From Eubacteriales bacterium (GTDB lineage Bacteria; Bacillota; Clostridia; Oscillospirales; CAG-272), in contig JAZOUO010000068.1 of assembly GCA_045658225.1 (NCBI GenBank), positions 4,509 to 68,508 of the forward strand: a DNA stretch of 64,000 nucleotides. Reading direction: 5' to 3'. The position numbers were made by a program, and so were the translations under genes. The notes under the pieces were generated by a model, which made no database searches, was not told where the DNA came from, and was given only the letters and a program-made list of their open reading frames with translations. Of this stretch, positions 1 through 64,000 are shown piece after piece. The stretch's first letter is position 1, and every line of letters starts with the position of its first letter.

Positions 1-1193
1 ACGTTGTAGCCGTATTCAATTTTGCCGCCCGTCTGCGAGAGCTTTGACATAAGCAGCTTTATAAGAGTGGACTTACCGCAGCCGTTAGGCCCTATAATGA
101 GAAGCCTGTCGTTCTTCTTGACGAGAAAATTCAAGTCCTCAAACAGTTTTTTGTCGCCAAATCCCATGGAGAGAGATTTGACACTTACAACGTCATTGCC
201 GCTTGCTAAAGACGAGGTAAATTTCATTCGTATTGCGCGCGGGGAATATTCAGGGGCGTCAAGTTTGTCCATTTTTTCAAGGAGCTTGAGGCGGGATTCT
301 GCGGCTATGATGTTGCGCTCTCTGTTCCACGCTCGCTGCTGGGCGATATATGCCTCCTGACGCGCTATCTCCTTTTGCTGATTTTTATAATGCTTTTCGT
401 ATATCTCGCGGTCGATACGGCGCTGCTCCATACTCTTTGTGTAGTTTCCGTTATAAAGCTTTGCCTTGTGGTTTTCAACAGCGAGAGTTTTATTAGTCAC
501 GCGGTCAAGAAAATATCTGTCGTGCGAAATAACCATAACGCATTTTTTGTACTGCGAGAGAAAGTTTTCGAGCCACGCAAGCGTTTCGATGTCAAGGTGG
601 TTTGTGGGCTCGTCGAGCATGAGTATATCGGGCTCGCGGCAGAGCTGGATTGCGAGAGCGAGACGTGTGCGCTGACCGCCCGACAAAAGCTTGACTGCTC
701 GCTTCATATCGCTGTCTGAAAATCCTAATTTTGAAAGTATTGACGCACAACGTCCGCGAAATTCAAGCCCTCCGTCGCGTATAAACTTTTCATGCAGAGC
801 CGTGTATTCCGACGTGTACGAGGAATGATTTTTATCCTCGGTGTTGCCCAGCAACACCTCAAGCTCCGAAAGTCTCTTTTCCACCGCCAAAAGTTCGGAA
901 AAGGCAGAATACATATGCTCAAGCGCGCTGTCGTTGTCGCTATAGAGTCCGTCGTCATCTGAAAACGCTCCGTACTGCGACAAAACTCCTACACTTTTGC
1001 CTTTGGATATATATACCTCTCCGTTGTTTGGTGTATATTCGCCCGTTATGAGCTTGAACAGCGAGGTTTTTCCGCTTCCGTTGACGCCGATTATACCGAG
1101 CTTGTCGTTTTCCTCAAGAGAGAACGAGACCTTGTCCAGAATAATTCTGTCACCAAAAGAAAGACAGAGATTGTTGACACTTATAGCTAACAT
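1..1193 (-). CDS. ABC-F family ATPase with tandem ABC domains; C-terminus cut by the window edge
   Basis: Absent from the ORF track because it runs off the edge. Reverse translation from ATG at 1193 gives MLAISVNNLCLSFGDRIILDKVSFSLEENDKLGIIGVNGSGKTSLFKLITGE (Walker A). It continues with LSGGQRTRLALAIQLCREPDILMLDEPTNHLD (signature plus Walker B, ~540-720) and a second Walker A, GPNGCGKSTLIKLL (~60-110). Confidence 0.85.
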   Translation of the reverse strand, partial: MLAISVNNLCLSFGDRIILDKVSFSLEENDKLGIIGVNGSGKTSLFKLITGEYTPNNGEVYISKGKSVGVLSQYGAFSDDDGLYSDNDSALEHMYSAFSELLAVEKRLSELEVLLGNTEDKNHSSYTSEYTALHEKFIRDGGLEFRGRCASILSKLGFSDSDMKRAVKLLSGGQRTRLALAIQLCREPDILMLDEPTNHLDIETLAWLENFLSQYKKCVMVISHDRYFLDRVTNKTLAVENHKAKLYNGNYTKSMEQRRIDREIYEKHYKNQQKEIARQEAYIAQQRAWNRERNIIAAESRLKLLEKMDKLDAPEYSPRAIRMKFTSSLASGNDVVSVKSLSMGFGDKKLFEDLNFLVKKNDRLLIIGPNGCGKSTLIKLLMSKLSQTGGKIEYGYN

Positions 1194-1211
1194 TAAGATA
1201 AGTCCTTTCTA

Positions 1212-1240
1212 TTGACTTTTTTCTTAAAATAATGTATAAT
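1212..1240 (+). promoter_or_regulatory. sigma-A-type promoter for gpsA
   Basis: TTGACT (1212-1217), 17-nt spacer, TATAAT (1235-1240), about 80 nt upstream of the gpsA start. Confidence 0.55.
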
Positions 1241-1321
1241 AAATACATATTGTGCAATGTATAGATATATTGTACACTAAATTCTGACTTTTTGCAAGTG
1301 CTTTTTGCACGGGAGGTTAAT

Positions 1322-2287
1322 TTGAAAATAAGTGTTATAGGCGCGGGCAGATGGGGCTCGCTTATTACTTGGTATCTTTCAGCAAAGAAGGGGTTTGACG
1401 TCACGCTCTACGGTCCTGCGAGCGCACCCGATATACAGAGATTTCAGCGCGAGCGCAGAAATGATTTGCTTGAGCTTCCCGAGACTGTAAAAATTTCCAC
1501 GGATATATCCTGCCTTTGCGGCGCGGACGTAATAGTTATCTCCATAAACTCGCAGGGGCTTGCGGGGCTTATGGAGGAAATAAAACCTCTTGGACTTAAA
1601 AACAAGACCTTCGTGCTTTGTATGAAGGGAATAGATATTGAAACGGGAAGGAGACTGTCCGAGGTGGTCACGGACGGAGTTGATACTTCCTGCGCGGTTG
1701 CCGTATGGATAGGTCCCGGACACGTTCAGGAGTTTTATGCGGGAGTGCCTAACTGTATGGTAATAGACAGCGAGAATAAAGAGGTTAAGAAATACCTTGT
1801 TGAGAATTTTTCCAGTAATCTTATACGTTTTTACTACGGTGACGACCTTATAGGAAATGAGATAGGCGCGGCGGCAAAGAACGTTATCGGAATTGCTGCG
1901 GGAATGCTTGACGGACTTGGACTTTCCTCTCTTAAGGGTGCATTGATGTCAAGAGGAGCTCGCGAGGTCTCCAGACTTATCGCAAAAATGGGAGGAAATG
2001 AGCTTTCGGCATACGGTCTCTGTCATCTTGGCGACTACGAAGCGACTGTATTCTCAAAGCACAGCCACAACAGAATGTACGGCGAGATGCTTGTTGTGGG
2101 CGAAAAATACGACAAGCTCGCGGAGGGATATTACACCGCAAAGGCTATAATGAAGCTTGCGGACAGATACGGAGTTGATATGCCTATATGTCATGCGGTA
2201 TATACTGTACTTTATGATGGTATCGAGCCAAAGGCTGCGATACAAGATCTTTTCGAGAGAAGTCTTAAGCCCGAATTCTATAACTAA
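1322..2287 (+). CDS. gpsA: NAD(P)H-dependent glycerol-3-phosphate dehydrogenase
   Basis: N-terminal Rossmann motif KISVIGAGRWGS and overall GpsA-like sequence. The TTG at 1322 follows GGGAGG (1311-1316) and is a more likely start than the track start at 1292. Confidence 0.85.
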   Translation: MKISVIGAGRWGSLITWYLSAKKGFDVTLYGPASAPDIQRFQRERRNDLLELPETVKISTDISCLCGADVIVISINSQGLAGLMEEIKPLGLKNKTFVLCMKGIDIETGRRLSEVVTDGVDTSCAVAVWIGPGHVQEFYAGVPNCMVIDSENKEVKKYLVENFSSNLIRFYYGDDLIGNEIGAAAKNVIGIAAGMLDGLGLSSLKGALMSRGAREVSRLIAKMGGNELSAYGLCHLGDYEATVFSKHSHNRMYGEMLVVGEKYDKLAEGYYTAKAIMKLADRYGVDMPICHAVYTVLYDGIEPKAAIQDLFERSLKPEFYN

Positions 2288-2291
2288 AATT

Positions 2292-2320
2292 AAAATCAGG
2301 CGGTTTTACCGCCTGATTTT
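2292..2320. terminator. bidirectional intrinsic terminator between convergent gpsA and the CHAP gene
   Basis: Hairpin aaaatcaggcgg-tttta-ccgcctgatttt, flanked by an A-run and a T-run. Confidence 0.75.
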
Positions 2321-2323
2321 TTA

Positions 2324-3541
2324 TCAATATTTTTTCTTTTTCAATATAAAAGCACTTGAGACAAGCAGACAAATTAAAGTCATCACTGAGTTGATATACA
2401 AAAAAGAATTGCATCCTCTTGATGATGTATGCGGTTGAGTAGGAATTTCTCCGATATCCTCGGGAATATGAAGCTCGGAGGTGGTCGCGGCAGTCTGTAT
2501 AGTCTGTCCCGTGCCCTTGATATATCCAGTTATCTTTTGTCCACCTATTACACACTCGATATAAAATATTCCGTTCTCATATACCTTGCTTGCAGAAAGC
2601 ATTGAATACATTGGCAGAGTTGCCTTTGATATTTTTGAGTCTCCCGCAACTGCGGCGTCCTTGGTTTCAAACACCGCTATATCTACTCTTGACATATACG
2701 TGCCTGTTGTAAAGGTTTTGCCCGAGTAGTCTATTTTTTGCACGGACGTGTCAGTCTTATAAGGCATATCAGCATATCCCGTTATCTTAGTGTCCAGGAT
2801 ACTGTACGCTTTTATGTAAACTCCGTCGCCGTCGGTTTCAAGTCCATCTTGCACACGAGTGTTGCCCTCAATGGTGTATATCATATCGTTTTCTATATAA
2901 AGAACGATTCCTATATGGGACGCTGTTTTGAAGGGGTTGTCTGTAAAGAATATAAGATCTCCAGGGGAGGGAATATATTCGGGATCATAGGATTCCGAAA
3001 GCTTTTGGGAGTTTGTGCTTTGGTGGGCTATAGAGGTCTTAAAAAAACCTGCACCTTTGAGTGCGACACGCCATTTTTCGCATCCAAGCTCACGCCAGAT
3101 GTATTTGGAATCATTTGGATGATCTCTGCACCAGTCCTTGAGAGTGTTGAGGTCATGACAGCCTGCCTGTAAAAGACAGAATGACACAAAAGCCGCGCAC
3201 CAGTGGTATCCGTATCCCGAGCTGAAATCTCCAAAATTGTAGTTGTATTCCGAAAAATTTCCGTTGCCTGAGCTCAGTCCGCCAAGCTCGCCGAGCGAGT
3301 TGCCTTCTTTGTATCCAAGTTGAGAGAGCGCTATTGCTATAACGTCTGTAGGCTCATCACCTGTCAGCGGCGTGTCGGTAAGATACGTGTAATATTTGCT
3401 TTTTGCATAGGATTCAGACACGGGAGTGTTGCCGTCTGTACCCGCAACAACGTATTCTGCGGAGGATATTGCAATGCAAAAGCAGGGAACAACCAAGCAA
3501 ACCGCCAAAATAAGCGCGGCGATTTTCAAAATATGCTTCAC
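2324..3541 (-). CDS. secreted CHAP / NlpC-P60-like cell-wall hydrolase with a C-terminal hydrophobic anchor
   Basis: Signal peptide MKHILKIAALILAVCLVVPCFCIAISSA. Cys and His catalytic-type motifs HWCAAFVSFCL and ASHIGIVLY...TIEGNT. C-terminal hydrophobic segment SFLYINSVMTLICLLVSSAFIL followed by KKKKY. Confidence 0.65.
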   Translation of the reverse strand: MKHILKIAALILAVCLVVPCFCIAISSAEYVVAGTDGNTPVSESYAKSKYYTYLTDTPLTGDEPTDVIAIALSQLGYKEGNSLGELGGLSSGNGNFSEYNYNFGDFSSGYGYHWCAAFVSFCLLQAGCHDLNTLKDWCRDHPNDSKYIWRELGCEKWRVALKGAGFFKTSIAHQSTNSQKLSESYDPEYIPSPGDLIFFTDNPFKTASHIGIVLYIENDMIYTIEGNTRVQDGLETDGDGVYIKAYSILDTKITGYADMPYKTDTSVQKIDYSGKTFTTGTYMSRVDIAVFETKDAAVAGDSKISKATLPMYSMLSASKVYENGIFYIECVIGGQKITGYIKGTGQTIQTAATTSELHIPEDIGEIPTQPHTSSRGCNSFLYINSVMTLICLLVSSAFILKKKKY

Positions 3542-3576
3542 AATATACCTCCTTTACTGTTTTTTATAAATGAATA

Positions 3577-4209
3577 TCAGTTTTCCCAGAGCTTAAGTAC
3601 TGCGGACAGCACCGCCTCGGAAATTTCCTCAACGCTTCCTGCGGCGTTGATACATACTATGTTTTCACCCTTGTTTTTGAGTAGGTCTATCACGTTTATA
3701 AACGTCTTGCGCGTTTTGTCAAGATATTCGTAGGTTTCGAATATCTCCGTGCTTACGTGACGGGCGTTGATCCTCTCCAGACTCTGTGCAGGCTCAAGAT
3801 CAAGGAATATGCACAGGTCGGGACGGCGGATGTCGGGATTTTCGAGGTTGAGCTCCATAACTCTCGGGAGTCCTATCTGCACGCCCTGATAAGCTAGAGA
3901 CGAGTAATAATATCTGTCGCTTATGGGACAGATACCTGCCTCGAGCAGTGCGTTTATGCCGTCGTTTTCTCTTGTGTTATGGTGGGCTCTGTCGTTTGCG
4001 AACATCACGGCAAGCTGATCGTCCGTGACCTTAACTCTGCCCGAAAGCACCTCACGTATGGCGAGTCCCGACGGATATTTTGTGGGCTCGGCGGAGACGT
4101 GAGTTTTTATTCCGCGCTCTGCGAGATTTTTTGAGAGGAGCTGAATCTGTGTGGATTTGCCCGCGCCGTCAATACCCTCAAAGACTATAAATTTTGCAGT
4201 GTTTTTCAT
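3577..4209 (-). CDS. tmk: thymidylate (dTMP) kinase
   Basis: P-loop FIVFEGIDGAGKSTQ, DRY-type motif SDRYYYSSLAYQ, and a length of 210 aa. Confidence 0.9.
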   Translation of the reverse strand: MKNTAKFIVFEGIDGAGKSTQIQLLSKNLAERGIKTHVSAEPTKYPSGLAIREVLSGRVKVTDDQLAVMFANDRAHHNTRENDGINALLEAGICPISDRYYYSSLAYQGVQIGLPRVMELNLENPDIRRPDLCIFLDLEPAQSLERINARHVSTEIFETYEYLDKTRKTFINVIDLLKNKGENIVCINAAGSVEEISEAVLSAVLKLWEN

Positions 4210-4237
4210 GTTTTTATCTTTCTATTTGTATTTGCTC

Positions 4238-5755
4238 TTATTTTTCAAGCCATACGGACGGAGAGAAAAGAAGGAGCATGGGGAAAAGCTCAAGTCTGCC
4301 GAAAAGCATATCAAATGAAAGCACCAGCTTCGACGCGTAGGAGAGTGAAGCGAAGTTGCTTGTAGGGCCTACGTCACCAAGACCAGGACCTATATTATTT
4401 ATACATGCGGCAACTGCCGAGAACGTAGTCTCAATGCTTCTGCCGTCAAATATTGCTACTAAAAGGAACGAGCCGAAGAATATAAATGCGTATGTAATCA
4501 TAAAGGCAAAAACGCCTCTTTGAGTGTCCTTGTCAACTGTCTTTCCTTCAAAGTGCACCGCCTTAACGCGGCGGGGATGTATCATATGACGCACTTCTGC
4601 CATAGTGCTCTTGAGGGCTATTACGAGTCGGCTTATCTTTATGCCGCCGCCCGTTGATCCCGCGCACGCGCCGATGAACATTATTATCAGAAGCACGGTC
4701 TTTGAGAGATTGCCCCACAGATTAAAGTCATCCGAGGCAAAGCCCGTGGTGGAGATTATGGTGGATACCTGGAAAACCGAGTGTCGCAGAGTGTCTGCAA
4801 TATTTCCAAATCGCTCAAACGTATCAAAGGCGATGAATGCGGTAGCACCGACAACAACACCAACAAACCAGCGAAGCTCCTCGGAGAACAGAGCGGAAAG
4901 AGCCTTGCCCGTGATGATAAGGTAATAAAGGTTGAAATTGATCGCGAAAAGCAACATGAATACAGATAGCACCCAAATGCAGTATTCGGGATGAGCGACA
5001 GTGCCGCCAAACGAAACCATGCTGTCGGGCCAAATAGAGAAGCCTCCAGTGCCTGCGGTTGAGAAGGCCGTAGTCAGCGCCTCGTAAAGATCCATGCCAC
5101 CGAAAAGCAGGAGAGCGGTACAGACAAGCGTCATTACAATATAAATGCCGTACATTATGCCTGCGGTCTTTTTAATTGTGGGAACAATTTTATCGACCTT
5201 CGGACCGGGCATTTCCGCACGCATGACGTGAACAAGACGCGAGGACTTCATATCCTGCTGAGGCATTACCGCTAGTACGAATACAAGCACTCCCATACCG
5301 CCTATCCAGTTTGTAAAGCTACGCCAGAAGAATACACCTCTCATTCCCATCATAGCAGATTCCGAGCTCAACTCAGGTGTCCAGAGCTTTGCGAATGCGT
5401 CTGCACCGAGCACGCTTGAGCCCGTCGTGGAAAATCCTGAAGCAGTCTCAAAGAACGCGTCGATATAATTAGGGATAAGCCCCGAAATTACAAAAGGAAG
5501 CGCACCGAAAAGAGACAGGACTATCCAGGACAATCCTACCGTTATGAAGCCCTCTTTGACTCCAAGGGTCTTGTCCGCGGGCTTGAATATTACCATCAGC
5601 GCGCCCAGAACAAGCAGGGCAGATATGGGAATGACGAAAGCCCAAATATTCAGAAATTCACCGTATATAAGCGATACAGTCAAAGGGAGCAGCATAAGCG
5701 CGCCCTCTGCAAGTAAGAGCTGACCGGTGATATACCGTATCATTTTGAAATTCAT
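4238..5755 (-). CDS. trkH: TrkH/KtrB-family potassium uptake membrane protein
   Basis: 505-aa polytopic membrane protein with repeated selectivity-filter-like TGGFS/STGGG segments. It lies directly downstream of trkA. Confidence 0.85.
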   Translation of the reverse strand: MNFKMIRYITGQLLLAEGALMLLPLTVSLIYGEFLNIWAFVIPISALLVLGALMVIFKPADKTLGVKEGFITVGLSWIVLSLFGALPFVISGLIPNYIDAFFETASGFSTTGSSVLGADAFAKLWTPELSSESAMMGMRGVFFWRSFTNWIGGMGVLVFVLAVMPQQDMKSSRLVHVMRAEMPGPKVDKIVPTIKKTAGIMYGIYIVMTLVCTALLLFGGMDLYEALTTAFSTAGTGGFSIWPDSMVSFGGTVAHPEYCIWVLSVFMLLFAINFNLYYLIITGKALSALFSEELRWFVGVVVGATAFIAFDTFERFGNIADTLRHSVFQVSTIISTTGFASDDFNLWGNLSKTVLLIIMFIGACAGSTGGGIKISRLVIALKSTMAEVRHMIHPRRVKAVHFEGKTVDKDTQRGVFAFMITYAFIFFGSFLLVAIFDGRSIETTFSAVAACINNIGPGLGDVGPTSNFASLSYASKLVLSFDMLFGRLELFPMLLLFSPSVWLEK

Positions 5756-5764
5756 ATTTTACCC

Positions 5765-7132
5765 TCACAAAAGAATATCTTCGAGCGTATACAAGCGATC
5801 CTTGGCGGTGACAACTACTACACTGTCTCCCACCTCAAGGGTCGTCTGTCCGTTGGGGTATAGGACGTCTCCGCCGCGTATGATTGCCGCGACAAGAAGA
5901 TTTCTTTTGAGCTTCAAGTCCTTGAGCTGTATGCCCGTCTGACTGAAGTCGCCGCCGACGTCGAATTCCAATGCCTCGACCTTGTTATCCGCAAGCTTGT
6001 AGAGGGTTTTTATGGTGCTTTGAGATGCGTTGCTCTTGAGATTTGCAAGACCGCGGACGTATCTTATTACGTGGGTTGCGGTTATGTATTTAGGATTGAT
6101 ATCCGAGTCAATTCCCGCGGCTTCGGAAAGCTTTCCAAAGGACTGTGCAGTAACTCGGGCTATTACCTTGTCAACGCCGTGATTTTTTGCGAACATAGAT
6201 ATGATGATATTGTTCTTGTCATCAGATGTCATAGCTACGCAAGCATCGGCAGAGTCGATACCCTCCTCGACTAAAAGATCGGGGTCTGCGGCGTCTCCGC
6301 AGATTATCTCTGCCTTAGGGAAGAGGTCGGCGAGCTCGCGGCATACCTCTTCGTCACGCTCAATTATTGTCACACGGAAGCCGCCTGACGAGAGCATATT
6401 GGCGAGATATCTTGAAATACTGTTGCCGCCAATTATAAACACGCCCTTGATTTTTTTGACGAATATTCCAAGCTTTACAAAAAAGTCGGATATATCCTTA
6501 CGGGATGCTGTCATTGAGATATAGTCTCCCTCGCGAATGATATAATCACCACCCGGGATGACTACCTCGTCGCCGTGTCTGACGGCGCAGATGAGGACGT
6601 TTGTGGAATATTTTGAACGAAGCTCCATAAGCTTTTGGCCTACAAGGGGATGGTCATCGTCGATATAAATGTCAAGTACCTCAACGCGTCCCTTGGCAAA
6701 CTTATCAAGCTTCATAGCGACAGGGAAGCGGATGATTCTCGCCGCCTCGCGCGCCGCCTCGTATTCGGGGTTAACAATGAGGTCTATTCCAAGCTCCTCG
6801 CACATATAATTCCTTTGCTTTAAGTACTGAGGATTGCGGACTCTTGCTATTGCGTGAGCTGCACCGAGACGCTTTCCTATCATACAGCAGAGCAGGTTGA
6901 GCTCGTCCTCGGTAGCTACCGATATGATCACATCGCAATTCTGCACACCGGCCTCTCGCTGAATATCAACGGAAGCTCCGTTGCCTACCACCCCGAAAAC
7001 GTCGTATTTATTAACTACTTCATCAATAAGGGAGGGATTTTCGTCAATTACTGTGACATTGTGCCCCTCTGCACATATGGAAGATATCAAGGTGTCGCCA
7101 ACAACACCGTTTCCAATAACAACTATTTGCAT
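5765..7132 (-). CDS. trkA: Trk system potassium uptake protein TrkA (two RCK/NAD-binding halves)
   Basis: Duplicated Rossmann starts MQIVVIGNGVVG and VFIIGGNSISR. Length is 455 aa, and it sits in an operon with trkH. Confidence 0.9.
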   Translation of the reverse strand: MQIVVIGNGVVGDTLISSICAEGHNVTVIDENPSLIDEVVNKYDVFGVVGNGASVDIQREAGVQNCDVIISVATEDELNLLCCMIGKRLGAAHAIARVRNPQYLKQRNYMCEELGIDLIVNPEYEAAREAARIIRFPVAMKLDKFAKGRVEVLDIYIDDDHPLVGQKLMELRSKYSTNVLICAVRHGDEVVIPGGDYIIREGDYISMTASRKDISDFFVKLGIFVKKIKGVFIIGGNSISRYLANMLSSGGFRVTIIERDEEVCRELADLFPKAEIICGDAADPDLLVEEGIDSADACVAMTSDDKNNIIISMFAKNHGVDKVIARVTAQSFGKLSEAAGIDSDINPKYITATHVIRYVRGLANLKSNASQSTIKTLYKLADNKVEALEFDVGGDFSQTGIQLKDLKLKRNLLVAAIIRGGDVLYPNGQTTLEVGDSVVVVTAKDRLYTLEDILL

Positions 7133-7308
7133 AGTGCTCTCCGATTGTCTTGTGATTGTTTTTCATAACTGCAAAGAACTGCAACAAAAAACAGTTTCGC
7201 ATTCTAATATATTATACCACAAACCCCAATTTATTGCAATAGATTTTACAATATTTAATATTATGCACAGTGATTTTATTACGCAAAAGACATTTATGTC
7301 TAAACAGA

Positions 7309-7385
7309 AAAAGAACGATCAGAATTGCCGTTCTTTTTAATAATCTCTAAAACAATTGGGGAGGAGCGTTGCTCCTCCCCAATTG
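7309..7385 (-). terminator. two tandem terminator hairpins after fucI
   Basis: caattggggaggagc-gtt-gctcctccccaattg (7353-7385) and aagaacg-N11-cgttctt followed by a T-run (7311-7339). Confidence 0.7.
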
Positions 7386-7395
7386 AAGTATTATA

Positions 7396-9225
7396 TTATT
7401 TGTACATGGGACCATAGGTCGCGCAAGCGCGGTAGTCCTGACCTTCCTTATCCATACCAAATGCATTCCAAGCAGCGGGACGGTAGATGTCGTCCTCGGG
7501 AACGTTGTGCATGCAAACGGGGATGCGGAGCATAGAGCACATAGTAATAAGGTCTGCGCCTATGTGACCGTAGGAAATAGCGCCGTGGTTAGCGCCCCAG
7601 TTCATCATAACCTCATAAGCGGTCTTGAAGGGAGAACCTTCCTTGCCGTCGCAACGAGGAGCGAACCAAGTGCAGGGCCATGTGGGGTTAGTTCTTTCCA
7701 TAAGTGTATCCGAAACTTCGTCGGGAAGGTTTACAGTCCAACCCTCCGCGATCTGAAGAACGGGACCGAGACCCTTAACGAGATTCATACGAATCATAGT
7801 GCAGGGCATTTCTGCCTTGGTTGTGTAGTGGCTGGAGAATCCGCCGCCGCGGAAGTTATCCTGACCTGCTTCGCACCAAACGGTAGCTTCGGTCATCTTC
7901 TTGATATCCTCGTCGGTGACTTCCCACCATCTCTTCATGGTAGCGTTGCCGTTTTCATCGGTGCAAACGCCGGAAGCGTCAAGACAAGCAGCACCGGAGT
8001 TGAGAAGGTGAATAATACCGTTGGACTCGGCTGCCTTGCCTTCAAGCTTGTAGCCCGTGACTCTTTCGGTAGCCTCACCCGACCAATATGTACGAACGTC
8101 AGCAAATATCTGAGCTCTGTGTGTAAGCAATCTCATCATAAGCATGCTCATGCCGTTGAGAATGTCGTTCTCGGTTGCGAGAGTGTAAGGCTCACGAGCG
8201 CCCTCATAGTCAAACGTAGAGGAGAGAAGAGCCTCGGGGTAGTCACAGTTGGGCCAGTGGTCTGTCCACTGTCTCTGACCCTGGAAACCGCCTGCGATTG
8301 CGTTGTGTCCAACCTTTTCTTCCTCGAACTTGTCGGAAAGACGGGGGTTGCCTGCCATAAGGTCCTTGATTATACAGTACATCTTAACAGTGAACTCCCA
8401 CTGCTTTTCCTTTTCTTCGGGAGTGAACTTGATGCGAACCTTCTCGCCGAGAAAATCAACCTCTTCGGGATTGTCATCTCTGCCTTCCTTGCAGTGTTCC
8501 TTAGTCCAAGCAAGAGCCTTCTGGTAGTCCTCTTCACAGTAGATTCCTTCTTCCATTCTACGAAGGATCTCAACCTCGTCAACGGACTCAACTCTCATGC
8601 CAAAGTATTCCTCAAGCATAGCCTGATCCATGATAGAGCCTGCAATACCCATGCACTGCGAGCCGATCTGGAGATAGGACTTGCCTCTCATTGTTGCAAC
8701 AGCAACAGCTGCGCGACCGAAGCGGAGAAGCTTTTCTTTAACGTCCTCAGGCATCTGTGTGACCTGATCTCTATCCTGTACTTCATGTCCGTAGATACCG
8801 AATGCGGGGAGACCCTTCTGAGCATGACCCGCAAGCACTGCTGCAAGGTAAACTGCACCGGGACGCTCTGTGCCGTTAAAGCCCCAAACGCCCTTGATTG
8901 TGTGGGGATCCATATCCATTGTCTCGGAGCCGTAGCACCAGCAGGGAGTTACGGAGAGAGTGATGGAAACGCTTTCCTTCTTAAACTTATTAGCGCAAGC
9001 AGCGGCCTCGGGAACGCGACCTATACATGTGTCTGCCATAACTACACGAACGGGCTCGCCGTTGGAGTAGAAAAGATTTTCCTCAAAGAGCTTTTTAGCA
9101 GCTTCAGCCATAGCCCAAACGAGGGGCTCAAGGGATTCACGCATCATCTGGGGTCCGCGTCTGCCGTCAACTATAGGACGGATACCGATTACGGGATAAT
9201 CGCCAACGTATCTGTTCTGTGCCAT
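7396..9225 (-). CDS. fucI: L-fucose isomerase
   Basis: 609 aa, collinear with E. coli FucI as I remember it: IGIRPxxDGRR, TPCWCYGSETMDMDP, WGFNGTERPGAVYLAA, FADVRTYWS, GPVLQIAEGW, WGANHG and RIPVCMHNV. Confidence 0.95.
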   Translation of the reverse strand: MAQNRYVGDYPVIGIRPIVDGRRGPQMMRESLEPLVWAMAEAAKKLFEENLFYSNGEPVRVVMADTCIGRVPEAAACANKFKKESVSITLSVTPCWCYGSETMDMDPHTIKGVWGFNGTERPGAVYLAAVLAGHAQKGLPAFGIYGHEVQDRDQVTQMPEDVKEKLLRFGRAAVAVATMRGKSYLQIGSQCMGIAGSIMDQAMLEEYFGMRVESVDEVEILRRMEEGIYCEEDYQKALAWTKEHCKEGRDDNPEEVDFLGEKVRIKFTPEEKEKQWEFTVKMYCIIKDLMAGNPRLSDKFEEEKVGHNAIAGGFQGQRQWTDHWPNCDYPEALLSSTFDYEGAREPYTLATENDILNGMSMLMMRLLTHRAQIFADVRTYWSGEATERVTGYKLEGKAAESNGIIHLLNSGAACLDASGVCTDENGNATMKRWWEVTDEDIKKMTEATVWCEAGQDNFRGGGFSSHYTTKAEMPCTMIRMNLVKGLGPVLQIAEGWTVNLPDEVSDTLMERTNPTWPCTWFAPRCDGKEGSPFKTAYEVMMNWGANHGAISYGHIGADLITMCSMLRIPVCMHNVPEDDIYRPAAWNAFGMDKEGQDYRACATYGPMYK

Positions 9226-9314
9226 AATAATTCCTCCAATTTATATAGTCTTTATAGGTTTCGATTTTAGTGATTTTAAATTTAATTAATTTCAGAGTAG
9301 CCACTCTACTTCAA

Positions 9315-9344
9315 AGTCCCTCCCTGCCAAAACAGGGAGGGACT
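9315..9344 (-). terminator. hairpin or partial terminator between the ABC binding-protein gene and fucI
   Basis: agtccctccctg-ccaaaa-cagggagggact. On the minus strand it is followed only by a short T-run (tttgaag). Confidence 0.5.
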
Positions 9345-9391
9345 CTGATAATTTAATTATTCAGTTTTTACTGTATAATTGAGCTTAAATA

Positions 9392-10423
9392 TTAGCCCAT
9401 GTAGAAGATGTTCTTATCCTTCTGCTCGTCGATGTTCTCGGAAGTGTACCATACACCTGCGATACCAACGTCAGCAACGGATTCGCCAGCGATCTTCTTA
9501 GCTGCGAGCTCAACTGCTCTGTAGCCGATGTTGTAGGAGTCCTGTGCAACAGAACCAACGAGGAGAGCGTAGTTCTCGCCGTGATCCTTCATCCAGTTGT
9601 ACTGGTTTGTACCTGCGTCGAAACCGCAGAAGAGGATGTCCTTGTAGTTAGCTGCGTTATCGGAGATCTCAGGGAATACTTCGTTAACAACGCCTTCGTT
9701 TGTCATGAAGATGGACTGTGCGCCCCATTCCTTAAGAGCTGTGAGACCGAGCTTGTATTCGCCGGAGTTGTTTGTCTTAACCTCTACCTTGATGTCGAGA
9801 GTGATGCCTGCATCCTTAGCGGCCTTTTCCATGCCCTCCTTGAATCCAGCGGCTCTATCGATACCTGTGGATGTGGAGTCGTGCTGAATGATACCTACCT
9901 TGTAGCCGTTAACTGCAAGGCCGTTATCCTTGAGGTACTTGAAGAAGTTTTCAGCAACTACGCCTGCAGCAGCCTTGTTGTCAGTAGCAACGCTACCGAT
10001 AACGGGGTCCTTGCCGGATGTTACGTCTGCGTTGTTGTTGTAGAGACCGGAGTCGAATTCAACTACGGGAATACCCTTTTCGAATGCCTGGTTGAGCTCT
10101 TCGCCGAAGCCAAGACCGATTGTTGCGAGAACGATACCCTTTACGCTCGTATCGTTAAGAGCTGCCTGAACCATCTCTCTCTGTGTACCAACAAACTCTT
10201 CAGACTCTGCTGTAGGTCCGCGGAAGGTTACCTTGTAGCCGTAATCCTTACCAGCCTGCTCTGCGCCAGCCTTAACAGCCTGCCAGAAAGCGTGTGTTTC
10301 ACCCTTTGCGATAACTGCGATTGTGCCATTGCCCTCTTCCTCTTTGGGCTGGCAAGCTACAAATGCACAGAGTGTGCATGTGAGAGCCAATACGATCGCG
10401 AGGATCTTTGTGAACTTTTTCAT
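9392..10423 (-). CDS. monosaccharide ABC transporter substrate-binding lipoprotein (RbsB-like PBP1 fold)
   Basis: Lipobox AFVAC, then TIAVIAKGETHAFWQAVKAGAEQAGKDYG, typical of ribose-family binding proteins. It is clustered with the permease and ATPase genes. Confidence 0.85.
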   Translation of the reverse strand: MKKFTKILAIVLALTCTLCAFVACQPKEEEGNGTIAVIAKGETHAFWQAVKAGAEQAGKDYGYKVTFRGPTAESEEFVGTQREMVQAALNDTSVKGIVLATIGLGFGEELNQAFEKGIPVVEFDSGLYNNNADVTSGKDPVIGSVATDNKAAAGVVAENFFKYLKDNGLAVNGYKVGIIQHDSTSTGIDRAAGFKEGMEKAAKDAGITLDIKVEVKTNNSGEYKLGLTALKEWGAQSIFMTNEGVVNEVFPEISDNAANYKDILFCGFDAGTNQYNWMKDHGENYALLVGSVAQDSYNIGYRAVELAAKKIAGESVADVGIAGVWYTSENIDEQKDKNIFYMG

Positions 10424-10505
10424 TGTGGATTCCTCCTGAAAATTAATAAATTATTTAATAAAAACCTTTCACTAGGTTTTGATTACTGATTTTTTGCCGT
10501 ATGGC

Positions 10506-11753
10506 TTACTTTATGTTTTTGTATTCTGCCTTGAGGGCTGCGATCTCTGCAGGAATTGCTTCTGCGCGAGCGTCTGCCTCAGGGTTATTCTTTGCGGAAA
10601 GCGCGTAGTCTTGCTCAATCTTAAGCTCTGCAATTTTTTCCTTAATTTCTCGCTTCTGCTTTTGCGCGGAGGTTTCGATCTTGACTTTGTTAGCAGACTT
10701 CTTCTTGAGCACGTCGAGAAGAACTGCGCCTACAACGATAACACCTGTCACTGCGTATGTAATGAACGTAGCAGAGAGGTTGATGTCGAATGTCATAAGA
10801 GCGATGTTAAGACCCTGACGGATAACTACGAGAATGATAGAGCCGAAGATGGTACCCATTACGGATGCAGCACCACCTGTTGTGCTTGTACCGCCGATGT
10901 AAACGCCGGCAATTGCGTCAAGCTCCATACCGTTACCGGATGCGAGCGTGAGAGAGGGGTTGGCAGCTGTCCAGAAGAGAGCCGCGATACCTGCAAAGAG
11001 ACCGCCGATTGCGTAAGCGATGATCTTGTACTTATCTACGTTGATACCCGAAAGACGAGCAGCTTCCTCGTTACTACCGATAGCGAGAATGTATCTACCG
11101 ATCTTTGTCTTGAACATAACTACCATACAGATAGCTGTGAGGATCAATACCCAAACTACACCGATGGGGAAGCCATCGTAGCTGGTGAATATCTTCTGGA
11201 ACCAGCCTGTTGTGGGGTACTTGATAGCAGATGTCTTTTCTGTTATGTACTGGGCTATTACCGAGGTCATACCACGGGAGAAGAGCATTGTACCGAGAGT
11301 TGCGATAAAGGGAGCAATCTTGCACTTTGCAATAAGTAAGCCGTTTATAACACCGAACAGGAGACCTGTGAGAAGGATGATCGGAATTGTAAGCCAAAGT
11401 GTACCTTCATCCTGAGAAACTCCTGTGGAGCAGATAGCGCCTGCCAAAACGGGAGCACCGATACAAACTGTACCGATAGAAAGGTCGATACCGCCTGTTG
11501 CGATTACGAATGTAACGCCGAGAGCGAGTATTGCATAGGGAACGAGAGACTTGCTCATAAGGAGCAGGTTGCTCTTGCTTGCGAAGTTGGGGTTGATAAG
11601 CGTGAACACAATGAAGAGTGCTATCGTAGCAAGTACGATAACGAGGTTCTGCTTACCCGTTGTCTTAAAATAGTTTACGGTACCTACGCCTGCCTGGCGC
11701 GCCTTACCTCTGAAGTTCAGCTTTGCGCCGAACGGTGTGTTATTGTTTTTCAT
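10506..11753 (-). CDS. sugar ABC transporter permease (RbsC-like) with a 66-aa charged C-terminal tail
   Basis: Polytopic membrane protein. The ATG at 11753 lies 4 nt after the ATPase stop, so I prefer it to the track start at 11783. The C-terminal tail is KKKSANKVKIETSAQKQKREIKEKIAELKIEQDY...EIAALKAEYKNIK. Confidence 0.8.
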   Translation of the reverse strand: MKNNNTPFGAKLNFRGKARQAGVGTVNYFKTTGKQNLVIVLATIALFIVFTLINPNFASKSNLLLMSKSLVPYAILALGVTFVIATGGIDLSIGTVCIGAPVLAGAICSTGVSQDEGTLWLTIPIILLTGLLFGVINGLLIAKCKIAPFIATLGTMLFSRGMTSVIAQYITEKTSAIKYPTTGWFQKIFTSYDGFPIGVVWVLILTAICMVVMFKTKIGRYILAIGSNEEAARLSGINVDKYKIIAYAIGGLFAGIAALFWTAANPSLTLASGNGMELDAIAGVYIGGTSTTGGAASVMGTIFGSIILVVIRQGLNIALMTFDINLSATFITYAVTGVIVVGAVLLDVLKKKSANKVKIETSAQKQKREIKEKIAELKIEQDYALSAKNNPEADARAEAIPAEIAALKAEYKNIK

Positions 11754-11757
11754 AATA

Positions 11758-13263
11758 TCAGTTTTCCTCCCGCATTGTGGCAAGTTTCATAATATTTTCC
11801 TGGTTAGCTTCGGAAATGTCAAGCTCTCCCGTCTTTCTGCCCTCGCACATTACGAGCACTCTGTCGCTCATACGGAGGATCTCAACAAGCTCGGAGGAGA
11901 TCATAATAATGGATTTGCCCTGTTTTGAAAGCTCGTTCATAAGAGTGTAGATTTCACTCTTTGCGCCTACGTCGATGCCTCTTGTAGGTTCGTCGAAGAT
12001 AAGTATCTCACTGTCTCTTATAAGCCATCTCGCGATAATAACCTTTTGCTGATTACCACCCGAAAGGTTCTTGAGAAGCTGGTCAATGGACGGTGTCTTT
12101 GTGCGAAGCTTTTCATTATATTCAATAGCCTCTTCCTTGAGCGCCTTATCATTTATAAGTCCGCCCTTTACATAACGGTCCATAGAGGAGATAGATGTAT
12201 TTTCAGCTACGGATTTGAAAAGCATAAGTCCGTATCTCTTTCTATCCTCGGAAAGATAACCTATACCGTGCTTGATGGCATCCACGGGAGTTTTAATGTT
12301 GACCTTTTTGCCGTGAACGTAAATCTCACCGCTGTCGAAGGGGTCAGCTCCGAATATTGCTCTCGCAACCTCGGTTCTGCCTGCTCCCATAAGTCCAGAG
12401 AAACCAAGTATCTCGCCACGGCGGAGCTTGAAGCTTACGTCTCTGATGGTTCTGCCGCTGCAAAGATTTCTTACCTCAAGCACTACGTCGGCGTCGGGAT
12501 CAACCTCGCTCTGTGTCTTGGGGTCCTCGTAAACTACACGGCCGATCATCATGTTTATGATCTCGTCCTTGGTCACCTCGTTTGTGACAACGGTGTTGAC
12601 GTACTCGCCGTCGCGCATTACTGTTATTCGGTCGGAAATCATCTTAATCTCATCCATACGGTGAGAGATATAGATCATTCCTATACCCTTGCTCTTAAGA
12701 TCCTTCATTATCTTAAAGAGCTCTTCTATCTCGGACTGTGTAAGAGCTGCGGTGGGCTCGTCTAGAATGAGGAGCTTACAGTCTCTTGAGATTGCCTTTG
12801 CAATTTCAACCATCTGTTGCTTACCAACCGTGAGCTTGCCGAGAGGCATTCTGGGATCGATATTGATTCCGATAAGCTTAAAGAGCTTCTCAGCTTCCTT
12901 AACCATTTCGTCATCGTTAATGAATATCTTTCCTGACATGGATTCTCTTCCAATAAAGATATTCTGGGCAACAGTAAGGTGATTCATCATGTTAAGCTCC
13001 TGATGTATCATGCTGATGCCTAAATTTTGAGATTCTCCTATATTTTTAACAGAATAAGGAGCACCGTTGTATGTAATGGTTCCTTCGTCCGCCTGATGAA
13101 TGCCTGTGAGAACCTTCATCAAAGTGGATTTGCCAGCACCGTTTTCACCAACAAGCGCGTGGACTTCGCCAAATTCAAGATCGAGATGAACTCCCTTGAG
13201 TGCATGTACACCATGAAATCTCTTATGGATACCGTTCATTTCGAGCAAAAGATTTTGCGACAT
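11758..13263 (-). CDS. sugar ABC transporter ATP-binding protein with two fused ABC domains (RbsA/MglA-like)
   Basis: Walker A GENGAGKST, signature LTVGKQQMVE, Walker B LLILDEPT, and a second half with LSGGNQQK and ILIFDEPT. The ATG at 13263 follows AAGGGGG, so the track start at 13281 would include the RBS. Confidence 0.9.
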   Translation of the reverse strand: MSQNLLLEMNGIHKRFHGVHALKGVHLDLEFGEVHALVGENGAGKSTLMKVLTGIHQADEGTITYNGAPYSVKNIGESQNLGISMIHQELNMMNHLTVAQNIFIGRESMSGKIFINDDEMVKEAEKLFKLIGINIDPRMPLGKLTVGKQQMVEIAKAISRDCKLLILDEPTAALTQSEIEELFKIMKDLKSKGIGMIYISHRMDEIKMISDRITVMRDGEYVNTVVTNEVTKDEIINMMIGRVVYEDPKTQSEVDPDADVVLEVRNLCSGRTIRDVSFKLRRGEILGFSGLMGAGRTEVARAIFGADPFDSGEIYVHGKKVNIKTPVDAIKHGIGYLSEDRKRYGLMLFKSVAENTSISSMDRYVKGGLINDKALKEEAIEYNEKLRTKTPSIDQLLKNLSGGNQQKVIIARWLIRDSEILIFDEPTRGIDVGAKSEIYTLMNELSKQGKSIIMISSELVEILRMSDRVLVMCEGRKTGELDISEANQENIMKLATMREEN

Positions 13264-13300
13264 AAGAATACCCCCTTTCATTTTCTTTACCTCACCATTT

Positions 13301-13328
13301 ATTATAACTCACTGACAGGCTTTTTCAA
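13301..13328 (-). promoter_or_regulatory. promoter of the ABC-fucI operon
   Basis: On the minus strand: TTGAAA (13328-13323), 16-nt spacer, TATAAT (13306-13301). Confidence 0.6.
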
Positions 13329-13568
13329 TATCATAAACTGCAAAATAAATCACAAAAATAAACACAAAATTTTCAAAAAACTATTGAATTTTTTGTGCCA
13401 ATGTGCTACAATATCATTGTAAAACAAGGCGTTTTGCATATTTTACGGAAAAAATTTTAATTGATATTAGAAAAAATTCATAAAAACTAAATTTTTCCAA
13501 AAAAACAATAATCGACAATTGATTATGTATTATATACAAAAAAGCAAATACAAATTTGGAGAAAACAA

Positions 13569-14453
13569 ATGAAAGATCAATCTTTTAACGTTAGTTTTGA
13601 CCCGAGAATGGTTGCATATACCAAGGTCGACGCCATAAAACTTGACACTAAGTGCCTATATGCAGGCAAGCTTGAGAGAATTAAAGAATGGAATGAGAAG
13701 ACGCACAGTCATCCATTTTGTGAAATTATGTTTGTTATTTCGGGTGGCGGAACTATTACGGTTAATGGAATTGAATATGAGATTAAGAAGGGGGATATTA
13801 TAGTTTATAACCCTGAGGTTCCACATTCCGAGTCAACAACAGGAAAGATCGGCATTGAACTTGCTTTTTTTGGAATTTCCAATTTCAAAATAGGAAATCT
13901 TCCTTCTGATTATATTTTGGATCCAAATGCATCTCCTATTATTCATACAGGGCAGTATGAGAAGGAATACGAGTTCTACTTTATGTCTCTTGTAAAGGAG
14001 GTTGCATCAGATAAACCGTATAACGAAATTTTTGCCAAATATCTTGCGCGACTCATTATGATAGGTATTTTGCGCCTTGCGAATATATCCGAGGCGAAAT
14101 TTGTGACCAACGGTATTTTTACACGCATACACAACTACTTAAACAAGCACTTTACTGAAATCGAATCTATGGATGAAGTTTGTGAAAAGTTAAAAATAAG
14201 CAAATATTACCTCTCGCACGTGTTCAAAAAACATATGGGCAGGCCACCTATGCAGTACGTCACCGCAAAGCGCATAGCCTATGCGAAGAAGCTTTTGCAG
14301 GAGACCGATCTCAGCGCAACGGAGATAGGTGAGATGTGCGGATATAAGGACCACGTACTCTTTTTCAAGGCATTCAAGAAGCAAGAAGGAATGACTCCCA
14401 TTACTTTTCGAAAACAGACCCAGAAGCCTGAGAAGACCTCCGATAATACATGA
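13569..14453 (+). CDS. AraC-family transcriptional regulator (cupin sensor plus HTH)
   Basis: N-terminal cupin-like HSHPFCEIMFVISGGG and a C-terminal AraC HTH, YLSHVFKKHMGRPPMQYVTAKRIAYAKKLLQETDLSATEIGEMCGY. It is divergent from the sugar ABC operon. Confidence 0.9.
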   Translation: MKDQSFNVSFDPRMVAYTKVDAIKLDTKCLYAGKLERIKEWNEKTHSHPFCEIMFVISGGGTITVNGIEYEIKKGDIIVYNPEVPHSESTTGKIGIELAFFGISNFKIGNLPSDYILDPNASPIIHTGQYEKEYEFYFMSLVKEVASDKPYNEIFAKYLARLIMIGILRLANISEAKFVTNGIFTRIHNYLNKHFTEIESMDEVCEKLKISKYYLSHVFKKHMGRPPMQYVTAKRIAYAKKLLQETDLSATEIGEMCGYKDHVLFFKAFKKQEGMTPITFRKQTQKPEKTSDNT

Positions 14454-14470
14454 TTATATTAAAATGAGAA

Positions 14471-14495
14471 AAGCGGCACGCTTAGCGTGCCGCTT
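14471..14495. terminator. bidirectional terminator between araC and the ygjV-like gene
   Basis: aagcggcacgc-tta-gcgtgccgctt. Confidence 0.7.
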
Positions 14496-14500
14496 CTGAT

Positions 14501-15067
14501 TTAGTTTTTTGTTTGTTTTCTGGATCTTATAAGGAATATTGCAGATGACACCATGTTAAAGCACTCGCAAATAACTCCGGGATATGCGTGACAAACAACG
14601 TTGTACGCTATCCAGAATGGAGAAGTGCATACTATCTGGCAATAACGTATTTTCTTGGTTTCTCCACGCCACATAAAGTACGTGCTGCTCAAAAGACCTA
14701 TAAGCACCAACGATACAAGGATAACCTGGAGCAAACTATGGTCAAGCGCGAGAGAGAAAGCATAGCATCCCACGCAAGCCGATTCCACCAGAATAAGCTT
14801 CCACAGCTTTTGGCTGTTATTCATAAACAGAACGCCTCGGATGAGAGTGCAAAGATTAAAGAAGGTTCCTGCCCACGCGCCCAAAAGCAGAAAATGGAGA
14901 ACGTAGCAAAACGCTGCCGAGGACTGCATAAAAAAGAGCGTGCGGTTGTTCTTGAACTGGAAGGAGAGGACCATTACGACAAGTCCTATAACTCCGAAGC
15001 ACTGAGCAATTATCTCGCGGGGTGTCATTGAGGCAAAAAACTCAACAACAGATGTAAGCAGCCCCAT
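14501..15067 (-). CDS. YgjV-family inner membrane protein
   Basis: 188-aa polytopic protein. FGVIGLVVMVLSFQFKNNRTLFFMQSSAAFCYVLHFLLLGAWAG parallels E. coli YgjV (GVIAFLIGITTFFNRDERRFKLQL...GVHFFLLGTWPAG) as I remember it. Confidence 0.65.
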   Translation of the reverse strand: MGLLTSVVEFFASMTPREIIAQCFGVIGLVVMVLSFQFKNNRTLFFMQSSAAFCYVLHFLLLGAWAGTFFNLCTLIRGVLFMNNSQKLWKLILVESACVGCYAFSLALDHSLLQVILVSLVLIGLLSSTYFMWRGETKKIRYCQIVCTSPFWIAYNVVCHAYPGVICECFNMVSSAIFLIRSRKQTKN

Positions 15068-15073
15068 AAGCTA

Positions 15074-15514
15074 TCAGATAACGCCCTTTTGGAGCATAAT
15101 GTTTGCGTAAATTGCGCTTTCGCCGGTAGCGATGATGCAGTAGCACTTCTTTGCCTCATCGTAAAAATCGAATCTGTCGATGTTTCCGAGAGCCTCGCGT
15201 CCGCGGCTGTCGTGCCTGGAGATGATCTGGGCATAGGTGTCCCAAATGGGAGTCTGAACTCTGCCGACGTCTCTGTCCATAAGCTGCATAAGTATAGCGG
15301 GGGTTTCAACGTATGTATCGAGGGGGAAGACTGTGAGGATAGCGTCAAGAATTTCGGGCACACCGTGACCGTCCATTCTGATAACTATCGCATCCTTGCC
15401 CATGGATTCGGAGGGGAAATTGCCGTCTGCTATGCAGATACGGTCGCTGTGACCCATTTCGCACAAAACCTTAAGCAATTCGGGGGGTAAAATTTTCGGA
15501 ATACCTTTAAGCAT
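15074..15514 (-). CDS. fucU: L-fucose mutarotase (RbsD/FucU family)
   Basis: MLKGIPKILPPELLKVLCEMGHSDRICIADGNFP matches E. coli FucU [34 protein letters not shown]. The C-terminus ...YANIMLQKGVI also matches. Confidence 0.9.
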   Translation of the reverse strand: MLKGIPKILPPELLKVLCEMGHSDRICIADGNFPSESMGKDAIVIRMDGHGVPEILDAILTVFPLDTYVETPAILMQLMDRDVGRVQTPIWDTYAQIISRHDSRGREALGNIDRFDFYDEAKKCYCIIATGESAIYANIMLQKGVI

Positions 15515-15550
15515 ATAAGACCTCCAAAAGATTATTTTAGTTGTGTCTCA

Positions 15551-15579
15551 ATTTTAACATATTTATATCCTCATGTCAA
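15551..15579 (-). promoter_or_regulatory. promoter of the fucU-ygjV operon
   Basis: On the minus strand: TTGACA (15579-15574), 17-nt spacer ending in TGt, TAAAAT (15556-15551). Confidence 0.6.
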
Positions 15580-15647
15580 TGTGATTTTTTGTAGCAAAAA
15601 ACCGCAAAATTGACACAAGAGAACGCCGTTTTAAATCACAAAAACAA

Positions 15648-15685
15648 AAAATCCTTATCAGAATTAAGCATTTTGATAAGGATTT
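15648..15685 (-). terminator. intrinsic terminator after spoVT
   Basis: aaatccttatca-N13-tgataaggattt, followed on the minus strand by tttttgttttt. Confidence 0.75.
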
Positions 15686-15725
15686 TATTTTTGTTTAATG
15701 CATCACAGCATATAGGTGTGACACG

Positions 15726-16268
15726 TCATTCCTGCTGCTTACCAAGGAATGCTGCCGCAGTCTGAACAAGCTTTTGTTCTGTCATATCGGGGATATGTGT
15801 GCGTGATTCCTCGCAGAGAGAGACGACGCAGCCTATAATATCGCCCTCTGAAATAATGGGCATAGCGCAGCTTATAAAATGCTCGCTTCTGTCGCGGAGA
15901 GGGGATATTTTTTCTGCACCGTCGCGGTAAACATACATACCACGCGACTCAATAATGTTCTCAAGCTCCTCGGATAGGGATTTGTCGGAATATTCCTTTT
16001 TGGATAGACCCGCGCAGGCTACGACGGAGTCTCTGTCGCAGACTATCACCGAGAGATTGCAGGTCTTGTGGAGAGTCTCACAATACTGCGAGGCAAACGA
16101 GGTCAGCTCGCCAATGGGAGAATATTTTTTGAAAATGACCTCGCCGTCGCGGTCTGTAAATATTTCAAGAGGGTCGCCCTCGCGGATACGCATTGTTCTT
16201 CTTATTTCTTTAGGGATGACGACACGGCCGAGGTCGTCAATACGCCTTACTATTCCTGTTGCTTTCAT
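15726..16268 (-). CDS. spoVT: stage V sporulation protein T (AbrB-type SpoVT N-domain plus GAF-like C-domain)
   Basis: MKATGIVRRIDDLGRVVIPKEIRRTMRIREGDPLEIFTDRDGEVIFKKYSP is the canonical SpoVT/AbrB swapped-hairpin N-terminus. The 180-aa length fits SpoVT rather than the ~95-aa AbrB. Confidence 0.85.
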   Translation of the reverse strand: MKATGIVRRIDDLGRVVIPKEIRRTMRIREGDPLEIFTDRDGEVIFKKYSPIGELTSFASQYCETLHKTCNLSVIVCDRDSVVACAGLSKKEYSDKSLSEELENIIESRGMYVYRDGAEKISPLRDRSEHFISCAMPIISEGDIIGCVVSLCEESRTHIPDMTEQKLVQTAAAFLGKQQE

Positions 16269-16426
16269 ATATCTTTAAGCCTTTCTGTGCTGTTTTTAAC
16301 AAAATTTTTGCTCCGTTGGAATTTTGTCCGTCATTATTATTTGTGTTTTTTGGAACGATTATACTTGTTTTTTTAGGAAAAATATGGGTGTTAACTCTTA
16401 AAAAATCTTAAGAATTGTCCTCGCAC

Positions 16427-16455
16427 TTGCAATTTTTTTGCGGATATGCTATAAT
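16427..16455 (+). promoter_or_regulatory. promoter of the 16492 gene
   Basis: TTGCAA, 17-nt spacer ending in TGc, TATAAT, about 36 nt upstream of the RBS AGGAGAA. Confidence 0.55.
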
Positions 16456-16491
16456 TAAGTCGACACAAATATATGTGATAGGAGAAAACCA

Positions 16492-17481
16492 ATGAAAAAA
16501 GCAGGTAAAATAATAGCTATAATAGTAGCGGCAATACTTTTGCTGGTTTTTGTTGTGATCAGCGCGTTTTCGATATTTGACAGAATTAAATACCGTTCTT
16601 TCTACAAAAACGCAGACAAAGCTTTCGCTATAGGTGGCTTGTGGGAGGGCGCTGTTCAACAGGGATTTGACTATTCCGATGAGCTTGGACTTTACATATA
16701 TTCTGCATATATGAAGGACCACTCCACGTCGAGAATATATATTGCCGACAATGACGGAAACACAAGATTTGTTGAGCTTAAAAACGTAGACGGCTCGTGT
16801 CACACGGGACATGTTGGCGGACTTTCCTTTGGCGGAGATTATATTTACGTCACCGCGTCGTCCGACAATAAGATAATGATGTTCAAGACAAACGACGTGC
16901 TTGATGATGACGGTGTTGCCACCGCATGCGAAGATTTTGAGGTCTGTGTTTCGTCTGCGTACGTTTACGTAAGAGACAACACTCTCTACACGGGAGAATT
17001 TTATATTGCCGAGGACTATGAAACTCCCGAGGACCACAGATTTACCACTCCTGCGGGTGATCAGAATACCGCAATAATGGGAGTTTACACGCTTGGTGCT
17101 GACGGCAAGCCCGTATCCGCTGATCCTGATTACATTATGTCTACTCGTGGACAGGTGCAGGGAATGGCGTTTGACTCACAGGGCAGACTTATTCTATCAA
17201 CCTCTTGGGGACTTAATCCCAGTGGAATATACGTTTACGACCTTGACAAAGTAGCAAACGGTACTGTGACGCTCAACGGTAAGCAAGTTGCTGTAAAGTA
17301 CGTTGACAGTTCTTGCCTTGACGCAACTATAGTTGCGCCTCCTATGGCAGAGGAGCTTGTTTATAAGAACGGTAAGCTTTTTATAATGAACGAGTCCGCG
17401 TCCATGAAGTATATCTTTGGTAAGCTGACAAGCGGAAATCACGTCTGGGCGTATGATTACAACGCGCAGATTGGCGACTAA
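16492..17481 (+). CDS. membrane-anchored hypothetical protein, possibly beta-propeller-like
   Basis: Good RBS and an N-terminal TM segment IIAIIVAAILLLVFVVISAF. Recurrent strand-like motifs: GHVGGLSFGGDYIYV, VQGMAFDSQGRLILSTS and ELVYKNGKLFIMNES. I recognised no family. Confidence 0.6.
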   Translation: MKKAGKIIAIIVAAILLLVFVVISAFSIFDRIKYRSFYKNADKAFAIGGLWEGAVQQGFDYSDELGLYIYSAYMKDHSTSRIYIADNDGNTRFVELKNVDGSCHTGHVGGLSFGGDYIYVTASSDNKIMMFKTNDVLDDDGVATACEDFEVCVSSAYVYVRDNTLYTGEFYIAEDYETPEDHRFTTPAGDQNTAIMGVYTLGADGKPVSADPDYIMSTRGQVQGMAFDSQGRLILSTSWGLNPSGIYVYDLDKVANGTVTLNGKQVAVKYVDSSCLDATIVAPPMAEELVYKNGKLFIMNESASMKYIFGKLTSGNHVWAYDYNAQIGD

Positions 17482-17486
17482 TAGCG

Positions 17487-17536
17487 GCAATAAATAAAAA
17501 TCGCTCTGCAACTGCAGAGCGATTTTTATTTATTGC
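17487..17536. terminator. bidirectional terminator formed by a 24-bp perfect inverted repeat
   Basis: gcaataaataaaaatcgctctgca-ac-tgcagagcgatttttatttattgc, between convergent genes. Confidence 0.8.
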
Positions 17537-17742
17537 TCGTCCTTGGGGGGAGTTGTGAGCTTTATGATGACGGACTGGATAAGCTTGATTATAAGAATGA
17601 TTATGATGATAACCACAAATATTGCAAGCATACCCTTCCAGAGTACGTTAAGCGAAACCTTTATTGTTTCCCAATTCATAGGACTAAGGCTGTCAAACAT
17701 TCCGCCGAGGACATTAAAGTATATCATGTTAAGAAAATTCAT
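17530..17742 (-). CDS. small single-pass membrane protein, possibly OadG-like
   Basis: Strong RBS AAGGAGG 16 nt after the oadB stop. 70 aa with the TM segment MLAIFVVIIIIILIIKLI. The OadG assignment rests on context only. Confidence 0.55.
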   Translation of the reverse strand: MNFLNMIYFNVLGGMFDSLSPMNWETIKVSLNVLWKGMLAIFVVIIIIILIIKLIQSVIIKLTTPPKDEQ

Positions 17743-17758
17743 ATTAAGTCCTCCTTTA

Positions 17759-18886
17759 TTAGCGTGCTATAAATCCGATGATGAGACCGCCAACTACCGC
17801 GGATGCTATCTGACCTGATACGTTAGCTCCTGCCGCGTGCATAAGCAGGTGATTGCAGGGGTCTTCCTTGATACCCATCTTTTCAACTACTCTCGACGCC
17901 ATGGGGAATGCGGAAATACCTGCCGCGCCTACCATGGGGTTTATCTTTTCTTTTGAGAAGAGATTCATTATCTTTGCGCACATAATCCCGCCAAACGTGT
18001 CGAATACGAACGCGAACAGACCAAGAACCATAATAATGAGAGTCTCAACTCTCATAAATGCTTCGGCTTTCATCTGGAAAGAGATCGTAAGACCGAGAAG
18101 GAGAGTTATAATGTTGGAGAAAGATGTCTGCGCCGTGTCGGAAAGCGATCCGAGGACGGTACATTCACGCAAGAGATTACCGAACATAAGCATACCGACC
18201 AGCGACAGTGAGCCGGGGGCGATAAGTCCCGCAACTATGGAAACTGCGATGGGGAATATGATCTTTAAGACCTTGGGAACCTGCTTTGCGTTGTAGTGCA
18301 TTCTTATTAGACGTTCCTTTTTTGTGGTGCAAGCCTTGATAACTACGGGCTGCACTATGGGCACAAGCGCCATATACGAGTACGCCACCACCATAATAGG
18401 TCCGACGTAGTTTGACATAAGCCTCTGTGCAACCATGATGGACGTAGGTCCGTCAGCCGCGCCTATAATTGCGATAGACGCCGCATCGTTTACGGGGAAG
18501 CCTATCATTGCCGCGAGTATCATTGTGACAAATATACCGAGCTGTGCAGCGCCGCCAAGTATAAAGAGTTTGGGGTTGGCAAGCAGTGGGCCAAAGTCGA
18601 TCATTGCACCGATACCTATAAACAGAAGCAAAGGCATAGCCTCTCCTGCCTCAATTCCGACCTTGAAGAGCTGGGCGATAATTCCCTCGCCCTCGACTGC
18701 AACCGCCGAGAAGGGAAGATTGACAAGTATTGCACCAAAGCCCATGGGGAGCAGAAGCGCGGGTTCCATATCCTTTTTGATTGCGAGGAATATCAGTACG
18801 GTGCCGATTATCCACATAGCTACCATTTTCCAGGTGAGCGCGCCAAAGCCTTCGGTCAGAAAGCTTAATTCATTAAGAAAGTCCAT
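17759..18886 (-). CDS. sodium ion-translocating decarboxylase beta subunit (OadB/GcdB/MmdB family)
   Basis: 375-aa polytopic protein. The N-terminus ...WKMVAMWIIGTVLIFLAIKKDMEPALLLPMGFGAILVNLP and the segments GIGAMIDFGPLLANP and IIGAADGPT are typical of the family. Confidence 0.85.
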   Translation of the reverse strand: MDFLNELSFLTEGFGALTWKMVAMWIIGTVLIFLAIKKDMEPALLLPMGFGAILVNLPFSAVAVEGEGIIAQLFKVGIEAGEAMPLLLFIGIGAMIDFGPLLANPKLFILGGAAQLGIFVTMILAAMIGFPVNDAASIAIIGAADGPTSIMVAQRLMSNYVGPIMVVAYSYMALVPIVQPVVIKACTTKKERLIRMHYNAKQVPKVLKIIFPIAVSIVAGLIAPGSLSLVGMLMFGNLLRECTVLGSLSDTAQTSFSNIITLLLGLTISFQMKAEAFMRVETLIIMVLGLFAFVFDTFGGIMCAKIMNLFSKEKINPMVGAAGISAFPMASRVVEKMGIKEDPCNHLLMHAAGANVSGQIASAVVGGLIIGFIAR

Positions 18887-18902
18887 TTCTACCTCCGCAA
18901 GT

Positions 18903-19064
18903 AAAAATTCGGGTATGCGCTAAGTCATACCCGAATGAAAGCATAGTTTTCTCATAATATAACCTGGCATACGTATATTATGAGTCTCGCAATTTAATAC
19001 AAGCCAAGCTCTTATGAGCCGGTGATTGTTGACTTGCAACGCAATGCGCCTGCTACTCCCTCAT
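18903..19064 (-). promoter_or_regulatory. structured 5' leader: riboswitch-like aptamer plus intrinsic terminator (attenuator)
   Basis: On the minus strand: AUGAG-GGAGUAGC...UCAACAAUCACCGGCUC...GCGAGAC-UCAU (19064-18980). An alternative 11-bp hairpin follows (18951-18984). The terminator is UUCGGGUAUG-N8-CAUACCCGAA-UUUUU (18935-18903), directly before the RBS GGAGG. Confidence 0.6.
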
Positions 19065-19078
19065 TTTTTATTCAAATT

Positions 19079-19107
19079 ATTTTAACACGGCAACGGGATT
19101 TTGTCAA
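19079..19107 (-). promoter_or_regulatory. promoter of the leader-oadB operon
   Basis: On the minus strand: TTGACA (19107-19102), 17-nt spacer ending in TGt, TAAAAT (19084-19079). Confidence 0.65.
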
Positions 19108-19122
19108 CCAAAAATGATAAAA

Positions 19123-19338
19123 TTATTCGCCGTCGGGCGCGATGTATTCCGTAATGTCAATAGCCGAGAGCTTTTGCTGGTTAAATTTGCCCTTTGTGCG
19201 CTCGAAATACTGGATATTGTTGCGGAGCATAAACACAAACTGATTATTAGGGGTTCTGCCCTCAGCCTCGGATATATAGATGAGCTTGCGGAGCAAATCC
19301 TCGGAGAGACGTACTGTTATTTCGGGTTGTTTTTTCAT
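19123..19338 (-). CDS. small ribbon-helix-helix (Arc/CopG-like) DNA-binding protein
   Basis: 71 aa. ITVRLSEDLLRKLIYISEAEGRTPNNQFVFMLRNNIQYFE fits a beta-strand/helix/helix RHH pattern. Its start overlaps the upstream stop (ATGA). Confidence 0.55.
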   Translation of the reverse strand: MKKQPEITVRLSEDLLRKLIYISEAEGRTPNNQFVFMLRNNIQYFERTKGKFNQQKLSAIDITEYIAPDGE

Positions 19339-19901
19339 AATTTCCAGTCCTTTTTCTGTGGTATTTCGGCGCGTCTTGCCGCCGAGTGATTAAGTCTTTT
19401 TATGTGAGCAAAGGCCTCGGGCGTGGTCTCAAAATACACTGCGCACTGATCCTCGCCCTCGGAAAAAATACCGTAGTAGATGTTGTCAGAATCAAGTGAG
19501 GAAATGAAAATATAGTCCTTGTGCAGAGTTTTGCCCTCCATTCTCTCAGACGCCTCGGGCGTGAAAAGACCCACTTCGTAAAAGGACTTTATATCAAGCT
19601 CGAGAGAGATTTTTCTGCGGGACTTTGCCACTATCTTGGTTATTGTGAGTCTGTTGTCCAAAATGACACTTTCAAACTCTATATGCGTAAATCTCCAAGT
19701 GAAAAATATAAGAAGTATCTCTACTCCTACGACTGCTATCAACGCAGGTATGAGCAGCATTGAGCCGTAGAATAGATTTACCGACAGTATGATTGCGGCG
19801 ATGGGAAAAAGTATATATGCCATAATGAAAAGCATCTTTTTTGTCAGCAGTTCCCCTGTGGCTTTCTGCTTGACTATATATTCGTAGCTTCCGTTTGCCA
19901 T
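19335..19901 (-). CDS. hypothetical two-TM membrane protein with a soluble C-terminal domain
   Basis: The ATG at 19901 is preceded by GGAGGG; the track start at 19937 is a GTG. TM hairpin LFIMAYILFPIAAIILSVNLF / LLIPALIAVVGVEILLIFFTW. I recognised no family. Confidence 0.55.
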   Translation of the reverse strand: MANGSYEYIVKQKATGELLTKKMLFIMAYILFPIAAIILSVNLFYGSMLLIPALIAVVGVEILLIFFTWRFTHIEFESVILDNRLTITKIVAKSRRKISLELDIKSFYEVGLFTPEASERMEGKTLHKDYIFISSLDSDNIYYGIFSEGEDQCAVYFETTPEAFAHIKRLNHSAARRAEIPQKKDWKL

Positions 19902-20118
19902 ACGCCCTCCGTTAAGATAAATATCTATAAGCGCCACGCAAGAAGCTGGCGACTGTAAACATTATAACACACAAAATGTCTTTTTTCAATCTTGTGCGGC
20001 AAAAAATATAAAAAAATAAATAAAAACGGACAAAACCGTCTTGATATTTCACCATGTGTGTAGTATAATTATGATAAGCCGCAGATGCGGCGAATAAATG
20101 ATTATGCGAGGACACAAA

Positions 20119-20388
20119 ATGAAAGCAGTAATTACCGTGACGGGAAAGGATTCCGTTGGAATAATCGCAAAGGTCTCCACAGAATGCGCAAAGGTCGGAG
20201 CAAATATTCTTGATATTTCGCAGAGCGTTCTCTCGGACTATTTTGCTATGATAATGCTTGCGGATATACAGTCGCTCATGCTTCCTTTTTCCGAGTTTGT
20301 TGACAAAATGGGAGAGCTTGGACACGCAATGGGACTTGAGATCCACGTAATGCACGAGGATATTTTCAACACGATGCATCACATCTGA
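20119..20388 (+). CDS. ACT domain protein (UPF0237 family)
   Basis: MKAVITVTGKDSVGIIAKVSTECAKVGANILDISQSV is the typical UPF0237 ACT N-terminus. The RBS GAGGA lies 7 nt upstream of the ATG at 20119. Confidence 0.8.
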   Translation: MKAVITVTGKDSVGIIAKVSTECAKVGANILDISQSVLSDYFAMIMLADIQSLMLPFSEFVDKMGELGHAMGLEIHVMHEDIFNTMHHI

Positions 20389-20403
20389 AAGACGGGCTGA
20401 ACA

Positions 20404-21762
20404 ATGGTAAATACTAAAGACATACTTGAAACTATAAATATGATACGCGAGGAAAACCTCGATATCCGTACCATTACTATGGGTATCTCGCTTTATGACT
20501 GCGTGAGCGAGGACGAGGATAGACTTTGCGAAAAAATTTACGATAAGATAACAACCAAAGCTGAAAAGCTTGTAGCTACGGGTTGCGGAATTGAAAAGGA
20601 ATACGGCATTCCGATAGTTAATAAAAGAGTGTCCGTGACACCCGTGTCTCTCGTGGGTGGAGCTATCTCTCCCGAGGGATATATAAAGGTGGCAAAGACT
20701 CTTGACAGAGCTGCAAAGACTCTTGGAATAAACTTCATCGGCGGTTTTTCTGCGCTTGTGCAGAAGGGTATGACACAGGGTGCAAAGAATATGATATCCG
20801 TAATTCCCGAGGCGCTTGCAGAAACGGACTTTGTTTGCTCGTCCGTAAACGTCGCATCTACCAAGGCGGGAGTCAATATGGATGCAATACGCCTCATGGG
20901 TCAGACAGTGAAGCGTGCGGCATATCTCACACGCGACAAGGACTCGATAGGCTGCGCAAAGCTCGTGGTGTTTGCGAATGTCCCCGAGGATAATCCGTTT
21001 ATGGCGGGAGCTTTCCACGGGGTCGGAGAGGACGAATGTGTAATAAACGTAGGCGTTTCGGGCCCGGGCGTTGTAAGCTCTGCTATACAGAGAGCAGGGG
21101 ACTGTGACCTGTCCGAGCTTGCGGATATAATCAAAAAGACTGCATTTAAGATAACCAGAGTTGGTCAGCTTGTGGCAAGCGAAGCGTCAAGACGTCTTGA
21201 CGTGCCATTTGGAATTGTTGACTTGTCTCTCGCGCCCACGCCCGCGATAGGCGACAGCGTGGCACACATACTTGAAAATATGGGACTTGAGTCTTGCGGA
21301 TGTCACGGCACTACTGCTGCACTTGCTATGCTTAACGACGCTGTTAAGAAGGGCGGAGTTATGGCATCAAGCCACGTTGGAGGACTTTCGGGTGCGTTTA
21401 TCCCCGTGTCCGAGGACGCAGGAATGATTGCGGCTGTGGAGCGAGGCGCGCTGACGCTTGAAAAGCTTGAGGCAATGACGGCGGTATGCTCGGTTGGGCT
21501 TGATATGATAGCTATTCCGGGTGACACAGACGAAAACGTTATCTGCGGAATTATTGCCGATGAGATAGCGATAGGAGTTGTTAACACAAAGACAACCGCG
21601 GTGCGTGTTATTCCTGCCTACGGCAAGGGAGTTGGCGACTGTATAGACTACGGCGGACTGCTCGGTCGTGCGCCCATTATGGACATAAACAAATATTCCC
21701 CTGCTAAGTTTATAGGCAGAGGAGGAAGAATCCCCGCGCCTATACATAGTCTGAAGAATTAA
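20404..21762 (+). CDS. UPF0210 (DUF711) family protein
   Basis: [27 protein letters not shown] is the characteristic UPF0210 N-terminus. Length is 452 aa, and it shows the conserved pairing with the ACT protein. Confidence 0.8.
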
Positions 21763-21778
21763 AATGGAGGAAAATAAT

Positions 21779-22072
21779 ATGAATGATATGATAGTTGAAA
21801 AAATTGATGAAATGAAGGACCATGCATACGATGCATTGTTCGCAGAAAAGACGGAGCTTGAAAGAAAAAGAAATTTCTGGAGGGGGCTCTTTATCGTGAC
21901 AGCGTGTATTCTTGGTGCGATTACCATAGGATTTATTGTTTATACATTGCTCAAAAAGAAATTCAATAACAGACTTATGGCAAATCTCAAGGCGCATTTT
22001 TCCAGAGAGGTTGACGACCTTGACTTTATCGACCTTGCAAGCGATGACGTCTCGGTAGATATGGTTGATTGA
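21779..22072 (+). CDS. small single-pass membrane protein (hypothetical)
   Basis: RBS GGAGGA 8 nt upstream of the ATG at 21779. TM segment GLFIVTACILGAITIGFIVYTLL and an acidic C-terminus. Its stop overlaps the next start (TGATG). Confidence 0.55.
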   Translation: MNDMIVEKIDEMKDHAYDALFAEKTELERKRNFWRGLFIVTACILGAITIGFIVYTLLKKKFNNRLMANLKAHFSREVDDLDFIDLASDDVSVDMVD

Positions 22073-22818
22073 TGATACAGGATCTTCACAGTCACACGTA
22101 TTATTCCTTTTGCAGTGGCGACAGACCCGAGGATATGGTCGAGGGAGCTATCTCTGGCGGCATTGAGCTGCTTGGTATTTGCGACCACAATCACGGAATA
22201 GGAAACGCAAGATATGACGTTTTTTGCTATGAGGGCGACTTGGGGCAGAATTATTACAGGACGCTAGTGCGTTATTTTGACCATATGAATCTTATTAAGG
22301 AAAAATATGCAGACAAAATAAACATTCTGCGCGGAATAGAGGTCTGTACGCATACTCATCTCAAGAGGACGGCACTCCCCGCGGATGCGGATATTTCGTT
22401 TTTTGACTATTGCTTGATTGAAACTCTTGACGCGGAGGAAAATTTTACCGTCACGCGCGGAGATTTGTTTTCCTACGCCGAAAGATGCGGCTGCGGTGCG
22501 GTGGGTATTGCCCATACGGATATGTTCAGCTTTATTGAGCGCAAAGGAGAGAAGCCATACGACTATTTCAAAAGAATGGCGGAGCAGGGTATATTCTGGG
22601 AGATGAATGTGAGCTACGATAGCGTACATAACTATCGTGAGCATCCCTATATGCTCAAGTTTTTTGAGGACAAGGAGCAGCAGGCGATAGTTAGAGAGTC
22701 GGGAGTGAGGCTCAGCGTGGGCTTTGACGGTCACAGAATAGCCGAATATCGCCCCGACAGAGTAAAAGAATACTGCAAAAAAATAAATGAGCTTGGAATA
22801 AAGCTCGCGTTTGAATAA
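22072..22818 (+). CDS. PHP-domain metal-dependent phosphoesterase (histidinol-phosphatase-like)
   Basis: N-terminal DLHSHTYYS, then GICDHNHG and IAHTD motifs characteristic of the PHP family. Confidence 0.75.
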   Translation: MIQDLHSHTYYSFCSGDRPEDMVEGAISGGIELLGICDHNHGIGNARYDVFCYEGDLGQNYYRTLVRYFDHMNLIKEKYADKINILRGIEVCTHTHLKRTALPADADISFFDYCLIETLDAEENFTVTRGDLFSYAERCGCGAVGIAHTDMFSFIERKGEKPYDYFKRMAEQGIFWEMNVSYDSVHNYREHPYMLKFFEDKEQQAIVRESGVRLSVGFDGHRIAEYRPDRVKEYCKKINELGIKLAFE

Positions 22819-22819
22819 T

Positions 22820-22847
22820 AAAAAGCACGGAAATTTCCGTGCTTTTT
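22820..22847. terminator. bidirectional terminator between the PHP gene and ppiB
   Basis: aaaaagcacggaaatttccgtgcttttt. Confidence 0.8.
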
Positions 22848-22853
22848 ATTTGA

Positions 22854-23354
22854 TTATTCCTCAATAACCTCAACATTTTCGATTAAGACGGGAGTTCTGG
22901 GAACGTCCTCGTACCAGCCCCAGGAGCCTGTCTTGACGCCTGCGATCATATCAACTATTTCAATGCCCTCAATTACTTTGCCAAAGCCCGCGTATGCGCC
23001 GTCAAGGTGAGGTGCGTCCATGTGCATAATAAAGAACTGTGAGGACGCGGAGTTAGGCGCAGACGTGCGCGCCATAGAAAGCACACCGCGTGTGTGGCGG
23101 AGATTGTTGGACATAAATCCGTTGGAGATAAACTCGCCCTTTATGGACTGTGCTCTCTTTTCCTGGAATTCGGGAGTAAAGCCGCCGCCCTGTATCATAA
23201 AGCCTTTGATGACGCGGTGGAATATAAGTCCGTTAAAGAAGCCCTCCTTTGCGAGTCCTACGAAGTTTTTAACCGTTTCGGGCGCCTTGTCGGGATAAAG
23301 CTCGGCAGTGATTGTGCCGAAGTCTGCTACTGTAATTTTAACCTTTGTACTCAT
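22854..23354 (-). CDS. ppiB: cyclophilin-type peptidyl-prolyl cis-trans isomerase
   Basis: FHRVIKGFMIQGGGF, SMARTSAPNSASSQFFI and GFGKVIEG motifs. Confidence 0.9.
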   Translation of the reverse strand: MSTKVKITVADFGTITAELYPDKAPETVKNFVGLAKEGFFNGLIFHRVIKGFMIQGGGFTPEFQEKRAQSIKGEFISNGFMSNNLRHTRGVLSMARTSAPNSASSQFFIMHMDAPHLDGAYAGFGKVIEGIEIVDMIAGVKTGSWGWYEDVPRTPVLIENVEVIEE

Positions 23355-23368
23355 TTTTTAGTATCCTT

Positions 23369-23767
23369 TCAATTATTGTCTATATTATTCAGAGAGTAAG
23401 CCTTGCAAAAAAGCTCGTCAATACGCTCATATCTTTCGCAAAAATACAGGTATCCGAAAAGTACCTCCATGCCCGTTGCGGCTCTATATTCCGCCGCGCT
23501 TGAGCTCTTGGGTACGTTGCCGACCGACATGTTTCTGCCGCGCTTGAATACCGACTCCTCATCGGGTTCGAGTAATGGAAGAATATTCTGCATTGCTTGC
23601 GCCTGCGCGCTTGCCTTTACGAATTTCTGTGACTCTCGGTTAAGGCTTCCTGAATGGGAAAACCCTTTATCTATAAGGAGTTTTCTGACCTTGAGTTCTA
23701 TTACCGAGTCACCGAGATATGCCAGAGCCTCGGTGGATAATTCTCTTACGTTCTGCGCCACGATCAA
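23369..23767 (-). CDS. mrnC: Mini-ribonuclease 3
   Basis: ALAYLGDSVIELKVRKLL, KRGRN and FGYLY motifs parallel B. subtilis MrnC (YazC). Length is 132 aa. Confidence 0.85.
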   Translation of the reverse strand: MIVAQNVRELSTEALAYLGDSVIELKVRKLLIDKGFSHSGSLNRESQKFVKASAQAQAMQNILPLLEPDEESVFKRGRNMSVGNVPKSSSAAEYRAATGMEVLFGYLYFCERYERIDELFCKAYSLNNIDNN

Positions 23768-24573
23768 GCCTCCTCGGAGGATCTGTTATCCTCAAGCGCA
23801 CGGTCGAGTTCCTTTTCAAACACGGACAACTCATCCTCAATACTTGCGTCGGTCAGAGGGTGAGCCGCGTTCTTTGTCTTTGTGCTGTTGTCCTGTTTGG
23901 TGGATTTTTCTGCCTTCTTTTGAGCCTTGGCATCACGCTTGCCCTCTTTTTTGACTGCCTTGACACCCTTTTTGATCTCTCTCTCGCTTTCCTTTGTCGC
24001 CGCCTCGCTGCCCTCACTGTGCTGGGGGGCTATTGCCTCAAGCATAGCGTGGGCTATGGAGTTGTAATAGTCTGCCATAGCCACGACACCGAGTATGGCG
24101 GAGAAATAATCCATATCATTTTCAATGTCAAAGCTGTTGAGCTCTATCATTTCCTTGACTGCCTCGGGGCAGGTGACCTTAGACTTGCGGCGCATCTCGA
24201 TGTACTTGTCGTACGTCTGCATCAGCGCCTTGCTGTCTGCATTCTCAATAGAGTAGAAGACATCCATCGCGCCCTTTATCTCGGAAATTGAGTAGGTGTT
24301 TTTGAGAGAGTTGATCATAAGCATCTGTATTATCTGCTCTTTGCTATATTTCTTTCCGGTTATTGGAGATATAAGTCCAGCCTTGGAATAGTTATTTACC
24401 ATAGTCTTTGTGAGTGTTCGATTGTAAAATCTCTCTGCGCCCTCGTGGGACTTGTCCGAAATAAGATGTACTATCTGATCGAGGTAAAGCGATATGGGTG
24501 GAATGTCGTCGCAGCATATCTCGGCGTCATTAACCGCATCTGAAAGTATGTTATCAAGCTCTTTGTAGTCCAT
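23764..24573 (-). CDS. DUF1836-like protein with a Lys/Glu-rich C-terminal tail
   Basis: LTKTMVNNYSKAGLISPITGKKYSKEQIIQMLMINSLK resembles the DUF1836 core as I remember it. It overlaps mrnC by 4 nt. Confidence 0.55.
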   Translation of the reverse strand: MDYKELDNILSDAVNDAEICCDDIPPISLYLDQIVHLISDKSHEGAERFYNRTLTKTMVNNYSKAGLISPITGKKYSKEQIIQMLMINSLKNTYSISEIKGAMDVFYSIENADSKALMQTYDKYIEMRRKSKVTCPEAVKEMIELNSFDIENDMDYFSAILGVVAMADYYNSIAHAMLEAIAPQHSEGSEAATKESEREIKKGVKAVKKEGKRDAKAQKKAEKSTKQDNSTKTKNAAHPLTDASIEDELSVFEKELDRALEDNRSSEEA

Positions 24574-24714
24574 AAAACAATACCGCCTATAATTTTACGT
24601 GGTACATAATACCACTTTACCTTATATTATACCACATTTTTGAGAGTTTTTCAAGTGTGTTTTGAGTAATTTGATTTATTTTTTGTCCTTTTGAGGATAA
24701 GTTGAAAAAATCTC

Positions 24715-24743
24715 TTGATTTTTTCTGTCAACCGTTGTATAAT
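24715..24743 (+). promoter_or_regulatory. asnS promoter
   Basis: TTGATT (24715-24720), 17-nt spacer, TATAAT (24738-24743). Confidence 0.6.
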
Positions 24744-24777
24744 AATGATATTAAAATGATTTCAAAGGAATTTTATT

Positions 24778-26172
24778 ATGAAAAGAACTCTTATCAAAGA
24801 AGTTTATGCCGACAAGGAAGCGTTCGGCGGCAAAGAAATAACTGTTGGCGGATGGGTGAGAAACCTCCGTGACAGTAAGGCTTTTGGATTTATAGATCTC
24901 AACGACGGCTCTTATTTCAAGAGTGTTCAGGTCGTTTTTGAAAGAGATATAGTTGATAACTACGACGAGATAGCTTCGCAGAACGTGGGTGCGGCACTTG
25001 TCGTCACGGGTGTTCTTACGCTTACACCCGAGGCAAAGCAGCCCTTTGAGCTTAAGGCTACAAAGGTAGAGGTAGAGGGCAGTAGCACTCCTGATTATCC
25101 TCTCCAGCCCAAGCGTCACTCGGTTGAGTTTTTGCGCGAGCAGGCGTATCTGCGCCCCAGAACAAATCTTTTCTCGGCTGTTTTCAGAGTCAGAAGCGAG
25201 GTTGCTTACGCAATTCACTCCTTCTTTAACCAGAGGGGATTTGTTTACGTTCATACTCCCATTATCACAGGCTCGGATGCAGAGGGCGCGGGCGAGATGT
25301 TCAGAGTGACTACTCTTGATCTCGACAATCTTCCCAAGACCGAGGACGGTAAGGTGGATTTCTCGCAGGATTTCTTCGGCAAGTCTGCCAACCTCACGGT
25401 TTCGGGTCAGCTTGAGGGTGAGACCTACGCTATGGCATTTGGAAACATATACACCTTTGGACCCACGTTCAGAGCAGAGAACTCCAACACCGCGCGTCAC
25501 GCGGCAGAGTTCTGGATGATAGAGCCCGAAATCGCGTTTGCGGATCTCAACGACGATATGGAGCTTGCGTGGGATATGATAAAGCATATCATCAATCACG
25601 TTATGGACAACTGCAAGGCAGAGCTTGAATTTTTCAACAGCTTTGTTGATAAGGGTCTTTTGGCGCGTCTTACCGCTTTGCGCGACGCGGACTACGCAAA
25701 GGTGACCTACACCGAGGCTATTGAGATACTTGAAAAGTCCAAGGCAGACTTCAAGTTCCCTGTATATTGGGGTGTTGACCTCCAGACCGAGCACGAAAGA
25801 TATCTCACGGAGCAGGTATATAAGAAGCCTATATTCCTTACGGACTATCCCAAGGAGATCAAGGCGTTCTATATGAGACTGAACGACGACAACAAGACTG
25901 TTGCGGCTATGGACCTTCTCGTTCCCGGTGTCGGCGAGATAATCGGCGGCTCGCAGAGAGAGGAGAGACTTGAGGTGCTTCTCCAGAGAATGCAGGAGTG
26001 CGGTCTTAAGGAGGAGGACTACTGGTGGTACGTAAACCTCCGCAAGTATGGCGGCACAAAGCACGCAGGATTTGGACTTGGATTTGAGCGTATTATTATG
26101 TACCTCACGGGCGTATCTAACATCCGCGACGTCATTCCTTATCCCAGAACGGTAGGAAACGCAGAATATTGA
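24778..26172 (+). CDS. asnS: asparagine--tRNA ligase
   Basis: [24 protein letters not shown]-fold N-terminus. Class II motifs [21 protein letters not shown] and [12 protein letters not shown]. Length is 464 aa. Confidence 0.95.
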
Positions 26173-26179
26173 TATTTAA

Positions 26180-26203
26180 AAGGCAGTCGCCAAGCGACTG
26201 CCT
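26180..26203. terminator. bidirectional terminator between asnS and recX
   Basis: aaggcagtcgc-ca-agcgactgcctt, followed by gttttt. Confidence 0.75.
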
Positions 26204-26208
26204 TGTTT

Positions 26209-26883
26209 TTATTCATCGTCCGAGAACTCGTCGTAATCACCGCCCGACAAAATTTTGAGGGCATAATTTATCTGCGAGCCGTTATAGCCGAGTCTTGCAA
26301 GCGCACCGTATGCGTGGGAAAATTCCTCACGAGCCAACTGCTTTTTGCCGAATTTCTTTTTTGCTATGTGAAGACAACGCTCCTCGAAGTCGTAAAAGAG
26401 CAAAAAATCTCGTACGTTCTCTATCGCCTGCGAACCAAATCCCTTTTGACGAAGTCTTGCGATAATCCGTCGCTCGCCCCAGTACTTATCGAGACAAAGC
26501 TCTGCCTCGCGTGTTGCAAAGGAGGTTTCGTCAATAAGACCCATATCGCATATCATATTAACGGCAACGTGAGCCGCCTCTGCCGAAAATCCCTTCTGGC
26601 GAAGCTTAAAAATGAGGTTGTTGACGGAGCAGGCGGAATATCCAAGCAATCGGCACCCCTTGAAATATGCGCAGGATATTTCGGAATATTCCTTGATTTT
26701 CTCTATCATCTCCTCGTTTGCAAATCCGCGCGAGAGCTGAAGCTCGCTTACGTATTTGCAGAGCATAGGATACTGTGTCTTGCGTATTTTTCCGTTTTCG
26801 TCAGGGCATTTAACTATTACATATATACAGTTTTCTGAAGAGAGAAGGTCAATTTCGACACGTGGGGATATGATATTACTCAT
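26209..26883 (-). CDS. recX: recombination regulator RecX
   Basis: Lies immediately downstream of recA and overlaps it. Repeated three-helix units of the type [12 protein letters not shown] and [10 protein letters not shown]. The ATG at 26883 sits inside the last recA codons (GATGAGTAA); the track start at 26895 is a TTG. Confidence 0.7.
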
Positions 26884-27988
26884 CGTCTCCCTCAAGAACT
26901 CTTATATCGAAGTCGTCATCGTCGGAGTCAACCTCAAACTCCTCCTCGATGATGTCTGAGCTATCCTTGAGTGCGCGGATCTTGGACTCGATGGAGGATG
27001 CGATCTCGGGATTTTCCTCAAGGAATCTCTTTACGTTTTCCTTGCCCTGACCGATCTTTTCACCGTTGTAGGAGAACCACGATCCACTCTTCTGGATAAT
27101 GTCTAGCATAATTGCAAAGTCAAGCACCTCGCTCATGCGGGAGATACCCTTGCCGTAGAGAATATCAAACTCTGCAACCTTGAAGGGAGGAGCTACTTTG
27201 TTCTTTACTATCTTGCATTTAACGCGGTTGCCGTAAATGTCAGCGCCGTTTTTGAGCTGCTCGGTCTTTCTTATGTCAATACGCACAGACGCGTAAAACT
27301 TGAGCGCGCGTCCACCTGTGGTGGTCTCGGGGTTTCCGTAAATAACGCCGACCTTCTCACGAAGCTGATTGATGAACACGACTACGCAGTTGCTCTTGGA
27401 GATAACTGCTGCAAGCTTACGCATAGCCTGAGACATAAGTCTTGCCTGAACGCCGACGGTGGGTGCGCCCATATCGCCGTCAATCTCTGTTCTGGGAACG
27501 AGTGCAGCAACAGAGTCAACTACAACCACGTCAATAGCGCCAGAGCGAACCAAGGACTCGGTGATAGAGAGCGCATCCTCTCCGCAGTCGGGCTGGGAAA
27601 CCAACAGATTATTTATATCAACGCCAAGCGCCTTTGCGTAAACTGGGTCAAGAGCGTGCTCCGCGTCAATAAACGCAGCCTCGCCGCCAGCCTTCTGTAC
27701 CTCTGCTATAATATGAAGCGCAACGGTGGTTTTACCTGAGGACTCAGGACCAAATATCTCAATAATTCTTCCGCGAGGAACACCGCCGATTCCGAGTGCC
27801 ATATCAAGTGACAGAGATCCTGTGGATACTGCCTGAACCTCCATTCTGGAGTTCTCACCGAGACGCATAATAGACCCTGCACCGTACTCTCTCTCTATCT
27901 GGGAGATCATTGTGCTGAGTGCTTTTTTCTTGTCTTCCTTATTCTGTACGTCAACTACCTTTGCGGGAGCTTTCTTTGACTGTGCCAT
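26876..27988 (-). CDS. recA: recombinase RecA
   Basis: [13 protein letters not shown] Walker [19 protein letters not shown] and [11 protein letters not shown]. It has an acidic C-terminal tail. Confidence 0.97.
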
Positions 27989-28038
27989 AGCTTATCTCAC
28001 TTTCTAATTAAAAATTACGTATTTTTTTAGATTCTTGT

Positions 28039-28093
28039 CGAACCCATTTTCCTCTTGTGGCATTATTATACACTAAACAAAAGAATTTGTCAA
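28039..28093 (-). promoter_or_regulatory. recA promoter with a candidate LexA (Cheo-type) box
   Basis: On the minus strand: TTGACA (28093-28088), 17-nt spacer, TATAAT (28070-28065). It is followed by GGAAAATGGGTTCG (28052-28039), which is GAAA-N4-GTTC and one mismatch from GAAC-N4-GTTC. Confidence 0.55.
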
Positions 28094-28321
28094 TAGGTTT
28101 TTAAAAATATTTTTCTCAAATTGGAAAATTTCTTTTTTATGAAAACTTTAAAAACGAGACGAATAACTCTAAAATTCCGATTTTGGAAATCGAGACTTTT
28201 TGCACAAAAAGTTGTAAAATGCTTTATTTTATTGTCTTGCACATGCTAAAAATATATATTTACAAACAGGCAAAACTGTGTTATAATTGTTTTAATATCC
28301 ACAATTTTCGGAGGAATAAAC

Positions 28322-29824
28322 ATGAACGCACAAGAGGCAATACAGAGCTTTTACGCGCTTCAGTCAAAGCTGAGCGCATACAATCACGCAATGTCACTGA
28401 TATATTACGATGGCGCAACTACAGCACCAAAGGGAACGGCACAGAACAGAGCGCACGCGCTCTCGATACTCAGCGAGGAGACGTACAAAATGTCAACCTG
28501 CGAGGAGACCGTATCTATGCTTGAATTCCTTGATGAACACAAGGGAGAGCTTAGCCAAAAGGACGCTCGCGCAGTCTATCTTGCGCTCAAGGACATAAAG
28601 GAAATGAAGCTTATTCCGATGGAGGAATACATAGCATATCAGGAGCTTATGGTTGAGGCAGATGACGTTTGGCACAGAGCCAAGGAGACAAGTGACTTCG
28701 AACTTTTCCGTCCTGTGCTTGAAAGAATATTTGAGACAAATGTACGCTTTGCTAAATATTGCGCACCTGAAAAGCACCCCTACAATTACTGTCTTGACAA
28801 GTTTGAGCGCGGCCTTACCATGGACAAATGTGACGAATTTTTCGCAACTCTTAAGGCGAAAATAGTTCCGCTTATAAAGAAAATATCTCAGAAGCCTCAG
28901 GTCAGTGACGCCTGCATCAAGGGCGACTTTGACGAGATAGCGCAGGAGAAGTTCTCTTATGCACTTATGGAGGCTATCGGCATAGACCTTGAGCATTGCG
29001 GTCTTGGTACGACGGAGCACCCATTCACGACCAGCATAGGCTCGCATCACGACGTGAGAATAACCACTAATTACGACCGAGAAAATCTCTCGTACTCCAT
29101 GTTCAGCGTTATCCACGAGGGCGGACACGCACTTTACGATATGAACTCGGCAGACGAGCTTGCATATACATTCCTTGATGGCGGAGTGTCAATGGGCATC
29201 CACGAGAGCCAGAGCCGTTTTTATGAAAATCTGCTTGGTAGAAGCCGCGAGTTTATAAATTACATATTCCCAAAAATGCAGGAGTGCTTTGCTCAGCTGG
29301 CGGATTACACTGCCGAGGATATGTACCGTGCGGTCAACCTTGTCACCCCCTCGCTTATTCGTACCGAGGCGGACGAGGTGACTTATTGCCTGCACGTAAT
29401 GATACGCTACGAGCTTGAAAAGAGAGTTGTGGGCGGCGAGCTTGCAGTCAAGGATCTTCCTGTAGAGTGGAACAGACTTTACAAGGAGTATCTTGGAGTT
29501 GACGTGCCCGACGATAAACACGGAGTGCTTCAGGACAGTCACTGGTCGGGTGGCGGAATAGGATATTTCCCGTCTTATGCGCTTGGAAGTGCTTACGGCG
29601 CGCATTTGCTCCACAAGATGAGGCAGACTGTGGACGTGGAAAAATGTTTGTCCGAGGGCAACTTTGCGCCTATAAATGAGTGGAACAGAGAAAATATCTG
29701 GAAGCACGGTTGCACAAAGGATCCGAACGTCCTTTTGCGCGAAGCACTCGGGGAGGAGTTTGACCCCGCGTATTACACGGATTATCTTGAAAGAAAATAT
29801 TCCGAAATTTACGGTCTTGAATGA
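28322..29824 (+). CDS. M32 carboxypeptidase (Taq-type metallocarboxypeptidase)
   Basis: HPFT motif (TTEHPFTTSIG), zinc site HEGGHALYD, and HESQSRFYEN. Length is 500 aa. Confidence 0.9.
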   Translation: MNAQEAIQSFYALQSKLSAYNHAMSLIYYDGATTAPKGTAQNRAHALSILSEETYKMSTCEETVSMLEFLDEHKGELSQKDARAVYLALKDIKEMKLIPMEEYIAYQELMVEADDVWHRAKETSDFELFRPVLERIFETNVRFAKYCAPEKHPYNYCLDKFERGLTMDKCDEFFATLKAKIVPLIKKISQKPQVSDACIKGDFDEIAQEKFSYALMEAIGIDLEHCGLGTTEHPFTTSIGSHHDVRITTNYDRENLSYSMFSVIHEGGHALYDMNSADELAYTFLDGGVSMGIHESQSRFYENLLGRSREFINYIFPKMQECFAQLADYTAEDMYRAVNLVTPSLIRTEADEVTYCLHVMIRYELEKRVVGGELAVKDLPVEWNRLYKEYLGVDVPDDKHGVLQDSHWSGGGIGYFPSYALGSAYGAHLLHKMRQTVDVEKCLSEGNFAPINEWNRENIWKHGCTKDPNVLLREALGEEFDPAYYTDYLERKYSEIYGLE

Positions 29825-30001
29825 TAATTTCAAAAAACTCACAAACATTTTCGTAACGCAAGGAATAATTTTATATAAAGCGATACTCAAAAAAAGCAAA
29901 CTTTCTCTTGAAATAAAGGGAAGTTTGTGCTATAATCTATTTATTATTCCGCTTGCCGAATTCAGCTGGCAGGTGAATTTTCTAACACGAGGTATTTTAT
30001 T

Positions 30002-31075
30002 ATGGAGAAAATGAAAGTCGGTGTCGTTGGTGCGACGGGTATGGTCGGACAGCGTTTTCTCACGCTTCTTGACGGACACCCTTATTTTGAGGTAGTGGCT
30101 CTTGCGGCATCAAAGAACAGCGCGGGCAAGACATACGAGGAGGCTCTCGGCGGTCGCTGGAAGCTTCAGACTCCTATGCCCGAGCAGTATAAGGATATGG
30201 TAGTTATTGATGCAGAGAATGTAGAACAGATGAAGCAGTGCGCATTTGTTTTCTGCGCGGTAAATATGAAAAAGGACGAGATCAAGGCTCTCGAGGAAAA
30301 ATATGCAAAGGCGGAGATTCCCGTAGTTTCTAACAACTCGGCTCACCGCTGGACTCCCGACGTGCCTATGGTAATTCCGGAGATCAACCCCGAGCATCTT
30401 GATGTCATTGCGTCCCAGAGAAAGAGACTTGGCACACAGAGAGGCTTTATCGCGGTTAAGCCTAACTGTTCTATACAGTCCTATGTTCCTGCGCTCACAC
30501 CCTTGCGCAAGTACGGAATCAAAGAGGTAGTAGCTACAACATATCAGGCAATCTCGGGCGCGGGTAAGACCTTTAACGAGTGGCCCGAAATGATAGACAA
30601 CGTTATTCCTTACATAGGCGGCGAGGAAGAGAAGTCTGAGCAGGAGCCTCTTCGCGTTTGGGGTAAGGTGGAGAACGGCGAGATAGTCAAGGCTGAGGCT
30701 CCTCTTATCACCACTCAGTGTATCCGCGTGCCCGTGACAGACGGTCATACGGCGGCAGTATTCGTAAGATTTGAGAACAAGCCCACAAAGGAGCAGATTC
30801 TTGAGGATTGGAAGAATTTTGAGGGCGAGCCTCAGACTCTCGGACTTCCTCACGCTCCCGCGCAGTTCGTGACCTACTTTGAAGAAGATAATCGTCCTCA
30901 GGCACATCTTGACCGCGATATTTACGGCGGAATGGGTGTGACAGTCGGAAGACTTCGCGAGGATTCGCTTTTTGACTACAAGTTCGTAGGACTTTCTCAC
31001 AACACTCTCAGAGGTGCGGCTGGCGGAGCTGTTCTTATAGCCGAGCTTCTTTATAAGAAGGGATATTTTGATTGA
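30002..31075 (+). CDS. asd: aspartate-semialdehyde dehydrogenase
   Basis: VGVVGATGMVGQRF, active-site region KPNCSIQS, and SHNTLRGAAGGAVL. Confidence 0.92.
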   Translation: MEKMKVGVVGATGMVGQRFLTLLDGHPYFEVVALAASKNSAGKTYEEALGGRWKLQTPMPEQYKDMVVIDAENVEQMKQCAFVFCAVNMKKDEIKALEEKYAKAEIPVVSNNSAHRWTPDVPMVIPEINPEHLDVIASQRKRLGTQRGFIAVKPNCSIQSYVPALTPLRKYGIKEVVATTYQAISGAGKTFNEWPEMIDNVIPYIGGEEEKSEQEPLRVWGKVENGEIVKAEAPLITTQCIRVPVTDGHTAAVFVRFENKPTKEQILEDWKNFEGEPQTLGLPHAPAQFVTYFEEDNRPQAHLDRDIYGGMGVTVGRLREDSLFDYKFVGLSHNTLRGAAGGAVLIAELLYKKGYFD

Positions 31076-31105
31076 TGTTAGCGCGTGCCGCTAAATACAA
31101 GATTG

Positions 31106-31135
31106 AAAAAGAGACGGTGCAAACCGTCTCTTTTT
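31106..31135 (+). terminator. asd terminator
   Basis: aaaaagagacggt-gcaa-accgtctcttttt. Confidence 0.8.
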
Positions 31136-31479
31136 ATTGGCTTTTAACTAAACAATCGATTGTAAAATAAATCAAAAATTTCACAAAACGGCATTTTTTA
31201 GTGGAAAACACGTTGGATTTTGTGATATTCTCAAAACGATTTTGTTTTACCTTGTGCTTATCCGCGGAAAATCAATTTTCAAACTCCAAAATCATCTCCA
31301 AATTTGCGGTAAAAACACGTTGAAAACACCCAATTTTTTTGATTTTTTTGATGGCAGAAAAACCTTTACGGAAAAAGGGAAGAGGGTAGTTTGATTGGCA
31401 TACTTTTGACCCATTTGTGCATTTCATACATTTTAATGTAGAAATTTTTGTCATTTAAGTAGAAACTTTGATTTTCCTA

Positions 31480-31508
31480 TTGCAAGTTTGACAAAACTGT
31501 GGTAGAAT
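31480..31508 (+). promoter_or_regulatory. promoter of the giant lipoprotein gene
   Basis: TTGCAA (31480-31485), 17-nt spacer ending in TGg, TAGAAT (31503-31508). Confidence 0.5.
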
Positions 31509-31584
31509 TAGCACAAGTGAAGGCATAGTTTAGTGAATGCTTTAACGAAATTAAAATATTTTTTCAGAAAGGAAAGAGAGAAAA

Positions 31585-34500
31585 ATGAAAAAGTTTTTAG
31601 CTCTTATGGCTCTTCTCCTTTGTTTCATGGTGCTTTTCGTAGCATGTGATAACAATGATGAGCCCAACCCTACAGAGAAGCCCACAGAGCCCGTAGTGGT
31701 TCCTGCAGGCTGTGAACATGCGTATGACAACGCTTGCGATGCAGACTGTAACCTCTGTGGAGAAAAGAGAGCGACCGCAGCTCACGTAGAGGAGACTGTT
31801 GCAGCAGTTGCTCCCACGTGTACAAAAGCAGGTCTTACCGAGGGTAAGGTTTGTACAGTTTGCGGCGTTGTCACAAAGGCGCAGGCAGTAGATCCCGCAA
31901 CAGGACACACGGAAGTAGCAGTTCCCGGTGTTGCAGCAACATGTACAAAATCCGGTCTTACAGATGGTACAGCTTGTAGTGTTTGTAAGGCAGTTGTAAA
32001 AGCCCAGGAAGTTATTTTCGCAACCGGACACAACGTAGAAGTCGTTGAAGGTAAAGCAGCTACATGTACACAAGACGGTCTTACAAGCGGTAAGCAGTGC
32101 TCCGTTTGCGAAGAGTGGGTTCAGGAACAGGCTGTTATTGCCAAAACCGGACACAAGGAAGTAAAAAATCAGTCTGTTGCAGCCACTTGTACAAAGCCCG
32201 GTTATGTTGGCGCAACAGTATGTGGCATATGCGGAGAGGTTCTTGAAGGACAGGAAACCGAAAAGGCACTCGGTCACAACGTGGTTGACATTCCCGCAGT
32301 TCCCTCTACTTGTACAGAGCAGGGTTCTGCTGACGGAAAAATGTGCTCCAGATGTGAAGTTGTCATTATAGAGCCCGTACTTCAGAAGCTTGCAAACCAC
32401 ACCGCAAAGAAGGTAGCAGGTTATGCTCCCACATGTACAACCGCAGGTCTTGAAGACGGTTCTGTATGTAAGGATTGCGGCAAGGTAATCAAGGCTCAGA
32501 AGATTATTCCCGCAACTCACGGTGAATTGGTTGATCTTGCAGCAAAGGATCCCACATGTACTGAAGTTGGTTATACAGCAGGATCCAAGTGCTCTGACTG
32601 CGGCGCGATAGTAGTAGCGCAGACAGTATTGCCCAATGTCCATACATATACATATGAGTGTGACACACACTGTGCGCTCTGTGATGCACAGAGATGGGAT
32701 GAGCCTCATCATGTAATGGGTACAACCAAGAAGGGTGTTGTTGGATGTGTATACGAGTGTGGTGCGACATACTTGGACAATACATTGGTTCCCGCAACCT
32801 TCGCATCCGGAGAAGACCTCTATAATAGAGTACTCCGCAGTGGCGACGGCTTGTCATCCGCAATCAAGAATGGCGCTCTCAGCTACAACGAAGAGGGATA
32901 TATCACCGTTTCCGGTCAGGATGGAAATGCTGACCCTGGTATGGATCACGTTATTGCTGTACCCTTTGGTCCCGCATGGGATGGTGAGGGTCAGTCTGTC
33001 ACACAGCGTTATCTCGTATTGAGATACAGAACATATACAAGAAATGCAGAGCTTCGCTTTGTCACATGGAACAAACCTACCATGGTTGTTAAGAACATGG
33101 GTACAGAAGGCGAATGGAAGACAGTGATTGTTGACCTTGGAGACAGTGCTGATGCAGGTGAAAGAATTGATATCCGTTGTAATATAAACGGTAATGCTAC
33201 TGATTTCTCGCATATCGCATCCTTTGCAGCTCTTGAAGATGCAAACCTTTATGCAAATTACCTCGGAGAGATAGTTGACGGCGAGTGTCCTCATGCTGAG
33301 TATATCCTTATTCAGGGAAGAGTGGGCACGATGGTTGTATGTTCTTACTGCTATGAGGCTGCAACTCCTACAACTTCTCACGAAGGCGCAGTAATACATA
33401 ATGCTATAGATCCCACATGTCCCGACTTTGCTCTTGTCACCGACAACAACAACCAGGGTGTCACAGTGACAGGTCTTGGAACAGGTCTTGATGGTGCTTC
33501 CGCTAACTTCGTTCTTACAAGCGACGTTAACTTCGGCAAGTACATGGTTGTAGTTTACAAGATTGATACCGGATCTGCATTCCTTGGAATAGGTGCAAAC
33601 GGTAGTATTGCAAGCTACGCTGAGGTTGCTCCCGAGGCGAACAAGTGGGCTGTATGCAGCTACGGCGCAACAGGTGTTGATGCTGCAACAGAGCTCGAGA
33701 TCATCTGCAACTATGCAGGACTTTCCAGCTCCGTAAGCATCCAGGCAATTTACACATTCGAATCCGAAGCAGCAGCTAACGCATATGCAGAATTGCTTAA
33801 AACAAATTGTTTCCATGATGTGACTGCAGTTAATGATTTGGGTCAGACTGTATGTGATGCTTGTGGTGCAATTCAGGGTGCAACATCCGCATGGCCCCTC
33901 GACCTTGAGAGTGGCTCCGTATTAACTCCCGAGTTCGTAGTTGGTGAAAACTGGTGGGATCCCGGCATTGCAGAATACAACTATTTCTACTATGCTGAGT
34001 TTGATCACAAACTTGTTATTGACTATGACGGCGAAAATATTTCTATCATTGTCAATGGAATTACTCAGTGGGGTGAAGAAGGCTATGCTTCTATCGCGGA
34101 CATTAAGGCAGGCGACAAGGTTGAAGTAAAGGTTGAAAGACTTCTTGATGAAAATTGGAATCCTCTGACAGATTCTTGCTTCTTTATGGTTGATAAGGCG
34201 GCTCCCGGTTCAGAAAACAATCCCTTCGAGCTTGTTCCCGGTGATGTGAAAACTCCCGAGTTCGTACTTGGTACATCCATGGCAGATTCCGGTGTAGAGG
34301 AATACTACTATAAGTGGGTTGCTCCCGATGACGGTAAGCTCATCCTTTCTGAACTTGAAAATATCTATTGGGTAAAGAACGGCGAGTGGGGCGAAGGCTA
34401 CACCGTTGAAGTTCTCAAGGGCGACGTAGTAGAAATCACCGTACGCATTGGAATGGATGAAAACTGGAACAGACTCACAGATCCCGTCACCTTCTCCGCT

Positions 34501-35775
34501 GAATTTGATGTTGTTCACAGATTCGGATTGAATGAAGATGGCTCTATCGGCTGTAATAAGGGCTGCCATGAAACATATACTCCTGTAACTTACACATCCG
34601 GTTCTAATATTTACTGGAGAGCAACTGAGCTCCAGACAACAGTTTCCGGTGTGACATATACACGGATGCCTTGTGTTGATAATGGCGATTACGTGACAAT
34701 AACCGGTGCCGGAAACGATCCCGCTGCAGCGCTTAATGCGTCGGGTATCTTCTCGGTAGCACAGGGCGGCGCTTATGAGGGCGGTACTCCTGTAATCCAG
34801 CGTTACCTTGTAATGAGAGTTAGAACAAATGCAGCATTTAACCTTATGTACATAGTCACCTACAACAGTGCAGCACAGCAGGCTTGGTGTAATCCTGTGG
34901 ATATAGGTGCTGCGAGCCAGGGCGAATGGGCAACTATAGTTATCGACCTTTTCGGCGATGCTTCCGTTGGCTTCAGAGTTGATATTGCACTCAACATTGG
35001 AGCTGCAGCAGACACGCAGACAGATATTTCGCACATGGCATCCTTCACAACCATGGAAGATGCAATTGCTTACTCCAACCAGCTCGGTTCTGTGGTAGAT
35101 GGCGAGTGTCCTCACAACGGATACACAACAACAGTTACAAAGCCCGCAACATGTAAGGAAGAAGGAGAGCAGATTATCCACTGTGATTCCTGTGATTTAA
35201 CAGTTACACTTCCCATTCCTGCTGGCGGACACGGTACTCTTACCACTGATGAGACAGGATCTGCTGTATGCCAGGCTTGCGGAGCAAAGTCCACACCTAA
35301 GACATTCCAGGCTTACGATGCACTCTTTGATGCTGTAACTGCAGGTGATGCGGTTGATGCAGGCGCTGAAGGCGTGACAATTACCGGTGTTGGAACAGGA
35401 TTCGTATTTGGTCCTAACGATACCACAAGAGTTCAGATTAAGTCTGAAACAGGATACGGTAAGTATGTTGTAGTTGTATACAAGTCCAACTACACAGATG
35501 CAGGTGGAGCTTCTTATCTTGCAATTGGTAAGAATGATAACTCCGGCTTCCTCAACTATGCAAGCGGTATCGTTCCTTCCGAAGGATATAGAGCATACCT
35601 TTACGAGCCTGAGACAGGCGCAACAGGTGAAGGCGCAGAAGAGATTAACCTTCTCTTCCACTTCGGTGGCAATGCAAACTCCGTTACTAATATCCTTGGT
35701 GTTATCACATTTAATACTCTTGAGGATGCTCAGCTCTACACTCTCTACTTGAACAGAGCATTTGGCGTAGCTTGA
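31585..35775 (+). CDS. 1396-aa surface lipoprotein with Cys-rich repeats and duplicated beta-sandwich-like modules
   Basis: RBS AAAGGAAAGAGAG. Signal peptide with lipobox LFVAC-D. Seven 41-aa His/Cys3 repeats, then duplicated modules (details in findings). No recognisable catalytic motif. Confidence 0.85.
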   Translation: MKKFLALMALLLCFMVLFVACDNNDEPNPTEKPTEPVVVPAGCEHAYDNACDADCNLCGEKRATAAHVEETVAAVAPTCTKAGLTEGKVCTVCGVVTKAQAVDPATGHTEVAVPGVAATCTKSGLTDGTACSVCKAVVKAQEVIFATGHNVEVVEGKAATCTQDGLTSGKQCSVCEEWVQEQAVIAKTGHKEVKNQSVAATCTKPGYVGATVCGICGEVLEGQETEKALGHNVVDIPAVPSTCTEQGSADGKMCSRCEVVIIEPVLQKLANHTAKKVAGYAPTCTTAGLEDGSVCKDCGKVIKAQKIIPATHGELVDLAAKDPTCTEVGYTAGSKCSDCGAIVVAQTVLPNVHTYTYECDTHCALCDAQRWDEPHHVMGTTKKGVVGCVYECGATYLDNTLVPATFASGEDLYNRVLRSGDGLSSAIKNGALSYNEEGYITVSGQDGNADPGMDHVIAVPFGPAWDGEGQSVTQRYLVLRYRTYTRNAELRFVTWNKPTMVVKNMGTEGEWKTVIVDLGDSADAGERIDIRCNINGNATDFSHIASFAALEDANLYANYLGEIVDGECPHAEYILIQGRVGTMVVCSYCYEAATPTTSHEGAVIHNAIDPTCPDFALVTDNNNQGVTVTGLGTGLDGASANFVLTSDVNFGKYMVVVYKIDTGSAFLGIGANGSIASYAEVAPEANKWAVCSYGATGVDAATELEIICNYAGLSSSVSIQAIYTFESEAAANAYAELLKTNCFHDVTAVNDLGQTVCDACGAIQGATSAWPLDLESGSVLTPEFVVGENWWDPGIAEYNYFYYAEFDHKLVIDYDGENISIIVNGITQWGEEGYASIADIKAGDKVEVKVERLLDENWNPLTDSCFFMVDKAAPGSENNPFELVPGDVKTPEFVLGTSMADSGVEEYYYKWVAPDDGKLILSELENIYWVKNGEWGEGYTVEVLKGDVVEITVRIGMDENWNRLTDPVTFSAEFDVVHRFGLNEDGSIGCNKGCHETYTPVTYTSGSNIYWRATELQTTVSGVTYTRMPCVDNGDYVTITGAGNDPAAALNASGIFSVAQGGAYEGGTPVIQRYLVMRVRTNAAFNLMYIVTYNSAAQQAWCNPVDIGAASQGEWATIVIDLFGDASVGFRVDIALNIGAAADTQTDISHMASFTTMEDAIAYSNQLGSVVDGECPHNGYTTTVTKPATCKEEGEQIIHCDSCDLTVTLPIPAGGHGTLTTDETGSAVCQACGAKSTPKTFQAYDALFDAVTAGDAVDAGAEGVTITGVGTGFVFGPNDTTRVQIKSETGYGKYVVVVYKSNYTDAGGASYLAIGKNDNSGFLNYASGIVPSEGYRAYLYEPETGATGEGAEEINLLFHFGGNANSVTNILGVITFNTLEDAQLYTLYLNRAFGVA
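31783..32640 (+). repeat. 7 tandem coding repeats of 123 bp (one is 120 bp)
   Basis: Each unit reads H-x9-10-P/A-x-C-T-x2-G-x6-C-x2-C-G/K/E-x12-13, for example HTEVAVPGVAATCTKSGLTDGTACSVCKAVVKAQEVIFATG. Units start at aa 67, 108, 149, 190, 231, 272 and 312. Confidence 0.9.
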
Positions 35776-35815
35776 TAGTACATAATATTTAAAAGCGAAC
35801 GAATGAATCACTTTA

Positions 35816-35840
35816 CCCCCACCCCATATGCGGTGGGGGG
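35816..35840 (+). terminator. terminator of the giant lipoprotein gene
   Basis: cccccaccc-catatgc-ggtgggggg, followed by tttgttattt. Confidence 0.75.
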
Positions 35841-36039
35841 TTTGTTATTTGGTATATAAAATAGCAAAGAGTGGCTATTATATAATAAGGAAGCTTTTTG
35901 TATAAATCCGAGCTCTGACGGAATATATCCATAACAAAGTTTCCCCTTGACACTAGTTGTTATGTCGTGTTATAATGAAATTACAAGCTACAATAATATT
36001 ACAAAAATATATACAACAATATGGAAAAGGGGAAGAAAT

Positions 36040-36903
36040 ATGGCAAAGACCACTATCGGAATTTTATACGACTTTGATAAAACTCTCTGCACGACGGATA
36101 TGCAGGAATATGATTTTATAAAAAATCTTGGAATGGACTCAAACGACTTCTGGGGCGAAGCGGCAAAGCTCACCCGCGAGCGCGAGGTTGAAAAAATACT
36201 TGCGTATATGATGATAATGATCCGCGAGTGCAAAAAGCGAGGAATTCCGCTTACGGAAGAGTACCTCAAGAGCTGCGGTGAGAACGTCGTGCTGTACAAG
36301 GGTGTGCTTTCGTGGTTTGACCGCATCAATGACTACGGCGAGTCGCTCGGCGTAAACATCGAGCATTATATCATTTCCTCGGGTACGTATGAGATAATTC
36401 AGGGAACTCCTATCGCAAAATATTTCAAGAGAATTTACGCGTGCAGATATATGTACGACGAAAACGGTGAGGCAGTCTGGCCCGCCTTGGCGATTAACTA
36501 CACCCTTAAAACTCAGTATATTTACAGAATTTCCAAGGGTATTCTTGACGTGACGGACGACTACAACCTCAACAGACTTCAGGACGATAGCCTGCGCCGT
36601 ATCGCGTACCGCAATATGATATATATTGGAGACGGAATGACCGACATTCCTTGTATGAAGATGGTAAAGCAGAAGGGTGGAAAGTCTATTGCGCTGTATG
36701 CCTCGGGCAAGAGTGAGACGGTAAAGCCTCTTGTTGACGACGACCGTATCAACTATGTCTGCGTAGCGGATTATTCCCAGAACTCAACGCTTGATAAGAT
36801 CGTCAAGCTTATGATAGAAAATATGGCAACTCTTGAAAAGCTCAGAGCAAAGGAAGAAATGCAGCTCTCGCAGTATAGACGAGCCAACGAAAAGGATAAT
36901 TAA
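36040..36903 (+). CDS. HAD-superfamily hydrolase
   Basis: The ATG at 36040 follows AAAAGGGGAAG. DxDxT motif ILYDFDKTLCTTD and C-terminal GDGMTDIPCM (HAD motif IV). Confidence 0.75.
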   Translation: MAKTTIGILYDFDKTLCTTDMQEYDFIKNLGMDSNDFWGEAAKLTREREVEKILAYMMIMIRECKKRGIPLTEEYLKSCGENVVLYKGVLSWFDRINDYGESLGVNIEHYIISSGTYEIIQGTPIAKYFKRIYACRYMYDENGEAVWPALAINYTLKTQYIYRISKGILDVTDDYNLNRLQDDSLRRIAYRNMIYIGDGMTDIPCMKMVKQKGGKSIALYASGKSETVKPLVDDDRINYVCVADYSQNSTLDKIVKLMIENMATLEKLRAKEEMQLSQYRRANEKDN

Positions 36904-36908
36904 AGCTA

Positions 36909-36940
36909 AAAAAAGGAGCTTCAATTTGAAGCTCCTTTTT
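36909..36940. terminator. bidirectional terminator between the HAD gene and spo0A
   Basis: aaaaggagcttca-att-tgaagctccttttt. Confidence 0.8.
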
Positions 36941-36946
36941 GGTTGT

Positions 36947-37729
36947 TTAATAAAGCTTATATTTCAATCGGAGATTATCAGCTATCATTGCGATAAACTC
37001 GCTATTGGTGGGCTTGCCTCGGTTGTTTTGGATGGTATAGCCAAAATAAGAATTGAGCGTATCCACGTCGCCTCTGTCCCACGCTACCTCAATAGCGTGA
37101 CGGATAGCACGCTCGACGCGGCTTGTGGTTGTGGAATACTTCTTTGCAACGGAAGGGTAGAGAACCTTGGTCACGGAATTGATGATGTCGGAGTCATTTA
37201 TGGTAAGGAGGATCGCAGTGCGGAGATACTGATAGCCCTTGATGTGCGCGGGAATGCCTATCTGATGGATTATTCGCGTGACCTGCGCCTCAATGTCGGG
37301 CGTTTCTTCTGCTGCGGGCTTTGCGGTGTAAAACTCGGGTGAGCCCGAGTTCTTTCTCTTTTTGAGCAGATTTTCTATGTGCTGAATGAGATTTGAAGTA
37401 TTGACGGGCTTGATAAGGCAGACGTCAGCTCCTGCCTCAAGCGACTGAACGAAAATATTTTGGTTGGAGATGGGCGAGGTCATAATTATGATAGGTGCGC
37501 GCTCTCGGCTTGATTTGATACTGCGCACAAGGGAAAGTCCGTCGAGCTTTGAGAGCCATATATCCGCGATAAGCACGTCGGGGTGCGTGCGGTTTATGAG
37601 TGCGAGCGCGTCCTCTCCGTTTGTTGCCTCGTCTATGTATCTGCATCCAGCGTGCGAGAGAGCCTCCCTCAAAATGTGACGCTGAGAATTATTTTCGTCG
37701 GCTATGAGTATTTTTGTTGTGTATTCCAC
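36947..37729 (-). CDS. spo0A: sporulation master regulator Spo0A
   Basis: Receiver domain (ILIADEN...[13 protein letters not shown]...LIKP) and the hallmark Spo0A C-domain, [31 protein letters not shown]...[17 protein letters not shown]. The start is a GTG 10 nt after AGGAGG. Confidence 0.93.
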
Positions 37730-37901
37730 TTTGTTGTATCCTCCTGTAATAAGTTTTTATTGTTTACAGTAATATATTACCATAAATTGGGAGATTTTGC
37801 AATATAATTTACAAAAATTTCCAATTGTAAGATTAAACAAAGTTTTTCACTAAAAAATGTAAAAAATATCCAATTTATAAAATGTAGACATTTTGCGACA
37901 A

Positions 37902-37930
37902 AAAAGCCTTCCATACAATGGAAGGCTTTT
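37902..37930 (-). terminator. terminator after rluB
   Basis: aaaagccttcca-tacaa-tggaaggctttt, abutting the rluB stop and followed on the minus strand by a T-run. Confidence 0.75.
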
Positions 37931-38664
37931 TAACATTCCTTAAGATATTTTACCTCATCATCAGTCAGCTTGCGCCACTTGCCGACGGGGAGTGTGCCGA
38001 GGGTTATGTTGCCTATGGCGACACGTGTAAGCTTTTGAATTTTTACGCCGTGAGTCTCGCACATCCTGCGTATCTGACGGTTTCTGCCCTCGTAAAGCTC
38101 AAACTCTGCAACCGTTGTTTTGTTGCTTTGCGCGAGGGTTTTGACGGTCACGGGAGCAGTTTCTCTGCCGTCGATAACTATGGGCGTGCCAAGAGATGCG
38201 ACCTCTTGCTCGGACAAAACACCGCCGAGTGTGACGTGATAAATTTTCGGTATAGAGTGACGGGGGTGTGTGAGCTTGTTTGCGAGCTCGCCGTCGTTTG
38301 TGAGGAGCAAGAGTCCGTCCGAGTCCATATCAAGTCTGCCTATGGGGTAGAGACGAATACTTTTACCCGCGCTATCCTTGACGTCGCGACAAAGGTCGGT
38401 GACGTCCGCGCGACCCTTTTCGTCCGACGAGGTCGTCACGATTCCTCGCGGCTTGTTGAGCATTATACATATCTTCTCACCACTTGGCAGAGTGATACGC
38501 TTGCCCTTATATTCAACAACGTCGACCTCGGGGTCTATTTTTTGCCCAAGGGTAGCGATAACGCCGTTTACCTTGACGTTGCCTTTTTCTATTTCCGCCT
38601 CGGCGGCACGTCGGGACATTACGCCGCAGTCGGTAAAAAATTTTGATATTCTTATACTTTCCAT
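37930..38664 (-). CDS. rluB: pseudouridine synthase, RsuA/RluB family
   Basis: S4 domain ISKFFTDCGVMSRRAAEAEIEKGNVKVNG and catalytic GRLDMDSDGLLLLTNDGELANKLTHP. Confidence 0.88.
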   Translation of the reverse strand: MESIRISKFFTDCGVMSRRAAEAEIEKGNVKVNGVIATLGQKIDPEVDVVEYKGKRITLPSGEKICIMLNKPRGIVTTSSDEKGRADVTDLCRDVKDSAGKSIRLYPIGRLDMDSDGLLLLTNDGELANKLTHPRHSIPKIYHVTLGGVLSEQEVASLGTPIVIDGRETAPVTVKTLAQSNKTTVAEFELYEGRNRQIRRMCETHGVKIQKLTRVAIGNITLGTLPVGKWRKLTDDEVKYLKEC

Positions 38665-38672
38665 TATCCTGT

Positions 38673-39890
38673 TCAGTCGAATAGCGAGGCTATCCGTTCA
38701 AAAAAGTTAGTTTTGTATTTTGTTTGCTTGACGCTGTTCTGTGCACACATAGGCGAGCTTGCGATAATCTCTCCGTCAAGGTAAAATATAAGCGAGCCAA
38801 GCTCCTCGCCCTGACTGACGCCATTATAATAAAAGTGCGGAAGCTCTATGACGTACTCAATTTCTCCGTGCTCGCGCGGCAAGATCAGCGAGAGGGTATC
38901 CTTGTTTGCTACCGTGACGGACTCACTCTCGCAGTTTACAAGCGGCAGGGCATGAGAAAATTCGCCCATTTGGCAAAGCGTGACCGACTCGTAGAGAGAC
39001 GACGCGTAATCAAGAAGCTTTGTGTGGTCGCTCCAATCGGATGGGGCGTTCAGGGTGACGCAGATATATTCCACGCCGTCAATTTCCGCCGCACTGACAA
39101 GACATCTGCCACTTTTCTTGGTAAAGCCTGTCTTGACGCCTATTGCACCCTCGTAGCTTTTAAGCAGCTTGTTGTGGTTGATAAGGACACGCGTGCCCTC
39201 GGTCTTATTTAGCGGAATGGTGGTTTTATATGTAGAGACGATCTTGCGAAAGCTCTCATTTTTCATTGCCTCGCACGTGATTATTGCCAGCTCCTTGGCA
39301 GTTGTATAGTGATTTTCTCCGTCAAGTCCGTGCGGATTTTCAAAGCTGGTGTTTTGAAGTCCAAGCTCGGCTGCCTTTTTGTTCATCAGCTTTGAGAAGC
39401 CTTCTATGCTGCCGCCCACCTCGATAGCAATAGCCGCCGCGGCGTCGTTTGCAGACTCCAGAAGCATTGCGTACAAAAGGTTTTCCATAGTCAGCTCCTC
39501 GCCTGCGTACAGATATATAGACGAGCCCTCAACTCCTACCGCCAAGGGAGATACCTTTACCGTTTTTTGCACATCGCACCTCTCAAGCGCAACAAGCGCC
39601 GTCATGATCTTGGTGGTGGATGCCATAGGCATAGGCTTGTCACAATTTTTCGACCAAAGAGCCTCGCCGCTGGACGATTCAATCACTATCGCGCTCTGCG
39701 CAGATATATCACTCTGTGCGGGAATGTCCGCACCCTGCACAAGAGGCAGAGAATAGGTTGGAGAAAGGGGTTGTATGTCCTGCGAAAAAGCGCAGGAGAC
39801 GAGAAACAAACACAACAGAGCCGTCATCAAAATAACGGCTTTTTTGAAATTATTTTTAAAAATTTTACGCACGACAAACCCTCCGAGCAA
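38673..39890 (-). CDS. dacB: D-alanyl-D-alanine carboxypeptidase (S11, PBP5-type; dacB-like)
   Basis: SxxK ASTTKIM, SxN ESAND and KTG VKTGFT, plus an N-terminal signal/anchor and a C-terminal PBP5 domain. Confidence 0.85.
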   Translation of the reverse strand: MLGGFVVRKIFKNNFKKAVILMTALLCLFLVSCAFSQDIQPLSPTYSLPLVQGADIPAQSDISAQSAIVIESSSGEALWSKNCDKPMPMASTTKIMTALVALERCDVQKTVKVSPLAVGVEGSSIYLYAGEELTMENLLYAMLLESANDAAAAIAIEVGGSIEGFSKLMNKKAAELGLQNTSFENPHGLDGENHYTTAKELAIITCEAMKNESFRKIVSTYKTTIPLNKTEGTRVLINHNKLLKSYEGAIGVKTGFTKKSGRCLVSAAEIDGVEYICVTLNAPSDWSDHTKLLDYASSLYESVTLCQMGEFSHALPLVNCESESVTVANKDTLSLILPREHGEIEYVIELPHFYYNGVSQGEELGSLIFYLDGEIIASSPMCAQNSVKQTKYKTNFFERIASLFD

Positions 39891-39945
39891 AAGAAATACC
39901 TTATAAAAGTATATTTGCCCGAAAGGTTTTTTATGTCATTAGAGA

Positions 39946-40362
39946 TTACTCACCTTGAGACTCGTCCTCGTCTTTAGCAAAGAGTGCCTTGATCTTTGCG
40001 ATGATCTCGGGGGAACGGTCGATAAGCTCAGAGAGCTGCTCGATGGGATCGGTGGGGTTCTTGAGACCGACGTTTACCATCTCTGCCTTGCCGTCGGGAG
40101 CAATGCAAAGGAATCCAACAGGCTGAATGGATATACCAGTGCCGCCGCCTGCGCCGAAGTTCTGGGGCTTCGCGGACGCGTCTTTGCTGTTGAAGTCAAG
40201 ACCACCCGTAGCATAACCGACACAAACCTTGGAGATCGGGATTATGGTAGTGCCCGATGCGGTCTGAATGGGAGAGCCGATGACTGTATCGGCGTCGATG
40301 ATGTTCTTTACCTGCGACAGTGTAGCCGCGATTACTTCCTGGAGCTTGTTTTCTGATGCCAT
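39946..40362 (-). CDS. ytfJ: GerW/YtfJ-family sporulation protein
   Basis: VIGSPIQTASGTTIIPISKVCVGYATGGLDF...GAGGGTGISIQPVGFLCI is typical of YtfJ/GerW. Confidence 0.8.
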   Translation of the reverse strand: MASENKLQEVIAATLSQVKNIIDADTVIGSPIQTASGTTIIPISKVCVGYATGGLDFNSKDASAKPQNFGAGGGTGISIQPVGFLCIAPDGKAEMVNVGLKNPTDPIEQLSELIDRSPEIIAKIKALFAKDEDESQGE

Positions 40363-40401
40363 AACAAAAGTCCTTTCGTTTATATAAATAATAAATTATT
40401 T

Positions 40402-41199
40402 TCAGCTTTTTTTGGTCTGTGGCTTGCCCTTTGACGTGGAGTTGCCATTGGAACTTGATTTGCTCTTTGTCACTGTGGTCGTAGTCTGCTGGGGTTGAAT
40501 GTTGAGCCATTCGGTTATTGCTCGGACTATGACCTTGATAAGCACGCAAAGAATACCGAAAAGGTTCATAGAGAAGGACACTTTTATATCCATGTCTATT
40601 TTTTCGGAGAGATAGTCGGGCTCAATGCATATGTCGGCATTTTTTTTGCCGTGTATGTGCGAGTTCCTGTCAAGAATCGCTATCAGTGAGTCACACGCGG
40701 CGTATATGGTGTACCAACGCAGAGCCACTTGAGCCGCGTCGGGACCGCCGACCTTTATTTTTATGCGTGAGGTTTTTATGTGAAGATGTGAGAAAAACGT
40801 GGAGAAAAACAGTTCGAGAATGCCTGTGGCAGAGGTTATCATATCCGTCACAGCGGGACGACTCTCTCTTTTTTTCTTTCTGAGTGCTTTGCGCTCGGCA
40901 CGTGAAAGCTTTGCATCTGCCGCGCGTTTTGCCTTTTTCTTTGCTTGTTTTTCAGCTCTCTTGGCGGCTTTTTTGGCTTCAAGCTTTTTTCGCTTTGCCT
41001 CTCGCCGCGCTATTTTTTTAGGCGTGTAGTCGGACAACTTATATTTCTTTTCCTTTTTGGGAAGGACATTTATTCTGAATCCAAACGCCCAAATATTTAA
41101 TTTTAGCTGGTCTGAAAGCTCAATATTTATAAAAATGCGTACTGAAAAGAGCAATATGAGTATTGCAAGAATAATTAAAAATGCAATTATATATATCAC
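40402..41199 (-). CDS. YtfI-like (DUF2953-type) membrane-anchored sporulation-associated protein
   Basis: N-terminal TM MIYIIAFLIILAILILLF and a Lys-rich linker. It lies directly upstream of ytfJ, as in the B. subtilis ytfI-ytfJ operon. The family call is from context and memory. Confidence 0.5.
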   Translation of the reverse strand: MIYIIAFLIILAILILLFSVRIFINIELSDQLKLNIWAFGFRINVLPKKEKKYKLSDYTPKKIARREAKRKKLEAKKAAKRAEKQAKKKAKRAADAKLSRAERKALRKKKRESRPAVTDMITSATGILELFFSTFFSHLHIKTSRIKIKVGGPDAAQVALRWYTIYAACDSLIAILDRNSHIHGKKNADICIEPDYLSEKIDMDIKVSFSMNLFGILCVLIKVIVRAITEWLNIQPQQTTTTVTKSKSSSNGNSTSKGKPQTKKS

Positions 41200-41222
41200 T
41201 CCTCTCGTAAAATTCTTAATAT

Positions 41223-41870
41223 TTATTCAGTATCTTCTGCCTTTTCTGCGTTGTTCTCGATAGTCACGGTCGGTATCATCATACCAACCTCGCCGACAAG
41301 TCCGATGTTTGCGCCCTCGGTTTCACTTTCCACAGGGGCGGTGAACTCGCACTGTGGAAGCTCGTCAAGAGAGTTCAGTCCGAATACGCGCAAGAATTTT
41401 TCGGTCGTTGCGTAAAGCATAGGACGTCCCGGCGCGTCAAGTCTGCCGCAGCAGGCAATAAGGTTTTTGTCTATAAGTGAGGTCATTGCGTAGGACGAGT
41501 CAACTCCGCGCACGGAGTCAACGTAGGAACGTGTGACGGGCTGATTGTATGCAACCACTGCCAATGCCTCCATAGTGGAGTTTGAGAGGTTTCCGCCACG
41601 CTTTATGCCAAGCGCCTCGCGTATGTAGGGCATATATTCTTCCTTTGTGGAGAACTGGCAGGAGTCGGGGTACATAAGAAGCAGTATTCCACGGGTGGAG
41701 TTGTCGCTGTTGTACTCCTGCGACATAGCCTCGACTATTTTTTTGACGTCGGGGATAGAGAGTCCAAGCACCTCGGAAAGTCTTTCATACGCAACGGGAT
41801 GTCCCGCAGCGTAGAGAATTGCCTCAATAGCGCCCGATATATTTGTTAAAGTCATATTTTCTTGACTCAT
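41223..41870 (-). CDS. scpB: segregation and condensation protein B
   Basis: IEAILYAAGHPVAYERLSEVLG and AVVAYNQPVTRSYVDSVRGVDS. It overlaps scpA by 4 nt. Confidence 0.9.
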   Translation of the reverse strand: MSQENMTLTNISGAIEAILYAAGHPVAYERLSEVLGLSIPDVKKIVEAMSQEYNSDNSTRGILLLMYPDSCQFSTKEEYMPYIREALGIKRGGNLSNSTMEALAVVAYNQPVTRSYVDSVRGVDSSYAMTSLIDKNLIACCGRLDAPGRPMLYATTEKFLRVFGLNSLDELPQCEFTAPVESETEGANIGLVGEVGMMIPTVTIENNAEKAEDTE

Positions 41871-42691
41871 ACCTTGACCTCGCTTTCACTGAAGATGTCA
41901 ATTTGTTTGTTATCCGCGGGGGGGGCAACCCCAAATTCGCCTTTCACGTCGGAGGGGGGATTTTCATTTATCATAAATTTCGCTTCATCGCCCATAAGCG
42001 AGGAGATTCCACTGTCGTCGCCCGCAATAAGTATCTTTCGGGTCTTGATAAGCTCAAGAACACCAAGGAAGATTGCTATCATATCGTTGAGAGAAACCGA
42101 ATCCTCGAGAAGCTCACGGAGAGAGGTCTCCTTTTTTCTTGACATGTGGCTGAGAATTCCCACTATCTTGACCTCAACGGGAACTATTGGCTTACTTATC
42201 ATAGGCGTGAAGGTCTCGCGGTCGGGCATAGGACGGTTTTCGTTGTAGGTTATTATACGTCTGACTGCCAAAAGCAGACTTTCGGTCTCCTGATCCGCGA
42301 CAAAAGACTTATCTATTGATATTTCGTCGGTGTCCTTTTCAAGTCTGCCAGAGAAGCGAGCGTATTGCGGAAGCAGTTTTTTTGCGGCTTCCTTGGCTTG
42401 CTGATACTTGATAAGCATCTCAGCCAAGGCGGCTCTGGGGTCTTCTTCGTCCTCCTCGACCTTGGGGAGCAGCAGCTTACTCTTTATGAGCATAAGCTCG
42501 CTCGCCATAACGATAAACTCCGAGGCAAGCTCCATATCGAGCGCCTGCGCCTGCGCAATATACTCCATATACTGCTCGCAAATGAGATTTATCGGAATGT
42601 CCTCAATGCTGACTTTATTCTTTTGTATTAGGCTTAACAATAGGTCAAGCGGGCCCTCGAATTTTTCGAGGCGGTAGCTTAAAGCGTCCAT
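41867..42691 (-). CDS. scpA: segregation and condensation protein A
   Basis: YRLEKFEGPLDLLLSLIQKNKVSIEDIPI N-terminus typical of ScpA. Confidence 0.9.
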   Translation of the reverse strand: MDALSYRLEKFEGPLDLLLSLIQKNKVSIEDIPINLICEQYMEYIAQAQALDMELASEFIVMASELMLIKSKLLLPKVEEDEEDPRAALAEMLIKYQQAKEAAKKLLPQYARFSGRLEKDTDEISIDKSFVADQETESLLLAVRRIITYNENRPMPDRETFTPMISKPIVPVEVKIVGILSHMSRKKETSLRELLEDSVSLNDMIAIFLGVLELIKTRKILIAGDDSGISSLMGDEAKFMINENPPSDVKGEFGVAPPADNKQIDIFSESEVKV

Positions 42692-42715
42692 TGGGACCTC
42701 CAGTGGTGATTAGAT

Positions 42716-43432
42716 TCAGAGTAAAAGCTTGAAAAACAGAAGTTCAAAGGGGTATGCGACAAACGCCATTATTTTCTCCGCGATAAACGATGTCAGATAA
42801 ACGCCGAAAACTCGCGATAGAATAATACTGATAACAAGAATTATTATAAAAGAGTATCTTTCATACTGCATAAGCTTGAAATACCACTTTGCAGGGAGGA
42901 ATGCGGTGACGAATCTTGAGCCGTCAAACGGTGGCACGGGTATAAGATTAAACACCATAAATATAAAATTATACATTGCCGAAAGATTGAAGAACGAGTA
43001 TATTATATAAAACAGGTTTGAGGCAAACTCTGTTATTTCAGTCCCCATCATTACCTTTGTGGCTATGAAAGCCGTGAGAGTGGAAAGGAACGTGCTTATA
43101 ATACCTAAAATAAGATTTGCAAGCGGACCTGCGATGCCCGTGATAGCCATTCCTTTTTTAGGGTTGTCAAAGTTTCGCGCGTTTATCGGCACAGGCTTTG
43201 CCCAACCAAATCCGAATACTATCATACAAAGTGTTCCAATAAGATCAAGATGCTTTGTGGGATTTATAGTCATACGTCCGAGGTTGAACGCAGTTCTGTC
43301 TCCCATTTTATATGCCGCGTATGCGTGCGCCGCCTCGTGACAGGATAGAGCAAAAAGCACTATCGGTACGGTTAACAGTATCTGAATTATCGCTATTTTT
43401 ATATCTCCTGAGGAGAGAATAGAATAAAGCAT
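42716..43432 (-). CDS. M50 site-2-protease-family membrane metalloprotease
   Basis: HEAAHAYAAY zinc motif inside a polytopic membrane protein, plus the PVPPFDGS motif. Confidence 0.8.
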   Translation of the reverse strand: MLYSILSSGDIKIAIIQILLTVPIVLFALSCHEAAHAYAAYKMGDRTAFNLGRMTINPTKHLDLIGTLCMIVFGFGWAKPVPINARNFDNPKKGMAITGIAGPLANLILGIISTFLSTLTAFIATKVMMGTEITEFASNLFYIIYSFFNLSAMYNFIFMVFNLIPVPPFDGSRFVTAFLPAKWYFKLMQYERYSFIIILVISIILSRVFGVYLTSFIAEKIMAFVAYPFELLFFKLLL

Positions 43433-43469
43433 TATTATTCTCCTTGTATTTTATGAGGGATTCTCAAAA

Positions 43470-44768
43470 TTACAGGTCGTTTCTTACAATGTCCTCGTAG
43501 CTCTCGCGCCTGACTGCAACTCTTGCCACGCCGTCACGGACAAGTATCACGGGAGGACGGGGAATTCTGTTGTAGTTTGACGCCATAGAGTAGTTATACG
43601 CGCCTGTGACGAGAACTGCGAGAATATCGCCGCGAGATGCACGCTGAATTTCCATATCCTCGCCGATAAGGTCGCCTGACTCACAGCACCGACCCGCAAT
43701 AGTCGCCTTAAAATCACGGGGCATATCTGCGCGGTTTGCGATAAGAGCAGTATATTTTGACTGATAAAGCGCGTATCTGGGATTGTCGGGCATGCCGCCG
43801 TCTATGGATATGTAATTCTTGAAATTGGGGATCTCTTTTACCGAGCCGACAGTGTAAAGAGTGATTCCTGCCGCCGCGACGAGCGAGCGTCCCGGCTCAA
43901 GACGTACCTGCGGCATCTCAATATCATTTTCCTTGCAGTAGCTCTTGACTACGTTTGCAATATCGGAAATAGCCTCTGCATAGTTTATTTCGGGGTCTTC
44001 GTCTGTGTATCTGACGCCAAGACCGCCGCCGAGATTGAGCTCTTTTATGGTAAGATCACATTCGCTTTTTATCTTTGCGATGAATTTTATCATAATATCA
44101 GCCGCGTCAGAGAATGGCTGAATATCAAATATCTGCGAGCCTATGTGGCAGTGAAGTCCGCACAGCTCAACTCCTGCCATAGCGATAGCCGCCTTGACTA
44201 TGCTCATAGCCTGACCTGTTTCTATCGCGCTTCCGAACTTTGAGTCCACGCTTCCCGTATTTATTGCCTTGTGGGTGTGAGGGTCGATGCCGGGGGTAAT
44301 GCGGAGAAGTATTTTTTGTGTTATTCCGCGACGGACAGCCGCCGTGCTTACCGCGCAGAGCTCGTCAAAATTGTCAACGACAAATCTGCCGACACCCATA
44401 TCCATAGCGTCGGATATGTCGCGGTCGGTCTTGTTGTTTCCGTGAAAATAAATTTTTTCTGCGGGGAAGCCTGCCGCACGCGCGGTGTAAAGCTCGCCGC
44501 CCGAGACGCAGTCTATTCCAAGTCCTTCCTCTGCCGCGATTTTATAAATCTCCTTAAAGCAAAGAGATTTTGACGCGAAAAGAGGGAGCGCGCCGACACC
44601 GAAATTTGCCTCGGCGGCAGTAAGATATGTTCTCATATTTTCACGAATGACGTTTTCATCTATTATATAGGCGGGCGTGCCGAACTCGCGCGCAAGCTCT
44701 ACGGTATCAAGACCGTCTATGGTGAGATGTCCTTTATCATTTGTTGATAAGTGGGGGTAAAGTATCAT
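43470..44768 (-). CDS. lysA: diaminopimelate decarboxylase
   Basis: Fold-III PLP enzyme with LNLGGGLGVRY, EPGRSLVA and CCESGD motifs. Length is 432 aa. Confidence 0.9.
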   Translation of the reverse strand: MILYPHLSTNDKGHLTIDGLDTVELAREFGTPAYIIDENVIRENMRTYLTAAEANFGVGALPLFASKSLCFKEIYKIAAEEGLGIDCVSGGELYTARAAGFPAEKIYFHGNNKTDRDISDAMDMGVGRFVVDNFDELCAVSTAAVRRGITQKILLRITPGIDPHTHKAINTGSVDSKFGSAIETGQAMSIVKAAIAMAGVELCGLHCHIGSQIFDIQPFSDAADIMIKFIAKIKSECDLTIKELNLGGGLGVRYTDEDPEINYAEAISDIANVVKSYCKENDIEMPQVRLEPGRSLVAAAGITLYTVGSVKEIPNFKNYISIDGGMPDNPRYALYQSKYTALIANRADMPRDFKATIAGRCCESGDLIGEDMEIQRASRGDILAVLVTGAYNYSMASNYNRIPRPPVILVRDGVARVAVRRESYEDIVRNDL

Positions 44769-44795
44769 AATAAATTCCTTTTGTAGATTAACTCT

Positions 44796-45404
44796 TTAGA
44801 GTTTAACTCCCGTAAGCTTTGATATTTCAGACCAAAGCTCTGATTTGCCCTCGCCCTTGAGAGAGGAGAAGGGGATTATGGGAGTGCCCTCACGGATGAG
44901 AGGGTCGTTTGAAATAACGTCGAGATTATTTGCTCGCTCGGTCTTGTTGAGCTTGTCGACCTTTGTTATCACGAGTATATAGGGAATATCCGATGCGTTC
45001 ATCCAGTCTATCATCATAGCGTCGTCGTCGGTAATTCCGACACGGCTGTCAACAAGCTGAACTACGCCGCGAATAAGGTCGGCGTTTTTATTCTTGGTAA
45101 AATAACCGTCGGTGAGGGTGGACCATTTATCCTTTTCCGCGCGGTTTATCTGCGCGAAGCCGTATCCGGGCAGGTCGACGAGAAAGAGCTTTTTGTCCAC
45201 CTCGTAAAAATTTACGGTAATGGTCTTACCGGGAGTGGAGGACACTCTTGCCAGAGATTTTCTGCCGAGAATTGTGTTTATGAGCGAGCTTTTTCCCACG
45301 TTTGAGCGACCCGAGAGCGCGATCTGCGGAATAGGGTCGGTGGGAAATTGACTAGCAAAGCCCGCGGTCATTTTAAGATTGGTGTTTTGAATATTAAGTC
45401 CCAT
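44796..45404 (-). CDS. engB: ribosome-biogenesis GTPase EngB/YsxC
   Basis: GRSNVGKSSLIN G1 motif, DLPGYG G3 and TKVDK G4. It lies downstream of lon, as in Bacillus. Confidence 0.9.
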   Translation of the reverse strand: MGLNIQNTNLKMTAGFASQFPTDPIPQIALSGRSNVGKSSLINTILGRKSLARVSSTPGKTITVNFYEVDKKLFLVDLPGYGFAQINRAEKDKWSTLTDGYFTKNKNADLIRGVVQLVDSRVGITDDDAMMIDWMNASDIPYILVITKVDKLNKTERANNLDVISNDPLIREGTPIIPFSSLKGEGKSELWSEISKLTGVKL

Positions 45405-45417
45405 TATGAGGCTCCTG

Positions 45418-47856
45418 TTAGTTTTTAGAGTTTGCGTGTATCTCGCCCGAGCGAGTTATCGCTGTGGGAATGTTGTAGCTTACAGACTGTTCCTTGCGCT
45501 CAACCGTGATTTGAGTTTTGTCGCACACAAGCGCGTGCGCGAGTACGTCGGACGCAGTCTTGCAGGGGATAAATGTTATATTTTCAAGCACAAGACTGTC
45601 AAGCTTGTCGAGATCCTTGAGGTTATCCTTGGGGATAAGCACGGTGTTGACACCTGCCGCATATGCCGCCATAGTCTTCTCACGAAGTCCGCCGATTGCC
45701 AGCACGTTGCCGCGCAGAGTTATCTCGCCCGTCATAGCTACGTCACGTCTTATGGGTATGCCCGACAGTGCGCTTACAAGGGCGGTGAGCATTGTCACGC
45801 CTGCGCTGGGACCGTCCTTCGGGGTCGCTCCCTCGGGAACGTGAATGTGTATGTCCTTTTTGGAATAAAAATCCGTGGGGATATTGTAGCTCGACGCTAT
45901 CTGACGCGTATATGTAAGAGCCGCCTTTGCGGATTCCTTCATAACGTCGCCAAGGCTTCCTGTAAGCTCCAGCTTGCCTGTACCGTCGGTGACTGCGACC
46001 TCAATTTTGAGTAGATCGCCACCCGACTGTGTGTAAGCAAGTCCGTTTACTGTGCCTATCTCATCACAGTCGGATATTTTCTCGGGCAAAAATTTCTCTG
46101 CGCCGAGCAGTAATTCAAGATTTTTGAGGTTGACGGTCATGCTCTTGCACTTGCCGTCGATTATGGAGAGTGCCGCGCGTCTGAAGAGTCTTGCAAGCTC
46201 GCGTTCAAGGTTTCTCACGCCGGACTCGCGCGTGTACGCATCAATTATTTTCGAGAGTGCCTCGTCACTTATCTTGACTGTTCTCTTATTAAGTCCGTGA
46301 CGCTTGAGCTGGCGGGGGATGAGATGATTTTTCGCAATACTCATCTTCTCGCTCTTTGTGTAGGTGTGAAGCTCGATGATCTCCATTCTGTCGATAAGCG
46401 GACGCGCTACGGTCTCAAGCGTGTTTGCCGTTGCGATAAATATGCAGTCGGACAGATCGAAGGGAAGCTCAACGAAATGGTCGCGGAAGAATTTGTTCTG
46501 CTCGGGGTCAAGAGCCTCAAGCAGAGCGCTTGCGGGGTCGCCCCTACCGTCGCTTGCCATTTTGTCTATTTCGTCAAGCAGGATAAGGGGATTTTTGCTT
46601 TCCGCAGAGATAAGTGCGTTGATTATACGTCCGGGCATAGCGCCGACGTAGGTTTTTCTGTGTCCGCGGATATCCGCCTCGTCACGCACGCCGCCCAATG
46701 ACACGCGCACGTATTTGCGGTTCATAGCGCGAGCTAAAGACGACGCAATAGACGTCTTGCCCACTCCGGGAGGGCCGTAGAGACAGATTATCTGACCCTT
46801 AAGCTCGGGGTTGAGCTGCTTTACTGCAAGGTATTCGAGAAGTCTCTCCTTTACGTCGGAAAGTCCCTCGTGCTCGGAATCAAGAATTTTTCTCGCCTCC
46901 GAGACGTCCGCGCGGTCGTCTGTTTTCTTGTTCCAAGGAAGCTCAAGACAGGTGTCGAGATAGCCCGTAAGCACGGTGGACTCGGCAGAGCCGAAGGGGG
47001 TCTTTGCAAGCTTTTCGTTTTCCTTGAGAAGCTTTTTGCGCACCTCGTCGGAGAGATCAAGCGCCATGATTCTGTCGTAATACTCGTCTGTGTCCGAGCC
47101 GCCGTCACCAAGCTCCTCCTGAATCGCCTTCATTTCCTCGCGCAGATAATATTCCTTTTGACCCTTGGCGATACGCTCGCGGGTCTTTTTCTGAATGTCC
47201 GCCTCGTATCCGAGTATCTTGTGCTCGTGGATAAGTATTTCAATAAGGGTTTCTATTCTTGAATATGGCTCGAAAATTGCAAGTATGTCCAGCTTGTCCT
47301 CGATCTTTTCGAGTATGTGGGACGCGATAAAATCTGCAAGCTGCGCGGGATTTTTAATGCTCTTTATGGTGGACATCATATCCCCCGTGGGCATAGACGG
47401 GATAAGCTTTGCGATACGCTCAACGGCGTGTATCATTTCTCTTGCATACGCTTCGCCGCGAAGTCCGCCGTTGTCGGCGAGGACTACCGTCTTTGAGATA
47501 ACGTCTGCGATATTGTATCCGCCGACCTTGCGGTAAGATACGAGAGATGCTCGGGAAAGTCCCTCTGCAATAATTCTTGTGCCGCCGTCCGACGCTTTTA
47601 TCAGCTGCTTTATCTTTGCTACCGTTCCTACGCTGAAAAGCACCTCGGAGTCAATAGACTCGGTATCGGTCAGGGGATTTAAAGGTACGAGGATAATGTA
47701 TCCTGTACCTGCCGCGGCTGTGTGAGCCGCATCGGGCGAGCCAAAGCTGTCTTTTTTAAGCTCGCAGTTTATAATTTCACCGGGGAAGGCTACAGTGTCC
47801 CTCAAAGCTATCAAGGGCAGAGTAAGTCTTTCGGCTTTCTCGTAGATTTCTGACAT
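45418..47856 (-). CDS. lon: ATP-dependent Lon protease (LonA)
   Basis: LON N-domain, AAA+ Walker A GPPGVGKTS and protease site PKDGPSAGVTM. Length is 812 aa. Confidence 0.95.
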   Translation of the reverse strand: MSEIYEKAERLTLPLIALRDTVAFPGEIINCELKKDSFGSPDAAHTAAAGTGYIILVPLNPLTDTESIDSEVLFSVGTVAKIKQLIKASDGGTRIIAEGLSRASLVSYRKVGGYNIADVISKTVVLADNGGLRGEAYAREMIHAVERIAKLIPSMPTGDMMSTIKSIKNPAQLADFIASHILEKIEDKLDILAIFEPYSRIETLIEILIHEHKILGYEADIQKKTRERIAKGQKEYYLREEMKAIQEELGDGGSDTDEYYDRIMALDLSDEVRKKLLKENEKLAKTPFGSAESTVLTGYLDTCLELPWNKKTDDRADVSEARKILDSEHEGLSDVKERLLEYLAVKQLNPELKGQIICLYGPPGVGKTSIASSLARAMNRKYVRVSLGGVRDEADIRGHRKTYVGAMPGRIINALISAESKNPLILLDEIDKMASDGRGDPASALLEALDPEQNKFFRDHFVELPFDLSDCIFIATANTLETVARPLIDRMEIIELHTYTKSEKMSIAKNHLIPRQLKRHGLNKRTVKISDEALSKIIDAYTRESGVRNLERELARLFRRAALSIIDGKCKSMTVNLKNLELLLGAEKFLPEKISDCDEIGTVNGLAYTQSGGDLLKIEVAVTDGTGKLELTGSLGDVMKESAKAALTYTRQIASSYNIPTDFYSKKDIHIHVPEGATPKDGPSAGVTMLTALVSALSGIPIRRDVAMTGEITLRGNVLAIGGLREKTMAAYAAGVNTVLIPKDNLKDLDKLDSLVLENITFIPCKTASDVLAHALVCDKTQITVERKEQSVSYNIPTAITRSGEIHANSKN

Positions 47857-48042
47857 ATATATAAATTCCTCTCGTTGCTTTGGTTTTGTGATTTTGCAAA
47901 CACTTCTACAATTATAATATTATATCACAAGCCGCGGCGGATTTCCATAGTTTTTCAAGAATATTTACAATTTTATATAATACTTTATATAATATTTAAT
48001 GAGTTTCCTCGCGTTTTTGATGAACAACCGAAAAAAGAGCAT

Positions 48043-48159
48043 AAAAAAAGCACAACCGGTTCGTTTCCTCTCGTGCTTTGATATCATTAGATTGATATTT
48101 CGGAAGGGAACTGCCTGCTGTGCATAATTTGGCGGTCCAACCCTATTGGATTCGACCGC
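48043..48159 (-). ncRNA. candidate small RNA of ~117 nt, class not recognised
   Basis: On the minus strand: TTTACA (48194-48189), 17-nt spacer, TATAAT (48171-48166). Three hairpins follow, then a terminator stem (48050-48078) with a run of seven U (48043-48049). No credible ORF or RBS lies inside. Confidence 0.45.
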
Positions 48160-48342
48160 GTATTCATTATACAACAAATTTCCAGATTTGTAAATTATCA
48201 AAGTTGACGATTTTTTATCAAATATTTCGTCGTTTTGAATACAGAGTAGAAAATTTTACATAAATGTCGTAGTGGTTTTTGTGCAATCTTTTGTCGTACT
48301 ATGTCGAAAGAAAAAAGAATAAAAATTTTTTTGAAAAAGCTC

Positions 48343-48584
48343 TTGACAAAGAGGGAGTGTTGTGCTATAATCTACTCCGTAATAAAGAGAAGTCCCGCTT
48401 CCACCGGACCGCAACGGCGAGTCCTGGTTAATATTTTTCCTTCTATATAAAGGGGGAAACTGTGCGCGTCGGGATTTCTGTATTCCCGGCGTTTTTTCGT
48501 CGGTAAAAGGGTTCGCAAATATTATAAAATAAATCAGCTTGACATATCAAGCCGCATCATACCGAGCGTGGTATGAGTAATTAA
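48343..48584 (+). promoter_or_regulatory. infC-rpmI-rplT promoter and L20-type attenuator leader
   Basis: TTGACA (48343-48348), 17-nt spacer ending in TGc, TATAAT (48366-48371). The ~210-nt leader holds a hairpin accggac-N11-gtcctggt and the terminator cgtcggga-N9-tcccggcg-tttttt (48467-48497). Its position matches the Firmicute L20 leader. Confidence 0.65.
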
Positions 48585-48599
48585 ATGGAGGTGTTACCC

Positions 48600-49130
48600 A
48601 TAGCAGCAAACAAAGAAAAAGATACTCTTGTCAATGAAGATATTGACTTTCCGCAGGTAAGAGTAATCGGTTCGGACGGAGAGCAGCTCGGAATAATGAG
48701 CTCTGAGCAGGCACTCAAGATAGCATACGAAAAGGACCTTGACCTTGTAGCGATGTCCGCGCAGGCAAATCCCCCCGTATGTAAGATAATGGATTTCGGA
48801 AAGTACCGCTTTGAGCGTGAAAAGCGCGAGAAGGAAGCAAAGAAAAAGCAGCAGACGGTCGAGCTTAAGGAAATTCAGCTTTCGCCCAGAATCGATACGC
48901 ACGACTTTGAAACTAAGGCAAAGCAGGCAGTAAAGTTTTTGTCCTCTGGCAACAAGGTGCGCGTTGTTATGAGATTTAAGGGAAGAGAAATGAGCCATAT
49001 GGCAATAGGTCGTGAGATAATCGACAGATTTGCAGAATTCTGCTCCGAGGTAGGCAACGTAGATAAAAAGCCCTCGGTTGACGGCAGAATAATGAGCATG
49101 GTCATCTCGCCCATCACACAGAAAAAATAA
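48600..49130 (+). CDS. infC: translation initiation factor IF-3, probably starting at a non-AUG codon
   Basis: VNEDIDFPQVRVIGSDGEQLGIMSSEQALKIAYEKDLDLV is canonical IF-3. The track ATG at 48585 lies inside the RBS (aATGGAGGTG). The in-frame ATA at 48600 sits 6 nt after GGAGGTG. Confidence 0.85.
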   Translation: MAANKEKDTLVNEDIDFPQVRVIGSDGEQLGIMSSEQALKIAYEKDLDLVAMSAQANPPVCKIMDFGKYRFEREKREKEAKKKQQTVELKEIQLSPRIDTHDFETKAKQAVKFLSSGNKVRVVMRFKGREMSHMAIGREIIDRFAEFCSEVGNVDKKPSVDGRIMSMVISPITQKK

Positions 49131-49165
49131 TATTTGTAAATAAAAATTCAAAGGAGTATATAACA

Positions 49166-49360
49166 ATGGGAAAAATCAAGACACATAAGGCTTCTGCCAA
49201 GAGATTTTCCGTTACGGGAACAGGCAAGGTAAAGATGAATCACTGTCATCACCGTCACAATCTCGGACTTAAGAGCCAGAAGAGAAAGAGACATCTTCGT
49301 ACGGGCGCTATCATGAGCGAATCCATGGCTCCCACAATCAAGATCCTCATCCAGAAGTAA
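49166..49360 (+). CDS. rpmI: 50S ribosomal protein L35
   Basis: [22 protein letters not shown]; 64 aa. Confidence 0.95.
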
Positions 49361-49460
49361 TTTCTCGCGGTCGATACCGCAACACAGTCCGAGAGGACAT
49401 AACTACAAAAAAACATCAGAGCCTTGTCATACGGCAACGGCACATAGAAGGAGTAAGAAA

Positions 49461-49814
49461 ATGGCAAGAATTAAGGGCGCGCTTATGACGCGTAAGAGAA
49501 GAAAGAAGATGCTTAAGGCTGCAAAGGGTTATTGGGGTGCAAAGTCCAAGCACTTCAAGATGGCTAAGCAGGCTGTAATGAAGAGTGGCAACTACGCATT
49601 TGTAGGCCGTAAGCTTAAGAAGAGAGATATGAGAAGATTGTGGATCACAAGAATTTCCGCACAGGCAAAGGCTTGCGGAATGAACTATTCCACATTCATG
49701 AACGGACTCAAGAAGGCAGGCATCACTCTCAACAGAAAGATGCTCGCTGAGCTTGCAGTTAACGACAAGGCAGCTTTCGCAGCGCTCGTTGAGCAGGCAA
49801 AGGCAGCTCTCTAA
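49461..49814 (+). CDS. rplT: 50S ribosomal protein L20
   Basis: [29 protein letters not shown]; 117 aa. Confidence 0.95.
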
Positions 49815-49823
49815 TCATTGAAT

Positions 49824-49848
49824 AAAAACCCGGTCAAGCCGGGTTTTT
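49824..49848 (+). terminator. rplT terminator
   Basis: aaaaacccggtcaagccgggttttt. Confidence 0.85.
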
Positions 49849-49894
49849 GTCATATATATAGGCAGTTTGAAATCATAAAAAAAGGGTGTTTTTT

Positions 49895-50749
49895 ATGGAA
49901 TTTTTTGAAGAAATTATCACGTCGGGACAAAACAAATACGTTTCCGAGGCGAGAATGCTAGATGACAAAAAGCGTCGGGACAGCTCTCGTCTTTTCCGCT
50001 TTGACGGAGTAAAATTGCTTTGCGAGGCAATTTTGCGCGGTGTTGAGCTTCAATATTTGCTGGTATCTGACGAAAAATACGAGAGTGTTTTTGAGAAGAC
50101 TATGCAGACTTATAATCTTCGCAAAGAGGATATTTCTTGCAAAATTATACCTGTAAAGCAGTCGGTATTCGAGAAAATTTCGTCAGAAAAATCTCCCGAA
50201 GGCGTAATATGTGTGGCAAAATATATTGACAAATTTCATAAATTTGTTAAAATAAATAATGAAGGAAAAAAATTTTCCGAGGAGCTTGCGACGGATAGCG
50301 AGAGGGTGCTTTTGCTTGAATCCGTCAGAGACCCGCAGAATATTGGCGCAATAATCAGAAGCGCCGCAGCGATGGGTGCGGGCAGACTAATTATGAGCGC
50401 GGATTGCGCGGATATTTATAATTCCAAAACCGTGCGCGCCTCTATGGGAACTCTGTTCGGAATGAAAATAGACAGAGTTGACAGTATCCCCGCGGCTATA
50501 ATGAGTCTTCAGGCGAACGGACGTAGAGTTTTCGCTGCCGCGCTTGACGAGAAGGCTCAAAGGCTTGGGCAGGTAAGTGTTAATTCGACCGACTGCATAC
50601 TTATAGGCAACGAGGGACACGGACTCACGCCCGAGGCGATACGAGCAAGTGACGCGACACTTTACATTCCTATGCAAAATGGTGTTGAGTCATTGAACGC
50701 AGCGGTTGCGGCATCGGTGCTTTTATGGGAGTTTTTCGGCAGAACCTGA
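49895..50749 (+). CDS. TrmH/SpoU-family RNA 2'-O-methyltransferase (YsgA-like)
   Basis: ESVRDPQNIGAIIRSAAAMGA, IGNEGHGL and ESLNAAVAASVLLWE SpoU motifs. Its position after rplT matches B. subtilis ysgA. The ATG at 49895 follows AAGGGTG. Confidence 0.85.
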   Translation: MEFFEEIITSGQNKYVSEARMLDDKKRRDSSRLFRFDGVKLLCEAILRGVELQYLLVSDEKYESVFEKTMQTYNLRKEDISCKIIPVKQSVFEKISSEKSPEGVICVAKYIDKFHKFVKINNEGKKFSEELATDSERVLLLESVRDPQNIGAIIRSAAAMGAGRLIMSADCADIYNSKTVRASMGTLFGMKIDRVDSIPAAIMSLQANGRRVFAAALDEKAQRLGQVSVNSTDCILIGNEGHGLTPEAIRASDATLYIPMQNGVESLNAAVAASVLLWEFFGRT

Positions 50750-50787
50750 GAAGTATAACTTTTTGATTTAACGAGAGGAGAGGCATT

Positions 50788-52146
50788 ATGAGCGAGATAA
50801 AGTGGATATGGTTATCTGACAGATGCGGAGTGGGAAACGAGGATATTCTCACGCTCATTTCACGCATTGGCAATATAGATGACATATACAAGGCTGATTT
50901 TGACGTTTATATTTCTCTCGGAATAAACGAAAGAACTGCGGAAAAGCTTTGCAACAAGGATCTTGACGACTCTTATCAGATAATGAGCTGGTGTCAGAAG
51001 AACAACGTAGGAGTTTTGGTTTTTGACAACGAGAAATTTCCCATTTCTCTGCGATCTCTCAAGAATCCTCCCGTGGTGCTGTACTATGTTGGCAAGCTTC
51101 CAAACTTCAACAGCGAGCTTTTTATATCTGTTGTCGGAACTCGCAAAATGAGCGAATATGGAATGAAGTCGGCGTATAAAATAGCTTATGAGATTGCGGC
51201 GTCGGGTGCGATAACCGTCAGTGGAATGGCGCTTGGTATTGACGGAGTTGCGGCTTGCGCGTCTATTGCGGCGGGCGGCAGAACTGTCGCTGTGCTTGGA
51301 AGCGGAATAGATGTTATATACCCCAAGGAGCACACGAGACTTTACGAGTTGATAGCTGAGCGAGGAACTGTGATGACCGAGTATCCGCCCTCAACTAGAC
51401 CCTACGGATACAATTTTCCTATGAGAAACAGAATAATCAGTGGGCTTGGTTCGGGCACTCTTGTTGTAGATGCACCCGAGGGAAGCGGTGCGCTGATAAC
51501 TGCAAAGAACGCGATAATTCAGGGCAAGGATGTGTACGCCGTGCCTGGAAATATCGGAGAGGAGAACACGTCGGGTACCAACGGGCTGATACGTGACGGA
51601 GCTACGGCGGTGATGTGTGGCAGAGACGTTGTGAAGAATTACGCGTTTTTGTACAGACACACGTTGGATATGCACGCTCTCGCAAAAGCGGAGAGCAGGT
51701 CTGACTTTGATCCATCAGAACTTTTGAAAGCTAAAATAAGTATGCGAGTTTCCGCGCCTGTGGCACGGAGCATACCTAATGAAAAGCTCGAAAAAAGAGA
51801 AAAAAGTATGGAAAATGGCGAGTATAATAGCTTTGAGAGCTTCAAGGAGAAAATATCAAAGCAGAAGAAAGCTCCCCGAAAGAGCGCAAATAAAAAGATT
51901 GATGAGCCCGAAGGTGCAAGTCAGTCTAAAAATACGAATATGGGAGATAACTCCCAAAAAATAATTGAATCCCTGAGTCAGCGTCAGAGAGATATATTTG
52001 ACGAAATGCCTATGGATAAGCCCGTGACGGTGGACTACTTCACAAAGTCCGGATACACTATGGGAGAGGTAATGTCTGCTTTGACGATACTTGAGATAAA
52101 GGGACTGGTATCCTCGCTTCCTGGGGCGTTGTATATCAGAAAATAA
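50788..52146 (+). CDS. dprA: DNA-processing protein DprA (Smf)
   Basis: Rossmann core ISVVGTRKMSEYG...SGMALGIDGVAACASIAAGGRTVAVLGSGIDVIYPKEH. A long K/E-rich linker is followed by a C-terminal winged-helix-like TILEIKGLV. Confidence 0.9.
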   Translation: MSEIKWIWLSDRCGVGNEDILTLISRIGNIDDIYKADFDVYISLGINERTAEKLCNKDLDDSYQIMSWCQKNNVGVLVFDNEKFPISLRSLKNPPVVLYYVGKLPNFNSELFISVVGTRKMSEYGMKSAYKIAYEIAASGAITVSGMALGIDGVAACASIAAGGRTVAVLGSGIDVIYPKEHTRLYELIAERGTVMTEYPPSTRPYGYNFPMRNRIISGLGSGTLVVDAPEGSGALITAKNAIIQGKDVYAVPGNIGEENTSGTNGLIRDGATAVMCGRDVVKNYAFLYRHTLDMHALAKAESRSDFDPSELLKAKISMRVSAPVARSIPNEKLEKREKSMENGEYNSFESFKEKISKQKKAPRKSANKKIDEPEGASQSKNTNMGDNSQKIIESLSQRQRDIFDEMPMDKPVTVDYFTKSGYTMGEVMSALTILEIKGLVSSLPGALYIRK

Positions 52147-52177
52147 GCTTGAAAATAATGAAAGGAATCACATATAG

Positions 52178-54490
52178 ATGGCAAATTTGGTAATAGTGGA
52201 GTCACCCTCAAAGGCAAGTACAATAAAAGGGTATCTCGGCTCAAACTACAAGGTAATCGCATCAAAGGGACATGTAAGAGATCTTCCCAAGTCCACGCTG
52301 GGCGTTGACATTGAGAACAACTTTGATACGCACTACATCAATATCAGAGGCAAAGGAGATCTTATAAAGGAGATAAAGAAGGAAGCCAAGGCGGCGAACA
52401 AAGTATTTCTTGCAACCGACCCTGACCGCGAAGGAGAAGCGATCTCGTGGCATCTTGCAACAGCTCTCGGAATTCCCGTTGAGAAGACGCTGAGAGTCAC
52501 GTTTAACGAGATTACAAAGACGGCGGTAAAGGCGGCTATAAAGTCCCCAAGACAGATAGATATGAGTCTTGTTGACGCTCAGCAGGCAAGAAGAATACTT
52601 GACAGAATAATGGGATATAAGATATCTCCTATTCTTTGGAAGGCTGTTAAAAGTGGTCTTTCTGCAGGACGTGTTCAGTCTGTTGCGACACGAATAATCG
52701 TTGAAAGAGAAGAAGAAATAAAGAACTTTGTTCCGGAGGAATACTGGACTATTGATGCAACTCTGCTCTCCAGCGATGGCAAGCCCTTTGCTGTAAGATT
52801 TTACGGTGACAAGTCAGGCAAGATAGTGCCCGCATCAGAGACTGAGGCTATGAAGATAGTAAATGCCGTTGAGGGCAAGAAATTTACCGTTGAGTCTATC
52901 AAGCGCTCCTCGCGCCGCAAGCTCCCCGCGCCCCCCTTTACCACATCGACACTTCAACAGGAGGCGTCAAGACACCTCGGATTCCAGTCTCAGCGTATTA
53001 TGCGCGTAGCGCAGGAGCTTTACGAGGGTATAAATCTTGGAGCAGAGAATGGTGGTATGCAGGGTCTTATAACCTATATGCGTACCGACTCGCTCAGAGT
53101 TTCCGCAGAGGCTCAGGATGCGGCAAGAGAGTTTATTCTTGAGAGATACGGTGAGGAATACAACACCGAGACACCCAGAGTATATAAGGCAAAATCAGGC
53201 GCACAGGACGCTCACGAGGCGATCCGTCCTGTAAAGGTAGCGCTTGAGCCTGCAAAGATAAAGAGCTATCTTACAAGCGATCAGTATAAGATCTACAAGC
53301 TTATATGGGAAAGATTTATCGCAAGCCAGATGGAAAGTGCGACACTTGCAACTCTGACCGTGGACTTTGAAAATTCGGGATATATCTTCCGTACAGGCGG
53401 ATACACCGTGACCTTCCCCGGCTATATGGCGCTTTACGTTGAGTCCGAGGACGAGACGCACAAGGACGAGCACGACAATCAGAAGGATATAAAGCTCCCC
53501 GATCTTCACGAAAACGAAAAGCTCGATTCCGAGTCGATAGATCCCACAAAGCATTTTACCGAAGCCCCCCCGAGATATAACGAGGCATCGCTCATCAAGT
53601 TCCTTGAGGAGAAGGGAATTGGAAGACCGAGTACCTATACCCCCATTATCACGACCATAGTTTCGAGAAACTACGTAAAGCGTGACGGCAAGGCGCTTGT
53701 TCCCACACCTCTTGGTGAAATCACTACAAAGATAATGAGAGATCATTTCGCTTACGTCGTTGACTACAAGTTCACGGCGGATATGGAAACTGACCTTGAC
53801 CGCATAGAAAAATCCGAGTGTCCTATGCAGGACGTTCTCTGTGACTTCTGGAAGGATTTTGAGGTGACACTCAAAAAGGCAGAGGAGAGCCTTGCTGACG
53901 CGAGCATTGAGGTTCCCGTTGAGGAGACCGACATCATCTGCGACAAGTGCGGCGCAAAGATGGTAGTAAAGAACGGTAGATTCGGCAAGTTTGCAGCTTG
54001 CCCCAACTACCCTCAGTGCAGAAACACAAAGCCTCTCGTGAAGGTGACTGAAGAGCCCGAGGAGCTTGAGGAGAACGAGGAAAAGGTTGAAAAGAGCGCG
54101 CAGAAAAAGACTGTAGTTGCAGATTTCAAGTGTGAAAAGTGTGGTTCTGATATGGTTCTTCGCACAGGTAGATACGGAAGCTTCTACGCTTGTGTCAACT
54201 ATCCCACGTGTAAGACTACAAAGCCCAGAACTAAGGATATCGGTGTCAACTGTCCCAAGTGCAATTCCAAGGTCGTACAGAAATACGGCAAGAATAAGAG
54301 CGTTTTCTATAGCTGTGAAAGATATCCCGAGTGTGATTTCTCGTCCTGGGATATGCCCACGGATGAAAAATGCCCCGACTGCGGAAATGTTCTTTTCAGA
54401 AAGAAGGGCAAGGCGCTGCTTGTTTGCAACAAGCAGGGCTGCGGATTTACAAAGACTGCTACTGATAACATTCCCGACGAAAACTTTTAA
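52178..54490 (+). CDS. topA: DNA topoisomerase I
   Basis: [16 protein letters not shown]...[14 protein letters not shown], active-site region YMRTDS, and four C-terminal C4 zinc ribbons. Confidence 0.97.
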
Positions 54491-54498
54491 GGTTAAAA

Positions 54499-55878
54499 AT
54501 GGATAAGATAATAAACATATACGGCGCAGGACTTGCAGGCTGCGAGGCGGCTTGGCAGGTGGCAGAGCGGGGAGTAAAGGTGAAGCTTTACGAGATGAAG
54601 CCTCAAAAATACACTCCCGCACACCACTCCGAGAATTTTGCCGAGCTTGTATGCTCAAATTCTTTGCGTTCTGACAGAGTGACTAATGCGGTAGGACTTC
54701 TCAAGGAAGAGCTTTTGCGTATGGACTCGCTCATAATGGAGGCGGCGTATGCAACAAGAGTTCCCGCAGGCTCGGCGCTTGCGGTGGACAGAGACCTGTT
54801 CTCGCAGTATATTACGGATAAGATAAAAAATCATCCCAATATTGAAGTAATAGAGCAAGAAGTAAGCGGAGTTGAGGACGGAGTAGTGACCATTATCGCT
54901 ACCGGTCCTCTCACCAGCGAGCCTATGGCGGAGTATATACAGAATACTTTGGGCTGCAAGGGACTTCATTTCTTTGACGCTGCAGCACCCATAGTGGACG
55001 CGTCCAGTTTGAATATGGATATAGTGTATGCCGCTTCCCGCTACGATAAGGGCGACGCGGACTATCTCAACTGTCCTATGAACCGTGAGCAGTATGATGC
55101 GTTCTACAATGCGCTAATAACCGCCAAGGAAGCCGAGCTCAAGGAATTTGACCGCGAGTCTCAAAAGGATTTGAAGGTATTTGAGGGTTGTATGCCCGTT
55201 GAGGTAATGGCTAAAAGAGGATATGACACTCTTCGTTACGGACCGCTCAAGCCCGTAGGACTTGTGGACAAGCGCACGGGTGAGGACTCGTATGCCGTCG
55301 TTCAGCTTCGTCGCGAAAATGCGGAGGGAACTATGTATAACCTCGTGGGATTTCAGACTCATCTGACATTCCCGGAGCAAAAGAGAGTTTTCGGTATGAT
55401 TCCCGGACTTGAGAACGCGGAATTTCTGCGCTACGGAATAATGCACAGAAACACTTATCTTGACTCTCCCGGTATGCTTGCGGCAGATTATTCAATGATA
55501 AGCAATCCCGACGTATTCTTTGCGGGACAGATGACTGGAGTTGAGGGTTATATTGAGTCGGCCGGCTCGGGCTTTGTTGCGGGAGTTAACGCCGCCAGAC
55601 GAGTTCTCGGCGAGGAGAGCGTGATATTCCCCGCGACCATGATGATAGGTGCGATGGCGAGATATATAAGTACGGGAAACATGAGCGGAAATTTCGTTCC
55701 TATGAATGCGAACTTTGGCATTATCGAGCCGCTTGGCAGAAAAATAAAGGGAGGCAAGGTCGCAAAATACGAGGTCGTGGCAGCGAGAGCGCTTGACACG
55801 CTTCCCGAATACGCGCAGAAAATAGGCGCGCAGAATTATAAAAAGTATATTCCCGAGCAAGACGGGGATAAAGAATAA
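54499..55878 (+). CDS. trmFO: methylenetetrahydrofolate--tRNA-(uracil-5-)-methyltransferase TrmFO
   Basis: [17 protein letters not shown] motif, [10 protein letters not shown] and [14 protein letters not shown]. Confidence 0.93.
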
Positions 55879-55910
55879 AAGCCACATTTGGCGGAAAGGC
55901 AAGGCAATAT

Positions 55911-56630
55911 ATGAGTGTTAGTCCGTTTGGCAAGGATAGACTTGAGGGAACAACAGGACATGATTTTGGAGACAAGATGCTTTTGCAGAAGGCCCTGACT
56001 CATTCCTCATACTCAAACGAGTCCGGCGCTCGCAACCATCATCTGCTCTGTAATGAGAGACTTGAGTTTTTAGGCGACAGCGTGCTGTCGGTAATTACAA
56101 GTAAATATTTGTATGAGACCTTTCCCGATTCTCCCGAGGGTGAGCTTACGAGAATGAGGGCCGAGCTTGTATGCGAGAGGGCGCTTTCGTCCTATGCGCA
56201 GAAAATCCAGCTTGGTCAGTACATATTACTCGGCATCGGCGAAGAAAAGAATAACGGCAGAGAGAGAAAGTCCATTCTCGCGGACGCCTTTGAGGCGCTT
56301 ATCGCGGCGATTTATCTGGATTCGGGCGAGGACGGCTTCGATAACGTAAGAAAGTTCCTTTTGCCCTTTATTCAGGACGAGATAAAGAGTCTCGGCAAGA
56401 CAGGCTTTTCGGCTGATCCCAAAACTGCGCTTCAGCAGTTCGTTCAGCAGGCGGAGGGAGATTTCCTTGAATACGTTATCGTTGCGCAGAGCGGTCCCGA
56501 TCACATGAAGGAATTTTTTGTTGAGGCAAGACTTAATTCTAACGTGATTGGCAGAGGAAAGGGACGCTCCAAGCGAGAGGCGGAGCAAGCCGCCGCGCGT
56601 GAGGCGTTGGCTCTTTTCAACGTAGAATAA
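55911..56630 (+). CDS. rnc: ribonuclease III
   Basis: RNase III signature NERLEFLGDSVL, ADAFEALIAAIYLD and a C-terminal dsRBD (GRGKGRSKREAEQAAAREAL). Confidence 0.95.
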   Translation: MSVSPFGKDRLEGTTGHDFGDKMLLQKALTHSSYSNESGARNHHLLCNERLEFLGDSVLSVITSKYLYETFPDSPEGELTRMRAELVCERALSSYAQKIQLGQYILLGIGEEKNNGRERKSILADAFEALIAAIYLDSGEDGFDNVRKFLLPFIQDEIKSLGKTGFSADPKTALQQFVQQAEGDFLEYVIVAQSGPDHMKEFFVEARLNSNVIGRGKGRSKREAEQAAAREALALFNVE

Positions 56631-56632
56631 TT

Positions 56633-57670
56633 ATGCTGAGCAAAAGAAAAAATCACAGAAATATTCCCATATTCATACCCCACCTTGGATGTCCGAATAT
56701 GTGCGTGTTTTGCAATCAACGCTCAATATCGGGAAAGACCTGTTTTGATCGCGAAAGTGTCAGGCTCGAGATAGAAATCGCCTTGTCCACTATACCGCGC
56801 GACTGCGAGGTAGAGATCGCGTATTTCGGCGGCTCGTTTACGGGAATTGACCGTGAGCTGATGATATATTTACTTGATACAGCGCAATCCTTTGTAAATC
56901 GTGACGATGGCTATGCACGCGTGACAGGCATAAGAATGTCCACCCGCCCCGACTATATAAGTCAGGAGATACTTGATATTCTGTCGCGTTATACGGTGAG
57001 CGCCATAGAGCTTGGGCTTCAGAGTATGGACGACGGTGTGCTTGCTCTCTCGAAAAGAGGGCACAATGCGGCGCAGGCGGAGACTGCGTGCAAAATGATA
57101 GTAGAACGCGGATATCAGCTTGTCGGACAGATGATGATAGGTCTGCCGGGGTCAACACTTGAGAGTGAGATATATACCGCAGAGAAAATATGTTCTCTTG
57201 GAGCTGTGGGCGCGAGAATTTATCCCACGGTGGTGTTTTACGACACCGAGCTTGCGCAGATGGCAGAGCGCGGAGAGTACGGTATGCTTGAGCTTGAGAA
57301 TGCTATATGTCGCTCGGCAAGAGTGCTTGAGATTTTTGAGGAGCACGGAGTGGACTGTATAAGAATAGGTCTTTGCGCGTCGGAAAATCTTTCGAACGAG
57401 TCCTGCGTTATGGGCGGAGCAAATCACCCCGCACTCGGCGAGCTTGTGCTTGGTGAGTATTTACTCTCAAAAATGTGTGGACTTATAGATAGCTTTGGTG
57501 CAGAGACGAGCGGACGTATTGCTCTGTTCTGTGTGCCGCGAGGAAAAGTCTCGGCGTGTATAGGACAAAAGGGCAAAAACAGAGAAAAGCTCAAACAAAT
57601 ATATAAATTTAAGCAGATAATTATAAAAGAGGGCGACGTGGAAACTGTCACTCTCGAAGGTATAGACTAA
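56633..57670 (+). CDS. radical SAM protein (ELP3-like N-domain type), function unknown
   Basis: CxxxCxxC cluster motif HLGCPNMCVFCNQ at the N-terminus and a TIM-like core. The start lies 3 nt after the rnc stop. Confidence 0.75.
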   Translation: MLSKRKNHRNIPIFIPHLGCPNMCVFCNQRSISGKTCFDRESVRLEIEIALSTIPRDCEVEIAYFGGSFTGIDRELMIYLLDTAQSFVNRDDGYARVTGIRMSTRPDYISQEILDILSRYTVSAIELGLQSMDDGVLALSKRGHNAAQAETACKMIVERGYQLVGQMMIGLPGSTLESEIYTAEKICSLGAVGARIYPTVVFYDTELAQMAERGEYGMLELENAICRSARVLEIFEEHGVDCIRIGLCASENLSNESCVMGGANHPALGELVLGEYLLSKMCGLIDSFGAETSGRIALFCVPRGKVSACIGQKGKNREKLKQIYKFKQIIIKEGDVETVTLEGID

Positions 57671-57702
57671 AGACTCGGACATCGAGAAAGGAAGGGCAAT
57701 AG

Positions 57703-60700
57703 ATGTATCTTAAATCAATAGAACTTCAAGGATTTAAGTCGTTTCCCGATAAAACAAAGCTTGTATTTGACTCGCAGGGCGAGGATATGTCCTCGGGCGT
57801 TACGGTCATAGTTGGCCCTAACGGAAGCGGAAAGTCGAATATAGCTGACGCTATGCGTTGGGTTTTGGGTGAAATATCCTCAAAAACTCTGCGTTCAACA
57901 AAAATGGAGGACGTGATTTTCGGCGGTGCGGACAGCCGCAGACCTATGGGCTTTGCCGAGGTCTCTGTCACGTTTGACAACACTGACGAAAACAATAGAC
58001 TTGATTGCCCCTACGACGAGGTGACCGTCACAAGACGTTATTTCCGCGCGGGGGAGAGTGAATATTATATCAACCGCCGTCCTGTAAGACTCCGCGACAT
58101 ATACGAGCTGTTTATGAACACGGGTATTGGCCGTGATGGATATTCCATTATCGGTCAGGGACGAATTGCCGAGATGGTGTCACGTAAGAGCGACGAGCGC
58201 CGCGGAATCTTCGAGGACGCGTCGGGTATTGCAAAGTACAGACACAAGAAAAACGAGGCGGAGAGAAAGCTTGCGCAGACCGAGGACAATATGACGCGTG
58301 TGAATGACGTCTTTGTCGAGGTCGAGTCACAGGTAGGCCCTCTTGAGCGCGAGGCAGGCAAGGCGAAGCGCGCAATAGAGCTTATGGATGCAAAGAAAAA
58401 GGTGGACGTCAGCCTTTGGCTGTTTGATACCGAAAAGCTCCGCACGGACATAAGTGTAGCCGAGGATGCACTTCGTCATTCGTCGTTCGACTTGAAGAAC
58501 GCCGAGGACTCAATGCAGTCTCTTGATGCGCGCTCCGCAAAGCTTTTTGATGCGTCGCAGAGCGGTAAGATCGCATCATCACAGGTTCTCTCCGAAATAC
58601 GCGACGTCACAAACAGAATACACACGCTTGACAGTGAATTCAGAGTCAGCGAGAGCAATATTGCGCACGCGGGCGAGCTTATGCAGAATGCAGAGCAGTC
58701 GCGTGAGTCCTTCAAAAAGACACTTGCCGACGAAAAAGTAAAGGCAGAGGCTCAAAAGGGCAGAATATCCGAGCTTGAGGGCTCACTTGATGACTGGAAT
58801 ACAAAGCTTGAAGCCGCAGATGACAGTATCTTTGAGCAGAAGTGCAAAATTGCCCAGCTTGATAAAGATATAGACACCGCATTCGCGGACAGCAAGGCAG
58901 CAGAGGAGGTTGCAACCGATATCAAGGTCAGAATCTCTGTGCTTGAAAATGCCCGATCCAGCGGAAGCGACAGAAATGCAAGTATTCTAGTAGATATTGA
59001 GGGATACGAGCAGATACACACCCGTCTTGAGAGAGATAGAGGAGCGGCAGAAAAGACTGTTGCGGATTACGATAAGGCAATAGCAGAGACTGACAGTGAG
59101 GTTGCCACAGAAGACCAAAAGCTCACCGCTGCAAATAACACTTATGGCGAGATTTACGAGCAGATAAACGGCAAGAAGCTCAGACGCGACTCCGCGCTCC
59201 AGAGAGTGTCCACCATAAAGGCTATGGAGGAGCAGTTTGAGGGATATGCAAATAGTGTTCGCTACGTAATGAACGGATACTCCGAGGGTAAGATTACCGA
59301 TATGCGCGGAAATATCTGCGGTAAGATTTACGGACCTCTTTCAAAGGTCATTTCGGTAGAGTCCAAGTTTATCACGGCGATTGAGGTTGCACTTGGCGCA
59401 AATCTCCAGAATATCGTGGTTGAGGATGAGGACACCGCAAAGGCGGCTATGTATTACCTCAAGCGCGGTCAGGCGGGACGTGCAACATTCTTCCCCTTGA
59501 CGTCTATGAGAGCATCAAGCGAGACCCCCGAGATGAGAGATGCAAAGGGCTTTATCGGATATATCGACACAGCAGACAATCTTTGCCGTAGGGACGCGAA
59601 ATTTGACAACGTAATATCCTCTCTGCTCGGCAGAACTCTTGTGTTTGACAACATTGATAACGCAACCGCTATGGCGAAGGCTCTGCGATACAAGGTCAGA
59701 GTTGTCACACTTGACGGTCAGCAGATAAACGCGGGCGGCTCGTTCACGGGCGGCTCGGTAAAGCAGGGAAGCGGGGCGCTTTCCCGCGCGGACGAGATGA
59801 AGAATCTTACCGCAGAGGCAGAAAAGCTTGCGGGTGAGATAAAGTCACTTGAGTCAAAGCTCTCCGAGATAAGAAAGAATATTGAGGAATATACCGAGCG
59901 CATTACCGAGCTTCAGGATAAGAAAGAAATCCTCGTTATGCTCAAGAATTCGGAAAACTCAAAGCTTGAGCAGATAAATGCAAAGTTTGACGCAAACAAG
60001 TCCCTCCTCGACAAAATGAGAGAGGACTACAATCAGATAGTCAGAATGAGCGAAAGATACGAGGAGGACATCGCAGCGCTTAAGCAAGAGGAAAAGGCGC
60101 AAAGCGAAAAGGTAGCAGAAATTCTTGCCGCACGAGAAAAGAAGCATCAGGATAAGGTTGATGCCGAGGACGAGGCAGCCGAGCTTGAAAAGGCAAAGAC
60201 TCATATAATCATCAAGATAAGCGAGATACAAAAGGACATAGAGACCGCGCAGGCGCTTCTCTCGGTATCCGAGGAAAGAATCAGAGTGTGTATGGAGGAC
60301 GTAAGCTCTGCTGAGGGCAGAATTGAGGCTTACAAGCTTCAGATAGAAAACACGACAATCGCTCAGGCAGAAAACCGCAAGGATCACGCAGAGTGCGAGA
60401 AGCTTCTTTCCGACCTTAACGAAAGAAAGGCACAGCTTGATGAGGGCAATCTTGAGTTTGAGAAAAAGCTTAACGAGATAAATACTCTTATCCGCGAGAA
60501 GATGTCCGAAAAGGAGCTTATATTCAGAGCTCACACGCAAAATGAATCAAAGCTTTCGTCCCTGCGTGAGAATTACGACAAGCTTGCGGGCAAGCTCTGG
60601 GAGGACTACGAGCTTACGCGTAATGACGCGGTAGCGCTCGGATACCCCGAGGTGACTCCCGAGAACCGCGCCGAGTACGTAAGGACTCAGACCGAGTGCC

Positions 60701-61356
60701 GCAACAAGCTCCGTGCGATAGGACACGTTGACCTTGACGCTGTGAATAAGTACAAGGAAGTCAAGGAAAGATACGACTATATGTCCGCGCAGATAAAGGA
60801 TCTTGAAAAGGCGAGAGCCGAGCTCAATGGCATTATCAGTCAGCTCGAGGGTGAGATGAAGGTCGCGTTTACAGAGTCCTTTAATAAGATAAACGAAAAC
60901 TTTGGTCAGACCTTCTCCGAGCTTTTCGGTGGCGGATCGGCAGAGCTTTGCCTTACCGACCCCGAAAACGTGCTTGAATCGGGCATCGAGATAAAGGCGG
61001 CACCTCCCGGCAAGATAATCAAGAATCTTATGCAGCTTTCGGGCGGTGAGCAGGCGTTTATCGGTGTTGCGTTGTTCTTTGCGATACTCAAGGTCAACCC
61101 CACGCCGTTCTGTATTCTTGACGAGATAGAAGCGGCGCTTGACGAGGTAAACGTTGAAAGACTTGCGCAGTACATAAAGAGATATTCCGACGGCACACAG
61201 TTCATAATGATAACCCACAGACGTGGAACTATGGCGGCGGCTACAAGACTTTACGGAGTGACAATGCCCGAGCACGGTATTTCCAAGGTGCTCACGCTTG
61301 ACGTAAAGGATATTGAAAAGAAGAAGGAGAACGAGTGGAATGGCCTTTTTGAATAA
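57703..61356 (+). CDS. smc: chromosome segregation protein SMC
   Basis: Walker A GPNGSGKSNIADA, long coiled coils, a hinge, signature LSGGEQAF and Walker B FCILDEIEAALD. Length is 1217 aa. Confidence 0.97.
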   Translation: MYLKSIELQGFKSFPDKTKLVFDSQGEDMSSGVTVIVGPNGSGKSNIADAMRWVLGEISSKTLRSTKMEDVIFGGADSRRPMGFAEVSVTFDNTDENNRLDCPYDEVTVTRRYFRAGESEYYINRRPVRLRDIYELFMNTGIGRDGYSIIGQGRIAEMVSRKSDERRGIFEDASGIAKYRHKKNEAERKLAQTEDNMTRVNDVFVEVESQVGPLEREAGKAKRAIELMDAKKKVDVSLWLFDTEKLRTDISVAEDALRHSSFDLKNAEDSMQSLDARSAKLFDASQSGKIASSQVLSEIRDVTNRIHTLDSEFRVSESNIAHAGELMQNAEQSRESFKKTLADEKVKAEAQKGRISELEGSLDDWNTKLEAADDSIFEQKCKIAQLDKDIDTAFADSKAAEEVATDIKVRISVLENARSSGSDRNASILVDIEGYEQIHTRLERDRGAAEKTVADYDKAIAETDSEVATEDQKLTAANNTYGEIYEQINGKKLRRDSALQRVSTIKAMEEQFEGYANSVRYVMNGYSEGKITDMRGNICGKIYGPLSKVISVESKFITAIEVALGANLQNIVVEDEDTAKAAMYYLKRGQAGRATFFPLTSMRASSETPEMRDAKGFIGYIDTADNLCRRDAKFDNVISSLLGRTLVFDNIDNATAMAKALRYKVRVVTLDGQQINAGGSFTGGSVKQGSGALSRADEMKNLTAEAEKLAGEIKSLESKLSEIRKNIEEYTERITELQDKKEILVMLKNSENSKLEQINAKFDANKSLLDKMREDYNQIVRMSERYEEDIAALKQEEKAQSEKVAEILAAREKKHQDKVDAEDEAAELEKAKTHIIIKISEIQKDIETAQALLSVSEERIRVCMEDVSSAEGRIEAYKLQIENTTIAQAENRKDHAECEKLLSDLNERKAQLDEGNLEFEKKLNEINTLIREKMSEKELIFRAHTQNESKLSSLRENYDKLAGKLWEDYELTRNDAVALGYPEVTPENRAEYVRTQTECRNKLRAIGHVDLDAVNKYKEVKERYDYMSAQIKDLEKARAELNGIISQLEGEMKVAFTESFNKINENFGQTFSELFGGGSAELCLTDPENVLESGIEIKAAPPGKIIKNLMQLSGGEQAFIGVALFFAILKVNPTPFCILDEIEAALDEVNVERLAQYIKRYSDGTQFIMITHRRGTMAAATRLYGVTMPEHGISKVLTLDVKDIEKKKENEWNGLFE

Positions 61357-62392
61357 GCTTTTTGGCAAAAATAGGGTTGAGGACGAGGGTATAGCATCCG
61401 AGGCAGAGACAGCAAAGTCCGAAGAGATAATTCAAGACGAGAGTGCAGAGGACATTGTAGAGCAGGTAAGCGAAGCCGAGGAGGAGGTATCCTTCTGGAA
61501 AAAGCTCAAAAGCGGACTTTCAAAGACCAAAAACGCGCTTTTCGGACAGATAGACGAGCTTCTCAAAAACTTCGTTCGAGTTGACGAGGACTTGCTTGAG
61601 GAGCTTGAGGAGCTGCTTATTATGGCAGACGTGGGAGTTAATTCCACAGAATATATAATCGACGAGCTTCGTGAGCGCATCAAGGACGGCAGACTAAAGG
61701 AAAAAGAACAGGTAATGTCCTCTATTCAGGAGATTATTGAGGAGATGATAGGCGAGGGTCAGCCACTGAAGCTTGACACCACCCCCTCGGTAATTCTCGT
61801 TATCGGTGTAAACGGAGCGGGAAAGACCACGTCTATCGGAAAAATTTCCAAGAGACTTAAGGCGTCTGGCAAAAAAGTCGTTGTTGCGGCGGCAGACACG
61901 TTCCGTGCGGCGGCTATCGACCAGCTTGCAGTATGGTGTGACCGCGCGGGCGTTGATATGGTAAGACAGAACGAGGGAAGCGACCCCGCGGCAGTGGTTT
62001 TTGACGCAATTAGCTACGCAAAGAAAAAGCAGGCTGACGTTCTTATCGTTGACACTGCTGGCAGACTTCATAACAAGACAAACCTTATGAACGAGCTTGC
62101 AAAAATTAACCGCGTAATTGACCGCGAGCTTCCCGAGGCGAGCAGAGAAAACCTCTTGGTGCTTGACGCGACCACGGGACAGAACGCAATTTTGCAGGCA
62201 AAGGAATTTTCCAAGGCGGCAAATATTACGGGAATTACCCTCAACAAGCTCGACGGCACGGCAAAGGGCGGTATCGTTATTTCCATAAAGCAGGAGCTTG
62301 GCATACCTGTTAAGTTCATAGGCGTCGGCGAGAAGATAGACGATATGAGAGAATTTGACGCTCACGATTTCGTGACGGCGCTATTTGAATGA
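61340..62392 (+). CDS. ftsY: signal recognition particle receptor FtsY
   Basis: Acidic N-region and an NG domain with [21 protein letters not shown] and [10 protein letters not shown]-type [11 protein letters not shown]. The ATG at 61340 follows GAAGGAGAA and overlaps the smc 3' end by 17 nt; the track start at 61313 is a TTG. Confidence 0.93.
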
Positions 62393-62495
62393 TAGGATGC
62401 GGGGCACTTTTTGGTAAAAAGTTCCCCGCGCCCCTCAAAAACTTCCTTGAAAAATGGCTTGGAGAAGCCATAAAGCTTGTAATTACAGGATAAAA

Positions 62496-63092
62496 ATGAA
62501 AATAGTATTAGCATCAAGAAATAAAAAGAAAAAAGCGGAGCTTCAGGTATTGCTCTCGCAGTATATTGAGGGTATCGAGATACTTTCTCTTGACGACGTA
62601 GGGATATACGGAGAGATAGAAGAGGACGGCGAGACCTTTGTGGAAAATGCGCTTATCAAGGCGCGCGTTGCGGCATCGTCGGGATATATCGGCGTTGGCG
62701 ACGACTCGGGACTTGAGGTTGATGCGCTTGGTGGCGCGCCGGGAGTTTACTCGGCAAGATACGCCGGTGAGCACGGTGACGACGAGGCGAATAATCAGCT
62801 GCTTCTGGAAAATCTCAATGGAGTTGAGGACAAAACTGCACGTTTTGTCTGCACTATCGCGTGTGTTTTCCCTGAGAGCGACGGGCGCGAGGATATAATC
62901 GTGCGCGGCGAGGTTGAGGGTCAGATAATTGACGAGTATCGCGGTGAGGGCGGCTTTGGATATGACCCCATATTCTACTACCCCCCGTTTGATAAGACGC
63001 TCGCCGAAATAACATCAGAGGAGAAAAATCAGATAAGCCACAGAGGCAAGGCTATAAGAGCCTTAGCGGAAAGGCTTGTGAAAAACAATTAA
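62496..63092 (+). CDS. rdgB: RdgB/HAM1 non-canonical purine NTP pyrophosphatase
   Basis: MKIVLASRNKKKKAEL, DDSGLEVDALGGAPGVYSARY, GGFGYDPIF and ISHRGKA motifs. The ATG at 62496 is preferred over the upstream track start. Confidence 0.9.
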   Translation: MKIVLASRNKKKKAELQVLLSQYIEGIEILSLDDVGIYGEIEEDGETFVENALIKARVAASSGYIGVGDDSGLEVDALGGAPGVYSARYAGEHGDDEANNQLLLENLNGVEDKTARFVCTIACVFPESDGREDIIVRGEVEGQIIDEYRGEGGFGYDPIFYYPPFDKTLAEITSEEKNQISHRGKAIRALAERLVKNN

Positions 63093-63104
63093 CGGAGAAA
63101 AAAT

Positions 63105-63401
63105 ATGTTGACATCAAAACAGAGAGCGTATCTCAAGGGTCTTGCATCAAACGAGAGCGCTATAATTCAGGTCGGCAAGGGCGGAATTACGGAGAATCTT
63201 ATAAAGACCGTGTCCGACGCTCTTGAGGCAAGAGAGCTTATAAAAATAACCGTTCTTGAAACGGCAGGAGAAACACCCCGCGACATTCAGAATAAGCTTT
63301 GCGAGGCTACGGGGGCAGACGGCGTGCTCGTTGTGGGCAGAAAGATAGTTATCTACCGCGAGTCGCAGGACAATAAGCAGATAGTATTGCCCAAAAAGTA
63401 A
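63105..63401 (+). CDS. yhbY: YhbY/YqeI-family RNA-binding protein (CRM domain)
   Basis: LTSKQRAYLKGLASNESAIIQVGKGGITENLIKTVSDALEARELIKITVLE parallels B. subtilis YqeI. Confidence 0.9.
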   Translation: MLTSKQRAYLKGLASNESAIIQVGKGGITENLIKTVSDALEARELIKITVLETAGETPRDIQNKLCEATGADGVLVVGRKIVIYRESQDNKQIVLPKK

Positions 63402-63437
63402 TTTTACTGTGAAATTCTTTAAGAAAGCTGGAAGACT

Positions 63438-64000
63438 ATGAGAATAGGAATTTACGGCGGCACGTTCTCGCCCGTACATATAGGGCACGTGCAGGCGGCG
63501 AAAGCCTTTATGGAGCAGATGTGGCTTGACATATTGTTTGTCATTCCTACGGGCGTGACGCCCCACAAGGAAATGAGTGACGGTGCGACAAGTACCGACA
63601 GACTGAATATGTGCAAGCTTGCTTTTGCGGGTATGGACGGCGTTATAGTCAGCGACATTGAGATACTCAGACAGGGAAAGAGCTATACAGTGGATACGCT
63701 GAAAACATTTTCAGTCAATTCCGAGGACAGACTCTTTCTGCTCTGCGGAACGGATATGATGCTTACGCTTGACAAGTGGAAGGATGCTGACGAGATATTC
63801 AGACTTTGCTATCCCGTGTATATACGTCGCGAAAAGGATAGCTCGCTTGACTCAAAAATCATTTCAAAAATAGCAGAATACAAGCAAAAATACGGCAAAA
63901 ACGTGGTCAAGCTCACGGTCGAGCCTATTGAAATTTCCTCAAATCAGATAAGAGATATGATTAAAAACGGAGATGATGCATCGGCATATCTTCCGCGCGG
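63438..64000 (+). CDS. nadD: nicotinate-nucleotide adenylyltransferase; C-terminus cut by the window edge
   Basis: Not in the track because it is edge-truncated. The ATG at 63438 gives MRIGIYGGTFSPVHIGHVQAAKAF..., containing the (H/T)xGH nucleotidyltransferase motif. Confidence 0.88.
   Translation, partial: MRIGIYGGTFSPVHIGHVQAAKAFMEQMWLDILFVIPTGVTPHKEMSDGATSTDRLNMCKLAFAGMDGVIVSDIEILRQGKSYTVDTLKTFSVNSEDRLFLLCGTDMMLTLDKWKDADEIFRLCYPVYIRREKDSSLDSKIISKIAEYKQKYGKNVVKLTVEPIEISSNQIRDMIKNGDDASAYLPR

Follow-up and report, generated by a model that had tools for sequence, protein, structure and literature searches.

A predicted three-way-junction riboswitch of the manganese (yybP-ykoY) class ahead of a stand-alone oadB gene in a relative of Oscillospiraceae

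The nearest described relatives of the RNA discussed here are the yybP-ykoY riboswitches, whose canonical four-way-junction members (RF00080; L. lactis yoaB, E. coli mntP and alx, B. subtilis yybP and ykoY) are ON switches with an exporter regulon of MntP, TerC and P-type ATPases. We take the conserved blocks of the L. lactis aptamer to be GGGGAGUAGC ... AAGUCGUCAAUUC ... GGCUU ... GCAAGAC. In the mgtA riboswitch of S. pneumoniae the P4 hairpin is swapped for UNAAA and the 3' side of L1 reads N-AGA (Martin et al. 2019, NAR 47:6885, PMC6649816); this three-way-junction RNA binds Mn2+/Ca2+ and activates read-through (PMC6649816; review PMC11672702). Another ion-sensing ON riboswitch, Na+-I (DUF1646 motif, RF03071), which is made of two extended hairpins and has another ligand, is sometimes located upstream of oxaloacetate decarboxylase (pycB/oadB-type) genes (White et al. 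2022, PMC9337991).

The stretch of DNA that we analysed (64 kb, hereafter the window) contains an oadB gene preceded by a leader which, judging from its sequence, is a real riboswitch, namely a three-way-junction (P4-less) form of the manganese (yybP-ykoY) class. All features of the leader and of oadB lie on the minus strand. Transcription would start from a sigma-70-type promoter (19107-19079), with TTGACA at 19107-19102, a 17-nt spacer containing TG, and TAAAAT at 19084-19079; 11 of the 12 hexamer positions agree with the consensus, the TG is of the extended type, and both the -35 and -10 hexamers are invariant across five orthologous leaders. This promoter and the leader sequence between 19064 and 18980 are present just as the initial annotation had described them, and so is an intrinsic terminator (stem 18936-18907 plus U tract) immediately ahead of the ribosome-binding site. 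The leader, about 186 nt long, folds better than all of 200 shuffled versions (z = -3.7), and the chance expectation of its block pattern within the window is 0. It is followed by GGAGG (18892-18896) and by oadB itself (17759-18896 with the ribosome-binding site, ATG at 18886), coding for a protein of 375 aa, and then by a gene for a small gamma-like membrane protein of 70 aa (17530-17742), which is probably co-transcribed with oadB. The latter protein matches PF04277 (OAD_gamma) weakly, with an E-value of 7.6e-5 that falls under the curated cut-off; of the related loci checked, about half have a small ORF 3' of oadB.

The aptamer (18980-19064), supported by a covariance model (R2) and by covariation, presents P1, L1, P1.2, P2, P3.1, L3 and P3.2 in the same order as the S. 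pneumoniae mgtA riboswitch. P1 is formed by AUGAG (19060-19064) and CUCAU (18980-18984), with compensatory changes in four of its five pairs. The 5' side of L1, the conserved metal-site loop, is GGAGUA (19054-19059) inside GGGAGUAGC (19052-19060), so that the conserved 5' L1 sequence GGGAGUAG of the three-way-junction subtype is present; its invariance in the family alignment is partly due to the retrieval pattern, which fixed those letters, and in 35 independently retrieved oadB-associated RNAs it is kept as GGGAGUAG or GGGAGUAA. The P2 hairpin (GCGC-AUU-GCGU, 19039-19049) covaries in all four pairs. P3.1 pairs UGCAAGUCA (19030-19038) with UGGCUUGUA (18998-19006), and the L3 loop, ACAAUCACC (19021-19029), carries at 19028-19027 a C-A that may be the equivalent of the metal-coordinating C40/A41 of L. 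lactis as described in PMC6649816, an equivalence drawn from alignment and not from structure. This C-A (of CAAU) is invariant in the A2 alignment partly because the retrieval pattern again fixed the letters; most of the 35 oadB-associated RNAs have it too. The P3.2 hairpin (19007-19020) has undergone a full compensatory stem swap in two relatives, L001 and L005 (GGCUC/GAGCU to GCCAC/GUGGC).

On the 3' side, UUAAA (18993-18997) stands in place of P4 and fits the UNAAA of PMC6649816, the column consensus UUUAAAUU being kept at this junction across the 66-sequence family; it is followed by UUGC (18989-18992), the 3' strand of P1.2, and by GAGA (18985-18988), the 3' side of L1. The 3' L1 reads G-AGA-C at 18984-18988 and C-AGA-C in close orthologues, so the invariant AGA is there. 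Since only 13 nt without any hairpin (18985-18997) separate the 3' strands of P3.1 and P1, there is neither a P4 nor a four-way junction. The initial annotation had inferred a missing hairpin and a three-way junction, which is thus upheld, and its two helices, AUGAG/CUCAU and CAAG/CUUG (the latter as part of P3.1), both exist and covary across 66 homologues. The L1/L3 docking-loop blocks are those of canonical yybP-ykoY RNAs, from which the present one differs by the absence of P4. Compared with S. pneumoniae mgtA, it shares UNAAA, N-AGA, the conserved GGGAGUAG and the C-A of L3, and differs in its host (a relative of Oscillospiraceae instead of Streptococcus), in L3 (AACAAUCACC here, (C)GUCAAUA in streptococci) and in the regulated gene, oadB. 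In the subclade of the window, L3 is longer by one C, and P3.2 has a C-U mismatch at its base.

Family membership is carried by the covariance model and by covariation. The R2 model, built from 60 sequences with the oadB clade left out, and whose E-values are rough, gives the aptamer 77.1 bits (E 4.7e-18) as its sole match in the 64 kb; this is a mid-range score for the family, and every core nucleotide is intact. In a sequence-only alignment of 66 homologues, 92.4% of the cells are paired and double changes occur in 18 of the 26 pairs, a result equalled by none of 500 shuffles, with 23-40% of cells paired in slid controls; P1, P1.2, P2, P3.1 and P3.2 are all backed by this covariation. The 35 independently retrieved RNAs support 24 of the 26 pairs, in an alignment fitted to the model. 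The homology to yybP-ykoY riboswitches proposed in the initial annotation, and the covariation that it had named as a check on P1 and the inner helix, are both borne out by these data.

The Rfam comparisons that it had also proposed turned out negative. A scan of the whole window at the gathering score and of 301 nt at E<=10 gave no relevant match; RF00080 does not match the leader at its gathering score (45 bits) or at E<=10, and neither RF03071 (DUF1646, Na+-I; searched in the 301 nt) nor the nhaA-I (Li+) model matches at E<=10. The result with RF00080 says little, because this model also misses all of the compact yybP-ykoY-like relatives that were scanned: among three-way-junction and compact four-way-junction sequences it never reaches the gathering score, the best being L015 with 17.4 bits. 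We read this as a gap in the coverage of the model and not as evidence against homology. A further family, RF02617 (SSRC10, 'Streptococcus sRNA 10'), has a consensus with the same block order (GGGAGUAGCA, P2, P3 with CGUCAAUA, CUGAAACA, GCGAGAC, terminator) and looks like the streptococcal three-way-junction manganese riboswitch filed as an sRNA; it gives no match to the window at E<=10, its sole match being to L032, the Lactovum member, with 31.8 bits against a gathering score of 56.

The region between aptamer and gene has the appearance of a relay. A hairpin of 11 bp that we call H2 (CUCAUAAUAUA/UAUAUUAUGAG, 18951-18984) is conserved in orthologues, and its first 5 nt are the 3' strand of P1, the double use of CUCAU that the initial annotation had pointed out; H2 would serve as an anti-antiterminator. 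The putative antiterminator (18919-18968) joins GCCAGGUUAUAU (18957-18968, the loop and upper 3' arm of H2) to GUAUGACUUAGC (18919-18930, the 5' arm and loop of the terminator), with 11 of 12 positions paired at -12.3 kcal/mol (z -2.67); the family mean is -11.5, as against -6.6 for shuffled sequences and -8.0 for cross-member pairs. It had been suggested earlier that GUAUGC in the loop of H2 pairs with GCAUAC in the 3' arm of the terminator; the two stretches are indeed complementary, but close orthologues have not kept the match, and as a conserved mechanism this pairing must be rejected, the GUAUGC loop being absent in L001, L005 and L008. GUAUGC/GCAUAC is only the outer end of the longer conserved duplex. 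The terminator itself (18903-18936) has an 11-bp stem, an 8-nt loop and a U tract, and shows compensatory changes among orthologues.

This layout with the H2 relay (type II) occurs in 38 of 64 family members, and in type I relatives the 3' strand of P1 sits within the terminator itself. When CUCAU is held in constrained folding, the minimum free energy structure passes from H2 plus terminator (-26.2 kcal/mol) to the antiterminator without terminator (-17.9), and holding P1 produces the same flip in four of five members of the window's clade. Among the 38 type II relatives only eight flip at equilibrium, so the relay must act kinetically. The logic of the sequence and the constrained folding agree in predicting an ON switch, with this proportion of flipping relatives in mind. 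An intrinsic terminator after the aptamer and a (here predicted) ON logic are features shared with S. pneumoniae mgtA, whose family regulates PII-type ATPases; as far as the text of PMC6649816 shows, the terminator simply follows the aptamer there, in place of the four-helix relay seen here.

By homology, L1 (GGAGUA/GAGA) and L3 (ACAAUCACC), which are located on the two helical legs P1-P1.2-P2 and P3, would dock around a divalent cation. We infer from homology and from gene context that this cation is Mn2+, possibly Ca2+, as for the S. pneumoniae mgtA representative. Binding of the metal would hold the weak 5-bp P1 (AUGAG/CUCAU) and deny CUCAU to H2; with H2 blocked, 18957-18968 would pair with 18919-18930, the terminator would not form, and oadB and the gamma-like gene would be transcribed. 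Without metal, H2 and the terminator would form and transcription would end at about 18903. An excess of divalent cations would then lead, as the gene context suggests, to extra Na+-pump beta subunit, which would probably serve to keep up the Na+ gradient on which Na+/Ca2+(Mn2+) exchangers run, these being the class of genes most often controlled by the three-way-junction subtype. We think that this reading as a whole (a transcriptional ON riboswitch of the three-way-junction yybP-ykoY subtype, operating through a relay and controlling a Na+ pump that serves exchangers) is probably correct, with a probability of roughly 0.7.

The identity of the regulated gene as that of a Na+-translocating decarboxylase beta subunit is clear, OadB matching PF03977 (E 3.5e-143) and chain A of 6IVA (E 5.5e-88), with E41, D145, S325, R332 and N355 aligned to E40, D203, S382, R389 and N412 of 6IVA, among which D203, S382 and N412 belong to the Na+ site. 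R304 and N311 of 6IVA correspond to Ser247 and Thr254; the loss of these two residues was considered as a mark of riboswitch-linked, non-decarboxylase OadBs and rejected, the positions varying regardless of the presence of a riboswitch. For pumping, the beta subunit depends on a donor of carboxybiotin, and to our knowledge OadB has not been described as a Mn2+ or Ca2+ transporter. As the initial annotation had noted, oadB is an orphan, at least locally: genes for the alpha (carboxyltransferase) subunit or the biotin carrier are absent within about 15 kb of it in the window, as they are downstream of oadB in ten related riboswitch-bearing loci.

The link between riboswitch and oadB is not accidental. 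In all orthologues whose OadB is 91-100% identical, the whole leader from promoter to terminator, with aptamer, H2 and antiterminator included, is kept and shows compensatory changes, and a related RNA precedes 42 of 80 metagenomic oadB homologues (62-77% identical) at a distance of 28-177 nt, always on the coding strand. The idea that oadB had come under this leader only once, within a small clade, to which the leaderless oadB of L002 (a close orthologue), L003 and L009 had pointed, was overturned by these metagenomic loci. A second conserved hairpin present ahead of other oadB orthologues gave no result in Rfam. Control of a stand-alone oadB by the three-way-junction riboswitch across many gut Clostridia is apparently an unreported and widespread association. 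The genes 3' of other three-way-junction members are Na_Ca_ex (27), P-type cation ATPases (16), MntP (8) and ABC ATPases (3); TerC, which the canonical class controls most often, does not appear among the targets found here, a difference between the two groups. Mixed gene orders occur as well, such as riboswitch-mntP-oadB-small ORF-P-type ATPase in L158 and riboswitch-Na_Ca_ex-oadB in L133, and in L003 a Na_Ca_ex gene is divergent from oadB-gamma, which is followed by a Cation_efflux gene. The OadB group is also encountered in Na+-cycle operons, for instance gltS-oadB.

Aptamer and ON mechanism would both remain as described if the physiological ligand in gut Clostridia were Ca2+ and not Mn2+. 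Genes of the Na+/Ca2+-exchanger family or of PII-type (Ca2+-pump-like) ATPases follow 43 of the approximately 60 members, the affinity of the S. pneumoniae three-way-junction aptamer in vitro is higher for Ca2+ than for Mn2+ (PMC6649816), and Na+/Ca2+ exchange is a natural partner for a Na+ pump, as in L133. On the other hand, Mn2+ is a much stronger inducer in S. pneumoniae, both in vitro and in vivo (PMC6649816, PMC11672702), the adenine whose N7 confers Mn2+ selectivity is still present, and mntP, located 3' of eight members, is joined with oadB in L158; we consider a calcium switch rather improbable. We are much more reluctant to follow the initial annotation in its suggestion of a variant class or a changed ion specificity, that is, of a yybP-ykoY derivative shifted to Na+ (or Li+) and controlling a Na+ pump in the manner of Na+-I riboswitches. 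The position of the latter ahead of oxaloacetate decarboxylase genes (PMC9337991) and the occurrence of the OadB group in operons such as gltS-oadB would make such a shift attractive, and L3 is indeed altered in more distant oadB-associated RNAs (CAUC, CAGAAC, CAAGC). Yet an altered L3 (ACAGCAC) is also carried by the mntP-oadB leader of L158, so that variation in L3 is not specific to oadB, and the window does not differ in its L1 and L3 core from members associated with mntP, Na+/Ca2+ exchangers and P-type ATPases. Because the metal-site nucleotides of L1 and L3 are unchanged, neither a new class nor a shifted specificity finds support, and the three-way form with UNAAA for P4 had already been described, as Mn2+/Ca2+-responsive, in S. 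pneumoniae mgtA (PMC6649816). Identity with Na+-I (DUF1646) or nhaA-I was rejected on the lack of any likeness to these models at E<=10, and the architectures of the known Na+ and Li+ aptamers are unrelated; a shift to Na+ or Li+ thus appears very unlikely to us.

We give scarcely any credence to a leader that is still structured but has lost ligand sensing, whether as a riboswitch copy in decay, as a binding site for a protein or as an attenuator that works constitutively. The extra nucleotide in L3 and the mismatched C-U pair that begins P3.2 could be viewed as signs of decay, and close orthologues of oadB, L002 for example, manage without the leader; but the core nucleotides are all intact, the score lies in the middle of the family, and every element from promoter to terminator is conserved with compensatory changes where OadB is 91-100% identical.

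With the metal-sensing ON riboswitch as our preferred reading, the results place an oadB gene that has a small partner and lacks an alpha gene close by in a manganese/calcium-excess regulon beside MntP, CaCA exchangers and P-type ATPases. They also serve as a caution that an absent helix and an odd downstream gene do not by themselves signal a new ligand. The three-way-junction subtype is abundant (about 60 species representatives with one strict pattern, and more than 40 metagenomic oadB leaders) and is not seen by the Rfam manganese model; it is therefore missed by annotation pipelines. More speculatively, though we do not find it far-fetched, the riboswitch-controlled 'orphan' OadB with its small subunit might be a dedicated and unrecognised component of Mn2+/Ca2+ detoxification, possibly across many gut Clostridia, either as a stand-alone elevator-type cation transporter without alpha subunit or as a Na+ pump energising Na+-coupled divalent-cation exchangers, and the L3-variant aptamers of distant oadB genes may perhaps have drifted to another ion. 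Its place in this regulon leads to a testable hypothesis, that sodium-motive force is coupled to divalent-metal efflux in anaerobic gut bacteria.

The minus strand of the window carries a promoter (TTGACA-17-TAAAAT, 19107-19079) that matches the consensus at 11 of 12 positions and has an extended TG, then a leader of ~186 nt comprising an aptamer-like domain (19064-18980), hairpin H2 of 11 bp (18984-18951) and an intrinsic terminator whose stem (18936-18907) is followed by a U tract, and finally a GGAGG ribosome-binding site and the ATG of a 375-aa ORF (17759-18886), so that all the elements listed in the initial annotation are found in the sequence. The leader fold beats 200 of 200 shuffles (z = -3.7). 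The ORF encodes the beta subunit of a Na+-translocating decarboxylase, OadB (PF03977, E 3.5e-143), and is indeed an orphan, with no alpha or biotin-carrier gene within ~15 kb; a 70-aa ORF 3' of it is gamma-like, judging from a weak PF04277 match.

As for the neighbourhood, two ORFs of 200 and 71 aa lie 5' of the leader (19123-19937, minus strand) and a 329-aa ORF lies downstream on the opposite strand (16492-17481), all without Pfam family; pairs of similar size occupy the matching upstream position in the comparison loci L001, L002, L005 and L008, and a similar-sized counterpart of the 329-aa ORF the same downstream position in L001, L005 and L008. Some 12 kb away from the riboswitch are TrkH/TrkA K+ uptake genes (4238-7132, minus strand), after which comes a fucose isomerase/sugar ABC transporter/AraC cluster; none of these has an obvious link to it.

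The proposed homology of this leader to yybP-ykoY (manganese) riboswitches is borne out by its relatives. A pattern scan (GGGAGTAGC..AAGTCNNCAAT..GCNAGAC) of one genome per species, with 0 chance matches expected in the window, yielded 84 loci, ~60 of which have a layout lacking helix P4 like that of the window: P1, GGAGUAGC, P2 hairpin, P3.1 GCAAGUC, L3 AACAAUCNC, P3.2 hairpin, CUGGCUUGC, UUUAAAUU, GCGAGAC and the 3' strand of P1. Most belong to MAGs of Oscillospiraceae, Lachnospiraceae and other Clostridia, and a Bacteriovoracaceae MAG and a Lactovum contribute as well. When 66 sequences were aligned with plain MAFFT, 92.4% of the cells of a five-helix structure were paired, a level reached by 0 of 500 shuffles (slid controls gave 23-40%), and 18 of 26 pairs showed double-sided changes (153 cells). 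A covariance model trained on 60 family sequences, with the entire oadB clade left out, finds the window leader as its sole match in the 64 kb (77.1 bits, E about 5e-18).

The three-way junction with one hairpin missing, also predicted initially, is equally apparent, UUAAA standing where P4 would be. By comparison with the L. lactis sequence, the missing hairpin, called the UUGACAUA hairpin in the initial annotation, is P4; P4 lies outside the L1-L3 metal site. This architecture is not a variant class, as had been suggested, since it was already described for the mgtA type by Martin et al. (PMC6649816), with an invariant UNAAA in place of P4, a conserved 5' L1, a 3' L1 consisting of an invariant AGA behind a variable base, and invariant C-A metal ligands in L3; Mn2+ or Ca2+ compacts that RNA and activates read-through (PMC6649816). 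The window RNA has the same features, namely UUAAA (18993-18997), G-AGA-C (18984-18988) together with GGGAGUAGC, and CA in L3 (19028-19027), and by sequence it is a member of this known subtype. The suggestion of a changed ion specificity finds no support either, the L1/L3 core being that of exporter-associated family members; the only oddities, seen in the window, L008 and L059, are an additional C that ends L3 on its 3' side and a C-U mismatch at the P3.2 base.

The same leader precedes all OadB orthologues at least 91% identical to that of the window (L001, L005-L008, L059), with promoter hexamers, aptamer core, H2 arms, terminator and ribosome-binding site kept. Their P3.2 stem shows a full compensatory swap (GGCUC/GAGCU to GCCAC/GUGGC), and P3.1 and the terminator have fully compensatory changes too. 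The leader is absent from orthologues at 80-85% identity (L002, L003, L009), in one of which, L002, oadB starts just 24 nt after a conserved 73-aa ORF; the covariance model has no match in leaderless orthologous loci.

Rfam 15 gives no match at gathering score in the whole window, and 301 nt around the leader match neither RF00080 (manganese) nor the DUF1646 (Na+) and nhaA-I (Li+) models at E<=10. The initial annotation would have taken such a lack of covariance-model hits, combined with a lack of conservation and covariation, as evidence against its proposal; literally, the former is the case, but conservation and covariation were found. The RF00080 model has 177 positions and a gathering score of 45, which none of the scanned three-way RNAs reached, nor did compact four-way RNAs (Bacillaceae, TerC leaders); the best score of all was 17.4 bits. 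The remaining evidence shows that the missing match of the window RNA is a blind spot, a demonstrable gap, of the curated manganese model. The compact four-way yybP-ykoY-like RNAs that fall short of the RF00080 gathering score lie in L026, L041 and L088 (Bacillaceae), L040 (Desulfitobacterium), L015 (17.4 bits) and ~10 Bacillota MAG loci, where they precede TerC and other genes; short-armed versions in general seem to escape the curated model. In Lactovum sp., an RNA upstream of a 915-aa P-type ATPase gene (L032, 3634-3739) weakly matches RF02617, 'SSRC10 Streptococcus sRNA 10' (31.8 bits). Because the RF02617 consensus has the three-way block order plus a terminator, what Rfam lists under this 'sRNA' name is probably the mgtA-type riboswitch of streptococci.

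The first downstream gene of the three-way members encodes a Na_Ca_ex (CaCA) exchanger in 27 cases, a PII-type cation ATPase in 16, MntP in 8, an ABC ATPase in 3 and an unknown product in 2, and mini four-way versions are followed by TerC. This is the divalent-cation exporter regulon that one would expect. OadB came first only in the window clade of this species-representative scan. When metagenomes were searched with OadB as the query, 80 loci were retrieved (homologues 62-77% identical); in 42 of them the family model matches 28-177 nt 5' of oadB on the coding strand (21.7-58 bits), and degenerate copies were seen by eye in at least 7 more. None of the scanned oadB-leader RNAs reaches an Rfam threshold. 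They retain GGGAGUAG or GGGAGUAA, U[UG]AAA and NAGAC, and covary strongly (double changes in 24 of 26 pairs of the model-fitted alignment), P1.2 going from GC/GC to UC/GA, CC/GG or CU/AG. Their L3 varies more (CAACAUC, CGUCAUC, CGUCAGAAC and others), but the leader of an mntP-led operon in L158 also bears an L3 variant, and this variation is therefore not oadB-specific.

A direct link between oadB and metal efflux is seen in three loci: the L158 operon (2212-7041: three-way riboswitch at 77.9 bits, mntP, oadB, a 56-aa ORF, P-type ATPase), the L133 operon (158-2463: three-way-like riboswitch, Na_Ca_ex, oadB) and L003, where Na_Ca_ex is divergent from oadB-gamma and a CDF gene follows. L119 (1723-4140) shows this OadB group in another Na+-cycle setting: here oadB lacks the riboswitch, and its translation is coupled to that of a Na+/glutamate symporter gene (PF03616) lying upstream; the upstream sequences of L129, L138, L166 and L169 look the same. 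In the loci checked, riboswitch-oadB is followed by unrelated genes, among which neither an alpha nor a biotin-carrier gene was seen. We found no paper tying yybP-ykoY RNAs to oadB, and the association is seemingly both unreported and widespread.

Other RNAs were seen near oadB. In L114, L134, L136, L145, L167 (about 2880-2990) and L170, another conserved hairpin (GGGGRAGCUUC ... GCGAAGUCAACUUCUYCCCC, with an internal UCAA bulge) lies ~40-130 nt 5' of the start, right before the ribosome-binding site; it matches no Rfam family, whether at gathering score or E<=5, and could be a second regulatory RNA for this gene family. A lysine riboswitch immediately follows oadB in L103 (4481-4650), and elements near oadB homologues or pattern hits in L160 (2439-2662), L146 (767-850), L149 (6159-6241) and L015 (4352-4442) comprise a T-box, two ZTP riboswitches and a c-di-GMP-I riboswitch.

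Among 64 family members surveyed for their expression platform, 21 use the 3' strand of L1 and P1 as the 5' arm of the terminator, a classical ON design, and 38, the window included, let the 3' strand of P1 open H2, with a separate terminator after it (5 are unclear). In this second type, the H2 loop and 3' arm are complementary to the 5' arm and loop of the terminator: native duplexes have a mean of -11.5 kcal/mol (shuffled sequences, -6.6; cross-member pairs, -8.0), and z is below -2 in 27 of 38. The window duplex (GCCAGGUUAUAU with GUAUGACUUAGC) pairs 11 of 12 positions (-12.3 kcal/mol, z = -2.67), and inspection shows the antiterminator helix kept with other sequences in L001 (GCAGAGUUAUAU / GUAUGGCUUUGC) and L059 (GUAAAGUUAUAU / GUAUGGCUUUAC). 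The GUAUGC/GCAUAC pairing put forward initially does occur in the window but is not conserved, and is a mere outer extension of this helix. Folded freely, the nascent window RNA forms H2 and the terminator (-26.2 kcal/mol); with CUCAU held, mimicking a ligand-locked P1, it forms the antiterminator and no terminator (-17.9 kcal/mol). Such a flip at equilibrium occurs in only 8 of the 38 relatives (4 of 5 in the window clade), and control is therefore presumably kinetic. The sequences, covariation and alternative helices of the leader are observed; that it binds metal and acts as an ON switch in vivo is a prediction.

The window OadB aligns to the Salmonella beta subunit (6IVA, E 5.5e-88) and conserves the Na+-site residues; the equivalents of E40, D203, S382, R389 and N412 are kept in all homologues examined. 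Residues R304 and N311, reported to be essential in Salmonella (PMC7274780), correspond to Ser247 and Thr254. We draw no conclusion from this, because among homologues of 62-100% identity both positions differ from protein to protein regardless of riboswitch presence.

Why should a Na+ pump subunit be placed under such control? In an alternative reading, the orphan OadB and its small subunit would themselves form a cation transporter. We rather infer a co-induction, best backed by the operons of L133 and L158: excess Mn2+ or Ca2+ would switch on the exporters, among which the Na+-coupled CaCA exchanger is the class that this subtype most commonly controls, and the co-induced Na+-extruding pump subunit would keep up the Na+ gradient that drives this exchanger.
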